Part shown: piece by piece, positions 1 through 64,000 of the stretch
How the letters are laid out: the number at the start of each line of letters is the position of its first letter
Position numbering within the stretch: the first letter of the stretch is position 1
Assembly: GCA_963422745.1 (NCBI GenBank)
Contig: OY730477.1
Location: 2,232,880-2,296,879 of the forward strand
Direction: 5' to 3'
DNA: 64,000 nt
Source: Acidimicrobiales bacterium
Lineage (GTDB): Bacteria; Actinomycetota; Acidimicrobiia; Acidimicrobiales; Aldehydirespiratoraceae
Notes under the pieces: generated by a model
The model's input: the letters and a program-made list of their open reading frames with translations, nothing else
Database searches by the model: none
Told to the model about the DNA's origin: nothing
Position numbers and translations under genes: made by a program

Positions 1-356
1 ACCGGTCTGGATTCGATCAGCTTCCTGATCCGTTTCGACACGGCGATGTTGTGGCCCAAGTCGTCGTGGTCGAGACCGCGCAACAAATCGTTGACCTTGC
101 CGATTAGTTCACGATCTCGCCAGATCATGGCGTAGGCGTCGGTGGTGAGAGCAAAGCCGGGCGGTACCGGCATGCCAGCGAGCATCATCTCACCGAGGCT
201 TGCGTTCTTCCCGCCTACCAGCTCACGATGCTCGGGCCGGTAGCGATCGAACCAGACGATCAGATCACTCACGGCGACCGCCACTTTCGCCGGGCTGAAG
301 GAACGGACAGTCGGGAGTTCGTGTTCCCAGTCGATGATCGGGCACGCCTCACACAT
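1..356 (-). CDS. PEP/pyruvate-binding (PpsA/PPDK N-domain-like) protein, N-terminal part; the rest lies beyond the window start
   Basis: Reverse translation from ATG 356..354 gives MCEACPIIDWEHE...HRELVGGKNASLGEMMLAGMPVPPGFALTTDAY. GGKNASLGEM is the PEP synthase/PPDK N-domain signature. It is absent from the ORF track because it runs off the window. Confidence 0.7.
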   Translation of the reverse strand, partial: MCEACPIIDWEHELPTVRSFSPAKVAVAVSDLIVWFDRYRPEHRELVGGKNASLGEMMLAGMPVPPGFALTTDAYAMIWRDRELIGKVNDLLRGLDHDDLGHNIAVSKRIRKLIESRP

Positions 357-362
357 TTCATG

Positions 363-1553
363 TCACGATCCTTCCGGTCGCGTCGAGACCGTTTCAGGTT
401 CGGCCATTCCCGCCCAATCGTCGTGGACCCTCCAGATCGGAAGGCTGTCGATGTCGGGCACCTTCACCTCCTGCACACGGTTGCGATACGTAACCAGAGC
501 TTCTCGTCCGCCGCGGGTCCACTCCGTTTCGCCGAGCAGCTTCACCCGAACGTGTTCGGTGTTGTAGGGCTCACCCGGGTCATAGCCCAACGCCGACACC
601 GCGAATGCACGGATGCACCCCGAGTGCGTGGAGATCGATAGCCGAGCCCCCGGGAACTCTGCGGATAGTCGGGCGATGCCAGCCCAGAACCGCCGCACCG
701 TCATCGCTGGCGGTTCGAAGTGCATCAGCGGGACGGTCAACCAGTGCTGGATCGGGTCGCCACCGCCCTGTTGGGTGCGCCAGAAACGGTCCATCTCCAC
801 CAACCAAAGCGGTCGATCACCCACGGCGGTGCGCTCATGGCCCTCGAGCAGTGCGCTGTACTGCCTGAATGCCGCGGTGACGTCTTTGAGTCCGTCGGGC
901 GCGACGAAACCGAAGTTGCGGAACTCCTCGGCCGGTTCGGGATCTACGATCGTGATCTCCTTGTCGTACTGAGCCAGGCCGTCCAGCAGTCCTCGTCTGA
1001 TCTGCTCAGAGGTCTCGCGGGCGCGGTTGGTCGCTGCATGTCGCAGCACCACGGTTTCACCTGAGGCGATCCGCCGTGACATGGTGCGGCCGTAGGTGTG
1101 TGCCTGCCATGCCCCTTGCGGTGTGAGGCCGGAGTCGGTCGAGTATCCCTGCGTCTCGCCGTGCCGGATGAGATACACATCGTTGAGGACTCCTCGCTTG
1201 GCCCCCGGCGTGGCAGAGATCTCTTTGTTGCGATTGTCCTCGGTCAACACCTGTTGCGTGGCCAGATCGGCGCGTCGCCACAGCGGTTCGGATGGCTCAT
1301 CGGCGAAACCGTCGGATCGTGAGCGGAAAGTCTTCAGGTACAGCGGTAGCGATTCGTCGTCGACGGCTGGCGCATGCTCCGATGATTCGCCGCGGCGCGA
1401 ACGGAAGCGTGCGAGGTACAACGGAGCGTCGAAACGATCGGCGCCACCGGTTCGGGTCCGGTTCGTGCCCGAGCCCGAAGCAGCGGGTGCGACGTTTGGG
1501 TCCTTTGCGTTGCGTGATCCGCGCGAACCGTTGGTCAGGTTGTGACCGGTCAT
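363..1553 (-). CDS. histidine phosphatase family protein (phosphoglycerate-mutase-like) with a low-complexity N-region
   Basis: The track ORF 363..1811 contains VYLIRHGETQGYS (RHG motif). I chose the internal ATG at 1553 because it forms an ATGA overlap with the stop of the upstream dioxygenase gene (1550). The longer start would overlap that gene by 260 nt. Confidence 0.6.
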   Translation of the reverse strand: MTGHNLTNGSRGSRNAKDPNVAPAASGSGTNRTRTGGADRFDAPLYLARFRSRRGESSEHAPAVDDESLPLYLKTFRSRSDGFADEPSEPLWRRADLATQQVLTEDNRNKEISATPGAKRGVLNDVYLIRHGETQGYSTDSGLTPQGAWQAHTYGRTMSRRIASGETVVLRHAATNRARETSEQIRRGLLDGLAQYDKEITIVDPEPAEEFRNFGFVAPDGLKDVTAAFRQYSALLEGHERTAVGDRPLWLVEMDRFWRTQQGGGDPIQHWLTVPLMHFEPPAMTVRRFWAGIARLSAEFPGARLSISTHSGCIRAFAVSALGYDPGEPYNTEHVRVKLLGETEWTRGGREALVTYRNRVQEVKVPDIDSLPIWRVHDDWAGMAEPETVSTRPEGS

Positions 1554-2485
1554 GAGTGCACCGACATGAATCGATGGTCCACCTGGCCCCGGTAGGTGAA
1601 CACGGCGCGGCCCATCTCGGCCTCGGTCCAGGTAGTGGGCTCGTCGTCGGGATCGAAGTGGTAGCCGCCGGTGAACACCTCGTTGCGGTTTCCCGCGGGA
1701 TCGAAGAAGTACAGCCCGCAGCCTCTGGTCGCTCCGTGACGGGTCGGCCCAGCATCGATCGCAACACCGTGATAGGCGCACAGATCTGCGGCCGTGCGCA
1801 GGTCGTGCCATTCGTCAACCCAGTACGCAAGATGATGGAAACCACCGTCGGGACCGATCAAGAACGCGATGTCATGGGGGGTGTGACTTCGCTCTAAGAA
1901 CGTCACGAGTTGGTGGCCGTCATCGGCGACGACGGCTTCAGTGAGCCGGAACTCCAGGACTTCACGAAAGAACCTCGTGGATCCGTCGACGTCCTCGCAC
2001 AACAAGAAGATGTGATCGAGTCGAGGGGGGTGCATTCCGATGAGACCGTCGGGCTTTGGAGGTGGGTTGATGAGCGGCAGCCCGTTGCCCACCTGACCCA
2101 TGCCGCACTCAAGGTCAATTCTGTGTCCGCTCGGGGCGACGAAGCGCACGACCGCCCCGGATGCCTCGGCTACCTCACCAGGATGGAACCACTCAACGAG
2201 AATCCCTGCGGCGGTGACGCGTGCGGCGAGTCGACCAAGTTCGGCGGGTTCGACAACCTTGAAGCCGAGTCCGTCCAAACCGTACGTCGGTGCCTTCTGC
2301 AGGATGAGCGAATGGTGCTGGTGTTCGTCCCAGCCTTTCAGATAGGCGCGCTCGGTTTCGGTTCCCACGTGTTCTCGGCCCGTCGGGACCAGACCCATCA
2401 CCTCGGTGTAGTAAGCCAAGGCGAGCTCAATGTCGGGCACTCGGACCGTGGCATGTGAAAGCCGCAGGATCCCTGGGCTACTCAT
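1550..2485 (-). CDS. extradiol ring-cleavage dioxygenase, type I (catechol 2,3-dioxygenase-like, VOC fold)
   Basis: 311 aa. Two-module VOC layout with GILRLSHATVRVPD...HHLAYWVD...GPTRHG...YFFDPAGNRNEVF, typical of catechol/2,3-dihydroxybiphenyl extradiol dioxygenases. Confidence 0.85.
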   Translation of the reverse strand: MSSPGILRLSHATVRVPDIELALAYYTEVMGLVPTGREHVGTETERAYLKGWDEHQHHSLILQKAPTYGLDGLGFKVVEPAELGRLAARVTAAGILVEWFHPGEVAEASGAVVRFVAPSGHRIDLECGMGQVGNGLPLINPPPKPDGLIGMHPPRLDHIFLLCEDVDGSTRFFREVLEFRLTEAVVADDGHQLVTFLERSHTPHDIAFLIGPDGGFHHLAYWVDEWHDLRTAADLCAYHGVAIDAGPTRHGATRGCGLYFFDPAGNRNEVFTGGYHFDPDDEPTTWTEAEMGRAVFTYRGQVDHRFMSVHS

Positions 2486-2573
2486 CGGCGCTTCCTACCA
2501 ACAAAGGCCGCTCGCCAGACGAAGAACCGCGCGCCTAACAGCACCAGCGGATCATCATCTGAGGTAATGCGCC

Positions 2574-3482
2574 TCATGTGTGCACGGTGGCGAACCGCTC
2601 ATTCAAAACGCCTTCGTAATAAAACACCGCCTTGCCAGCGCGGTCATCGGTCCAGGTGATCGTCGGAAAGTCCGGGTCGGGTCGATAACCGCCGGAGAAA
2701 ACCTCGTTTCGTGTACCCATCGGATCAAAGAAGTAGATCGTGCTGCCACGCGTAAGGCCATGACGAGTCGGCCCGATGTCGATCGTCACCCCGTGATAGG
2801 CGAGCAGATCCGCCGCCCGGCGAACGTGGTCCCAGTCGTCGAGCCAGAACGAAAAATGATGCAACGCCCCGTTGGGGCCCTGCACGAATGCGATGTCGTG
2901 TGGCTTGGCCGACCGCTCAAGAAAGGCAATGCTCTGATGGCCGCCTCCGTCGAGGAGTTGTTCGGTTAGCCGGAAATCGAGAACTTCGCGAAAGAATCGA
3001 GCAGCCTCAGCCACCTCCTCGGCGTGGACGAGCAGGTGATCTATGCGTGGTGGTGCGATACCGCGCAGGTCCAACACGATCGGTGCCGGGTTTAGCAACG
3101 CCAACCGCCCGCCAACCTTGTGAACGTCATGTACCAGCTCCATCTCGTGACCGGAAGGTACAACAAAGCGGATTGATTCGCCTTGGCCGACTTCCTCGCC
3201 GTCCCCGACACGGCGGACCGGAACTCCCGCCGCCTCGATCCGTCGTTCGAAGTTCTCAAGGTCTGCCGGGTCGTCAACTTTGAAGGCGAACCGGTCGATA
3301 CCGACCCGAGGGTCGTGACGGATCGCGAGACAGTGATGATCGCGCTCGTCCCAGCATTTGAAGAACATCCGGTCATCGGTTTGCTCAACGAGGTCAAGCC
3401 CGAGCACCTCGGTGTAGTACGCGGCCGCGAGTTCAAGATCGGGCGCAGTGATGTCTACGTGACTGAGCCGCAGGATGCCCAT
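2574..3482 (-). CDS. extradiol ring-cleavage dioxygenase, type I (paralog of 1550..2485)
   Basis: MGILRLSHVDITAPD...HHFSFWLDDW...GPTRHGLTRGSTIYFFDPMGTRNEVF. The ATG at 3482 aligns with the paralog N-terminus. The track start at 3494 is a TTG four codons upstream. Confidence 0.85.
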   Translation of the reverse strand: MGILRLSHVDITAPDLELAAAYYTEVLGLDLVEQTDDRMFFKCWDERDHHCLAIRHDPRVGIDRFAFKVDDPADLENFERRIEAAGVPVRRVGDGEEVGQGESIRFVVPSGHEMELVHDVHKVGGRLALLNPAPIVLDLRGIAPPRIDHLLVHAEEVAEAARFFREVLDFRLTEQLLDGGGHQSIAFLERSAKPHDIAFVQGPNGALHHFSFWLDDWDHVRRAADLLAYHGVTIDIGPTRHGLTRGSTIYFFDPMGTRNEVFSGGYRPDPDFPTITWTDDRAGKAVFYYEGVLNERFATVHT

Positions 3483-3523
3483 TGCGCCAAACAAACATAC
3501 TGAAGATCAACAGGGAAACATTA

Positions 3524-3538
3524 TCCCGCGATGCGGGA
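3524..3538. promoter_or_regulatory. inverted repeat TCCCGC-N3-GCGGGA in the divergent dioxygenase/iclR intergenic region; candidate IclR operator
   Basis: The sequence is tcccgcGATgcggga. The same half-sites recur at 4335..4355. Confidence 0.4.
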
Positions 3539-3565
3539 CGGAAATCCGTCTATGCTTCGGATTCG

Positions 3566-4324
3566 GTGTCTCGAAACCGTCTGTCGAGCGTGGCTTGTGC
3601 CGCGCAGCTGTTGAAGATGTTCACCGCGTCCACACCAAGCTGGGGTGTATCGGAACTTGCTCGAGCCGCGGGCATGACAACATCAACGGTTCACCGTGTG
3701 GTCGCCACATTGGCCGACGAAGGCCTGCTGGAGCAGGCGCCGAACCAGACCCGCTACCGGCTGGGCCTGGCGATGTTCGACATGGCGGCCGCCGTCCCCA
3801 CTCACCGCAGCCTGCACGAAGCGGCATTGTTGCCGATGACCGAACTGCGACATCGTTCGGGCGAGACGGTTCAGGTCGGGGTGCTTGACGGTCGGCAGGT
3901 TGTCTATGTGGAACGGCTCGACAGTCCCCACACCCTGCGCTTCTTCGTCGAGTTGGGCAGGCGTAACGATGCCCATTGCACGGGATGCGGCAAGGTCTTG
4001 CTCGCTCATCTGGAACCAGTTCGCCGGATCCGGGTATTGCGCGGCTGGGAACTCACCGCACGCACACCAAACACCATCACATCGTTGCAGGACCTCGAGC
4101 GCGAACTAGCGAACATCCGGCGTCGTGGCTACGCCGAGAACCGTCACGAGTCCGAGGTCGGCGTGGCGTCAATCGCTGCGCCGATCCGTGATGGGGCCGG
4201 CATCTGTGTGGCTGCACTGAGCATGGCTGGACCGATCGAGCGGATCGACCAGCGACGTGACACCTTGGTTGAGGCTGTCACCTACTTCGCGCGCATCACC
4301 TCCCAGCGTCTCGGCCATGTCTGA
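3566..4324 (+). CDS. IclR family transcriptional regulator
   Basis: SVACAAQLLKMFTAS..WGVSELARAAGMTTSTVHRVVATLADEGLLEQ (wHTH) followed by an IclR effector-domain-like C-terminus. The start is uncertain: GTG 3566 is preferred because the track TTG at 3482 would cover the operator-like palindrome and abut the divergent gene. Confidence 0.75.
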   Translation: MSRNRLSSVACAAQLLKMFTASTPSWGVSELARAAGMTTSTVHRVVATLADEGLLEQAPNQTRYRLGLAMFDMAAAVPTHRSLHEAALLPMTELRHRSGETVQVGVLDGRQVVYVERLDSPHTLRFFVELGRRNDAHCTGCGKVLLAHLEPVRRIRVLRGWELTARTPNTITSLQDLERELANIRRRGYAENRHESEVGVASIAAPIRDGAGICVAALSMAGPIERIDQRRDTLVEAVTYFARITSQRLGHV

Positions 4325-4334
4325 GCCAGTACTT

Positions 4335-4355
4335 GTGTCCCGCATTGCGGGACAC
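4335..4355. promoter_or_regulatory. perfect 10-bp inverted repeat GTGTCCCGCA-T-TGCGGGACAC; second candidate IclR operator, or a terminator stem
   Basis: It lies 11 nt after the iclR stop and about 70 nt upstream of the HAD gene. It shares the TCCCGC-N3-GCGGGA core with 3524..3538. No T-tract follows. Confidence 0.4.
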
Positions 4356-4423
4356 CTCTTGTGGATGTCGTCGTCATTGATTTACACACTCACGATGGTG
4401 ACTCATTCCCCGAGCTTGCGTAG

Positions 4424-5122
4424 ATGAAGTCAGGTTCGCGAGCATCAGATTCGGAGATGTTGGGTTCGGGGATCAAAAGGGTCTTGCTTCTTGACTTCGG
4501 CGGCGTCTGTCTGCTCAACCCTGTTGAGCTGCATTATCGTCTGCACGCACGGCTAGGTCTTTCGCCAGGTACTTTTGACTGGCGCGGTCCTTTGGACCCG
4601 TCGACCGACGAGTTATGGCGCGCTATGGCCGAAGGCGACGGGATCACCGAACGCGAGTACTGGGAGATTCGTGCCAACGAGGTAGGCGAAGTTATCGGAC
4701 AGCCGATGACCACCAGTGATCTCATGGAGTTGCTTTACGTGCCAGCGACAGAGGCGATGATCCGTCCCGGTTGTCGCCGGGCGGTGGCTGCTGCACAGCG
4801 GGCAGGTTGGCGTGTGGCTGTCTTCAGTAACGATCTTTTCTCGTTTCATGGCCCCGAGTGGGCTATGCAGATCCCCTTGTTGCAATCGGTGGAACGCGTG
4901 ATTGATTGTTCGGACGGGCCAGCGTTCAAACCAGACCGCCGTGCATACCAATGGGCTCTCAGCCTGCTTGATGCAGATGCCCAGGAGGTGCTGTTCGTTG
5001 ATGATCAACCGGTCAACGTCAACGGTGCGCGTGCGTGTGGTATCGAGTCGATCTGCTTTGATGTTGGCCGCGCTGAACAATGCTGGGCGGAAATCACAGA
5101 GCGGATCACCGTTGCGCAGTAG
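4424..5122 (+). CDS. HAD-IA family hydrolase
   Basis: Motif I variant VLLLDFGGVCL, FKPDRRAY (Lys motif) and FVDDQPVNVNGARACGI (motif IV). Confidence 0.7.
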   Translation: MKSGSRASDSEMLGSGIKRVLLLDFGGVCLLNPVELHYRLHARLGLSPGTFDWRGPLDPSTDELWRAMAEGDGITEREYWEIRANEVGEVIGQPMTTSDLMELLYVPATEAMIRPGCRRAVAAAQRAGWRVAVFSNDLFSFHGPEWAMQIPLLQSVERVIDCSDGPAFKPDRRAYQWALSLLDADAQEVLFVDDQPVNVNGARACGIESICFDVGRAEQCWAEITERITVAQ

Positions 5123-5144
5123 TCACAGCATCGATCCTGCCGAG

Positions 5145-5864
5145 TTGGCCCAGGAGCTCGCCGACGCCGAAGCCCGCGGGGGCTGGGTTGAACTGTTCAG
5201 CGAACGTGTCGACGGTTTCGACAGCGCTATGGCTAGGGCAATCGCGGTTGAACGTGACCGGATCCGGTGGCGATCGGGGGACAGTCGGATCGGTTACAAA
5301 CTCGGCTGGACCTCTGCGGCGATGCGAAACGCCCTGGGGATAACTAAACCGAACTGGGGCACATTGTGGGAGTCGCAGATCGTGGTCGACCGGTTGGAAA
5401 TAGCCGATCTGCATCATCCCAAAGTGGAACCGGAACTGGTCGCTGAGATCGGACATGACGGTGCTGTGGCGCGCTGGTGTCTTGGTTTGGAGGTCGTGAA
5501 CCCGCGGTTCGAGTCGTATAGCTTCGACCAACTCGACAACACCGCCGACAACTCATCGAGCGCCCGCATATGCCTTGGTGCTTGGACCGAACTCCGCTGT
5601 GACCCGAGCGATGTAGAGGTGTCGTTCAGTGACGGGCACGAGACGGCGCACGGCAAGGGTTGCGATGTGGACGGCGGACCGGCCGCAGCGGTGGCGTGGC
5701 TGGCCGAATCGTTGGCCGGTGAAGGCGTCGACCTTGCTAGGGGCGACATCGTGTTCACCGGTGGCCTGACCCGGCCCTTCGGCTTGGTGCCTGGCGCGGC
5801 ATATGAACTCCGATCGGACTCGAACCCAGAACTCTCCACGCTGCTCCTGACCGTGGAGTCGTAG
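5145..5864 (+). CDS. 2-keto-4-pentenoate hydratase / 4-oxalocrotonate decarboxylase family (FAH fold) protein
   Basis: IGYKLGWTSAAMRNALGITKPNWGTLW...EPELVAEI...GDIVFTGGLT resembles MhpD/XylJ-type hydratases. The start is uncertain: TTG 5145 lies just after the HAD stop, and ATG 5061 is an alternative. The track start at 4902 overlaps the HAD gene by 220 nt. Confidence 0.65.
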   Translation: MAQELADAEARGGWVELFSERVDGFDSAMARAIAVERDRIRWRSGDSRIGYKLGWTSAAMRNALGITKPNWGTLWESQIVVDRLEIADLHHPKVEPELVAEIGHDGAVARWCLGLEVVNPRFESYSFDQLDNTADNSSSARICLGAWTELRCDPSDVEVSFSDGHETAHGKGCDVDGGPAAAVAWLAESLAGEGVDLARGDIVFTGGLTRPFGLVPGAAYELRSDSNPELSTLLLTVES

Positions 5865-6046
5865 CTTCACGGACCGCCGCGGCCCTTTGCGCCGCAGCAG
5901 CCATCACCAGACCAGCACCCTCCAACGTTAAGAACACCCCTAATTGCGCACCCCCTTTTTTCTAGCGCAACGGCCATTGCCAGAACAGCACCTCTCTTCC
6001 AGCGCCAAGCACCCCCTGCGGCACCCCCTTTGCGGCGCAGCAGCCA

Positions 6047-7627
6047 TTGCCTTCGGGCCTCGCCGAGGCTCTAGTGTCTCATGACGTGACGCGGACCGAG
6101 ACGAAGCAGCACGAGACCCAAGCACCGTCACAACGGTTCCACGACCTCGACGCGTTGCGGGGTTTCGCCATGTTGTTGGGGATCGTGTTGCACGCTTCGT
6201 TGTCGTTTCTTCCGGGGTTCTGGCCCGCGGAGGACAACACCGCCAGCTTCGACGGTCCCTACGACGAGATCCTGCATTTCATCCACGGGTTCCGTATGCC
6301 GCTGTTCTTCTTGCTGAGCGGGTTCTTCACCGCCATGTTGTGGCGTCGCCGCGGTTTGCGATCGCTGCTTTCCCAGCGCGTCAAGCGGGTGGCACTGCCG
6401 CTTGCGATCGCAATGATGACGATTATTCCGCTCATGAACTGGGTGTCGGATCAGGCGATCGCCGCACAGATCGACGATCTGTTGATCGGCGCATACACGC
6501 AGAACACCACGGCGGTTGAGGACCTGCTCACCAATGGAGCGCATCCTGACAAGGCACGCGGATCTCAAGGTGAAACACCGTTGCATGCGGCGGCGGTGCT
6601 TGACGACGCCGAGATCGCCGAGTTGCTGCTGGAGGCGGGCGCTGACCCGGTCGCCCTTGACATCAAAGGCGACAGTCCGCTCGCGTGGGCGTATTACTCG
6701 GGTTCAGAGGAAGTAGCGGACCTGCTCATCGCCGCGGGACACCCCGAGATCCGCCCTGGCGGAACCGATTGGGAGGATCTGGACAACTGGGGATTCGGAG
6801 CGTCCGAATCCGACGAGGATGACGTAGGACTCGAGTCCTGGGTGGCGAGCTTTCATCATCTTTGGTTCTTATGGTTCATTTTGTGGCTCGTGGCGGGGTT
6901 CGCTGTCATCGCTGCGATCAACGACAGCCGTCTCACCTCCGGTACCGGTGTTCAACAATCCGAGGGCGGCTCGACCACGTCGTCCTGGCCGGGCAGATTG
7001 ATGTGGGTACTCATCCCGCTGACACTGCTTCCGCAGTTCGCGATGGGTGAACAGGGAGAGGTTCCGACGTTCGGCCCCGACACCTCGATCGGTGTCGTTC
7101 CGCTATGGCATGTGCTCGCCTATTACGCCGTCTTCTTCGGGTTCGGCGCCCTCGCCTACGCACGAAAAACTCCTGCGGGCAAGCCTGTTATTGAGGTCGT
7201 CGGTCGGGGTTGGATGATCATCTTGGCTGTGACCGTGCTGGTTGTGTTTCCGGTGGCTCTCGGATTCACATTCGACGGGGATTGGTACCTCGCGTCGATC
7301 TTGCAAGTCTCTTATGCGTGGGCGATGATCTTCGGGTTGTTGGGGGCATTTCGGGCGTGGTTTGCAACCGAGCGCCGCGGCGTGCGGTATCTGTCGGACT
7401 CGTCATACTGGCTGTATATCGTGCACCTCCCTCTGGTCATCTGGTTGCAGTCGTGGATCAGCGAATGGGATCTTCCCTCAGGCGTGAAGTTCGTCGGTCT
7501 CAATGTCACAGTGGGCGCCTTCTTGCTGTTGACCTATCGGTTGTTTGTGCGGTACACGCCGATCGGCACGTTGCTCAACGGCAAACGAATTCGCCCAGAT
7601 AGGGCTGCCACAGCCCCGGGGACCTGA
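6047..7627 (+). CDS. membrane acyltransferase family 3 protein with inserted ankyrin repeats
   Basis: FHDLDALRGFAMLLGIVLHASL...FRMPLFFLLSGFF...RVKRVALPL is the acyltransferase_3 N-terminal signature, with multiple TM segments throughout. An insert of about 70 aa (GETPLHAAAVLDDAEIAELLLEAGADPVALDIKGDSPLAWAYYSGSEEVADLLIAAGH, roughly nt 6557..6750) has ankyrin consensus. The start is uncertain (TTG 6047 or GTG 6074). Confidence 0.75.
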   Translation: MPSGLAEALVSHDVTRTETKQHETQAPSQRFHDLDALRGFAMLLGIVLHASLSFLPGFWPAEDNTASFDGPYDEILHFIHGFRMPLFFLLSGFFTAMLWRRRGLRSLLSQRVKRVALPLAIAMMTIIPLMNWVSDQAIAAQIDDLLIGAYTQNTTAVEDLLTNGAHPDKARGSQGETPLHAAAVLDDAEIAELLLEAGADPVALDIKGDSPLAWAYYSGSEEVADLLIAAGHPEIRPGGTDWEDLDNWGFGASESDEDDVGLESWVASFHHLWFLWFILWLVAGFAVIAAINDSRLTSGTGVQQSEGGSTTSSWPGRLMWVLIPLTLLPQFAMGEQGEVPTFGPDTSIGVVPLWHVLAYYAVFFGFGALAYARKTPAGKPVIEVVGRGWMIILAVTVLVVFPVALGFTFDGDWYLASILQVSYAWAMIFGLLGAFRAWFATERRGVRYLSDSSYWLYIVHLPLVIWLQSWISEWDLPSGVKFVGLNVTVGAFLLLTYRLFVRYTPIGTLLNGKRIRPDRAATAPGT

Positions 7628-7673
7628 TTCGGTAGTTGTTATCGGCAGGATTCCGTAGTTGTTATCGGCAGGT
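7628..7673 (+). repeat. 23-bp tandem direct repeat (x2) at the left edge of cassette A
   Basis: ttcggtagttgttatcggcagga / ttccgtagttgttatcggcaggt. A related copy, cccgtagtttatacagg, lies at 11914..11930 at the right edge of the cassette. Confidence 0.8.
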
Positions 7674-7675
7674 TT

Positions 7676-7725
7676 GCCAGCGGGTGGAGTCCGGGTTATG
7701 GTGCAAGGTTCAGGGGGGACTTGAC
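7676..7725 (+). promoter_or_regulatory. conserved leader/promoter region upstream of the PLA2-lectin gene (copy A)
   Basis: gccagcgggtggagtccgggttatggtgcaaggttcaggggggacttgacATG is nearly identical to 54480..54534 and partly to 59590..59669. AGGGGGG is a likely SD 8-9 nt before the ATG. Confidence 0.35.
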
Positions 7726-14699: not shown

Positions 14700-16963
14700 C
14701 CAGGCCTTTCATCGGCGCGACGTTGGCCGATAGCCGAGCCCCCAGGGTTCCACAGCCGTATCGCGGCGACGCGCCCAACATCGTGGTGATCGTCCTCGAC
14801 GATCTCGGTTTTGCCCAACTTGGTTGCTACGGGTCCGACATCGCAACCCCGAACATTGATCGACTGGCTGCGAGCGGAGTGCGTTTCACCAACTTTCACA
14901 CCACCGCCATCTGCTCTCCCACTCGCGCCTGTCTGCTGACTGGGCGCAACCACCACCGAACCGGCATGGGGATGCTGCCGGATCTGCCGATTAGCTATCC
15001 GGGCTATACCGGTGTGTTCCCCGACGACACCGCAACGATCGCCGAAGTGCTGCGCGACGCTGGTTACGCAACCTTTGCGATCGGCAAGTGGCACTTGGTG
15101 CCTCGCGACCAACGAGCGACCGGGCCGTTTGACATGTGGCCAACTGGTGTCGGCTTCGATCGCTATTACGGGTTCTTGAACGGGGAAACGAACCAGTGGA
15201 CACCGAACCTGATCCGTGACCAGCATCACGTTGAACCTCCGAGCAGACCCGAAGATGGCTATCACCTTGACGCCGACCTGGCCGATGAGGCGATCCGTCA
15301 ACTCCGCGATTATCGCCTTCACCAACCGAACCGTCCGTTCTTGTTGTGGTACGCCACTGGTTCCCCTCACGCTCCGCATCAAGCACCCCGAGAGTGGATC
15401 AACCGCTACGAGGGCTGCTTCGACGCGGGTTGGGATCTTTGGCGCACCCGTACACTCGCCCGCCAGCAGGAACTCGGTGTCGTGCCGAGCCATGTTGAGC
15501 TGTCGAAACGACCCGACTGGATCGAACCATGGAACGCTGTCGACCCGCAACGCCAGCGCCTTTATGCCCGGATGATGGAGGTCTTTGCTGGCTTTTTGTC
15601 ACACACAGACCATCACATCGGCCGGGTTTTGGACGCTGTTGAAGCTCTCGGCGATACCAGCAACACCATCGTGGCGCTTATCTCAGACAACGGCGCTTCC
15701 GCAGAAGGTGGCCCGCACGGTTCCTGGAACCAGTTGCGTCACTACATCGCCGATACACCCGACGATATTGAAACCGAACTCGCCCACATCGACGATCTCG
15801 GTGGTTTCCGCTCAAGCGGTCACTACCCCTGGGGATGGGCCCTGGCAGGCAACACACCGTTCCGGCGATGGAAGCGCTACACACTCGAAGGCGGTGTCCG
15901 TGATCCGCTCATCGTCTCGTGGCCCAAGAAAATCACCGACCACGGCTCGCTGCGTCACCAGTACATCCACGCCGTAGACGTACCGGTCACGCTGCTCGGG
16001 CTGGCAGAAGTTGAACTGCCAACAATGCGCGGCGGTATTGAGCAGACCTCCTACGACGGTGTCTGCATGATCGACGTCCTAGCTGACCCGAACGCACCGA
16101 GCCTGCGGACAGTCCAGTACTACGAATGCTGGGGCAGCCGCGCGATCTACGCCGACGGCTTCAAGGCCGTGACCGACCACGTCAACCAGCTCACCGCCAC
16201 GGAACGCAACCTCATCGACGGAAGTCACGACTTCGCCACCGACCGTTGGCAGCTATTTGACGTCAACAGTGACTTCACCGAAAGCAACGACCTCGCCTCT
16301 GAGCACGGTGACAAACTGGCGGACTTGATTGGGCTATGGAACCGCGAAGCTCAACGGAACCAGGTCCTGCCGATCGATGACGGTATGGGCAACCGGATAG
16401 CTCATTTGCATCTTCCCTGGTTTCAGTTCAAGGCTCGCCACGACCTCAAACCCGGTGACAAGATCCACGAGGTCAACGGCCCGAACCTGACCGGCGGGTT
16501 CCGCATGACCGCAAGCTTCGAGCTGGCACTGAGCACCAACGACACAGGCGTCGTATGCGAGCAGGGCGATTGGCTTAACGGCTGGGCCTGGTTTCTCACC
16601 GACGGTGCCGCTCACTGGGTTCTGGTAACCGACGGCGCCGAACACCGGGCGAAGCTCCCGCTGTGCGGCGGCGAACGACTCCTGGTGGTCGACGCGACGC
16701 CCAACAGCGATGGATGCCAGCTCAGTTTGCATGGCGACTCCGAGCATCAAACCACGGCAATCTTCACGGCCGCGCCGCCAGCAGTGTTGAGCCCGGACGG
16801 GTCGTTTCTCACGGTCGGATACGCCCGGCCGTTTCCGGTCAGCACCGACTACGAGCCGCCGTCTCCCGCTCCCGATTCCCTCGTATCGGTCCAGATCACA
16901 ACCGGCCCGCCACCGGTCCTGGACTTTGAGCAGGTCTTTGAGAACATGATGAAGCACCAGTAA
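14696..16963 (+). CDS. arylsulfatase (formylglycine-dependent sulfatase family)
   Basis: NIVVIVLDDLGFAQLGCYG...TTAICSPTRACLLTGRNHH (C-x-P-x-R motif). 755 aa. GTGA overlap with the SDR stop. Confidence 0.85.
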   Translation: MTRPFIGATLADSRAPRVPQPYRGDAPNIVVIVLDDLGFAQLGCYGSDIATPNIDRLAASGVRFTNFHTTAICSPTRACLLTGRNHHRTGMGMLPDLPISYPGYTGVFPDDTATIAEVLRDAGYATFAIGKWHLVPRDQRATGPFDMWPTGVGFDRYYGFLNGETNQWTPNLIRDQHHVEPPSRPEDGYHLDADLADEAIRQLRDYRLHQPNRPFLLWYATGSPHAPHQAPREWINRYEGCFDAGWDLWRTRTLARQQELGVVPSHVELSKRPDWIEPWNAVDPQRQRLYARMMEVFAGFLSHTDHHIGRVLDAVEALGDTSNTIVALISDNGASAEGGPHGSWNQLRHYIADTPDDIETELAHIDDLGGFRSSGHYPWGWALAGNTPFRRWKRYTLEGGVRDPLIVSWPKKITDHGSLRHQYIHAVDVPVTLLGLAEVELPTMRGGIEQTSYDGVCMIDVLADPNAPSLRTVQYYECWGSRAIYADGFKAVTDHVNQLTATERNLIDGSHDFATDRWQLFDVNSDFTESNDLASEHGDKLADLIGLWNREAQRNQVLPIDDGMGNRIAHLHLPWFQFKARHDLKPGDKIHEVNGPNLTGGFRMTASFELALSTNDTGVVCEQGDWLNGWAWFLTDGAAHWVLVTDGAEHRAKLPLCGGERLLVVDATPNSDGCQLSLHGDSEHQTTAIFTAAPPAVLSPDGSFLTVGYARPFPVSTDYEPPSPAPDSLVSVQITTGPPPVLDFEQVFENMMKHQ

Positions 16964-16971
16964 CGGTGGAT

Positions 16972-17616
16972 CTACCCACGCGAAGGTGACGCCCCAAAGA
17001 TCCCGGGCATGCCAACAAACCCTGGTATTCGTTTGACCCGGTCACTGAAGCGGCGCAACGCCGGGTAGTCCAGCCGGGAAATACCGCCCTCCTCGGACAA
17101 GATCACGTCCCCGAAGATGGCTAGGTCGGCGATCGTTGGGTGATCACCCGAACACACCCAGTCGCGGTTTTCGCGTTCGCGGAACCACAGATGTTCATCA
17201 AGGAAACCGAAGAGCTTGTGGGCACCAGCTCGACACGAGTCGATGTCGAAATCATAGTCGAAGTTCACATGCAGGCGGGCCGCAGAAGCGGTGTTGGTGG
17301 TGCCTTCCGCGAACAGCATCCATTGTGCGGTCTCGCCGAGCAGCTGGGGATCGCCGACCGGGTACCACAGGCCACTGGAATCGTACTTCGCGGCTAGGTA
17401 CACGAGGATCGCGTGGGCGTCGCGCAACACGTATCCGTCGTCGTCAATGACCGGGATGTGCCCGAGCGGGTTGATCTTCTTGAACTCGGTGCCCTTGTGT
17501 TCGCATCCCGGATAGAAGTCGATCGGCACTGATTCGTAGTCAACGTCGAGGATGCTCATCAACAACCGCTGCTTGTAGCAGTTGACCGACAGCACGTAGT
17601 CATACAACGTGATCAC
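16972..17616 (-). CDS. glutathione S-transferase-like protein (NdmE-like position)
   Basis: MITLYDYVLSVNCYKQRLLMSILDVDYESVPIDF...INPLGHIPVIDDDGYVLRDAHAILVYLAAKY is a GST thioredoxin-like N-domain. The GTG start forms a GTGA overlap with the upstream reductase stop. Confidence 0.75.
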   Translation of the reverse strand: MITLYDYVLSVNCYKQRLLMSILDVDYESVPIDFYPGCEHKGTEFKKINPLGHIPVIDDDGYVLRDAHAILVYLAAKYDSSGLWYPVGDPQLLGETAQWMLFAEGTTNTASAARLHVNFDYDFDIDSCRAGAHKLFGFLDEHLWFRERENRDWVCSGDHPTIADLAIFGDVILSEEGGISRLDYPALRRFSDRVKRIPGFVGMPGIFGASPSRG

Positions 17617-19394
17617 AGGTCAAGCACCAACCGGTCGGACCTTGCCCGTGACACACATGTCATGATCCGCTGGCCCGCCCGACGCTCCGATTCATTCAGG
17701 TAGACGTCTTGATGCTCGGGTTCGCCGTTGATCACCGTGGCCACACAGGTGCCGCAGGCTCCCTGCTCACATGACGACACGATGGGTATGCCGTGATTCC
17801 GCAGCACCTCAAGGATGGTAGATCCCGCGGGAACCGTCAGGGTTATCGCCGAGCGTGCCAGAGCGATCTCGAACGAAGAGGAGTCGTTGATCTCGGTTGT
17901 GTTCTTGAAGTACTCAAAGTGCACACTGCGATCGGGCCAGCCAGCGGCGGCTGCGATCCGCCGAGCCGCCTCCAGCATGGGCCCGGGCCCGCAGATGTAG
18001 ATGTTGGTGGCGTCGTGGGGTTCGGCCAGGATTCGTTGGAGTTCGGTTTGGGTCTGCTCGGGGGACAGCCCGAGGTGGTTGGTGACCGATCCGCGCAGTC
18101 CTTCGAGCACGTCGGGAAAAGCGAGATGGTTCTTGCTCTGGGCGAAGCAGTACAGGTCGAAGTTGAGGTTCATGCGGTCAAGCGCCTGGGCCATGGACAG
18201 CAAAGGCGTGATCCCGATTCCTCCGGCTATGAGAATCGTCCGAACCGAGTCGCGGCGCAGCGGAAAATTGTTGCGGGGCTCCGATACCGCCAGGACGTCA
18301 CCTTCACGGACGCTGTGATGCAGACAGTCCGATCCTCCTGCGGAGTTGGGTTCCAGTTTGACGCCGATGCGGTAATACGATGTCTCGCCGGGGCCGTTGG
18401 TGATCGAATACTGGCGTACGAGACCGTTCGGGAGGTGCACATCAATATGTGCCCCGGGTTGAAATGTAGGCAGCGAACCGGAAACCGGATCGAGCTGAAA
18501 CCCAGCGATGTCTTCGCTTACCTGCCATTTGCGTCCTACCGTGACCCGCAACGCTGCCCGGCGCCCGCCGCCGGGCTCGGGGAGTTCCGCCAGACGCAGC
18601 GGTAGGTTTTCGAGCGTTGGCACCATCGGCTCAGGTTGTGGCAGTCCTGCGGCCTCGGCATTGATCCTGTTGATGAGCTCGGTGAGTTCGTGGGCGTAAT
18701 GACGCCACACCGCCATCTGGTCCTGCGGCGGTGGGGACTCGGTGAGCACACCGCGGATAACCGATCGGGCGGAGTCGACCGGCTGCACGAAGAACACGGC
18801 CGTGGTCACCGCTTCGGCGTCGCGGGCGCTCAAAGTGATTGAGTAGTCACCGACCTCGTCGACGGTCACCTCGGCGTCGTTGCCTTCATCGGCGACAAGG
18901 GCGTTGATGCGCAGCGACGGAGCGAAGCGGTGATTGCGAAGGTGTTTCAGTACCAACTCCGCGGAGGCGTCGACCGGCAAGTTCCGCAGCACGAACGGCG
19001 TAGCGTCGGTGAGGCAGTCGACCGTGGGACCGTCCCCGACGGGTTCCTCACCGGTCCAGATAAGCCCGTAGCGCAGCACCACGGGAAAGATCCGATTGCA
19101 GATCGTGCGGGCCGGGGCGTCAGCAGGATGGGCGGGGATGTAAGTACAGCCCGCCGACCGGTTGGCGTAGCGCCAGCCGTGGTACCCGCAGCGAAGTTCG
19201 GTGCCGTCGCTAGTCCCGATGGAGAGCCGCACACCACGATGCAAGCAGCGGTTCTCCCACACATTGACGAAGTCGTCGTCGGCTCGCCAGATAGCTAGTT
19301 CCCGGCCGAGGAGTTGGCCCTGATACACGTGGCGATATGGCACGTCGAATTCACAGGCAACAGGATGCCAAAGCGTGAACGGGTCGATTGTCAT
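17613..19394 (-). CDS. Rieske [2Fe-2S] domain fused to an FNR-like flavin reductase and a plant-type [2Fe-2S] ferredoxin (NdmD-like)
   Basis: N-terminus CLHRGVRLS-x-CGYHGWRY (Rieske). Middle RQYSITN...ILIAGGIGITPLLSM (flavin/NAD binding). C-terminus CEQGACGTCVATV...TCVSRA (2Fe-2S). ATG 19394 (MTIDPF...) lies 1 nt after the upstream stop. Confidence 0.85.
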   Translation of the reverse strand: MTIDPFTLWHPVACEFDVPYRHVYQGQLLGRELAIWRADDDFVNVWENRCLHRGVRLSIGTSDGTELRCGYHGWRYANRSAGCTYIPAHPADAPARTICNRIFPVVLRYGLIWTGEEPVGDGPTVDCLTDATPFVLRNLPVDASAELVLKHLRNHRFAPSLRINALVADEGNDAEVTVDEVGDYSITLSARDAEAVTTAVFFVQPVDSARSVIRGVLTESPPPQDQMAVWRHYAHELTELINRINAEAAGLPQPEPMVPTLENLPLRLAELPEPGGGRRAALRVTVGRKWQVSEDIAGFQLDPVSGSLPTFQPGAHIDVHLPNGLVRQYSITNGPGETSYYRIGVKLEPNSAGGSDCLHHSVREGDVLAVSEPRNNFPLRRDSVRTILIAGGIGITPLLSMAQALDRMNLNFDLYCFAQSKNHLAFPDVLEGLRGSVTNHLGLSPEQTQTELQRILAEPHDATNIYICGPGPMLEAARRIAAAAGWPDRSVHFEYFKNTTEINDSSSFEIALARSAITLTVPAGSTILEVLRNHGIPIVSSCEQGACGTCVATVINGEPEHQDVYLNESERRAGQRIMTCVSRARSDRLVLDL

Positions 19395-19395
19395 C

Positions 19396-20289
19396 TCAAC
19401 CGGTGCCGGGGATAACCCCATAGGTGACGCCGAGGTCGCTCAACCAGCGACGGTAGGCAATCGCCACCTTGTCGGCACGGATCGGGGTCTCGGCCCGCGG
19501 ATCAAGCGGCAGTCGTTTCGGATGCTGGTTCTCCAAGATGGGCTTGTCCTGACCGAAGATCGTTTGCTGAAAGCGCCGGATCACGGTGGCGGTGTTCTCA
19601 TCGTCAACAAGGCACATAAGCATGCACGCCCGGATTCGGTCTGCCGCAACAGGCTGGCAGAACAACCCGATCACATCCATCCGCTCTGGATCAGCCGGAC
19701 ATGACTTGTACAACAACACGCAATAGGGGTGCGGCACCCGATAGATGTAATCTGTCATCTGGCCCCCGGTGGCGGTCACCGCGGCCATCGGCTGCCAGAA
19801 CATGCAATCGGTTGCCCAGATGTCGTTTGTGTCGGGATCGACCCGGACCTGATAGTCCGCAACCTCGGTGTGCGGTTCAACACCAAGGATGTTCGTGTGC
19901 ACGAACGGAAAATGACCCATATCCAAAAAGTTCTCAACCGCTCGAGGTGCAGAGGTACTCACGCCGATGGTGCCAGTATGCACGCTCCTACGATCGGGCT
20001 CATAGAACTCCGCCACCTCAAACAACTCGTCCGGAGGGTCGCCGAGGCTGGTCCACAGATTCAGATACTGCAACCGGGTTGGTAATGCTTGAGCGGTTGC
20101 GTCCCGGGTCCGCCGAACAAACGGTCGGCCGTCTCCGGACATGGTCACCTCAACGGGTTCACCAAGCAGGGTCGTCGTGTAGACCACACCGACCTCAAAC
20201 TGCTCAATTGAGCCCAACGGATGCCACTGATCCAAAACAACCCGGTCATCGCAGCGCGGTGCGGTCCCTGTTTGAGTAGCCGACGTCAT
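19396..20289 (-). CDS. Rieske-oxygenase catalytic (non-heme iron) subunit lacking the Rieske cluster ligands (NdmC-like)
   Basis: ENFLDMGHFPFVH matches the mononuclear-iron motif of Rieske oxygenase alpha subunits. The N-terminal ~100 aa have no CxH...CxxH. ATG 20289 is preceded by GGAGG; the track start at 20469 runs through a relic fragment. Confidence 0.7.
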   Translation of the reverse strand: MTSATQTGTAPRCDDRVVLDQWHPLGSIEQFEVGVVYTTTLLGEPVEVTMSGDGRPFVRRTRDATAQALPTRLQYLNLWTSLGDPPDELFEVAEFYEPDRRSVHTGTIGVSTSAPRAVENFLDMGHFPFVHTNILGVEPHTEVADYQVRVDPDTNDIWATDCMFWQPMAAVTATGGQMTDYIYRVPHPYCVLLYKSCPADPERMDVIGLFCQPVAADRIRACMLMCLVDDENTATVIRRFQQTIFGQDKPILENQHPKRLPLDPRAETPIRADKVAIAYRRWLSDLGVTYGVIPGTG

Positions 20290-20422
20290 CTCGGACCTCC
20301 GGGCAGACTCCGTAACCAGAGAATCATCCACTAATCCCAAAGCATGGTCAAGGCAGTAGCACTCGTACTTCACCCTTTCATGGACTTGCGGTCGTGTCAG
20401 GCTGCTGGCTCTCGGCAACATT

Positions 20423-20532
20423 TTGCTGGTTCGGTAGAACCGGTCGTCGCTAACCAGCAGGCTCCTCATGTTTCAAGCATTACGGTCTTCGATGAAGTGG
20501 CTGACTATCTCCTCTGCAGTGGCGGGCCTAGC
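20423..20532 (-). pseudogene. relic of about 110 bp from the 836-aa HhH-repeat gene
   Basis: ttgctggttcggtagaaccggtcgtc...gcgggcctagc matches 22407..22516. It encodes ..EEIVSHF.EDRNA...DDRFYRTSK.., as in ORF 21657..24167. Confidence 0.7.
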
Positions 20533-20558
20533 TGGCGCCTCGAGGTCGGAGTCGGGTT

Positions 20559-21479
20559 GTGATCGATTCGTTCGAGACCTTCGTCACCGAGCGGTATCCG
20601 GCCGGGAAGTTGACGCCGCTCAGTGATTCGAACAACCGGGTGTACCGCGTCGACGATTCGGGGGCGTCTCTGATCGTCAAACACATCACCGACGTAGACA
20701 TACCACTCGACTACCTCGCCACCGTGAACCACGTGATCGGAACCCGGCTGCCCACCCAACGGGTGGTCGAGATCCACCAGGCCGATGCCGACCGAGCGCT
20801 CGACATCGTGATCTCCCAATACGTGCTGGGCGTCGACCTCGCGTCGGTCGTCGGCCAACCGGATCGCAGCCCCGAGCCGGACACGCTGGCCCGGTTCTTC
20901 GTCGACTTCATCGAATCGATGTTTGAGGCTCCTCCACTGCACCCTGGCTTCGGGCTTTTTAAGCGAGGCGCCCCCATGTTCGACCGCCGATCCGAGTTCC
21001 TCGAGTACTACGCATCCCGATACTGGGGGCGGGCTCGACCCTTCTTCGACCACTCGGTCCAGGCCCTGGTGGATCGATGGGTCGGGGGCGGGCTGGGGGC
21101 GGCCGTCGCCGCCGAGGACGCCGACGCCACGGTGGCGATCGACGCAAATCTGAAGAACTTCCTGGTCTCGCACGACCGCTCGCTGACCGTCCTCAACGTC
21201 CCGATCGCTGGCACCTCGTCGGTCAGCCACGCCGTCGGAGCCTTGAGCGTGCACCTTCGCCACCACCCGGCCCGAACCTACTTCCTCGACGAAGCGAGCC
21301 GACGACTCCAGTCAGTTTCCACCGACCTGATCCCCCACTTCGAGATGTGGAACATGCTCGGGATCCTCTCCTTTTATGCGGTTCGAGAGCCAGACGAGCC
21401 CGACCGATGGAGGAACTTCGCCTCGCCCCGGGGACTGCGGGACGACTTCGAAGACCTCGCCCAGTCGGCGATCGGCTGA
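20559..21479 (+). CDS. putative kinase-like (APH/ChoK phosphotransferase fold) protein
   Basis: NNRVYRVDDSGASLIVKH (nucleotide-lobe-like) and AIDANLKNFLV (DxxxxN catalytic-loop spacing). No clear DFG/IDW equivalent was seen, so the call is weak. The antisense ORF 20505..21266 was judged spurious. Confidence 0.35.
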   Translation: MIDSFETFVTERYPAGKLTPLSDSNNRVYRVDDSGASLIVKHITDVDIPLDYLATVNHVIGTRLPTQRVVEIHQADADRALDIVISQYVLGVDLASVVGQPDRSPEPDTLARFFVDFIESMFEAPPLHPGFGLFKRGAPMFDRRSEFLEYYASRYWGRARPFFDHSVQALVDRWVGGGLGAAVAAEDADATVAIDANLKNFLVSHDRSLTVLNVPIAGTSSVSHAVGALSVHLRHHPARTYFLDEASRRLQSVSTDLIPHFEMWNMLGILSFYAVREPDEPDRWRNFASPRGLRDDFEDLAQSAIG

Positions 21480-21656
21480 GGTGGCATCGTGATACTCACC
21501 GGCCAGGCCATCTCCTGGGCTGTGCGCAACGCGACGATCGTCATCGACCCGTTCATCGAATCGAGCGTCAACCCGAACAGTCACAACTAACGGCTGCCTC
21601 AACCCGACTCGGAGGATGTTCCCCGGTTCGTTGCGCCTTGCAGCGTCTGCCGCGAG

Positions 21657-24167
21657 TTACTGCTCGACAACAGCGGTGTCGCCCGGTAGGAGCGGTATCA
21701 GATCATCATCACCACGGCTTCGCAGTGCAGCGAGAAGTTCAGGTTTGGAGACACCGATCGCTGCTGCGAGAGCGCCCTGCACATCAGGTTCGTCACCGAT
21801 CCCGGTCAGGGCCTTCAATCTTTGCAGACCCTGTTGAGAGACATCCACAAGATGACACGTCGCGTATCGGTGTTTGGTGTTGAGTTCCATCACGAGCAAA
21901 TCTTCGGGTTGGCCACCCAGTGCCTTCACCGCTGGGCGCAGTGAACCCAACTCGGCACCATAAGAGGTCGCGTGCCAATAGAAGGCAATGTCCTGATGTA
22001 TTGACGCGAACTTCAGGCGCTGGCCCGGACGAAGATCAAGTTGCGATGCCATACCCGGATCGATCACCCGACCTGATCCTCGCAACAGTTCTTCGTTCAC
22101 AACGAAATGGGTGATCAGCCGAGAAGGCGATGGCCGGAAACATTGTCCAGAGTCCTTGAGCGGCCGTGGCTTGAACTCGAATGCTTCATCGTCGCGGCGT
22201 TTACGGACAAATGATTCCTCGATCACGAAGGCGGGAGCCTTGAGATAAGTCCTTACTGAACTCTCCGCTACGTCAAATAGCGACACGAGTTCCTCGATGA
22301 GCATAGCTACGTCGGTTCTGCCCCCATCTCTGTCGATCCTTTCAATGATCTCATTCGTGATACCCGAATACTCTTCTAGTTCCCACTCGCGTAGCGCCCA
22401 CTCGAACTTGCTGGTTCGGTAGAACCGGTCGTCATTGGCTAGTGCGTTCCTTATGCTTCGGGCATTGCGGTCTTCGGTGAAGTGACTGACGATCTCCTCG
22501 GGTGTAGCGGGCCTAGCCAACAACGCAAACACGACTGCTGCTTTGTCGGGAATTGTCCCATACCACTTCACAAAAAGACCATCACCGATGTCTCGCAACA
22601 GGCCAATGCTTGATATGACACTGGTCAGGGTGGACGCGGGTATCTCTGCTTGGGCCATGATTTCTATGAGCTGGTCGCGCGTGAGCAGTGGCCGGTCGTG
22701 ATCGCGAATCGCGCGGGTCACAGCGACTTTGGGATTTTCTCCTGCTCGGACAAGCCAGTCGTCTTGTTTGTTGTATGGCCCCGCATACCATAAGACGATC
22801 CGTTGTTCGTCAGATTCATCGGCGAGGACCGACAATGCCAGTGAGCTGTTGAGCGGTACACCCGAACCGAGTTGGGTTGCAAGGTCATATGCCCGCCAGC
22901 GGAAAGTTTCAAGTCGATGGTCGTTCTCGATGGCGTTTCTGACGACACTGCTGGCTCGTTGATTCTGCCTGCGCGCAGCTTCTGCAGTAATTCCAAAACG
23001 CTTACCCAATACTGCGAACGATGGCGGTCTATCTGTACGGTAGAGATTCCTCTCAGACCAGATGTGGCGTTTGCGTTCATCGCCTAAGATGTCTTGCACG
23101 CTGAATGCATCATCGGCTTCTACCTCCTTAGACTCCTTGACGGCTCCCCAGGACTGCAAGGAACACGAAAGAAGCTCATCCGCTGCGTTGACCACATCAG
23201 GGGGTGCTGCTGTCGGGTGCCATCCCAACAACTCGACCATGTCACCGAGGGTCGGGCTTTCGCGACCCTTGTACCGTAACCACCGGATCAGAAGCGCTGT
23301 AGCTGAACAGACTGAAGCGGGTAGCTGCAGCACCGGTATTGGTTCTGCTGCATGCCGACGACACCATTGCAAAATATCATCTACGGTTTTGTCGCCAACA
23401 TTGCGAATCCCCTTAATCGCGTTGATATCCAAACCCAGAATCTGTTCCCATGAATCAATACCAGCAATACGAAGGGCATTGCAGGCTCGCATTGGTAACT
23501 CAGCAACCGGTGCTGGACCCTGCCGCGCGGCGAGCGCCGGAAACATCTCATCAATCCGACTGACCTCAGATATGACGAAACCCGTAGATTGACCGCTATT
23601 CGACTCCGGTTCTGCTGCATGCCGACGACACCATTGCAAAATATCATCTACGGTTTTGTCGCCAACATTGCGAATCCCCATGATCGCGTTGATATCCAAA
23701 CCCAGAATCTGTTCCCATGAATCAATACCAGCAATACGAAGGGCATTGCAGGCTCGCATTGGTAACTCAGCAACCGGTGCTGGACCCTGCCGCGCGGCGA
23801 GCGCCGGAAACATCTCATCAATCCGAGTGATCTCGGATATTACAGAACCCCTAGATAGGCCGCTGTTGGGCTTCGGTTCTGCTGCATGCCGACGACACCA
23901 TTGCAAGATGTCGCTTACGGTCGTTTCGCCAACATTGCGAATCCCCTTAATCGCGTCAATGTCCAAATCCAGAATCTGTTCCCATGAATCAATACCAGCA
24001 ATACGAAGGGCATTGCAGGCTCGCATTGGTAACTCAGCAACCGGTGCTGGACCCTGCCGCGCGGCGAGCGCCGGAAACATCTCATCAATCCGAGTGATCT
24101 CGGTCGTGGCCGAATCCCCAGATGGGCCGCTGTTGGGCTTCGATTCAACTATTTGTTTGTTCACCAT
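21657..24167 (-). CDS. 836-aa protein: three tandem RpoA-alphaCTD-like helix-hairpin-helix repeats plus a large uncharacterised C-terminal region
   Basis: Long uninterrupted ORF. The N-terminus has three 89-aa units ...VAELPMRACNALRIAGIDSWEQILGLDINAIKGIRNVGDKTVDDILQWCRRHAAEP. The pattern L..R..N.L...GI.....L......L..I.N.G.K....I matches the RNA polymerase alpha C-terminal domain. GC is visibly lower than in the flanks. Confidence 0.7.
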   Translation of the reverse strand: MVNKQIVESKPNSGPSGDSATTEITRIDEMFPALAARQGPAPVAELPMRACNALRIAGIDSWEQILDLDIDAIKGIRNVGETTVSDILQWCRRHAAEPKPNSGLSRGSVISEITRIDEMFPALAARQGPAPVAELPMRACNALRIAGIDSWEQILGLDINAIMGIRNVGDKTVDDILQWCRRHAAEPESNSGQSTGFVISEVSRIDEMFPALAARQGPAPVAELPMRACNALRIAGIDSWEQILGLDINAIKGIRNVGDKTVDDILQWCRRHAAEPIPVLQLPASVCSATALLIRWLRYKGRESPTLGDMVELLGWHPTAAPPDVVNAADELLSCSLQSWGAVKESKEVEADDAFSVQDILGDERKRHIWSERNLYRTDRPPSFAVLGKRFGITAEAARRQNQRASSVVRNAIENDHRLETFRWRAYDLATQLGSGVPLNSSLALSVLADESDEQRIVLWYAGPYNKQDDWLVRAGENPKVAVTRAIRDHDRPLLTRDQLIEIMAQAEIPASTLTSVISSIGLLRDIGDGLFVKWYGTIPDKAAVVFALLARPATPEEIVSHFTEDRNARSIRNALANDDRFYRTSKFEWALREWELEEYSGITNEIIERIDRDGGRTDVAMLIEELVSLFDVAESSVRTYLKAPAFVIEESFVRKRRDDEAFEFKPRPLKDSGQCFRPSPSRLITHFVVNEELLRGSGRVIDPGMASQLDLRPGQRLKFASIHQDIAFYWHATSYGAELGSLRPAVKALGGQPEDLLVMELNTKHRYATCHLVDVSQQGLQRLKALTGIGDEPDVQGALAAAIGVSKPELLAALRSRGDDDLIPLLPGDTAVVEQ
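23341..24141 (-). repeat. 267-bp tandem repeat x3 (in-frame, 89 aa each) inside ORF 21657..24167
   Basis: The marker ggttctgctgcatgccgacgacaccattgcaa occurs at 23341, 23608 and 23875, giving a period of 267. Confidence 0.9.
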
Positions 24168-24303
24168 AAGCCATGTGATTCAGCTCATCATAGGTCCCTT
24201 GGTTCAGTGGCGCACACTAAGCCCTTCGCAATGGGGAACCAGCTCGCGGACCATTCCGAACGGTGGCCTCTGAGTGCAGCTCACCCGACCCCGGATGGGC
24301 CGA

Positions 24304-25821
24304 TTAGTTGACAACGTTGAGGCTTACTCGCAGGAGATGTTTTTGGACCTTACCCAGAGCCGTTCGTGGCAGCGACGCAACCAGACGTAATTCTTGTGGG
24401 TGTTTGAACCGGGTCAGCCGATCGACGCACCACAATCGTAGATCCTCAATGGTCAAGGACTGTCCTTCGGTTGTAACAACGACGGCTAGGGGCACCTCAC
24501 CCCATTTGTCGTGTGGGTGGGCTATCACCGCGACCTCCGCGATCGCCGGGTGAGCTAACAGCACAGCTTCGACCTCGGCGGGATAGATGTTCTCACCGCC
24601 AGAGATCACGACGTCGGTCAGCCGGTCAGATATGTAACAGAATGCTTCGTCGTCGAGATGGCCGACGTCACCGGTTCGATACCAGCCATCGCTGAATGCT
24701 GCCTGCGTTGCCTGCGGGTTGTTCCAGTAACCGCAGAACAGGTTCGGGCCTCGCAACCAGATCTCGCCGCTCTCCCCGGGCTTGACGTCTCTGCCTTCGC
24801 TGTCGACGACCCGTATCTCGGTGAGCCGAGCAGCTCGTCCACACGAAGTCGGGCGGTCCGCCACCTCGTCATAGCGCAGCACCACCGCGGTCGGTCCCGT
24901 CTCGGTGGCTCCGTAGACCTGGCCGATGGGGATGCCCCGGCGGAGGTAGGACCGGATCAGGCTCTCGGGAACTAGAGACGACCCGGTGCAGATTCCCCGC
25001 AGGCAGGACAGGTCGGTAGTCGAGAACCGTGGCGAAGCCGCGATCGCGGCGAGCATGGCTGGTACCAACAAGGTTTGGGTTGGCCGGTGGCGTTCGATGA
25101 GGTCAAGGACGGTGTCGGGATCGAATCGCCTCATCAGCACAACCTCGGCCCCGACATACAGCGCCGGAAGCGTCTGGATGTTGAGACCGCCGACGTGAAA
25201 TGTCGGCAAACAAGCGAGCACCCGATCGCTCTCGGACAGATCTTGATGCTCGACCCCATTGAGGACCGTGGCCGACACGGCCTTCTGGCTGAGCATCGCA
25301 CCCTTGTGCGCGCCGGTGGTGCCCGAGGTGTAAACCATCAACACCGTGGCATCGGGCGTAACCCGATACTGCGGGATTGCGACGTCGGTCACGGTGAAGG
25401 GTTCGGTATCGAGATCCCGCACTGTTCGCCCGCCCGCCGCTGCGCGAAGAACGGATGCGAAACCGTCGGCGGCTAGGAGCACGCGTGGGTCGCTGTCGGC
25501 GATCTGAGTCGACAACTCGGCTTCGACGAGCCGATTGTTCAGCGGGACCATCATGGCGCCAAGACGGGCACACGCGAACAGGATCTCGAACGTCTCGACT
25601 CGGTTGAGCCCGCAATAAACAACCCGGTCACCGGGCCGCACATCCAGCCGATGAAGAACCGCCGCAGCGACCGCTATCTGATCTGCGAACTCCCGGTAGG
25701 TGATAGCGGTGTCCTCGAAACGAAATGCCACCCGAACACTTGACGCGTGACTGTCGATCCAAGCGTCGATGGTGCGCTCCGGGGATTCACCCATGGCTGA
25801 AGGTCTCAAACTGATCGGCAT
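24304..25821 (-). CDS. AMP-dependent acyl-CoA synthetase/ligase
   Basis: MVYTSGTTGAHKGAMLS (AMP-binding motif I), YGATETG, GWYRTGD. 505 aa. Confidence 0.85.
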   Translation of the reverse strand: MPISLRPSAMGESPERTIDAWIDSHASSVRVAFRFEDTAITYREFADQIAVAAAVLHRLDVRPGDRVVYCGLNRVETFEILFACARLGAMMVPLNNRLVEAELSTQIADSDPRVLLAADGFASVLRAAAGGRTVRDLDTEPFTVTDVAIPQYRVTPDATVLMVYTSGTTGAHKGAMLSQKAVSATVLNGVEHQDLSESDRVLACLPTFHVGGLNIQTLPALYVGAEVVLMRRFDPDTVLDLIERHRPTQTLLVPAMLAAIAASPRFSTTDLSCLRGICTGSSLVPESLIRSYLRRGIPIGQVYGATETGPTAVVLRYDEVADRPTSCGRAARLTEIRVVDSEGRDVKPGESGEIWLRGPNLFCGYWNNPQATQAAFSDGWYRTGDVGHLDDEAFCYISDRLTDVVISGGENIYPAEVEAVLLAHPAIAEVAVIAHPHDKWGEVPLAVVVTTEGQSLTIEDLRLWCVDRLTRFKHPQELRLVASLPRTALGKVQKHLLRVSLNVVN

Positions 25822-26662
25822 CGTGGATGGCGAAGTTCACTATCAGCTCGGCTACTTGCGCCGCCCGGTCCTCAAGTAGGCCGACCGTTGCACCTTCGAC
25901 AACAGCCAAGCGGGCATCAGGCAAACGCTCAGCCAGAGGTTCCAGATCACCGAAAGCGTAGGGATCAGCGGAGGCACCGATGCACAGCGCCGGGGCGACG
26001 ACACGGCCGATCGTCTCCTCCATGCGGTATCGCCCGACCGCGTGGTGGCCTTCTGCTGGGTCTCGAGCAGCGATAGCGTCGTGTACGAAACGTTGCAACA
26101 TGTCGGGTCGCTTCGGCGGGTAGCAGGCCCGGCGGCGGGCCCACAGCTCGCTCAGATGTGTTCCGTCCGGTCGTTGATCCACCGCATCGATCGGTGGTCG
26201 CATGCTTCTTCGTTCCCGGCTAGCGGCGTCAACCCATGGGGTCGACGACAACACAAGCCGGTTGACCCGTTCCGGGTAACGGGCTGCAAGATCGATCGCG
26301 ATCACACCCCCGGTGTGGTGACCAACGACAGAGGTCCGCTCAATGTCCAAGGCGTCGAGCACCATGACGGCGCTGTTGGCATAGTGCTCGATTGATGCCG
26401 GGCCCCGGGGAGGGGCTGACGCGCCCATCCCGGGAGTGTCCATTGCCACTACACGGAAATGAGAAGCGAGCAGGGGGATCAGTTCGCGGTATTCGTCGCA
26501 CGACCTCGGTGTTTGATGCAAGCACAACAGCGCAGGCAGATCCGGGCGGCCAGCTAAAGCGCAGTGGATCTGCCCGTTCGGGGTGTCGACGTAGGCGAAA
26601 CGGTGACCGTCGACAGCACAGATCACATCAGAGTCACAGGATCGGCCGGTTTCAGCCGTCAT
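25787..26662 (-). CDS. alpha/beta hydrolase fold protein with an atypical nucleophile elbow (GHHTGG)
   Basis: LLCLHQTPRSCDEY...VVGHHTGGVIAIDLAARYPERVNRLVLSS. Fold-typical spacing, but His sits where Ser/Asp is expected. Confidence 0.7.
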   Translation of the reverse strand: MTAETGRSCDSDVICAVDGHRFAYVDTPNGQIHCALAGRPDLPALLCLHQTPRSCDEYRELIPLLASHFRVVAMDTPGMGASAPPRGPASIEHYANSAVMVLDALDIERTSVVGHHTGGVIAIDLAARYPERVNRLVLSSTPWVDAASRERRSMRPPIDAVDQRPDGTHLSELWARRRACYPPKRPDMLQRFVHDAIAARDPAEGHHAVGRYRMEETIGRVVAPALCIGASADPYAFGDLEPLAERLPDARLAVVEGATVGLLEDRAAQVAELIVNFAIHDADQFETFSHG

Positions 26663-26705
26663 GTTCGCCGGTTTCAGCCGTCATGTTCGGAGATGAACTC
26701 GACGC
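26585..26705. repeat. 121-bp direct repeat, copy 1 (partner at 28361..28481), flanking the TA-module insertion
   Basis: 118/121 identical by eye. It covers the 5' end of hydrolase 25787..26662 and the last codons (..EFISEHDG*) of hydrolase 28450..29394. It contains an internal 22-bp tandem duplication gccggtttcagccgtcatgttc x2. Confidence 0.9.
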
Positions 26706-27091
26706 AGGCGACGGTGCAGGCATGGCAGCCGATGCAGGATTCTCTGTCGAGCGGGAAGCAGAGACTGCTCACGCGACTCCCCAGCCGAGATCGGTGTCAT
26801 GCACCCACATAGCGACTCATTGTGTCGCCCGACCAGGAGTTCCACAAACGACACCCATGGCCCAAGATCACCGCCGACCACGAACCGGATGCCCGCTCGG
26901 TTAGCTCGGCGATCCTGGCACGGCCGAGCTGGTACATCAGGTTGCGCAACCCGTCGGTGAGCAGGTCATCTTACCGTACGTCCCATACCTCTTGGGAGGT
27001 TGCTGAACATTCTCGTGTAAATACACGGCGAGCACATCAACCAGATGTCGCTCAAATTGGTCCGTGACCTGCGTGATCTCGTGCGCATCGA

Positions 27092-27652
27092 TCAGCCGCT
27101 GAGTTGATGTCTGATTGCCGCAACTGATCTAAGTAGTCCGATGGCTCTCAACCGATCCAATAGCTCATCAAGGGTCGTTGCTGGCTTGGTCAAGGCTCGT
27201 GCCTGTTCTTCGACAACGCTGACGACTCGAGCGGGAGCGAGTTCGAGCACGTGTAAGACAAACTCATCGGGACTTTGAGCCATGATGTCGTAACGCCCGA
27301 TTCGATCGTCCGGGAAGTCCTTGAGGTTGGCCGTGACGATGACCTGTGCGCTCGCTCGGATGGCCGCGGCAAGGACATGGCGATCATCTGCGTCGGGCAG
27401 CTGCAGACTCTCGATCAACGGTTCATGGCCGGTCACTCGGACGTCGGGGATAGCTTGTTCCATCAGTTCTCTCGTGCGTTCCAGACGCCGGGCCAAGCCC
27501 GGTTGGGCGCTGAGGACCGCTCCGAACACTTCGTCAAGAATCTGGTCGGTCCACTTCGCTTGAAACGTACCCGTCTGAGCAAGCCGGATGAGCAGATCGC
27601 GCAACGAAGCGGGGTATAGGACATTCGCGTCGTAGACCGCTACAAACGCCAC
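27092..27652 (-). CDS. PIN domain toxin (PIN_3-type) of a type II toxin-antitoxin pair
   Basis: MAFVAVYDANVLYPASLRDLLIRLA...DADDRHVLAAAIRASAQVIVTANLKDF gives conserved acidic residues in PIN order. Confidence 0.8.
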   Translation of the reverse strand: MAFVAVYDANVLYPASLRDLLIRLAQTGTFQAKWTDQILDEVFGAVLSAQPGLARRLERTRELMEQAIPDVRVTGHEPLIESLQLPDADDRHVLAAAIRASAQVIVTANLKDFPDDRIGRYDIMAQSPDEFVLHVLELAPARVVSVVEEQARALTKPATTLDELLDRLRAIGLLRSVAAIRHQLSG

Positions 27653-27661
27653 GACTCCCCC

Positions 27662-28153
27662 TCAGTAATCGAGTCCGATGTCCTCGGCTTCCTGGGTCAG
27701 CTTGTTCGCGACTTCTCGGCGTCGCGCTTCGTCGTGCTTCTTGTATTCGAGGAGGTGCGTGAGGAGTATCTTGCGACGGTTTCCGACTCGACGGTAAGGG
27801 ATCTGCTCGCCGTCAAGCAGCTTAATGAGGTAAGGCCTGCTGACATTGAGAAGGTCAGCAGCCTGTTGACTCGTAAGCTCGGCGTGTACTGGAGCGACGG
27901 TTACAGCATTGCCGTTTGCCAACTCGGCGAGCACATCGATGAAGAACCGAAACGCTACCGCTGGCACCGTGATGCTGGTAGGTGCCTCCGTGGCGGCCTC
28001 GGCCACCAACCAAACATGGGTCGTGGGCGTCGGGTGGGCGCGCAGGAACGTGGTCAACTGCTCAACGGCGTCCGCGGCCTGTTCTGCGGATTGCTCGTCG
28101 GGAAGCTCAAGATCACGTGTCGCTGCTCTTAGCATGCTGGCTCCCCTTCTCAT
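27662..28153 (-). CDS. HTH (excisionase/MerR-like) antitoxin partner of the PIN toxin
   Basis: LTSQQAADLLNVSRPYLIKLLDGEQIPYRRVGNRRKILLTHLLEYK is an excisionase-type HTH. It lies 9 nt upstream of the PIN gene. ATG 28135 is an alternative start. Confidence 0.7.
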   Translation of the reverse strand: MRRGASMLRAATRDLELPDEQSAEQAADAVEQLTTFLRAHPTPTTHVWLVAEAATEAPTSITVPAVAFRFFIDVLAELANGNAVTVAPVHAELTSQQAADLLNVSRPYLIKLLDGEQIPYRRVGNRRKILLTHLLEYKKHDEARRREVANKLTQEAEDIGLDY

Positions 28154-28360
28154 ATGCGATGTCCACTGGCCATCCTCTAACAGGCTAACAGATTCGCAAT
28201 ATGTGAAACAAGAGGGGTTTTCGCGTTATTTGCAATATATGAATTACAATAGTGTCAGATAGCTGATCGAGGACAGTAACGAGCAGGGCCGCCAGGGCAG
28301 CAACCAGGCAAGAAGACCTAAAGGTGTGGGTCCGCTCTGGCGGCCGTTGTGTCCCGGCTA

Positions 28361-28481
28361 GTCGACGTAGGCAAGACGGTGACCGTCGACAGCACAGATC
28401 ACATCAGAGTCACAGGATCGGCCGGTTTCAGCCGTCATGTTCGCCGGTTTCAGCCGTCATGTTCGGAGATGAACTCAACGC
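28361..28481. repeat. 121-bp direct repeat, copy 2 (partner at 26585..26705)
   Basis: See copy 1. Weaker similarity continues upstream to about 28316, giving a decayed pseudo-5' end of the hydrolase gene. Confidence 0.9.
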
Positions 28482-29394
28482 TGATCGGGTTGTAGAGCTC
28501 CGCGCGTTCATGCTGGGGCCAGTGACCGCACTCGGCGAATAGCTCCAGTCGTGAACCACCGATGGCTTCGTGCATCTCGGTAGCTTCGGGAACCTCGCCG
28601 AAAGGGTTTTCGTTGCCCCACACCACCAGCGTGGGTGCGGTGATCCGGGCCAGGCGGTCCTTGGTCATGAGGTTGCGTGTGCGGATCTCCATGTTCTGCA
28701 GGCACAGCAGGTTGTCGAGGTTTGCCTTGAAGTCGGGGTGGTGGTAGATCGCGTGGCGGATCTCGACCAGTTCCTCGCTCACGTCCTTTTCGCCGTCGAA
28801 CATGAGCAGGTAGAGGCGCTGTCGCGTGAGGTCGATGTCGTCTTCGGTGACCGCCTTCGTGGTCGAGTTCTTGATGCGTTCCATGATCGCTGGGTTGGCC
28901 TTGGTGCCTCCAGCCGCCACCATTTGCAGGCTCTTGACCCGCTCTGGGTGCTCACTGGCCAGCCAACCGGCCACCCAACCTCCGAGGGATTCACCCACGA
29001 GATGCGCCGAGTCGATCCCCTGCGCGTCGAGGTAGGCGAGCAGATGCTCAACATAACGGGGGATCTCGTAGTGGTAGTCGGGTTTGCCGGTGTAGCCATG
29101 ACCGAGCATGTCGATGGCGTGGCATCGAAAACCGGCTTTGACGTGGGGCACGAAGTTGCGGCTGAACGCCTCGAGATGGCCGCTTGTGCCGTGAAGGAAG
29201 ATCACGTCGGATCCCTGCGATGCTCCGGCGGTGAGAGCCCGGGTCGGTACGCCACTGGCGTCGACGAAATCGAGATGTACGGAGATACCGGTGAGGTCGG
29301 TCCAGATCGACACGTTTTTGCTCCTATGTTGTGGAAAGGGTGTTGTGGACGGGATTGTGGGTTGGATTCCTGAGCTGGATTCTGGTGTTGGCAT
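28450..29394 (-). CDS. alpha/beta hydrolase, meta-cleavage-product (C-C bond) hydrolase-like
   Basis: VIFLHGTSGHLEAF...HLVGESLGGWVAGWLA (GxSxG) ...CGHWPQHE. ATG 29394 is chosen to avoid overlap with the upstream LigB-type gene. Confidence 0.75.
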   Translation of the reverse strand: MPTPESSSGIQPTIPSTTPFPQHRSKNVSIWTDLTGISVHLDFVDASGVPTRALTAGASQGSDVIFLHGTSGHLEAFSRNFVPHVKAGFRCHAIDMLGHGYTGKPDYHYEIPRYVEHLLAYLDAQGIDSAHLVGESLGGWVAGWLASEHPERVKSLQMVAAGGTKANPAIMERIKNSTTKAVTEDDIDLTRQRLYLLMFDGEKDVSEELVEIRHAIYHHPDFKANLDNLLCLQNMEIRTRNLMTKDRLARITAPTLVVWGNENPFGEVPEATEMHEAIGGSRLELFAECGHWPQHERAELYNPISVEFISEHDG

Positions 29395-29420
29395 GCAATG
29401 GTGTTGGGCGGAATTTCCGG

Positions 29421-30353
29421 TCACCGGGATTCGAGATGAACGACTGCCATGCCTGTCAACCATTCGGGCATGGGTGCATAGGCGATGCGGCGACCCGGGA
29501 CATGGTCGAGTGCGGCTGCCATCACCAACCAAGCTCTGATCTCGTTGCCGCCATTGCCCGCAACGGCGACAAGCTCGTCGTCGCTGTAAAGCGACGGCAC
29601 GGTTTGTAGCGCTGCGGTTTCGACCAATCTCAAAAAGTGTTCGTCGAAGTCGGTGTTGATCCGCGGTTTTGCCCCGACGACGATCGGGCGGCGGCGAGCT
29701 TCGTAGTGCTCCCAGTTGTCTCGACCGTCTCGGAACGACTCGGCGAGGAATGCTTCGTCGTCGCCTTGCGGCGATCGCCAGTCCGGGAACGGGATCTGGT
29801 GCGACAGCCCGCCCGTCGCGACGACCGCAACACGTCGCTCACCGCGAAGCGCGCTGATCGCGGCCCGCAGTGCTGCGCCCAACTCCAGGCATCGGGCAAG
29901 CCCCGGCAGGGGCGGGGCGAAGACGTTGATGACTACGGGCATCACCGGAAGGCCTTCGGGCACCAAGTACTGCACGGCGTGGGAGATGCCGTGATCGACT
30001 TGGAGTCGGGTCGAAAAGGCGACGTCGAAACTCGAAGCCAGCAGGCTGTGGCAGACGTCTTGAGCGGCTAGCGGGTCGACGGGTTGGGGACCGGTAGGCG
30101 TGCCGTGTTCGCCTGCTGCGATCACCTCGTCGACACCGACAGTGAACGCGGGCATGAGATCAAGCCAGAATCCTCGAAAGTGGTTCGAGCCGACAATCAC
30201 GACAAGGTCGGGCTCGGCTGCTTTCAGTTCGGCCTTGGCTGCTTCGAGTCCGTTTCGGAAGACGTGAGCACGTTCCAGGTGATCGACCTCACCCCAGCGG
30301 GTGTTCATCAGCGTGGTGTGCGAAGCACCCACCCCGGCGACGATCCTGCTCAT
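29421..30353 (-). CDS. class III extradiol dioxygenase (LigB family)
   Basis: AGVGASHTT...VVIVGSNHF...QVDHGISHAVQYL...VVATGGLSHQ is the LigB/MhpB-type pattern. Confidence 0.8.
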   Translation of the reverse strand: MSRIVAGVGASHTTLMNTRWGEVDHLERAHVFRNGLEAAKAELKAAEPDLVVIVGSNHFRGFWLDLMPAFTVGVDEVIAAGEHGTPTGPQPVDPLAAQDVCHSLLASSFDVAFSTRLQVDHGISHAVQYLVPEGLPVMPVVINVFAPPLPGLARCLELGAALRAAISALRGERRVAVVATGGLSHQIPFPDWRSPQGDDEAFLAESFRDGRDNWEHYEARRRPIVVGAKPRINTDFDEHFLRLVETAALQTVPSLYSDDELVAVAGNGGNEIRAWLVMAAALDHVPGRRIAYAPMPEWLTGMAVVHLESR

Positions 30354-31663
30354 TGCGCCGTCCCGCAGATGTCGACCGCCACCCGGATCAGCAGGCGAGT
30401 GAGACGTTGCATGTCGCGGACGTCAACCGCGTTCATACCAAGCTGGAAATCGATTACATCATGGGTCGCCAGCCGTTGCGGCGAGATCTTGGGCAGGCCG
30501 ACCCGGGCGGTAGGCACGCCCCGAGCGCGCAGAATGTTGGCGTCGGTGGCACCGGAGAGACCGCCGATGGTTTGGTGCGTCCGGCCGTTTAGTTGCTCCC
30601 AGCAGCGGATCGCTGATCGGATCACTGCGGCGTCGCTGCGGGTGGTGGTTCCGGGAATGGCCACAGTTCGCCGCCAGGAAACCTCCGCGCCGATCTCGTC
30701 GGCTAGGCGTTGCAGTTGATTACCGAAAGCGGTTTCGGCTTCGCCGACCGTGGTGCGTGGGTGCAGTCGCAGGTCGACACGGAAGCGACACGAGGCGGTG
30801 GTAAATGCCGCGGTGTGAGGCGACCCTCCTTCGATGCTGGCTACTACACCTTGGGGGGCGTGCAGGTGGTCGCGGTGGGCTTCGGTCCAGGTCGGGAACC
30901 AGGCTTCCAGTCCGGCGATGATCCGCCCTGCGTCGGCGACCGCGTTGCGGTACGGGAGCAGGTGGCGGCTGCCCACATATGTGTGTGTCCCTGAGACCTC
31001 GACCTCGAACCAGCAGAGGCCGACCTCGGCTGCTGAGACGGCCCAGCCGGTCTTGGCTATGACCGCATGGGTGGGTTCGCACAGGTCGATGAGTCGGTCA
31101 CAGCCCGCTCCGTGGCCGTCGGCCAGGCCGCTGGCCCTGCTGTTGGTCGGCATTCCACCGGCTCCGAAACCGACCAACAGGTCGCCGCTGAGACGAGCAC
31201 CGCAGCCAGCCAATGCCTCGGCCGCGGCAAGTACGCAGGCCGCGTGGCCTTTGGGGTTCTGTGCCCCCAGACCGAGAACCGCCGGGCCGACGATCCTGGA
31301 TTCGGGTCGCATGTCGGGCCGAAGCTCAGGGCCAGCCCAGGGAATGTCATCGGCTTGGCGTCCGACGGTCACCGTGTCGATCGGGGAATACAAAAGCAGC
31401 GAGGGCCCGTCTGCGTGCCCCGCCAGGCGGCCGTGGGCGTTGTGCATGGTTGCATCAACCGCCTGCACCGCACCGCACAACCCCGCCCGCGTCATCTCGG
31501 CGGCCAGAGCCCGGGCCAGCTCGGCTTCCTCACCGGTTGGGGAGGCGATGTCAACGATCGCCGAGCAGATCTCGGTCAACCGGCGATCCGTAACGGCGGC
31601 CTCCGCAGCGGCGATTACAGCCTCGCCAGCGACATCGGCAGCCACGACGGCAGTTTCAGCCAT
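30350..31663 (-). CDS. M20/ArgE/DapE-like amidohydrolase family protein (tentative)
   Basis: IASPTGEEAELARALAAEM...LLLYSPIDTV resembles the M20 N-terminus, but the usual HxD is SPID here. 437 aa. Confidence 0.4.
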   Translation of the reverse strand: MAETAVVAADVAGEAVIAAAEAAVTDRRLTEICSAIVDIASPTGEEAELARALAAEMTRAGLCGAVQAVDATMHNAHGRLAGHADGPSLLLYSPIDTVTVGRQADDIPWAGPELRPDMRPESRIVGPAVLGLGAQNPKGHAACVLAAAEALAGCGARLSGDLLVGFGAGGMPTNSRASGLADGHGAGCDRLIDLCEPTHAVIAKTGWAVSAAEVGLCWFEVEVSGTHTYVGSRHLLPYRNAVADAGRIIAGLEAWFPTWTEAHRDHLHAPQGVVASIEGGSPHTAAFTTASCRFRVDLRLHPRTTVGEAETAFGNQLQRLADEIGAEVSWRRTVAIPGTTTRSDAAVIRSAIRCWEQLNGRTHQTIGGLSGATDANILRARGVPTARVGLPKISPQRLATHDVIDFQLGMNAVDVRDMQRLTRLLIRVAVDICGTAQ

Positions 31664-31768
31664 CGGGGCTACCCACCCAAGTCCCTGTGAACCTCATCAG
31701 CAGGTGGATGAGATGCTTGCGAGAGGTCCAGACCACGGCGATCAGCGCCAGCACTGTGGCTAGCTTGA

Positions 31769-32650
31769 TCACGTCGTGTCCCTGGGTTGTTGATCCAAAA
31801 AACCGCGCACCACCGAATGGAAGTGCGCAGGGCGTTCCTCTTGAAGGTGATGGCCAGCTTTGTCCATTACGTACAGCTGGCCGTGTTCGATCATGCGGGC
31901 CAGCATGAGGGGGTAATCAGGGGTCAAGAAGGCGTCATACATGCCCCAGGCGAAAAGAACCGGGCAGCGGATACGGCCCAGCTCGTGGGTCAGGTCCTGC
32001 CATTGCCCTCTGGGGTTGTCGGATCGGGCGGCCAGCTCCATCTCGGTGGGGTCTATCGACTGCCGAAAACGCATCGCTACGGTGGCCGCGGGGATCTCAG
32101 CCTCGTCGTACCATTCAAGGTCGGCCATCAGCTGGCGCATCTTTTCAAGCGTCGGCCCGTCTTGTTGTGTTGTTCCGTAGTAGCGATCCCGCGCCTTGCG
32201 ACCGCGGCGAGCGCCTTCGGGTAGCGGAGCCAACGGGCCGTAGAACACCGGCATTGACCCGGTGACCACCGCGGATCGGACTCGGTGCCCGTGGTTCGCT
32301 GCCAGGGCGAGGGCGATGCTGCCGCCCCAACTGTTGCAGACGAAGTCGGCGCGCTTCACCTCTAAGGCGTCCATCAAGTCGCACATGGTCCCGGCGTGAA
32401 AATCCCACATCGGGCCACTGATCGTGCACTTCTGCGACTTGCCGTACTGCAACAGATCCACCAGATAGCACTTCCGGTCCCGGGCGAACAACGGAGCTAT
32501 CGGGCCGAAATCGGTCCAGGCGGTGCATCCTGGCCCTCCTCCGTGGAGAAAGAACGTCGGCCGCCCCTCCCCCATCTCGATCACGTGATACTCCAAACCA
32601 GCGGCGTCCACGATGCGGCCCGGCGGTTCGGATGCGACGTCGAACACCAT
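31769..32650 (-). CDS. alpha/beta hydrolase (BphD/MhpC-like)
   Basis: FFLHGGGPGCTAWTDF...FVCNSWGGSIALALA...KAGHHLQEE. Confidence 0.75.
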   Translation of the reverse strand: MVFDVASEPPGRIVDAAGLEYHVIEMGEGRPTFFLHGGGPGCTAWTDFGPIAPLFARDRKCYLVDLLQYGKSQKCTISGPMWDFHAGTMCDLMDALEVKRADFVCNSWGGSIALALAANHGHRVRSAVVTGSMPVFYGPLAPLPEGARRGRKARDRYYGTTQQDGPTLEKMRQLMADLEWYDEAEIPAATVAMRFRQSIDPTEMELAARSDNPRGQWQDLTHELGRIRCPVLFAWGMYDAFLTPDYPLMLARMIEHGQLYVMDKAGHHLQEERPAHFHSVVRGFLDQQPRDTT

Positions 32651-32910
32651 CAGGTATCGGTTCTGGGCGCTTGGGTCGCGTCCGGGATGATCGCGTCGTC
32701 GGCCAACAACTCGCTGCCCCGGCCCTCGGCGAACAACTCACCACCCCGGTCGTCGGCCAACAACACACGGCCCCGGTCGTCGGCCAACAACTCACGGCCC
32801 CGGTCGTCGGCCAACAACTCACGGCCCCGGTCGTCGGCAAGCAACTCGCTGCCCCGGTGGTCGGCAAGCAACTCGCGGCCCGGCGGTTCGGAGGCGACGA
32901 CGAACACCAT
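32650..32910 (-). CDS. 86-aa chimeric repeat ORF created by a junction duplication (coding status doubtful)
   Basis: MVFVVASEPPG (a copy of the start of hydrolase 31769..32650), then seven nonapeptide units (RELLADDRG), then DDAIIPDATQAPRTDT* (a copy of the Rieske oxygenase C-terminus). TGATG overlaps occur at both ends, identical to each other. Confidence 0.3.
   Translation of the reverse strand: MVFVVASEPPGRELLADHRGSELLADDRGRELLADDRGRELLADDRGRVLLADDRGGELFAEGRGSELLADDAIIPDATQAPRTDT
32695..32885 (-). repeat. 27-bp tandem repeat, about 7 units (nonapeptide ELLADDRGR)
   Basis: The ggc[c/a]a[a/g]caa[c]tc motif recurs at 32701, 32728, 32755, 32782, 32809, 32836 and 32863. Three more units at about 32945..33030 form the tail of ORF 32910..34277. 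Confidence 0.9.
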
Positions 32911-34277
32911 CAGGTATCGGTTCTGGGCGCTTGGACCTCCGCCGGGATGATCGCATCGTCGGCGAGCAACTCGCGGCCCGGGTCGTCGGCGAGCAACTCG
33001 CTGGCCGGATCGTCGACGAGCAACTCGCGGCCCGGATCGAACGGGTTGCCCTCTTGCACCATCCGGCGCCACTCGATCAGTGAGATGTCGGGGCGGTAAA
33101 GCCGCTCGGGGGGCGCGTCGGTGGCCTCAACCATCCAGCCGTCCTGGTTCGAGAAGTTCCCGTGGAACAGCCAGCGAATTCCGCAGAGGTACTTGGCAAA
33201 GAACAACGCCCGAGCCGGCCCGGTCTTGAACTGCACCATCACCCCGACGTATCGGGTGCGACCCTGTTCGATCGGAACGTAGAACTCATAGTGGATGAAC
33301 TGCGGGTAAGCGATGCGCAAGACGCCGGGCATGCTCAAAGACGCGAAGCCGGGCAAGTCCTGGCCGACAATGTAGGGATCGTTCTTCTTCGACCCTCCGG
33401 TGTTGCCCAGCATCCGGCCCTGCTGCTGCTTCGGCTTGATCTTCCACCAGCGGGCGTTGCTCCAAGATCCGAGGCCCTCGAACTCAGCGTCCCAGTGCCG
33501 CTCGTCCTCGATGCGGTAGATCCATCGCCCGTGTCGTTCTATGTGGACGATGTTCCAAGTGGGCATCGTCTTGAAGATTCGCCAGTACGAGGTCCTATGA
33601 AGGTACTTGGCGTGGCCCTCATCAAAGCCGTTCTCGGCAAACAAGCGCCAGTCTCCGTCGCGGTCTTCGATCCGGCCGCCGACCGAGTAGCTGGGCGGGT
33701 CCTGGAGTTCTGCGGGAAGCTGATCGCGCAACAGATGGGGCTCCCGGTCGCCAACGAAGACCCAAACCAAGCCGATCGCCTCGTCGGTTGGGTACGTCCG
33801 GACACGCACCTTGTTGCACATCGGGGAGTCGGGGCCGTCGGTAATGACAGCCACCAACTCGCCGTCTGAGAGGTTGTAGGTCCAGGCGTGATAAGGGCAG
33901 GTCACGGTGCCTGGAAATTCTTCTGTGCCCATTGACAGTGGCACACCGCGGTGCAGGCAGCGATCATGCAAGCCATAGGCGGTGCCGTGCTGATCGCGCT
34001 GCAACATGATGTCTTCGCCGCAGACGCGCACCCCGAAGGGTTTGCGGCTGACTTGGGCGGACCAGCACACGGGATACCAGTAGTTGCGTAGCCCTTCAAC
34101 GGCCGCGTCGTAGGCGGGCCAGGTACCCCAGTCGGCTCGACCGGTTGAGGTAGAGGCTCCATCACCGCGTTTGCGGCGGGCCATCAGCGCGGCCGCCCGT
34201 TCGGCGGTGCTCGGAGCGTCCTCGATTCGTGGCGGAGTCGATTCGTTGACAGTCATGTCGTTACCCGGGCCGTTCAT
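32910..34277 (-). CDS. Rieske [2Fe-2S] oxygenase alpha-subunit-like protein with an acidic nonapeptide-repeat tail
   Basis: CLHRGVPLS...CPYHAWTY (Rieske) and ENGFDEGHAKYLH (mononuclear iron). The C-terminus is GRELLVDDPASELLADDPGRELLADDAIIPAEVQAPRTDT. Confidence 0.85.
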   Translation of the reverse strand: MNGPGNDMTVNESTPPRIEDAPSTAERAAALMARRKRGDGASTSTGRADWGTWPAYDAAVEGLRNYWYPVCWSAQVSRKPFGVRVCGEDIMLQRDQHGTAYGLHDRCLHRGVPLSMGTEEFPGTVTCPYHAWTYNLSDGELVAVITDGPDSPMCNKVRVRTYPTDEAIGLVWVFVGDREPHLLRDQLPAELQDPPSYSVGGRIEDRDGDWRLFAENGFDEGHAKYLHRTSYWRIFKTMPTWNIVHIERHGRWIYRIEDERHWDAEFEGLGSWSNARWWKIKPKQQQGRMLGNTGGSKKNDPYIVGQDLPGFASLSMPGVLRIAYPQFIHYEFYVPIEQGRTRYVGVMVQFKTGPARALFFAKYLCGIRWLFHGNFSNQDGWMVEATDAPPERLYRPDISLIEWRRMVQEGNPFDPGRELLVDDPASELLADDPGRELLADDAIIPAEVQAPRTDT

Positions 34278-34735
34278 CGTCTTGATGCGACCTCCACGAC
34301 CGCGTCAACGATCTTGTTGTAGCCGGTGCAGCGACACAGGTTGCCGCTCAACCCTTCGCGGATTGCCTGCTCGTCGGGTTCGATACCGTCACGAACGAGC
34401 TGTTCGGCGGCGACGATCATGCCCGGTGTGCAGAACCCGCATTGGGCCGCGCCGTGACGGACGAAGGCGTCTTGCAGGTCGCTCATCGTGTTGCCCCGAC
34501 CGGCGAGGCCTTCCACGGTGGTGATGTTGGCACCGTCGACCTGCGCTGCCAGTTGTAAACATGCGACGATGGTGCGGCCGTCAACTATCACCGTGCACGC
34601 ACCGCAGTCACCGGTGAGGCAACCCCACTTGGTGCCGGTCAGGCCCAGGTCGTCGCGCAGGACCTGCAGGACCGTGGCGGCGGGATCGATGTTGGGTCGG
34701 TAAGGATCGCCGTTGATCGTCACCTCGAGCCTCAT
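34274..34735 (-). CDS. [2Fe-2S]-binding small subunit of a xanthine dehydrogenase/CO dehydrogenase-family molybdenum hydroxylase
   Basis: [12 protein letters not shown]...[10 protein letters not shown]...NLCRCTGY. Confidence 0.9.
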
Positions 34736-35697
34736 CGCGTGACCCCGCTGTCCACAAGCAGTTCAGGGTCGAATCCGTTGGGTGGCACTGCTCGGTTGGG
34801 CGGCCACGTGTTGGCGGCACGGGCTGTGCAGACGCGCAAAGCGCGGGCGGTCAGGACACCCACGACGTGGCGGCGATACTGCGCGGTTCCCCTGGCGTCG
34901 CTGATCGGTGACGCCGACCGCCGGGCTAGTGCGGCCGCCTCGTCGAGCACGTCGGCATCTAAAGTCTTGCCGACCACGATCGAATCCAGCCCTTCAACGA
35001 CCGTGGGCACCGGGTTCACCGCTGCGAGAGCGACCCGGACCGACGAGACGATCCCGTTGGTTTCGGGCTCGATCCTGACGCTCGCGGCGACACCAACACC
35101 GGCGAGGTCCATGGCCCAGCGCACGGTCTGGCGGATATAGCACGACCCGATCCCGTCACCTACGTGCGCGGTCACACCGGTTAGCAGTTCGCCCGGCTGC
35201 AGGCTGGTCTCGCCCGGTCCTGTAAAGAGTTGGGCCAACTCGATCGTTCGCCAGCCCGACGAAGAGACAATGGTTGCTTCGGCGTCGAACACCAATAGCG
35301 GTGGGGGCATCTCCGCTGAAGGTGTGGCGTGGCACAGGTTGCCGCCCAGGGTGGCCATGTTGCGAATCTGAATGCTGCCCAACACTCGGGCCGCTTCGAG
35401 GAGTGCGGGTGCCGAGACGGCCAGTTCTGTGCTGGTTTCGATCGTCCGGATGGTGGTAGTAGCCCCGATCCTCAGATGGTCGCCGTCGCGCTCAATCCCT
35501 GAGATGTCGAGATGTGAGATGTCGACCATGCAGTCGGTCGTGATTCGGCCCAGTCGCCGGTCGATTAAGAGGTCGGTGCCGCCAGCTACAGGCACAGCAC
35601 CGGGATTGTCTGCCAGGAACCGCACCGCCTCGCCTAGGTCGGCCGGGCGATGAAGGCGGGGGGTCCCGGTTGTGCGTGGTGCTGCCGCAGTGTTCAT
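34732..35697 (-). CDS. FAD-binding medium subunit of a molybdenum hydroxylase
   Basis: VPVAGGTDLLIDRRLG...ATLGGNLC. It overlaps its neighbours by 4 nt. Confidence 0.85.
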   Translation of the reverse strand: MNTAAAPRTTGTPRLHRPADLGEAVRFLADNPGAVPVAGGTDLLIDRRLGRITTDCMVDISHLDISGIERDGDHLRIGATTTIRTIETSTELAVSAPALLEAARVLGSIQIRNMATLGGNLCHATPSAEMPPPLLVFDAEATIVSSSGWRTIELAQLFTGPGETSLQPGELLTGVTAHVGDGIGSCYIRQTVRWAMDLAGVGVAASVRIEPETNGIVSSVRVALAAVNPVPTVVEGLDSIVVGKTLDADVLDEAAALARRSASPISDARGTAQYRRHVVGVLTARALRVCTARAANTWPPNRAVPPNGFDPELLVDSGVTR

Positions 35698-38036
35698 GAT
35701 GATGCTGCACCGCGGCGGTCGATCACCGTTGACCGCTCCTCGCGCTTGATCCAGTCAACGACCTTCCAGGGCCGCATCGGGTATTGCCGGGGACGGATGC
35801 CGATGGCGTCGGCCACGGCATTAGCGATGGCGGCTGGCGGGCAGATAATGCCACCTTCGCCGATTCCTTTGGCACCGTAGGGTCCCAGAGGGTCGATGGT
35901 CTCCACCAGGGTCACGTCAATTCGGGGCGCATCAACTGCGGTCGGCATGCCGTAGTCGTGGAGGTTCGGAGCCAAGAAGCGTCCATCTGTTACCGGGAGT
36001 TCCTCAGACAGGGCCAGGCCGATTCCCATGACGGCACCGCCTTCGATCTGACCTTCGCAACTCATCGGGTTGATAGCCCGGCCGACGTCGTGGGCGGCCC
36101 ATAGGTTGATTAGCTGGATCATGCCGGTCTCGGGGTCCACCTCAACCTCTGCCACGTGGGCCCCGAAGCCGTAAGTGGCGGAAATGTTGCCGATGTAGCC
36201 CTCATCTTGTTTTTCAGTCGGCGGGTCGTAGAAGGCTGTTGACATAACGATTGAGGAATGCTCGCGCAGCAAACTGCGTCGAATTGCCTTGGTGTAGGGC
36301 ATGGCGGTGTCACGATCGCCGTCGTGGATGATCATGCCATCGCGGAGGTCCAGTTTGGTGACCGGAACGTCCAACACCTCCGCCGCTGCTGCCAACAGCT
36401 TGGTCCGAGCCCCCCGGGCCGCAAGACGGGCGGCGTTGCCTGCGACGAACGTGGTGCGGCTGGCGTGGACGCCGACGTCCCATGGCTTCACGTCGGTGTC
36501 GTTGTGGGTGACGCTCACCACATCAACCCCGACACCGAGTTCTTCAGCCACGATCATGGCCAGTACCGTTTCAGATCCCTGTCCGAGTTCCGAGGAGCCC
36601 GATATGAGGGCAACCTGTCCGGAATCGTCGATCTTGATCATCGCTCCACAACCGTCGGAGCCGTAGATGCGGGCACCACCGCCGACGTGAATGTAGGTAG
36701 CGGCGCCCATCCCGCGAAACCTGCCCCGCTGCTTACCACGGCGCCGATTCCAGCCCGATTTATCACGGACCGCTTCGATGCAGTCGCTGAGGCCACAGGT
36801 GGTGATCTTGAGTCCCTGGGTGGTGGTCTCGTTCGCCTTGTTGGCGTTTTGCAGTCGGAACTGCATCGGATCAATGCCCAGGGCGTCGGCTAGCTCCTCG
36901 GTTTGTTGTTCGACAGCAAAGGTGGCCTGCGGATTGCCGAAACCCCGGACGGACCCGCCGTAGTTCTTGTTGGTGTAGACAACAGCACACGACATTCGTG
37001 ATGCGGGGATCTTGTACAGCGATGTGACGGTGTTCATCGCCACGAGCATGGCGTGTGAACCCCAAGCGTTGTAGGCGCCGTTATCGGAAACAACTTCGGC
37101 GTCGCGGAAGGTGATCATGCCGTCGGCGTCGGCACCGGTTCGGAGCTTGAAATGGATCGGCTGACGGGTGCGAGAACCGACGAATTCCTCCTCGCGGGTC
37201 ATCACCAACTTGACTGGTCGCTGCGCAGCCCTGGCCAACATAACGGTGATGAAGTCGTGGGTGTCGATGTCGATCTTGCCTCCGAAGCTGCCCCCCACCG
37301 GAGGCTGTTGGACGGTGATGCGCTGCCAGTCGAGACCTAGGCAGTCGGCCAGTGCCTTGCGGTACATGAACACCATGTGAACCGGTGAGATCACCCTCAG
37401 GTGACCGGTCGGGTCGAAATCCGCGATCACCGCATGGGTCTCAATTGGTGCCGGTGCGGCCTGCGGGCTGGAGTAGCGACCCTCGACGATCACTGCGCTG
37501 CGAGCCTCAGCCGCCGCCAAGTCTCCGGTTTCAAAGTCCCAACGCATCGCGATGTTGCCATCGATGTCGAGTTCGTCGTGGATGGTGGGTGCATCCGCGG
37601 ACATGGCAGCGAACGGATCGTCAACCTCGGGCAGCAGATCATAGGTCACGTCGATCAGCTCAATCGCCAGCTTGGCGACTTCGTCGTCGACCGCAGCCAC
37701 GGCCGCGACCTCGTCGCCGATACATCTGACCTTCGATCTCTTCAACGGTTCGTTGTCGTTGCCGTAACCGAACGGTCGCTGATCCGCGTTACCTGCGTGG
37801 ATCACGGCGTGGACTCCGGGTAGCGCCTCGGCTTCGGTGGTGTCGATCGAGACGATCCGGGCGTGGGCATGAGGACTGCGCTTAATGGCAGCTGTTAGCA
37901 CGCCCGCTATGCGCATGTCGTCGATGTATACGGTGGAACCGGTGACCTTCTCCGCGGCGTCGAGTTTCGGGATTCGCCTGCCGACAACGCGATTACGGTC
38001 GCTTTCGCCTTGGCGTGTGTTCTCGGTGACACTCAC
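35694..38036 (-). CDS. molybdopterin-binding large subunit of a molybdenum hydroxylase (aldehyde oxidase/xanthine dehydrogenase family)
   Basis: 780 aa. VGGSFGGK and the C-terminus AKGIGEGGI. No CO-dehydrogenase VAYRCSFR loop was seen. Confidence 0.9.
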   Translation of the reverse strand: MSVTENTRQGESDRNRVVGRRIPKLDAAEKVTGSTVYIDDMRIAGVLTAAIKRSPHAHARIVSIDTTEAEALPGVHAVIHAGNADQRPFGYGNDNEPLKRSKVRCIGDEVAAVAAVDDEVAKLAIELIDVTYDLLPEVDDPFAAMSADAPTIHDELDIDGNIAMRWDFETGDLAAAEARSAVIVEGRYSSPQAAPAPIETHAVIADFDPTGHLRVISPVHMVFMYRKALADCLGLDWQRITVQQPPVGGSFGGKIDIDTHDFITVMLARAAQRPVKLVMTREEEFVGSRTRQPIHFKLRTGADADGMITFRDAEVVSDNGAYNAWGSHAMLVAMNTVTSLYKIPASRMSCAVVYTNKNYGGSVRGFGNPQATFAVEQQTEELADALGIDPMQFRLQNANKANETTTQGLKITTCGLSDCIEAVRDKSGWNRRRGKQRGRFRGMGAATYIHVGGGARIYGSDGCGAMIKIDDSGQVALISGSSELGQGSETVLAMIVAEELGVGVDVVSVTHNDTDVKPWDVGVHASRTTFVAGNAARLAARGARTKLLAAAAEVLDVPVTKLDLRDGMIIHDGDRDTAMPYTKAIRRSLLREHSSIVMSTAFYDPPTEKQDEGYIGNISATYGFGAHVAEVEVDPETGMIQLINLWAAHDVGRAINPMSCEGQIEGGAVMGIGLALSEELPVTDGRFLAPNLHDYGMPTAVDAPRIDVTLVETIDPLGPYGAKGIGEGGIICPPAAIANAVADAIGIRPRQYPMRPWKVVDWIKREERSTVIDRRGAASS

Positions 38037-38116
38037 GCGAGACTTAATCCTGCCATGGGAGTATTATATGTCGAATTTTTCACGGATACCAGGGCTTTCG
38101 TGATACCGTCGATATA

Positions 38117-39523
38117 GTGGCCGACCGAGCCAGAACCAACCAAGCCAGAACTGACCAAGCCAGACTGGACAAGTTGTTCTGTCCCGCATCTGTGGCGGTT
38201 TACGGTGCATCGACCAAGGACTCCACCAAGCTCGGCAACGCGCTGCTCCGTAACGCCATCGGTAGCGACCCGGACGAAATCATTGCTGTTGGGCCTAACC
38301 CTGGCACCGCCGAAGGCCTCACGGTCGTTTCGTCGCTTGATCACCCCGTTGATCTGGCACTTATCTCGGTTCCAGCCCACGCAGTCGAAAACGCGGTTGA
38401 CGACGCAGCGGGCGCTGGCGCTGGGTGTGCGGTGATCCTTACATCGGGATTCGGTGAGACCGGCTCGGCAGGCAAGGCCGCCGAACGCCGGATCGTGCGA
38501 CGAGCGGCCCGGACGGGCATGCGTTTGCAGGGACCGAACTGCATGGGAGTGCTCAGCCACCTCGGCGGGACCCGATGGCTCAACGGTTCTTACTTCTGGG
38601 ACATCTCCGTGCAAGCAGGTCCGATCAGTCTCATCAGCCAGTCCGGAGCGTTCGGAGGGATGTTCCTTTCTGAGATCGCGGAGCGCGGTCTGGGGCTGCG
38701 GCGTTTCGCAAGCCTCGGCAACGCCGCAGATCTCAATGAGACAGAGATACTCGAATGGCTAAAAGGAGATCCCGAGACTGCTGTGATCGGACTGTTCGCC
38801 GAGGCCATCGCAGGCGGACGACGCTTCGTCGAGGTCGTGCGCACGATCACCGTGGATCGGCCAGTGGTCGTGTTGAAGTCGGGCCGCAGCGCAGCAGGCA
38901 TCAGGGCGGCGGCCGCTCACACCGGATCAATCGCCGGGGCGCACGGTGCCGTGAGCGCTGCGCTGCGCCGCGCTGGGGCCGTTGAGACCACTACTTCCGA
39001 CGAGTTCTTCGACGCCTTGACCGTGTTTGCGTCCACCCAGTCGCGCCCACACGGCCAGCGGATCGCGGTCCTCACCGTCTCGGGGGGTCCGGCCGTGCTC
39101 GCCGCTGATGAAGCCGAACGGCTCGGTTTCGAGCTGCGGCCACTTACCGACGAAACCGTCGCCCGGTTAGGGGCTGTCACCCCCGGGTTCGCTGCAACCG
39201 CGAACCCGGTTGATCTCACACCGCAGTGCGCGCCCGACTCCTTCGGCCCCGCCGTCGCTGCGGTATTCGAGGATCCCGGCATCGACGCGGTCGTTGTCAT
39301 CAACTGCGGCCTTGATGTGGAACCCTTCGGCCGAGCCGTCGCCACCTCAGCCAGGCTGACCGCCAAGCCATGTGTCGGTTTCGTCAGCGACGCCCCGGGA
39401 GTGGCCGGGGCGCTCTCAGATGCGGGTATCGCCCTGTTTGGCTCACCCGAACGTGCTGTATCGGGCTTGAAATCGCTGACACGGGCGCGGCCGAAGACGG
39501 TGGCGGCGAGGCCGAGCCGATGA
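38117..39523 (+). CDS. ADP-forming acyl-CoA synthetase, CoA-binding/ligase-CoA subunit
   Basis: LFCPASVAVYGASTKDSTKLGN...NCMGV...SQSGA is the succinyl-CoA-synthetase-alpha-like pattern. Confidence 0.7.
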   Translation: MADRARTNQARTDQARLDKLFCPASVAVYGASTKDSTKLGNALLRNAIGSDPDEIIAVGPNPGTAEGLTVVSSLDHPVDLALISVPAHAVENAVDDAAGAGAGCAVILTSGFGETGSAGKAAERRIVRRAARTGMRLQGPNCMGVLSHLGGTRWLNGSYFWDISVQAGPISLISQSGAFGGMFLSEIAERGLGLRRFASLGNAADLNETEILEWLKGDPETAVIGLFAEAIAGGRRFVEVVRTITVDRPVVVLKSGRSAAGIRAAAAHTGSIAGAHGAVSAALRRAGAVETTTSDEFFDALTVFASTQSRPHGQRIAVLTVSGGPAVLAADEAERLGFELRPLTDETVARLGAVTPGFAATANPVDLTPQCAPDSFGPAVAAVFEDPGIDAVVVINCGLDVEPFGRAVATSARLTAKPCVGFVSDAPGVAGALSDAGIALFGSPERAVSGLKSLTRARPKTVAARPSR

Positions 39524-40134
39524 TCGAGCTGAGCGAATGGGAATCGAAACAGCGTCTCGGCCCCGCCATGAGGACTCCGCGTCAGGTGCTCACATCAAGC
39601 CTTGATGAGGCGATCGTCGTCTGCACCGAACTCGGAGGGCGGGTCGTCCTCAAGGCCTCGGGCGTAGCGCACAAGTCCGAACTCGGTCTGGTTCGAGTCG
39701 GCCTCAACTCCGACGGGGTCAAGGAGGCCTGGCAGGAACTCGCCGACGCTGGCGATGCAACGGTGCTGTGCTCAGAGGTCGTGTCGGGCGAACTCGAACT
39801 CATCGTCGGCGGCTTCCGCGATCCACATTTTGGCCCGGTCGTGTCGATCGGGATCGGCGGCGTAGCCGCTGAAGTCTTCGGCGATGTCGCGTCGATCCTG
39901 GCACCGCCGGAGCCCGGCGAGCTGGCAGAGGCTCTGGGCACACTTCGCGCCGCGGCGTTGCTGCACGGCCACCGAGGCGCGCCGCCGGTCGACCTTGATG
40001 CCCTCGAGAAGGTCGTTTCGCTGGTATCGAATCTACTCGAGACGGACCCGGCGGTGATCGAGATCGACTGCAACCCGGTGCTCATAGCCGACGGTCAACC
40101 TGTCGTTGTTGACGCACTCGTGGTACTCGAGTGA
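39520..40134 (+). CDS. ATP-grasp subunit of the ADP-forming acyl-CoA synthetase
   Basis: MIELSEWESKQRL...VVLKASGVAHKSELGLVRVGL. The ATGA overlap with the upstream stop fixes the start at 39520. Confidence 0.65.
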   Translation: MIELSEWESKQRLGPAMRTPRQVLTSSLDEAIVVCTELGGRVVLKASGVAHKSELGLVRVGLNSDGVKEAWQELADAGDATVLCSEVVSGELELIVGGFRDPHFGPVVSIGIGGVAAEVFGDVASILAPPEPGELAEALGTLRAAALLHGHRGAPPVDLDALEKVVSLVSNLLETDPAVIEIDCNPVLIADGQPVVVDALVVLE

Positions 40135-41036
40135 GCATCGAGACCTCAAAGGACCCTGAGTCGTCTGACGCCGAGTTGTCTGACAAGGACCCCGATTCAC
40201 CTGGTTTGGCAACGACCAGAAGGGGTCGATCGTCGTCGCTGATCCTTGACCTTTTCGGGCTCTACATCCGTCGATTCGATAGCTGGATCGCGGTTGGGGG
40301 ACTTGTCAGGTTGATGAGCGATCTCGGCATCGACGAAGGGGCTACCAGATCAGCGTTGTCGCGCATGGTTCGCAAGGGACTGCTCGAACAACGACGACGC
40401 GGATCCGTCAAGGGTTACGCCGTTGCGCCCCGAGCCGAGCCGGGCATGCAGCGAGCCGATCGGCGTATCCTCAACCCGCTCGAACCGGCCGACATCTCCG
40501 ACGGATGGACCATCATTACGGCCACGATCCCTGAGAGCCGACGCAACGTACGAGACCGGCTGAGAGAGCAGCTGCGACGCCACGGTTGCGGGAGGCTGGG
40601 CAACGCCATCTGGCTGGCACCGCGCCGCGCCACCGACGACCTCTGGGCGCTGCTACGAGAATTCGAACTCGACCGGATCGTGACCATGTTCAGCGGTACC
40701 TACCTCGGTGCTGCACAACCCCATGAGATGGTAAAATCCGCCTGGGATCTTGACGCGTTGGCGGATCTATACCGCCGATTCCTCACCGACTGCGACGAAG
40801 TACTCACCACATGGCCCGCGCCGCCGATCGGCCCCAACACCCGTGCGTTCACCGACTACACCGACGTGGTCCACGCCTGGCGGAAGTTCCCCTACCTCGA
40901 CCCGGGCCTACCGCGCAGTTATCTCCCCGATCCCTGGGGTGGCGATCTTGCCGTCAAAGCATTCTTGACGCTGCGCGAGCTGCTCGGTGAATCCGCACTC
41001 GCCCACGTCAAAGCCACGATTGAATCGACCTCATGA
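40131..41036 (+). CDS. PaaX family transcriptional regulator
   Basis: GATRSALSRMVRKGLLEQRR...WTIITATIPESRRNVRDRLREQLRRHGCGRLGNAIWLAP. Confidence 0.7.
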   Translation: MSIETSKDPESSDAELSDKDPDSPGLATTRRGRSSSLILDLFGLYIRRFDSWIAVGGLVRLMSDLGIDEGATRSALSRMVRKGLLEQRRRGSVKGYAVAPRAEPGMQRADRRILNPLEPADISDGWTIITATIPESRRNVRDRLREQLRRHGCGRLGNAIWLAPRRATDDLWALLREFELDRIVTMFSGTYLGAAQPHEMVKSAWDLDALADLYRRFLTDCDEVLTTWPAPPIGPNTRAFTDYTDVVHAWRKFPYLDPGLPRSYLPDPWGGDLAVKAFLTLRELLGESALAHVKATIESTS

Positions 41037-41320
41037 ACTCAGCGGAGCCGCAGCCGCCGACAACGGTTCTAGTCGATCGGCTGCTGGACGGAACCGATCA
41101 GCCACCCCGGCGATCGATGGCCATCGACTGCTCCGGCGGGCGAATCGATGCGGTCCGGGCAGCGGCGGCTCTGGGGCTCACAGACGATGTTGGAACCTTG
41201 ACCGCCGGATCAGCAGCCGACATTGTTGTCGTCGCTGGTGACGCGACACGCAACGTCGCCGCTTTGCAGCGCCCAACGATGATCATGCGGGCCGGGCGGA
41301 TGATCCGCTCTTGTCGATGA
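41033..41320 (+). pseudogene. amidohydrolase remnant (N- and C-terminal beta-sandwich pieces only, TIM barrel missing)
   Basis: VLVDRLLDGT...GGRIDAV joined directly to LGLTDDVGTLTAGSAADIVVVAGD...MRAGRMI. Only 95 aa. Confidence 0.4.
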
Positions 41321-42524
41321 GGTACAAGGTCTCACCAGCACGATCGACGATGAGGGCCCCCTCACGGCGCCACTTTTCGACGTCGATCGAGTCGGGGTCT
41401 CGGTAGCCGAGAGCCAAGGCACGACACGTGGCTTCGGGGATGCCGGTGGCCAACGTCACGTTGATGCGGGGGCGTTCGACGCCGTCGATGAAGGTCCCCG
41501 TTCCCCGAAGGTGGGTGGAGTGCGCCAGTACGCCCCATGCGATGTGTTGGAAGCGATCCCACTGGGCGGTGAAATAGTCGCGGACGTGATAGCCGATCCG
41601 GGAGATCAGCTCGCCGTGTGTCGCGCTCACCTGATGCAGGTGCGGTGCGACGATGACCAGTTCGCCGCCGTCGGCCACGACAGGATCGAGTTTGTACATC
41701 CCCTTCGCCCCGACCCACAGCTCGTCGTACATCGCCGGAAGTATTGCCAGTACCCGGTCGACGGGATCCGTTAGTCGTCGAACATGGGCAACCCTCGATG
41801 CCTTGGCGGCTTGATCAAAGGATGCCTCAATGTCCCCGGAGAAGACCTGAATGCGGCTTTCGGCGTCGATCACCAGGCTCACCGCATGCCGGGGTCGGGG
41901 AATCATGCAGGCGGCACGATTGATCAATCGTCGAACTGGGGTGTCGGCCTTGCCTATCACCGCACTCGAGGTGATCAGAGCACCCAGCCAGTGGGTGACG
42001 TCGATCACTTCCTGGGCGGCAACCCCCGGGACGAAGTATTTGTTCCCGCCGGAGAAGCCCGCGACCTCATGGGGGAACACCGGGCCGCAGACCACCAAGT
42101 GGTCATAATCGAGCAACCTGCGGTTCAAGCGGACCGTGACGTCGAGCGACAGGCGTCCCTCGCTCAGTTCGGCCACTTCGGTCGCTGGGATCGAACCGAA
42201 ATCTGCCAGTTCGTTCGGCTCCCACCAGCGATGGTTGAGGATGCGCACTGATTCGCCGACACCGCGGGATCGCTTCGAGCGATCAAAGAGCCGGTCGATG
42301 TCGGCTCGGCTCAGCTCCTGGTGAGTTCCGAGCGCGATCATCACATCGACCGTCGCGACCCGCGGGGCGATCGTGGAAGCGACGGCGTTCAGAACCGTCG
42401 GATGCGGGAAGGTGCGCGTCCCGTCGGGTACCATGACCAAGACCCGGCCTTGGACCGGCAAGGAGGCGAAAGCATCGAAGATGGCGGCTCGATCCGCCGC
42501 AGTTGGCACGACCGACGCGCTCAT
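41283..42524 (-). CDS. LarA-like (lactate racemase N-terminal domain / DUF2088) protein
   Basis: MVPDGTRTFP...FPHEVAGFSGGNKYFVPGV resembles the LarA HxxAGFSGGRK segment. Confidence 0.55.
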   Translation of the reverse strand: MSASVVPTAADRAAIFDAFASLPVQGRVLVMVPDGTRTFPHPTVLNAVASTIAPRVATVDVMIALGTHQELSRADIDRLFDRSKRSRGVGESVRILNHRWWEPNELADFGSIPATEVAELSEGRLSLDVTVRLNRRLLDYDHLVVCGPVFPHEVAGFSGGNKYFVPGVAAQEVIDVTHWLGALITSSAVIGKADTPVRRLINRAACMIPRPRHAVSLVIDAESRIQVFSGDIEASFDQAAKASRVAHVRRLTDPVDRVLAILPAMYDELWVGAKGMYKLDPVVADGGELVIVAPHLHQVSATHGELISRIGYHVRDYFTAQWDRFQHIAWGVLAHSTHLRGTGTFIDGVERPRINVTLATGIPEATCRALALGYRDPDSIDVEKWRREGALIVDRAGETLYLIDKSGSSARPA

Positions 42525-42528
42525 CTGC

Positions 42529-42612
42529 TCATCCTGCCACCTCGGCTGATCATCCCGTCACCTCGGCTGATCATCCTGCTACCTCGGCTGCTCACCCCGC
42601 CACCTCGGCCAG
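42529..42612 (-). repeat. 21-bp tandem repeat x4. Each unit encodes (A/S)AEV(A/T)G followed by TGA and contains ATGA.
   Basis: tcatcctgccacctcggctga / tcatcccgtcacctcggctga / tcatcctgctacctcggctgc / tcaccccgccacctcggccag. The last unit is the real 3' end of the aminotransferase gene. Confidence 0.85.
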
Positions 42613-43611
42613 CTCCGCTAGGAGTCGGGTGTTCTCTGCGGCGGTGCCAGTGGTGAGCCGCAATCCGCCGGGAAGGCCGAAGTCCGATTCGGTGGCACGA
42701 ACCGTGATGCCGCGCCGGTCCAGTTCGGCAACTATGCTGATGGGGTTGGTCAGGCCCAAGACCAGCAAGAAGTTGGCCTGTGTCGGGATTACCCGCAGAC
42801 CCAGCGCTGTCAGGGTTCGGTGAATGCGGATCCGTTCGGTGGCGTTGAGTTCCACGACCTCGCCGAGATGCGCGGGATCGTTCCACGCCGCCAGCGCGGC
42901 CGCAGTTGAGGCCGAATTCACGTGAAAGGGCGGGAAGTACTTCTCGATCACCGTCGCCAGTTCCGCAGTGGTGACGGCGTATCCCACCCGCATCCCGGCT
43001 AGGCCGTACGCCTTGGAGAATGTGCGAGTCACGATCACCGGCCGCCCGGCACGCACCAGGGCAGTACCGTCCGCGAAGTCATCCGCGTCGGCGTACTCGC
43101 GGTAAGCCTCGTCAATGACCACGACGACGTGGTCGGGCAGTCGGTCAACGAAGCGGCGCAGCGGATCGTCAGCAACGTAGGTCCCTGTCGGGCTATGGGG
43201 ATTGGTCAGCACAACCAGGCGGGTCCGGTCATCAACCGCGTTGGCCATTGCATCAAGATCCTGATGCAGGTCAAGGGTTGGCACGAACTTCAGTTCCGCT
43301 CCTGCTCGCTCGGTCATGAAGACGTGCAGGTAGAACGTCGGACGGGACACAACTGTGTTCACGCCAGCACTGAGCTGCGTCGCCCCGATCGCCAATAACA
43401 CGTCGGCGGAGCCGTTGGCTACCAGCACCTGCTCCGGGTGTACCCGGCTGCGTGCGGCGATAGCGGTGCGAAGTTCTGAGACGCCACCTTGCGGGTAGCG
43501 ATGGCAGCTGGCGATATGTTCGGCCACGGCCGGCCCGACCTTCGGTGAGGGTCCCAAGGCGTTCTCGTTGGACCCGAGCGCAAGCCGAGGCAACACCAGA
43601 TTGGCTCTCAC
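42592..43611 (-). CDS. class I/II aminotransferase (histidinol-phosphate aminotransferase-like)
   Basis: LGSNENALGPSP...TFSKAYGLAGMRVGY. GTG 43611 forms a GTGA overlap with the upstream ABC ATPase stop; ATG 43662 is an alternative. Confidence 0.8.
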   Translation of the reverse strand: MRANLVLPRLALGSNENALGPSPKVGPAVAEHIASCHRYPQGGVSELRTAIAARSRVHPEQVLVANGSADVLLAIGATQLSAGVNTVVSRPTFYLHVFMTERAGAELKFVPTLDLHQDLDAMANAVDDRTRLVVLTNPHSPTGTYVADDPLRRFVDRLPDHVVVVIDEAYREYADADDFADGTALVRAGRPVIVTRTFSKAYGLAGMRVGYAVTTAELATVIEKYFPPFHVNSASTAAALAAWNDPAHLGEVVELNATERIRIHRTLTALGLRVIPTQANFLLVLGLTNPISIVAELDRRGITVRATESDFGLPGGLRLTTGTAAENTRLLAELAEVAG

Positions 43612-44600
43612 GAGGGTCGGGAACTCTCGTAGGTGGCGCCGGACGGGTCGTGCAAGAAGCATGCCGAGCGATGGTCGGGCCCCACAGGGTAGCCGTCCGG
43701 GGCTTGTGTGGTGCAGCGATCATGTCGATGAGGGCAACGCGGCGCATACGGGCAGGATCCTCGCGGATCGATTTCGAATTCGGCGTCGTCGGCGAGCGCG
43801 ACGCGGCCCTCCCAGCGCGCCGAGACACGGGGAATCGCAGCGACGAGGTTCTCGACGTAGGGATGGGTGGCACGGTCAATGACGTCGATGGTCGGACCGA
43901 CCTCTGTCGTCACCCCGCGGTACAGCATGTATAGACGGTCGGTTGTGGAGTAAGCCGTTGAGAGGTCGTGGGTGATGTACAAAAACGAGATGCCGTGGTG
44001 GTCGCGCATGTCCTGCATGATCTTGAGGATCATCGACCGCAGCGATGCGTCGACCATCGACACTGGCTCATCGGCGACGATCAGCCTGGGCTTCAGCAGG
44101 TACGCCCGCGCCATCATCATGCGCTGGCGCTGGCCGCCGGAGAGCTGATGGGGGTACTTGTGCAGTACCTCCGTTCCGAGGATGCCGACGACAGCGAGGG
44201 CTTCTTCGATCATGTCGGTTGCCGCCGACTTCGATGATGCCAAGTCGAAGTTCTTGATCACCACATCAAAGATGTGACGCACTCGATAAAACGGGTTGTA
44301 TGAGGCGTAGGGGTCCTGAAACACGGCCTGCACTTCACGCCGGTATTGCTTGCGGTGGAAGCGATCGAGGGTGGTGATGTCGTGGCCCTTGTAGGTGACT
44401 GTGCCAGCCGAAGGCCTTTCCAAGCCGAGCACCACCCGTGCGACGGTTGACTTGCCCGACCCGCTCTCGCCAGCGATGGTGATGATCGACGCGGGTTCGT
44501 CAGCCAAGACAAGATCGAAATCCTTGACAGCGACGAACTCCTTGCCTTTCACCTTGTAGATCTGGCTGAGTTGATCTATCCGAAGAAGTTCGTTGCTCAT
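43608..44600 (-). CDS. ABC transporter ATP-binding protein (oligo/dipeptide type, OppF/DppF-like)
   Basis: GESGSGKST, LSGGQRQR, and a C-terminal Cys-rich oligopeptide-ABC tail. Confidence 0.85.
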   Translation of the reverse strand: MSNELLRIDQLSQIYKVKGKEFVAVKDFDLVLADEPASIITIAGESGSGKSTVARVVLGLERPSAGTVTYKGHDITTLDRFHRKQYRREVQAVFQDPYASYNPFYRVRHIFDVVIKNFDLASSKSAATDMIEEALAVVGILGTEVLHKYPHQLSGGQRQRMMMARAYLLKPRLIVADEPVSMVDASLRSMILKIMQDMRDHHGISFLYITHDLSTAYSTTDRLYMLYRGVTTEVGPTIDVIDRATHPYVENLVAAIPRVSARWEGRVALADDAEFEIDPRGSCPYAPRCPHRHDRCTTQAPDGYPVGPDHRSACFLHDPSGATYESSRPS

Positions 44601-45667
44601 GGACTCAGTCCGGATGTGAATGAGGTTTCACTCGACCAAAGATCGTCGAGTGAGAATTCACCCAACCGCACACACGAAACCGAGTGACGGTTGCCGAGCT
44701 CGACCGGTGCGAACTCCGTGCGGCAAACCTCCGCCGCGGCCGGGCAGCGGTCCTGGAAGGCACAGCCGGGGGGCGGGTTACGAAGGTCATGGGTGATGCC
44801 CTCGGTGACGACCGCTTTGACGTCGCTGCCGATTTCGGGCACAGCGTCCATCAGGAGCCTGGTGTAGGGATGCGACGGTGTACGCAGAACCTCATCGACC
44901 GGTCCGATTTCCATGATCGTACCCGCGTACATCACCGCTACCCGATCGGCGAGCTGGGCCAGCAGGCCCATGTCGTGACCGATGACGATCATCGACGTGC
45001 CCATCTGCTCCTTAACGTCGAGCAGTGTCTGGGCCACGAGCCGCTGTACGTTGACATCGAGCGCGCTTGTCGGTTCGTCAGCTACCAGCAAAGCGGGGTT
45101 GTTGACAAGAGCCATGGCTATGCAAACACGCTGCTTCATGCCGCCGCTGAGTTCGTGGGGGTACAACGCAAGGGCGCGGCGAGCAAGGCCGACCAGGGAG
45201 AACAGCTCAGCGGCGCGTTCAACGATCTCGGACTTATGAACACTGGTGTCGCCAGCGGATGGCCGGTAGCCATCAATGACTTGGTCTCGTACCCGCATCA
45301 TCGGGTTGAGTGAGTTCATTGCTCCCTGCGGGATCAGTGCGAGTTCACGCCAGCGAATGTCTCGAAGTTGCTCGTCGTTGAGCGCCAGGAGATCGGTCCG
45401 CTGATCGAAGATGGCTTCGCCGCCAACGATACGGGCAGCTTGAGGGAGCAGCCGCAAAAGGGTCATCGCAGCGGTGGTCTTGCCGCAGCCCGACTCGCCG
45501 ACCAGCCCGAGAAGTTCGTGTCGTTCGAGATCGAAGCTGACGTTGCGGACCGCGCTGACATCACCTTGAAGCGTTCGATATACGACCTGGAGGTTTCGGA
45601 CTTCGAGCATCTTTGACGCCGGGTCGCAGGTGCTCAATGGGTCACGAATGTCGGTACCGGCTGTCAC
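44597..45667 (-). CDS. ABC transporter ATP-binding protein (OppD/DppD-like)
   Basis: GESGCGKTT, LSGGMKQR. GTG 45667 forms a GTGA overlap with the permease stop. Confidence 0.85.
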   Translation of the reverse strand: MTAGTDIRDPLSTCDPASKMLEVRNLQVVYRTLQGDVSAVRNVSFDLERHELLGLVGESGCGKTTAAMTLLRLLPQAARIVGGEAIFDQRTDLLALNDEQLRDIRWRELALIPQGAMNSLNPMMRVRDQVIDGYRPSAGDTSVHKSEIVERAAELFSLVGLARRALALYPHELSGGMKQRVCIAMALVNNPALLVADEPTSALDVNVQRLVAQTLLDVKEQMGTSMIVIGHDMGLLAQLADRVAVMYAGTIMEIGPVDEVLRTPSHPYTRLLMDAVPEIGSDVKAVVTEGITHDLRNPPPGCAFQDRCPAAAEVCRTEFAPVELGNRHSVSCVRLGEFSLDDLWSSETSFTSGLSP

Positions 45668-46599
45668 TTGATTCTCCTCAGCCGGGGGTTGGAGACTTCG
45701 TCCAGTCCCATGTTCAACAGGTAAAAGCCCAAGAAGATAACGACGAGCACGATGATCGGCGGGCTCCACCACCACCACATGCCGCGAAACAGCGCTGAGT
45801 TCTCCAATGCGGCGTTGACTGTCGTCCCCAACGTGGGGAGCCGTTGCGGGCCGAGCCCCAGTGTTTCAACCCCAGTCGCGGCCAAGATGACTCCAGCGAT
45901 GGTGAAAGTGAATCCTCCCGCAAGGTAGGGCAGAAGATTCGGGAGTATCTCTTTGAACATGATGCCGAACGGGGTGACACCCGACATTCTGGCAAGCGGC
46001 ACGTACCCCGATTGGCGCATCGACAGAACCTGAGATCGTATGAGCCTGGTTGGTATGGGCCAGGCGAACAACGCCATCACCAGTCCCATGGTCGTTACGG
46101 TGAGTTCATCAACCGAGGCGGCTACCACCACGAGCACAGCGAGGCCGGGGATGGTCAGCGTGGCGTCGGTGATGGTGGTGATCACTGCATCGAGTCGTCG
46201 ACCGAAGAACCCGGACGTGAAGCCCAAGAGTATGCCGACCGCCATGCCGATACCGGCACCGATCAGGCCCACCTGCAGCGTGGCCGGGATGCCCACCAGC
46301 AGAACCGCCAACATGTCACGGCCCTGGCTGTCAGTACCGAGCGGGTGATCACCGCTGGGGTCCTTGAACCCAAGGTTGGGATCTCCCTCAAAACCGTTCG
46401 GCACCATGTTCACTGGACTGGACCCAACCAAAGCAAGGTCCCGGTCGTGAAATAGGCGAAGCGCGAACGGCATGACGAACAGCAGAGTCAAGACCACGGC
46501 CCCGGCTATGAGTTTGCGATTGAGCCATGGATTGTCTCTTCGGGCTTGCGGTTCGGCCGTGGTGGATTCGTCCACCGTCTCCGCGTTGTCCGCGTTCAC
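45664..46599 (-). CDS. ABC transporter permease (DppC/OppC-like)
   Basis: Multi-TM; its position and size fit the second permease of a peptide/nickel ABC system. Confidence 0.8.
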   Translation of the reverse strand: MNADNAETVDESTTAEPQARRDNPWLNRKLIAGAVVLTLLFVMPFALRLFHDRDLALVGSSPVNMVPNGFEGDPNLGFKDPSGDHPLGTDSQGRDMLAVLLVGIPATLQVGLIGAGIGMAVGILLGFTSGFFGRRLDAVITTITDATLTIPGLAVLVVVAASVDELTVTTMGLVMALFAWPIPTRLIRSQVLSMRQSGYVPLARMSGVTPFGIMFKEILPNLLPYLAGGFTFTIAGVILAATGVETLGLGPQRLPTLGTTVNAALENSALFRGMWWWWSPPIIVLVVIFLGFYLLNMGLDEVSNPRLRRIK

Positions 46600-47639
46600 G
46601 ATCGATCCTTGCTGTAGCTGATTCTCGGATCGATGAGCGGGTATGCGATGTCAAGCAAAAACGCCATGGCCGTAACCCCGATGATCAGGTACACAACGAC
46701 TCCTTGGATCAGGGGGAAGTCGTCGGTGAGGATGGCGCGGAACAACAGCGATCCGAGGCCGGGATAGTTGAAGACCCGTTCGACGATCACGAAACCGCCA
46801 GCAATTGACCCGATGGCGACTCCCAACTCGGTGAGTTGAGGGGCAAGCGTGTTACGAACCCCGTATCGGAAGAATTTCCGACGCTTCGAAAGTCCTTTCG
46901 CTTCGGCCAACAGCATGTAGTCCTGCCCCGCGGTGGTGATCATCATGCCGCGCATGCCGAGAGCGAATCCTCCGAGCCTGACAAGAATCACCGATACCGC
47001 GGGCAGAAAGCCGTGCTTGACGACGCTGCCGATGAACGAAAGGTTCCAGCCGGGTGCAACGTCGGGATCGTACGCACCAGAAAACGGCAGCCACTGCAGT
47101 CGGAACGAAAAGAGCCAGAGCAGTATCAGCCCCACCATGAAGGCTGGAATGGCCGTGATAAACAGCGGCATCGAGAGAATGGCCCGAGTCAACGGCTTCG
47201 TGGCGGGCCAGCCCAGCAATGCTCCGATGAGGTTTCCGATAAGAAACGAAAGGAGAATCGCGACCGACATCAACCCGATCGTCCATGGCAGTGCGCGGCC
47301 GATCTGTTCGTCAACGCTTGCCGGGAACGCCGATATCGACAGCCCGTTGTCGAACAACACGATGTTCTTGAGGTACTTGCCGTATTGAACGAGCAGCGGA
47401 TCATCAAAACCGAACCGCTCGCTGTACGCGGTGATCAGCTCGTCGGCCCCTTCAGTGGTTCCGCCTGCAGCCAGCAACCCGCCAAGTACGGCATCGGCAG
47501 GGTCGTTACCGCCGAACCTGGGAATGAAGAAGATGGCGGACGCGCCCAACCAGATGGTGAACAACATCCGGACGAATCGCCGGCCTATGTATCCCTGCAT
47601 CAGTCTCTTTGTGACGTAACGGGGGTGACCGGCAATCAC
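46596..47639 (-). CDS. ABC transporter permease (DppB/OppB-like)
   Basis: Multi-TM with an N-terminal YIGRRFVRMLFTIW-type start, typical of DppB-like permeases. Confidence 0.8.
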   Translation of the reverse strand: MIAGHPRYVTKRLMQGYIGRRFVRMLFTIWLGASAIFFIPRFGGNDPADAVLGGLLAAGGTTEGADELITAYSERFGFDDPLLVQYGKYLKNIVLFDNGLSISAFPASVDEQIGRALPWTIGLMSVAILLSFLIGNLIGALLGWPATKPLTRAILSMPLFITAIPAFMVGLILLWLFSFRLQWLPFSGAYDPDVAPGWNLSFIGSVVKHGFLPAVSVILVRLGGFALGMRGMMITTAGQDYMLLAEAKGLSKRRKFFRYGVRNTLAPQLTELGVAIGSIAGGFVIVERVFNYPGLGSLLFRAILTDDFPLIQGVVVYLIIGVTAMAFLLDIAYPLIDPRISYSKDRS

Positions 47640-47677
47640 CCGCAGGTGCGGTCACCCCCGTTGGCGCCCGGATTCGA

Positions 47678-49573
47678 TCAGCCAGCCGGTCGAATCGTCA
47701 TCAACACCTCAGCGAACGTCGGGGCGGCGACGATTGCCTGAATGTACGGGTCGTTCTCATTCGGGAACCCGGTCCAGTAGCGGCTGGAGTAGGGATGGAT
47801 GATCGGGTGCTGCGCTAGCGGGATCTCGGGTAGGTCCTCGAGCCACAGTTCCATGGCTTCCACGAACAGATCATCGATCTTCGGATCGGCGACCGGCAAA
47901 GTGTTGATCTCGGACACTATGTCGCCGTAGGCGACAGCGTTGTCGCTGCTCCACCGGAAGGTGTTGCTGTAGAACCCTCCGACCGCATCCTCTGGGTTGT
48001 CCGGCAGATGGCGAACACTGAAGGAGTCCATTGCCTGCCAGGGATCGACCGTCGAACCGGCACAGGATCCGAAGAAGACATACGCCTCGAAGCCTGCTTT
48101 GAGGAGTCCGTCGATGAAGTCCGGGATCTGCATTGTGTCCTGCGATGCATCGATTCCGGCCGCTGTCAACTGCTCGACCAGGATCTTGACCAAGTTGTTG
48201 ATCGTTGGATCGTCGTAGTTTGAGATCTTCAACGACAGGCGCTGCCCGTCCTTCTCCCAGTTGTCGCCGTTTTTGACGTAACCGGCGGCTCCAAGCCGGG
48301 CCGCGGCCATCGAATCATCGGTGATGGCAAATGGATACTTATCTGTGAGGCCCGCGTCGTCGAGCAGGTCGACGTAGCGGTTGAGAGCTGGGTAGGCGGC
48401 CATGAAATGGCGCGACGGCGGTGCACCGAATCCTCCGTAGCCGACGTCGATGACGGCCTCGCGATTGATCAGATGGGCGATACCCCATCGCAGGTTCGCA
48501 TCGGCGAGGATCGGGTTGTTGTGGTTGAATTCCAGCGACCGGGGACACAGGTCAAGTTGACCGAACGGCGCGTTCTCCGACCAAGCCGCCACGTCCTCAT
48601 TACCTTGTCTCAGTGCGAGATAGGCCCCGGGCGAGATGTTTGTAGCCCAGTCCAGATCACCTTGATCCATGGCGGCCAGCTTCTGTTCCTCGCCGCCGAA
48701 GCTGACGAACCGGACCTTCAGTGGCTGAGGCAGTTGCACAAGACCAGCCTCGGCGGCCCACCAATCGTTGCGGCGTAGATACGTGAAGCTGGTGTCGGTG
48801 ACGCTGTCCAGCTCGTAAGGCCCGGAGAACACCGGCCATCCGCCCTCGGGGTCGTAGTTCTTGAAGGTTGCGATGTCATCAACGGTGCTCCAGATGTGCT
48901 CGGGAACAACAAAGAAGGCTTGGCTTGCCAAAGCGGTCGAGAAGGAGCTGAGAGCGAACCGTTGATTAGATTCCGTCAAGTCAAACCTGACGGTGCGATC
49001 GTTAACGGCGGTCGCCTCCACGCCTTCGAATTTTGTACCGGCCGAAAGCTCGGGAACGGTCTGAAGCATCTCCACGGTGAACAACACGTCGTCGGCCGTG
49101 ACCGCCTCGCCGTCGCTCCACTGCACCCCGTCGCGCAAGGTCAGCGTCCATTGAGTGGCATCAGAGTTGGACTCAATCGATTCGGCCATCCACGGCTCGA
49201 GTTCGCCGGTGAGTATGTTCAACAGGAACAGCGGATCGGTCAGCACCTGACTCAAACCAGCGTCTCGCTGTGCTCCGCTGTAGGGGTTGAAGTTCTCCGG
49301 ATCCTCACCCAGGCCGGAGTCGATATCGACGATCAATGTCTCGGCTCGGGTGGCTTCGGCCGGGTCCTTGGCAGTGTCGGGCGGTGGAGGCGGTTCAGGC
49401 TCAGGGTCGGGATCGCCGGGCTCAGGGTCGGGATCGCCGGGCTCCGGCGCCGTCGCGTCGGGGTCGGGAGCGGGATCGTCGGCTGTGGACGAATCGTCGC
49501 CGCATGCCACGGCTATGAGAGCCAACGCAACGAACATCACGAAGATCCGGAATAGTCCTTTTCGTATTCTCAT
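47678..49573 (-). CDS. ABC substrate-binding lipoprotein, family 5 (peptide/nickel/opine type)
   Basis: MRIRKGLFRIFVMFVALALIAVAC (lipobox), then a PDPEPGDPDPEPGDPDPEPEPPPP linker encoded partly by a 21-bp x2 repeat at about 49400..49441. 631 aa. Confidence 0.8.
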   Translation of the reverse strand: MRIRKGLFRIFVMFVALALIAVACGDDSSTADDPAPDPDATAPEPGDPDPEPGDPDPEPEPPPPPDTAKDPAEATRAETLIVDIDSGLGEDPENFNPYSGAQRDAGLSQVLTDPLFLLNILTGELEPWMAESIESNSDATQWTLTLRDGVQWSDGEAVTADDVLFTVEMLQTVPELSAGTKFEGVEATAVNDRTVRFDLTESNQRFALSSFSTALASQAFFVVPEHIWSTVDDIATFKNYDPEGGWPVFSGPYELDSVTDTSFTYLRRNDWWAAEAGLVQLPQPLKVRFVSFGGEEQKLAAMDQGDLDWATNISPGAYLALRQGNEDVAAWSENAPFGQLDLCPRSLEFNHNNPILADANLRWGIAHLINREAVIDVGYGGFGAPPSRHFMAAYPALNRYVDLLDDAGLTDKYPFAITDDSMAAARLGAAGYVKNGDNWEKDGQRLSLKISNYDDPTINNLVKILVEQLTAAGIDASQDTMQIPDFIDGLLKAGFEAYVFFGSCAGSTVDPWQAMDSFSVRHLPDNPEDAVGGFYSNTFRWSSDNAVAYGDIVSEINTLPVADPKIDDLFVEAMELWLEDLPEIPLAQHPIIHPYSSRYWTGFPNENDPYIQAIVAAPTFAEVLMTIRPAG

Positions 49574-49591
49574 GTTCTTCTCCTGGGTTTA

Positions 49592-49834
49592 CTAGTTGAA
49601 AGATTGGTTGCTTCGCCTCAAACGGCGGGCTTTGAATGGTGACTTCACCATGAACTTGATGACGTCGAGACGGAACCCGTTCTTGATGGCTGCCATGACG
49701 TCGGAAGGGTCTAGGTAGGCCCGCACCCGAAGCTTGGCGTCGTCGCCGTTTTCCATGACGAGACGCCCGTCGTCATCCACGTACAGGCGATCGATTACGA
49801 ATTCAGTCTTCACGAGTTTGGTAACGACCTGCAT
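49592..49834 (-). CDS. hypothetical 80-aa protein
   Basis: ORF packed between the CN-hydrolase and SBP genes (2-nt and 18-nt gaps) on the same strand. No recognisable motif. Confidence 0.35.
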   Translation of the reverse strand: MQVVTKLVKTEFVIDRLYVDDDGRLVMENGDDAKLRVRAYLDPSDVMAAIKNGFRLDVIKFMVKSPFKARRLRRSNQSFN

Positions 49835-49835
49835 C

Positions 49836-50981
49836 TCAGTTCTTCCTCAAAAGACCGCGCCGTTGCGCGTCCGCTACCCGTTTTGTTACAAGGTCTGCCA
49901 TGTCGGCGACCTGGTAACCGTCCGGCGGGGTGAATTGACCTCGCCCGTACAGAACCTCAAATGCGCGCCGGGTACCATGGACCTTCTCGGCCAGGTTCTT
50001 AGGCGGGCTACCAGCAGGAAACAGATTCGGCGGATAGATGGGTTCGGCGTAGATTTCCCGGAAGGCCTCGGTTCTCACATCAATCCAGGTGTTGTGATTG
50101 GTGACGGTGCGATGTCGACGCAGCGCCTCAATGTCGACCGTTGCCGCGATGATCTGCTCTTCGGGATAGGGCGCTTCTCGCATGACCATGCCGGTGTAAT
50201 CGATCATCATGGAATGCCCTGGGCAGAATGCCTTGGGATAATACCCGTAGTTGACTTTCCCCCAGTTGGAGCACAGCAGATACATCATGTTGTCATGGGC
50301 TCTGGTGCGGCGGGTGAAACGCCAGAAATCCCATGGTTCGCTGACCCCCTCCACCTCCTGGATCGCTCCGGGATGACACAGCACCTCGCAGCCGTTGAAG
50401 GCCAGCGCCCTTGAGACCTCGGGAGTCGCACCGTCATGGCAGGTCATGGTCCCGAGCTTGCCGATCTCGGTGTCGATAACGGGGAAAAGGTCCCTGATCG
50501 AGTTGCCGTAGGCCTTGCCGTATTCGTCGAACAGATCGTGAGGGCTGCTTCCCAGGCCCAGCGATGCGTTGACGTGCCACTTGTGGTATCGAAGCGCGAG
50601 ACTTCCGTCGGGGCCGATAATGAAGGCTGTGTTGAACCAGCGGTCTGGGAACTCATCTGTGACTTCGATGATGCCGCCACCGGAAATATAGATGTCGTAT
50701 TCCGTGGCTTTGGCTCCAAGGCGTTGCATCTCCGGTCCGTCGATCCGGATCGCCTTGTCCATGAACTCCCTTATTCCGTCCTCGCCCTTACCGGGTGTCG
50801 TCACACCCTGCAGGAAGTACTCCGGGAGAACGGCCAGGCGGACCGGTACCTCCCAGAAGTAGCCGACGCCGAAGTCGATCAGGTTCTCGACTCTGGCCAG
50901 ATTGCTTTCGATCTCCTCAGGGGTGGTGGCCATAGTGACCTCGGGCTGCACCACGATCGCGGTATACGGCTCGATGCCCAT
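49836..50981 (-). CDS. carbon-nitrogen hydrolase (nitrilase/amidase superfamily) protein
   Basis: RLAVLPEYFLQG (Glu), YHKWH (Lys), GTMTCHDG (Cys). ATG 50981 overlaps the upstream stop (TGATG). Confidence 0.7.
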   Translation of the reverse strand: MGIEPYTAIVVQPEVTMATTPEEIESNLARVENLIDFGVGYFWEVPVRLAVLPEYFLQGVTTPGKGEDGIREFMDKAIRIDGPEMQRLGAKATEYDIYISGGGIIEVTDEFPDRWFNTAFIIGPDGSLALRYHKWHVNASLGLGSSPHDLFDEYGKAYGNSIRDLFPVIDTEIGKLGTMTCHDGATPEVSRALAFNGCEVLCHPGAIQEVEGVSEPWDFWRFTRRTRAHDNMMYLLCSNWGKVNYGYYPKAFCPGHSMMIDYTGMVMREAPYPEEQIIAATVDIEALRRHRTVTNHNTWIDVRTEAFREIYAEPIYPPNLFPAGSPPKNLAEKVHGTRRAFEVLYGRGQFTPPDGYQVADMADLVTKRVADAQRRGLLRKN

Positions 50982-52600
50982 CAGAACTCCGCCTTCTCCA
51001 GACCGAGATCTCTGAGAATGACCCGGGCGGTGATCGTTCCCGCACCGGAGATGGCACCGCCGGGGTGACAATACGGACCGGCGAAATAGAGGCGTTCGAT
51101 CGGCCCGCGGTATTGGCTGTAACCCGGGAACGGCCGCATGAAGCCAGACTGATACTGACGCATCGCTCCGCCGGTGGTCGTGCCGTCAACCAGACAGGGG
51201 TTGTCGCGCTGGATCACCGGGCCGGTCTGCACGTACTGGGCAATGATGTTGTCGTCAGACATGTTGTCGGTGTACTCACGAAGCTTGGCCAGCTCCACGG
51301 TTTCGACGTACTTGGGGCCCGCAACCTCCCAGTCGGCGCCATTCGACAGAGTCTTCGGTACGAAGGTGTCCATGATCATGGTGTGCTTGCCGTCAGGTGC
51401 GCGGCTCGGGTCCTTGGTCGTCCATGTCGCCACCCACAAGAATGGATCCTCGGGTGCGGACCCAACGCTGATGTCGGACCACTGCTTCACGATCGAATCA
51501 ACCGAGCCGTAGATCCGCTGGAAAGGCGTGTCGGTGACCTCAGCCGAGCAGGTGTAGTTCGGAGGCTCGTGCAGCGCATAGTGCACCCGAGCGATTGAGA
51601 AGTCGCCCACGTTGAAGTTCTCGACCCGGCGCAGAAAATCCGAGTCGAGCACCCCGTCGTCGAATAGATGGGGGTATGAGATCTTCGGGTTGAGTGTGTT
51701 GACGACCGCTTTGGAAGCCTGAAACACCCGACCGTCGGCTAGTTCCGCGCCCCGCGCTTCGCCGCGGTCGCCGACCAGGATCTTGGTGACGGGTACGCCG
51801 GTGTGGACCTGCCCTCCGTAGCTCTGGATCATCCTCGCCAACGCCAGTGGCAAGGCAATGCTGCCGCCCTGCGGGATCGCTTCGCCGTATACGTGGATGG
51901 CCGGGATCATGATGAAGAACAGCTCACCGCGACCTTCGGTATGCGGGCCAACCCCCGGCGCCGTGGACCAGCCAATCAAAAAGGACTGAACCACCCGGTG
52001 CTCGAAGTTCTCCATGACGAAGTCATACGGGCTCATTGAGTAGAAGCGGAGCAGGTCAAGTCCCGCCTCGGTGCTCTCCAGAGCTTCTTGCATAAGGCTC
52101 GGCGGGTTGGGCGGTGAGAACATGGCTGTGATGAAACCATCTTCGATCTCGCGGAAGCCGTCGTAGATCTCGCGGTAGCGGCGAGCATCGCGCTCGGAGT
52201 AGCCAGCGATGCTCGCGCAGGTCTTATCAATATCGGAGTACACGACGATGCCGGGACCTTCTCGGTCGGGGTGCCCGGTGATGCCGTCCGTCGCCCAGAT
52301 GTAGGTGAGACCGAAAGTTTCAAGTTCCGACAGGATCTCCTGGAAGTCGGGGTTGGCATGAATCCAAACGTGTGAGGACCCGTAGAGGTCGTGTTTGAAC
52401 CCAGGGAGCGTGACCTCGTCAGTTGTCACGGCGCCACCGAGGCGCGTGTTCGCCTCCAGCACCGTGACGCTCAAACCCCGCTTGGCTAGGACCGCCCCAC
52501 AGATCAGGCCGTTGTGACCGCCGCCGACAATGACAACGTCGCTCACGATGACGTCGCTCCCTCGGGGATGACGTCGCTCCCTTCGGGAAGCCTTCATCAT
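50981..52600 (-). CDS. FAD-dependent oxidoreductase (phytoene desaturase/CrtI-like family)
   Basis: DVVIVGGGHNGLICGAVLAKRGLSVTVLEANTRLGGA. The start is uncertain (52600 or the GTG at about 52552). Confidence 0.75.
   Translation of the reverse strand: MMKASRRERRHPRGSDVIVSDVVIVGGGHNGLICGAVLAKRGLSVTVLEANTRLGGAVTTDEVTLPGFKHDLYGSSHVWIHANPDFQEILSELETFGLTYIWATDGITGHPDREGPGIVVYSDIDKTCASIAGYSERDARRYREIYDGFREIEDGFITAMFSPPNPPSLMQEALESTEAGLDLLRFYSMSPYDFVMENFEHRVVQSFLIGWSTAPGVGPHTEGRGELFFIMIPAIHVYGEAIPQGGSIALPLALARMIQSYGGQVHTGVPVTKILVGDRGEARGAELADGRVFQASKAVVNTLNPKISYPHLFDDGVLDSDFLRRVENFNVGDFSIARVHYALHEPPNYTCSAEVTDTPFQRIYGSVDSIVKQWSDISVGSAPEDPFLWVATWTTKDPSRAPDGKHTMIMDTFVPKTLSNGADWEVAGPKYVETVELAKLREYTDNMSDDNIIAQYVQTGPVIQRDNPCLVDGTTTGGAMRQYQSGFMRPFPGYSQYRGPIERLYFAGPYCHPGGAISGAGTITARVILRDLGLEKAEF

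Positions 52601-64000: not shown

What the first reader, a model, noticed from the sequence alone, without database searches (positions are those of the whole stretch)
16972..20289. Three-gene Rieske oxygenase with NdmC/NdmD/NdmE-like division of labour
The gene order on the minus strand is as follows.
1. A catalytic non-heme-iron subunit that keeps the ENFLDMGHFPFVH iron motif but has no Rieske CxH/CxxH ligands (19396..20289).
2. A 593-aa reductase with an extra N-terminal Rieske domain (CLHRG...CGYHGWRY), then an FNR-like module, then a plant-type ferredoxin (17613..19394).
3. A GST-like protein (16972..17616).

The genes are joined by a 1-nt gap and a GTGA overlap. This is the arrangement described for the caffeine N7-demethylase NdmCDE of Pseudomonas putida CBB5. 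There the oxygenase lacks the Rieske cluster, the reductase NdmD supplies it, and the GST-like NdmE is a structural partner.

Finding the same tripartite logic in a high-GC, actinobacterial-like genome, next to a sulfatase and SDR, suggests a demethylase or oxygenase for an unknown substrate.
Basis: partly seen in the sequence, partly recalled or inferred. Interest (0 to 1): 0.65.

Follow-up and report, generated by a model that had tools for sequence, protein, structure and literature searches.

The report
NdmCDE-type split Rieske oxygenase operon
This is an intact three-gene oxygenase of the kind first described for caffeine breakdown: the catalytic subunit has lost its iron-sulfur cluster, the reductase carries that cluster, and a glutathione-transferase-like protein accompanies them; it is a new Acidimicrobiales member of a known, widespread family, and its substrate is still unknown.

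Summary
C (19396-20289, minus strand) keeps the ENFLDMGHFPFVH iron motif but lacks the Rieske cluster-binding loops. D (17613-19394) has a Rieske domain, an FNR-like module and a plant-type ferredoxin. E (16972-17616) is GST-like. The junctions are a 1-nt gap and a GTGA overlap.

The NdmCDE interpretation holds on direct comparison. C is 47% identical to P. putida CBB5 NdmC (E 8e-91). D is 35% identical over its full length to a Pseudomonas NdmD orthologue. E is 56% identical to the adjacent NdmE orthologue. C-D-E order is kept in 71 of 80 related loci, from Acidimicrobiia and Hyphomicrobiales.

The window's C lies in a sister clade to NdmC, so 7-methylxanthine is unlikely to be the substrate. 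Related loci repeatedly carry a PnrA/BMP-type ABC transporter, purine or pyrimidine deaminases and formaldehyde-detoxification genes. That points to N-methylated purine-like substrates for the family. None of these genes is in the window, and the sulfatase and SDR are not conserved neighbours.

One extra finding: the first ~285 residues of D are a whole alpha-subunit paralogue with a degenerate iron site, complementary to C.

Homologous ndmCDE clusters of unknown function were already reported in 2013, so this is a new member of a known kind.

The parts
19396..20289 (-). C: catalytic non-heme-iron oxygenase subunit (297 aa). It is NdmC-like, with a vestigial Rieske domain that lacks the cluster ligands. 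The bridging Asp is D123 and the Fe ligands are H126, H131 and D248.
   Evidence: Pfam finds VanA_C only. 47% identity to NdmC, E 8e-91. The Rieske loops are deleted relative to NdmA/NdmB. D123, H126, H131 and D248 are invariant in 125 homologues. The AF2 model has pLDDT 92.8 and matches SxtT/GxtA at TM 0.83.
19050..19394 (-). D residues 1-115: Rieske [2Fe-2S] domain with ligands C50, H52, C69 and H72.
   Evidence: Pfam Rieske hit, E 7e-15. The four ligands are invariant across the D family, including the NdmD orthologue and the stand-alone Rhizobium protein.
18540..19049 (-). D residues ~116-285: degenerate remnant of an oxygenase catalytic (helix-grip) domain, without conserved iron ligands, plus a linker.
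   Evidence: The AF2 model has pLDDT above 90 for residues 100-255. Foldseek aligns D(1-285) over ~290-310 columns to whole SxtT/GxtA alpha subunits, E 1e-15. hhalign of the D family vs the C family gives 95% probability, E 3e-8, collinear; C's His ligands fall in a gap of D.
17904..18554 (-). D residues ~281-497: FNR-like flavin- and NAD(P)H-binding module (RQYS and GGIGITP motifs).
   Evidence: Pfam FAD_binding_6, NAD_binding_1 and DmmA-like_N hits. Residues 281-593 match phthalate dioxygenase reductase 2pia, E 4e-60.
17613..17873 (-). D residues ~508-593 plus the stop codon: plant-type [2Fe-2S] ferredoxin domain.
   Evidence: Pfam Fer2 hit, E 5e-15. Matches the NdmD ferredoxin domain 6icm_D, E 4e-21.
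16972..17616 (-). E: NdmE-like GST-fold protein (214 aa, GTG start overlapping the D stop).
   Evidence: Pfam GST_N and GST_C hits. 56% identity to a Pseudomonas NdmE orthologue, E 1e-90. It is the most conserved of the three genes, at 77-82% among Acidimicrobiia. The N-terminus MITLYDY matches the homologues.
20290..20351 (-). Upstream region of the operon: Shine-Dalgarno GGAGG (20296-20300) and one weak sigma-70-like match (TTGACC-17-GATGAT, 20351-20323).
   Evidence: Sequence read. The consensus scan found 2 sites against 1.0 expected by chance, so this is only suggestive.

Best explanation
The three genes form one operon that encodes an NdmCDE-type, three-protein Rieske-type monooxygenase.

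**Proposed electron path (inferred from domain content and from the characterised NdmCDE system).** NAD(P)H reduces the flavin in the FNR-like module of D. Electrons then pass to D's C-terminal plant-type [2Fe-2S] cluster. From there they pass to the Rieske [2Fe-2S] cluster in D's N-terminal domain, and across a protein-protein interface to the mononuclear iron of C. C's iron ligands are H126, H131 and D248, and D123 is the conserved bridging carboxylate. O2 is activated at that iron.

**Relationship of C and D.** C and the first ~285 residues of D are homologous over their whole lengths. C has lost the Rieske loops and D has lost the iron ligands. The pair probably recreates the head-to-tail Rieske-to-iron contact that normally links neighbouring identical alpha subunits.

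**Role of E.** E is the GST-like partner. In NdmCDE this protein is required for solubility and activity and is thought to be structural.

**Likely reaction and substrate.** The most likely reaction is oxidative N-demethylation that releases formaldehyde. The most likely substrate class is an N-methylated purine-like heterocycle, not 7-methylxanthine itself. The substrate of this particular copy is not determined.
For: **Shown**
- Domain content and cofactor ligands.
- Specific end-to-end similarity to NdmC (47%), an NdmD orthologue (35%) and an NdmE orthologue (56%), with the same gene order as the Pseudomonas ndm cluster.
- C-D-E adjacency in 71 of 80 related loci.
- Purifying selection on C: dN/dS 0.18, the same as neighbouring genes.
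- C and D(1-285) both have a whole alpha-subunit fold and are profile-homologous with complementary losses.

**Inferred**
- Formaldehyde release and purine-like substrates rest on gene context in relatives. PnrA/BMP-type ABC transporter components occur in 19 of 32 actinobacterial and 44 of 48 other loci. Adenine, adenosine, CDA-type or amidohydrolase deaminases occur in 19 of 32 actinobacterial loci. FrmA-like ADH or a FghA-like esterase occurs in 15 of 48 other loci.
- The Pseudomonas ndm cluster likewise holds an FrmA-like ADH and an esterase.
- The roles of NdmC, NdmD and NdmE are taken from review PMC4408171.
Against: - No biochemical data exist for this protein or for any member of its clade.
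- The window holds no BMP transporter, no deaminase and no formaldehyde-detoxification gene, so the substrate inference is borrowed from relatives that are 57-68% identical.
- The window's C is in a sister clade to NdmC.
- The best solved-structure matches, SxtT/GxtA, are hydroxylases rather than demethylases.
- The D(1-285) model is only moderately confident: mean pLDDT 76, with the Rieske loops below 50.
- In the closest related genome most of D and all of E are deleted, so this copy may be dispensable.
Confidence: 0.75

Rival explanations
1. It is a true orthologue of NdmCDE and demethylates 7-methylxanthine as the last step of a caffeine or theobromine pathway.
For: It has the same three-gene architecture, with 47%, 35% and 56% identity to NdmC and to the NdmD and NdmE orthologues.
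Against: In the NJ tree the window's C sits in the Acidimicrobiia and Hyphomicrobiales clade, not the beta/gamma-proteobacterial clade that holds NdmC. The window has no ndmA/ndmB-like Rieske demethylase, xanthine permease or frm genes next to the operon, whereas the Pseudomonas and Klebsiella clusters do.
Confidence: 0.07
2. The complex has the same architecture, but the chemistry is C- or N-hydroxylation of a heterocycle (as SxtT/GxtA do on saxitoxin precursors) rather than demethylation.
For: The best solved relatives of C are SxtT and GxtA, by sequence (E 2e-25) and by fold (TM 0.83). Many actinobacterial relatives have 2OG oxygenases and deaminases but no formaldehyde-detoxification genes nearby.
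Against: The nearest characterised relative by a wide margin is the demethylase NdmC. FrmA-like or FghA-like genes flank 15 of 48 alphaproteobacterial relatives. GCV_T aminomethyltransferase-like genes occur in 6 actinobacterial loci.
Confidence: 0.15
3. The operon is a decaying, non-functional remnant that has been stranded from its original transporter and catabolic context.
For: There are no conserved partner genes in the window. In the closest genome the 3' two thirds of D and all of E are deleted.
Against: All three ORFs are intact and all cofactor ligands are conserved. The translational coupling is preserved. C has dN/dS 0.18, equal to its neighbours.
Confidence: 0.05
4. E is catalytic rather than merely structural. 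For example, it might couple glutathione to the released formaldehyde or to the substrate.
For: E is the most conserved of the three proteins (77-82% among Acidimicrobiia against 58-68% for C). It keeps an invariant N-terminal LYDYxLSxxCYK motif with Ser10 and Cys13. GSH-dependent formaldehyde dehydrogenase-like and esterase genes are frequent neighbours.
Against: The literature assigns NdmE a structural role (PMC4408171, PMC13237722). The usual E-S pair that precedes the AILxYL helix in GSTs reads D-A in the window, NdmE-orthologue and other close sequences, though E-S is kept in two relatives. High conservation is equally expected for a protein that contacts two partners.
Confidence: 0.15

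Closest known systems
NdmCDE, the 7-methylxanthine N7-demethylase complex of Pseudomonas putida CBB5 (Summers et al. 2013, as summarised in PMC4408171)
   Same: Rieske-less catalytic subunit, reductase with an extra N-terminal Rieske domain, and a GST-like third protein. The gene order C-D-E is the same. Identity is 47% to NdmC itself, and 35% and 56% to the NdmD and NdmE orthologues of a Pseudomonas ndm cluster. All cofactor ligands are conserved.
   Different: The phylum differs (Actinomycetota, Acidimicrobiales). C belongs to a sister clade. There are no ndmA/ndmB, purine permease or frm genes nearby. The substrate is therefore probably different and is unknown.
Uncharacterised ndmCDE-like clusters of Sinorhizobium, Mesorhizobium and Aminobacter (noted by Summers 2013 according to PMC4408171)
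   Same: These are closer to the window than NdmCDE is: C 55-61%, D about 60%, E about 65%. They have the same C-D-E order.
   Different: They usually have two tandem C genes ahead of one D and one E. They sit beside a GntR regulator and a BMP-type ABC transporter, often with FrmA-like and FghA-like genes. The window has a single C and none of these neighbours.
SxtT and GxtA (saxitoxin Rieske oxygenases) and NdmA/NdmB
   Same: They share the VanA_C-type catalytic domain and the whole alpha-subunit fold, and are the best solved-structure matches.
   Different: They carry their own Rieske cluster and act as homotrimers with a separate reductase. They need no GST partner.
Phthalate dioxygenase reductase (2pia), a class IA reductase
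   Same: D residues 281-593 match it end to end, with FMN/NAD binding followed by a plant-type ferredoxin.
   Different: D has an extra ~280-residue N-terminal alpha-subunit-like module that carries a Rieske cluster.
Rhizobium johnstonii pRlX5 variant (locus L003)
   Same: A Rieske-less C (50% identity) and an E-like GST lie next to an amidohydrolase and a BMP ABC transporter.
   Different: The Rieske-plus-degenerate-domain module is a free-standing 216-aa protein that is not fused to a reductase.

Membership tests
NdmCDE-type split Rieske oxygenase | Catalytic subunit with a VanA_C-type domain and a 2-His-1-carboxylate site but no Rieske CxH/CxxH ligands | tested here: met
   Pfam finds VanA_C only. 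The Rieske loops are deleted relative to NdmA/NdmB and the pattern matches NdmC. H126, H131, D248 and D123 are invariant in 125 homologues.
NdmCDE-type split Rieske oxygenase | Reductase with an N-terminal Rieske domain, then an FNR-like module, then a plant-type ferredoxin, in one chain | tested here: met
   Pfam Rieske, FAD/NAD-binding and Fer2 hits. Collinear 35% identity over the full length with a Pseudomonas NdmD orthologue. C50, H52, C69 and H72 are invariant.
NdmCDE-type split Rieske oxygenase | GST-fold third protein specifically related to NdmE | tested here: met
   56% identity, E 1e-90, to the NdmE orthologue of a Pseudomonas ndm cluster. Solved GSTs give about 1e-14.
NdmCDE-type split Rieske oxygenase | The three genes are contiguous in the order C-D-E | tested here: met
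   1-nt gap and GTGA overlap. The Pseudomonas and Klebsiella clusters have the same order, as do 71 of 80 related loci.
NdmCDE-type split Rieske oxygenase | C, D and E form a tight complex, and E is required for solubility and activity | not testable with these tools
   This needs co-expression and purification. The structure of NdmCDE itself is still unsolved (PMC13237722).
NdmC sensu stricto (7-methylxanthine N7-demethylase) | Orthology to NdmC and a methylxanthine-pathway gene context (ndmA/ndmB, purine permease, frmA/frmB) | tested here: not met
   The NJ tree puts the window's C in a sister clade. None of these context genes is in the window.
NdmC sensu stricto (7-methylxanthine N7-demethylase) | N7-demethylation of 7-methylxanthine with formaldehyde release | not testable with these tools
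   This needs an enzyme assay.
Canonical Rieske oxygenase alpha subunit | Rieske [2Fe-2S] ligands and the mononuclear iron site in the same polypeptide | tested here: not met
   C lacks the Rieske ligands. The N-terminal module of D has them but lacks a conserved His pair.

The most novel reading that the evidence does not exclude
The Acidimicrobiia and Hyphomicrobiales C-D-E family has at least 542 loci among one-genome-per-species representatives. It may be a widespread scavenging system for N-methylated purines or related methylated heterocycles, substrates that no known bacterial pathway handles. It would be built from two complementary degenerate alpha-subunit paralogues (C and the N-terminal half of D) held together by a GST-fold protein. 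The window's copy, which is detached from the usual transporter, would act on a distinct, as yet unknown substrate.
Probability: 0.3. Interest if true: 0.6.

Novelty: new member of a known kind. Interest (0 to 1): 0.4.

Why it matters
NdmCDE is the only characterised Rieske oxygenase in which the Rieske cluster has moved from the oxygenase to the reductase and a GST-like protein is obligatory. Its structure is still unsolved.

This work shows that the architecture is common in Acidimicrobiia MAGs and in rhizobia. It also shows that the gene order is strongly conserved and that the usual neighbours are purine-type transporters and deaminases. Together these give concrete substrate candidates for hundreds of genes now annotated only as 'aromatic ring-hydroxylating dioxygenase subunit alpha'.

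The finding that D's N-terminal half is a whole, degenerate alpha subunit suggests how the complex is assembled. It also gives a worked example of complementary degeneration after duplication.

For this window alone, the result is a better annotation rather than a discovery.

Tried and rejected
- **Longer ORF for C (to 20469).** Rejected. The extension has no Pfam domain or Rieske motif, homologues start near 20289, and there is a strong SD.
- **Sulfatase, SDR, CMD and P450 neighbours as functional partners.** Rejected. They are convergent or on the opposite strand, and none recurs beside the 80 related loci.
- **The 253-aa ORF upstream (20505-21266).** It has no Pfam hit and no similarity to the adjacent 836-aa gene. 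It lies in a 1.24-kb stretch that is absent from the nearest genome. It is probably not part of the system.
- **NCBIfam.** It gave no named family for C and only sub-threshold hits for D and E.
- **The original NdmCDE paper (Summers 2013).** It is not held by DOI or PMC id, so I relied on the authors' review PMC4408171.
- **Literature on Rieske-type methylpurine demethylases and on S. meliloti pSymA tags near the homologous cluster.** The searches found nothing relevant. PLSDB has no annotation for that pSymA region.
- **Looking up CBB5 NdmC on a contig.** Exact look-up failed. I used an 87%-identical Pseudomonas orthologue cluster instead.
- **First crude ORF caller.** It picked antisense ORFs in these high-GC loci and was replaced by a GC3-filtered one. 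Its neighbour counts are lower bounds.
Full report
**1. Observation**

- **C (19396-20289, 297 aa).**
  - It starts at an ATG preceded by GGAGG six bases upstream.
  - The mechanical ORF runs on to 20469, but the extra 60 residues add no domain and no Cys/His motif.
  - Homologues are 284-310 aa long.
  - Pfam finds only the VanA_C catalytic domain (E 4.5e-21) and no Rieske domain.
  - The iron motif ENFLDMGHFPFVH is at residues 119-131.
- **D (17613-19394, 593 aa).** It has a Rieske domain (residues 9-90; C50-L-H52 and C69-G-Y-H72), FAD/NAD-binding modules and a C-terminal Fer2 domain. Residues 281-593 match phthalate dioxygenase reductase end to end (E 4e-60). The last 86 residues match the solved NdmD ferredoxin domain (E 4e-21).
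- **E (16972-17616, 214 aa).** It is a GST-fold protein.
- **Junctions.** The C stop and D start are separated by one base (TGAgATG). The D stop and E start overlap as GTGA.

**2. How the Rieske cluster is missing from C**

Against SxtT, C residues 15-48 align with SxtT 5-38 and C residues 64-292 align with SxtT 102-333. About 60 residues that carry the cluster ligands are therefore replaced by about 15.

I aligned the window's C with four other family members, with NdmC itself and with NdmA/NdmB orthologues. All the Rieske-less proteins share the same two deletions. These remove CAHRS and CPYHGW. The N-terminal WHP strand and the whole catalytic domain remain.

- E119, N120, D123, H126, H131 and D248 are invariant in that alignment.
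- D123, H126, H131 and D248 stay invariant in 125 homologues.
- From general knowledge of Rieske oxygenases, D123 is the carboxylate that bridges a Rieske histidine of one subunit to an iron-ligand histidine of the next. Its retention fits a protein that still receives electrons from a Rieske cluster supplied in trans.

An AlphaFold2 model of C is confident (pLDDT 92.8, pTM 0.91). It superposes on whole SxtT/GxtA alpha subunits (TM 0.83) and on NdmA (TM 0.70).

**3. Direct test of the NdmCDE interpretation**

A homologue search seeded with a Klebsiella plasmid homologue returned the UniProt entry for P. putida methylxanthine N7-demethylase (M1EY73, protein P0128).

- The window's C is 47% identical to it over 282 residues (E 8e-91). 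That is far better than its match to NdmB (1.6e-12), NdmA (1.4e-10) or SxtT (2e-25).
- An 87%-identical Pseudomonas orthologue led to a contig carrying a complete ndm cluster. The cluster holds an FrmA-like ADH, NdmA-like and NdmB-like Rieske oxygenases, a GntR regulator and a xanthine permease. These are followed by NdmC (284 aa), NdmD (588 aa), NdmE (222 aa) and an esterase. The NdmD orthologue matches the solved CBB5 NdmD ferredoxin domain at E 1e-47.
- The window's D is 35% identical to that NdmD orthologue, collinear from residue 9 to the last residue (E 7e-126).
- The window's E is 56% identical to the NdmE orthologue (E 1e-90). The best solved GST gives about 1e-14.

Gene order is identical.

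**4. Distribution and synteny**

- The catalytic subunit has 3908 database relatives at E <= 1e-5. The best 120 are all about 290-310 aa with only a VanA_C domain.
The best 80 come from Acidimicrobiia and other Actinomycetota MAGs, and from Hyphomicrobiales such as Mesorhizobium, Aminobacter, Sinorhizobium and Labrys.
- The nearest genome is an Acidimicrobiales MAG (OY730440.1), with 94% amino-acid and about 95% nucleotide identity.
- In 71 of the 80 loci, C, D and E are adjacent in that order. Five more are cut by a contig or locus end. Only four truly deviate.
- Among the 48 non-actinobacterial loci (mostly Hyphomicrobiales), 31 carry at least two C-like genes, typically two tandem Rieske-less C genes ahead of one D and one E.
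- A Rhizobium plasmid shows a third layout. The Rieske-plus-middle-domain module is a free 216-aa protein beside C and E.
- A neighbour-joining tree rooted on NdmA/NdmB puts all Rieske-less C proteins in one group. The window's C sits in the Acidimicrobiia and Hyphomicrobiales clade. This clade is sister to the beta/gamma-proteobacterial clade that contains NdmC and the Klebsiella homologue. The tree has no support values, so the placement is indicative only.

**5. Substrate clues**

Clustering the neighbours of the 80 loci and annotating representatives with Pfam gave a consistent picture.

| Neighbour type | Actinobacterial loci (n = 32) | Other loci (n = 48) |
|---|---|---|
| PnrA/BMP-type ABC transporter components | 19 | 44 |
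| Adenine, adenosine, CDA-type or amidohydrolase deaminase | 19 | 3 |
| GntR regulator | not detected | 32 |
| FrmA-like Zn-ADH and/or FghA-like esterase | not detected | 15 |
| 2OG oxygenase | 10 | not detected |
| GCV_T-like aminomethyltransferase | 6 | not detected |

These counts come from a crude gene caller and are lower bounds.

The Pseudomonas ndm cluster has the same ADH and esterase pair. The CBB5 cluster map labels its pair frmA/frmB (PMC4408171).

For the family, this supports oxidative N-demethylation of purine-like compounds with formaldehyde release. It does not establish the substrate of the window's own copy:

- None of these genes occurs anywhere in the 64-kb window.
- The adjacent sulfatase, SDR, CMD-family protein and P450 are on the other strand or convergent.
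- None of those neighbours recurs beside any related locus.

**6. An addition to the published picture: D carries a whole degenerate alpha subunit**

Pfam leaves D residues about 116-280 unassigned.

- An AlphaFold2 model of D(1-285) is confident for residues 100-255 (pLDDT above 90) and poor for the cofactor-less Rieske loops.
- Foldseek aligns the model over about 290-310 columns to entire SxtT/GxtA alpha subunits (E about 1e-15, TM 0.55-0.60), not to the Rieske domain alone.
- Independently, profile-profile comparison of the D family with the C family gives 95% probability (E 3e-8). The alignment is collinear from the N-terminal WHP strand to the C-terminal helix. C's His126 and the two following residues fall in a gap of D, and His131 aligns with a non-histidine residue.
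- No residue after about position 136 is invariant across the wider D family.

So C and the N-terminal half of D are paralogues that have lost complementary cofactor sites. In ordinary Rieske oxygenases, electrons pass from the Rieske cluster of one alpha subunit to the iron of its neighbour. The simplest model is that D's N-terminal module takes the place of that neighbour beside C. This is inference, and I did not find it stated in the papers I could read.

**7. Is the operon alive?**

- All ligands and all three reading frames are intact, and translational coupling is preserved.
- Against the nearest genome, C has dN/dS 0.18, the same as the flanking AMP-ligase (0.18) and hydrolase (0.22).
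- In that nearest genome the match to D stops after about residue 198. The segment corresponding to window 7587-18848 (the rest of D, E, sulfatase, SDR, CMD, P450 and a low-GC stretch) is missing. The surviving D fragment there has dN/dS 0.37.
- That genome has a second complete C-D-E set (locus L011). That set might serve the orphan C in trans, much as two C genes share one D and one E in Hyphomicrobiales. This is speculation.

**8. Comparison with what is known, and verdict**

According to the authors' review, NdmC lacks a Rieske cluster, NdmD is a reductase with an extra Rieske cluster, and NdmE is a GST-like protein needed for solubility and activity. The review also says a BLAST search had already found homologous ndmCDE clusters of unknown function in 18 organisms, mostly Sinorhizobium and Mesorhizobium (PMC4408171). 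A 2026 paper states that the structure of the complex is still unsolved (PMC13237722).

The window's operon meets every sequence-level criterion of this architecture. It does not meet the criteria for being NdmC in the narrow sense, either by clade or by context. It is therefore a new member, from Acidimicrobiales, of a known kind.

**Scores.** Interest is moderate (0.4).

- The tripartite logic is unusual and under-studied.
- The purine-linked context and the complementary-degeneration reading are useful leads.
- Set against that, the system itself is not new, and the substrate of this copy remains open.

Noticed in passing
window 7587-18848; L004 9442-9590: This 11.3-kb segment is absent from the nearest genome (OY730440.1). 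It holds a low-GC stretch, P450, CMD, SDR, sulfatase, E and the 3' two thirds of D. In that genome D stops matching after about residue 198, which indicates a deletion through the operon.
   Followed up: partly
window 20421-21662: A 1.24-kb stretch between the 836-aa gene and C is absent from the nearest genome. Its ORFs on either strand have no Pfam hit. 108 bp at 20422-20529 resemble a piece inside the relative's 836-aa gene (L004 7029-7136).
   Followed up: partly
window 21657-24167 (-): This 836-aa ORF has at least three RNA-polymerase alpha-CTD-like helix-hairpin-helix repeats. It lies in a lower-GC stretch (0.54), is internally repetitive, and is only 87% conserved with the nearest genome.
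   Followed up: no
window 6047-7627 (+) and 7737-9131 (+): An Acyl_transf_3 protein with inserted ankyrin repeats is followed by an ORF with a ricin-type lectin domain at the edge of a 48-50% GC region. Such eukaryote-like domains are often seen in host-associated bacteria.
   Followed up: no
window 33759-34103 (-): A second Rieske-domain coding region, 31-35% identical to D-family Rieske domains, lies elsewhere in the window.
   Followed up: no
L028-L083 (e.g. L034 7114-11362): Hyphomicrobiales loci usually carry two tandem Rieske-less C paralogues (about 50% and 58% identical to the window's C) ahead of a single D and E. This implies that two oxygenases share one Rieske-reductase and one GST partner.
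   Followed up: partly
L003 8345-10493 (Rhizobium johnstonii pRlX5): A variant in which the Rieske-plus-degenerate-domain module is a free 216-aa protein with no fused reductase. It sits next to C, E, an amidohydrolase and a BMP ABC transporter.
   Followed up: partly
window 16972-20289 vs L005-L008 and L016-L025: C and D have different nearest relatives. C is closest (66-68%) to loci whose D is 61-65% identical. D is closest (70-74%) to Acidimicrobiaceae loci whose C is only 57-59% identical. E is the most conserved of the three (77-82%). This may reflect module shuffling or unequal rates.
   Followed up: no
L011 8001-11320 (OY730440.1, 2.73 Mb): The nearest genome has a second, complete C-D-E set (62%, 64% and 80% identical to the window's proteins) far from the first. 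Whether the window's genome has one too is unknown.
   Followed up: no
window 56001-64000: The GC content drops from about 0.60 to 0.49-0.53 with a strongly negative GC skew. This could be a different genomic compartment or an island.
   Followed up: no
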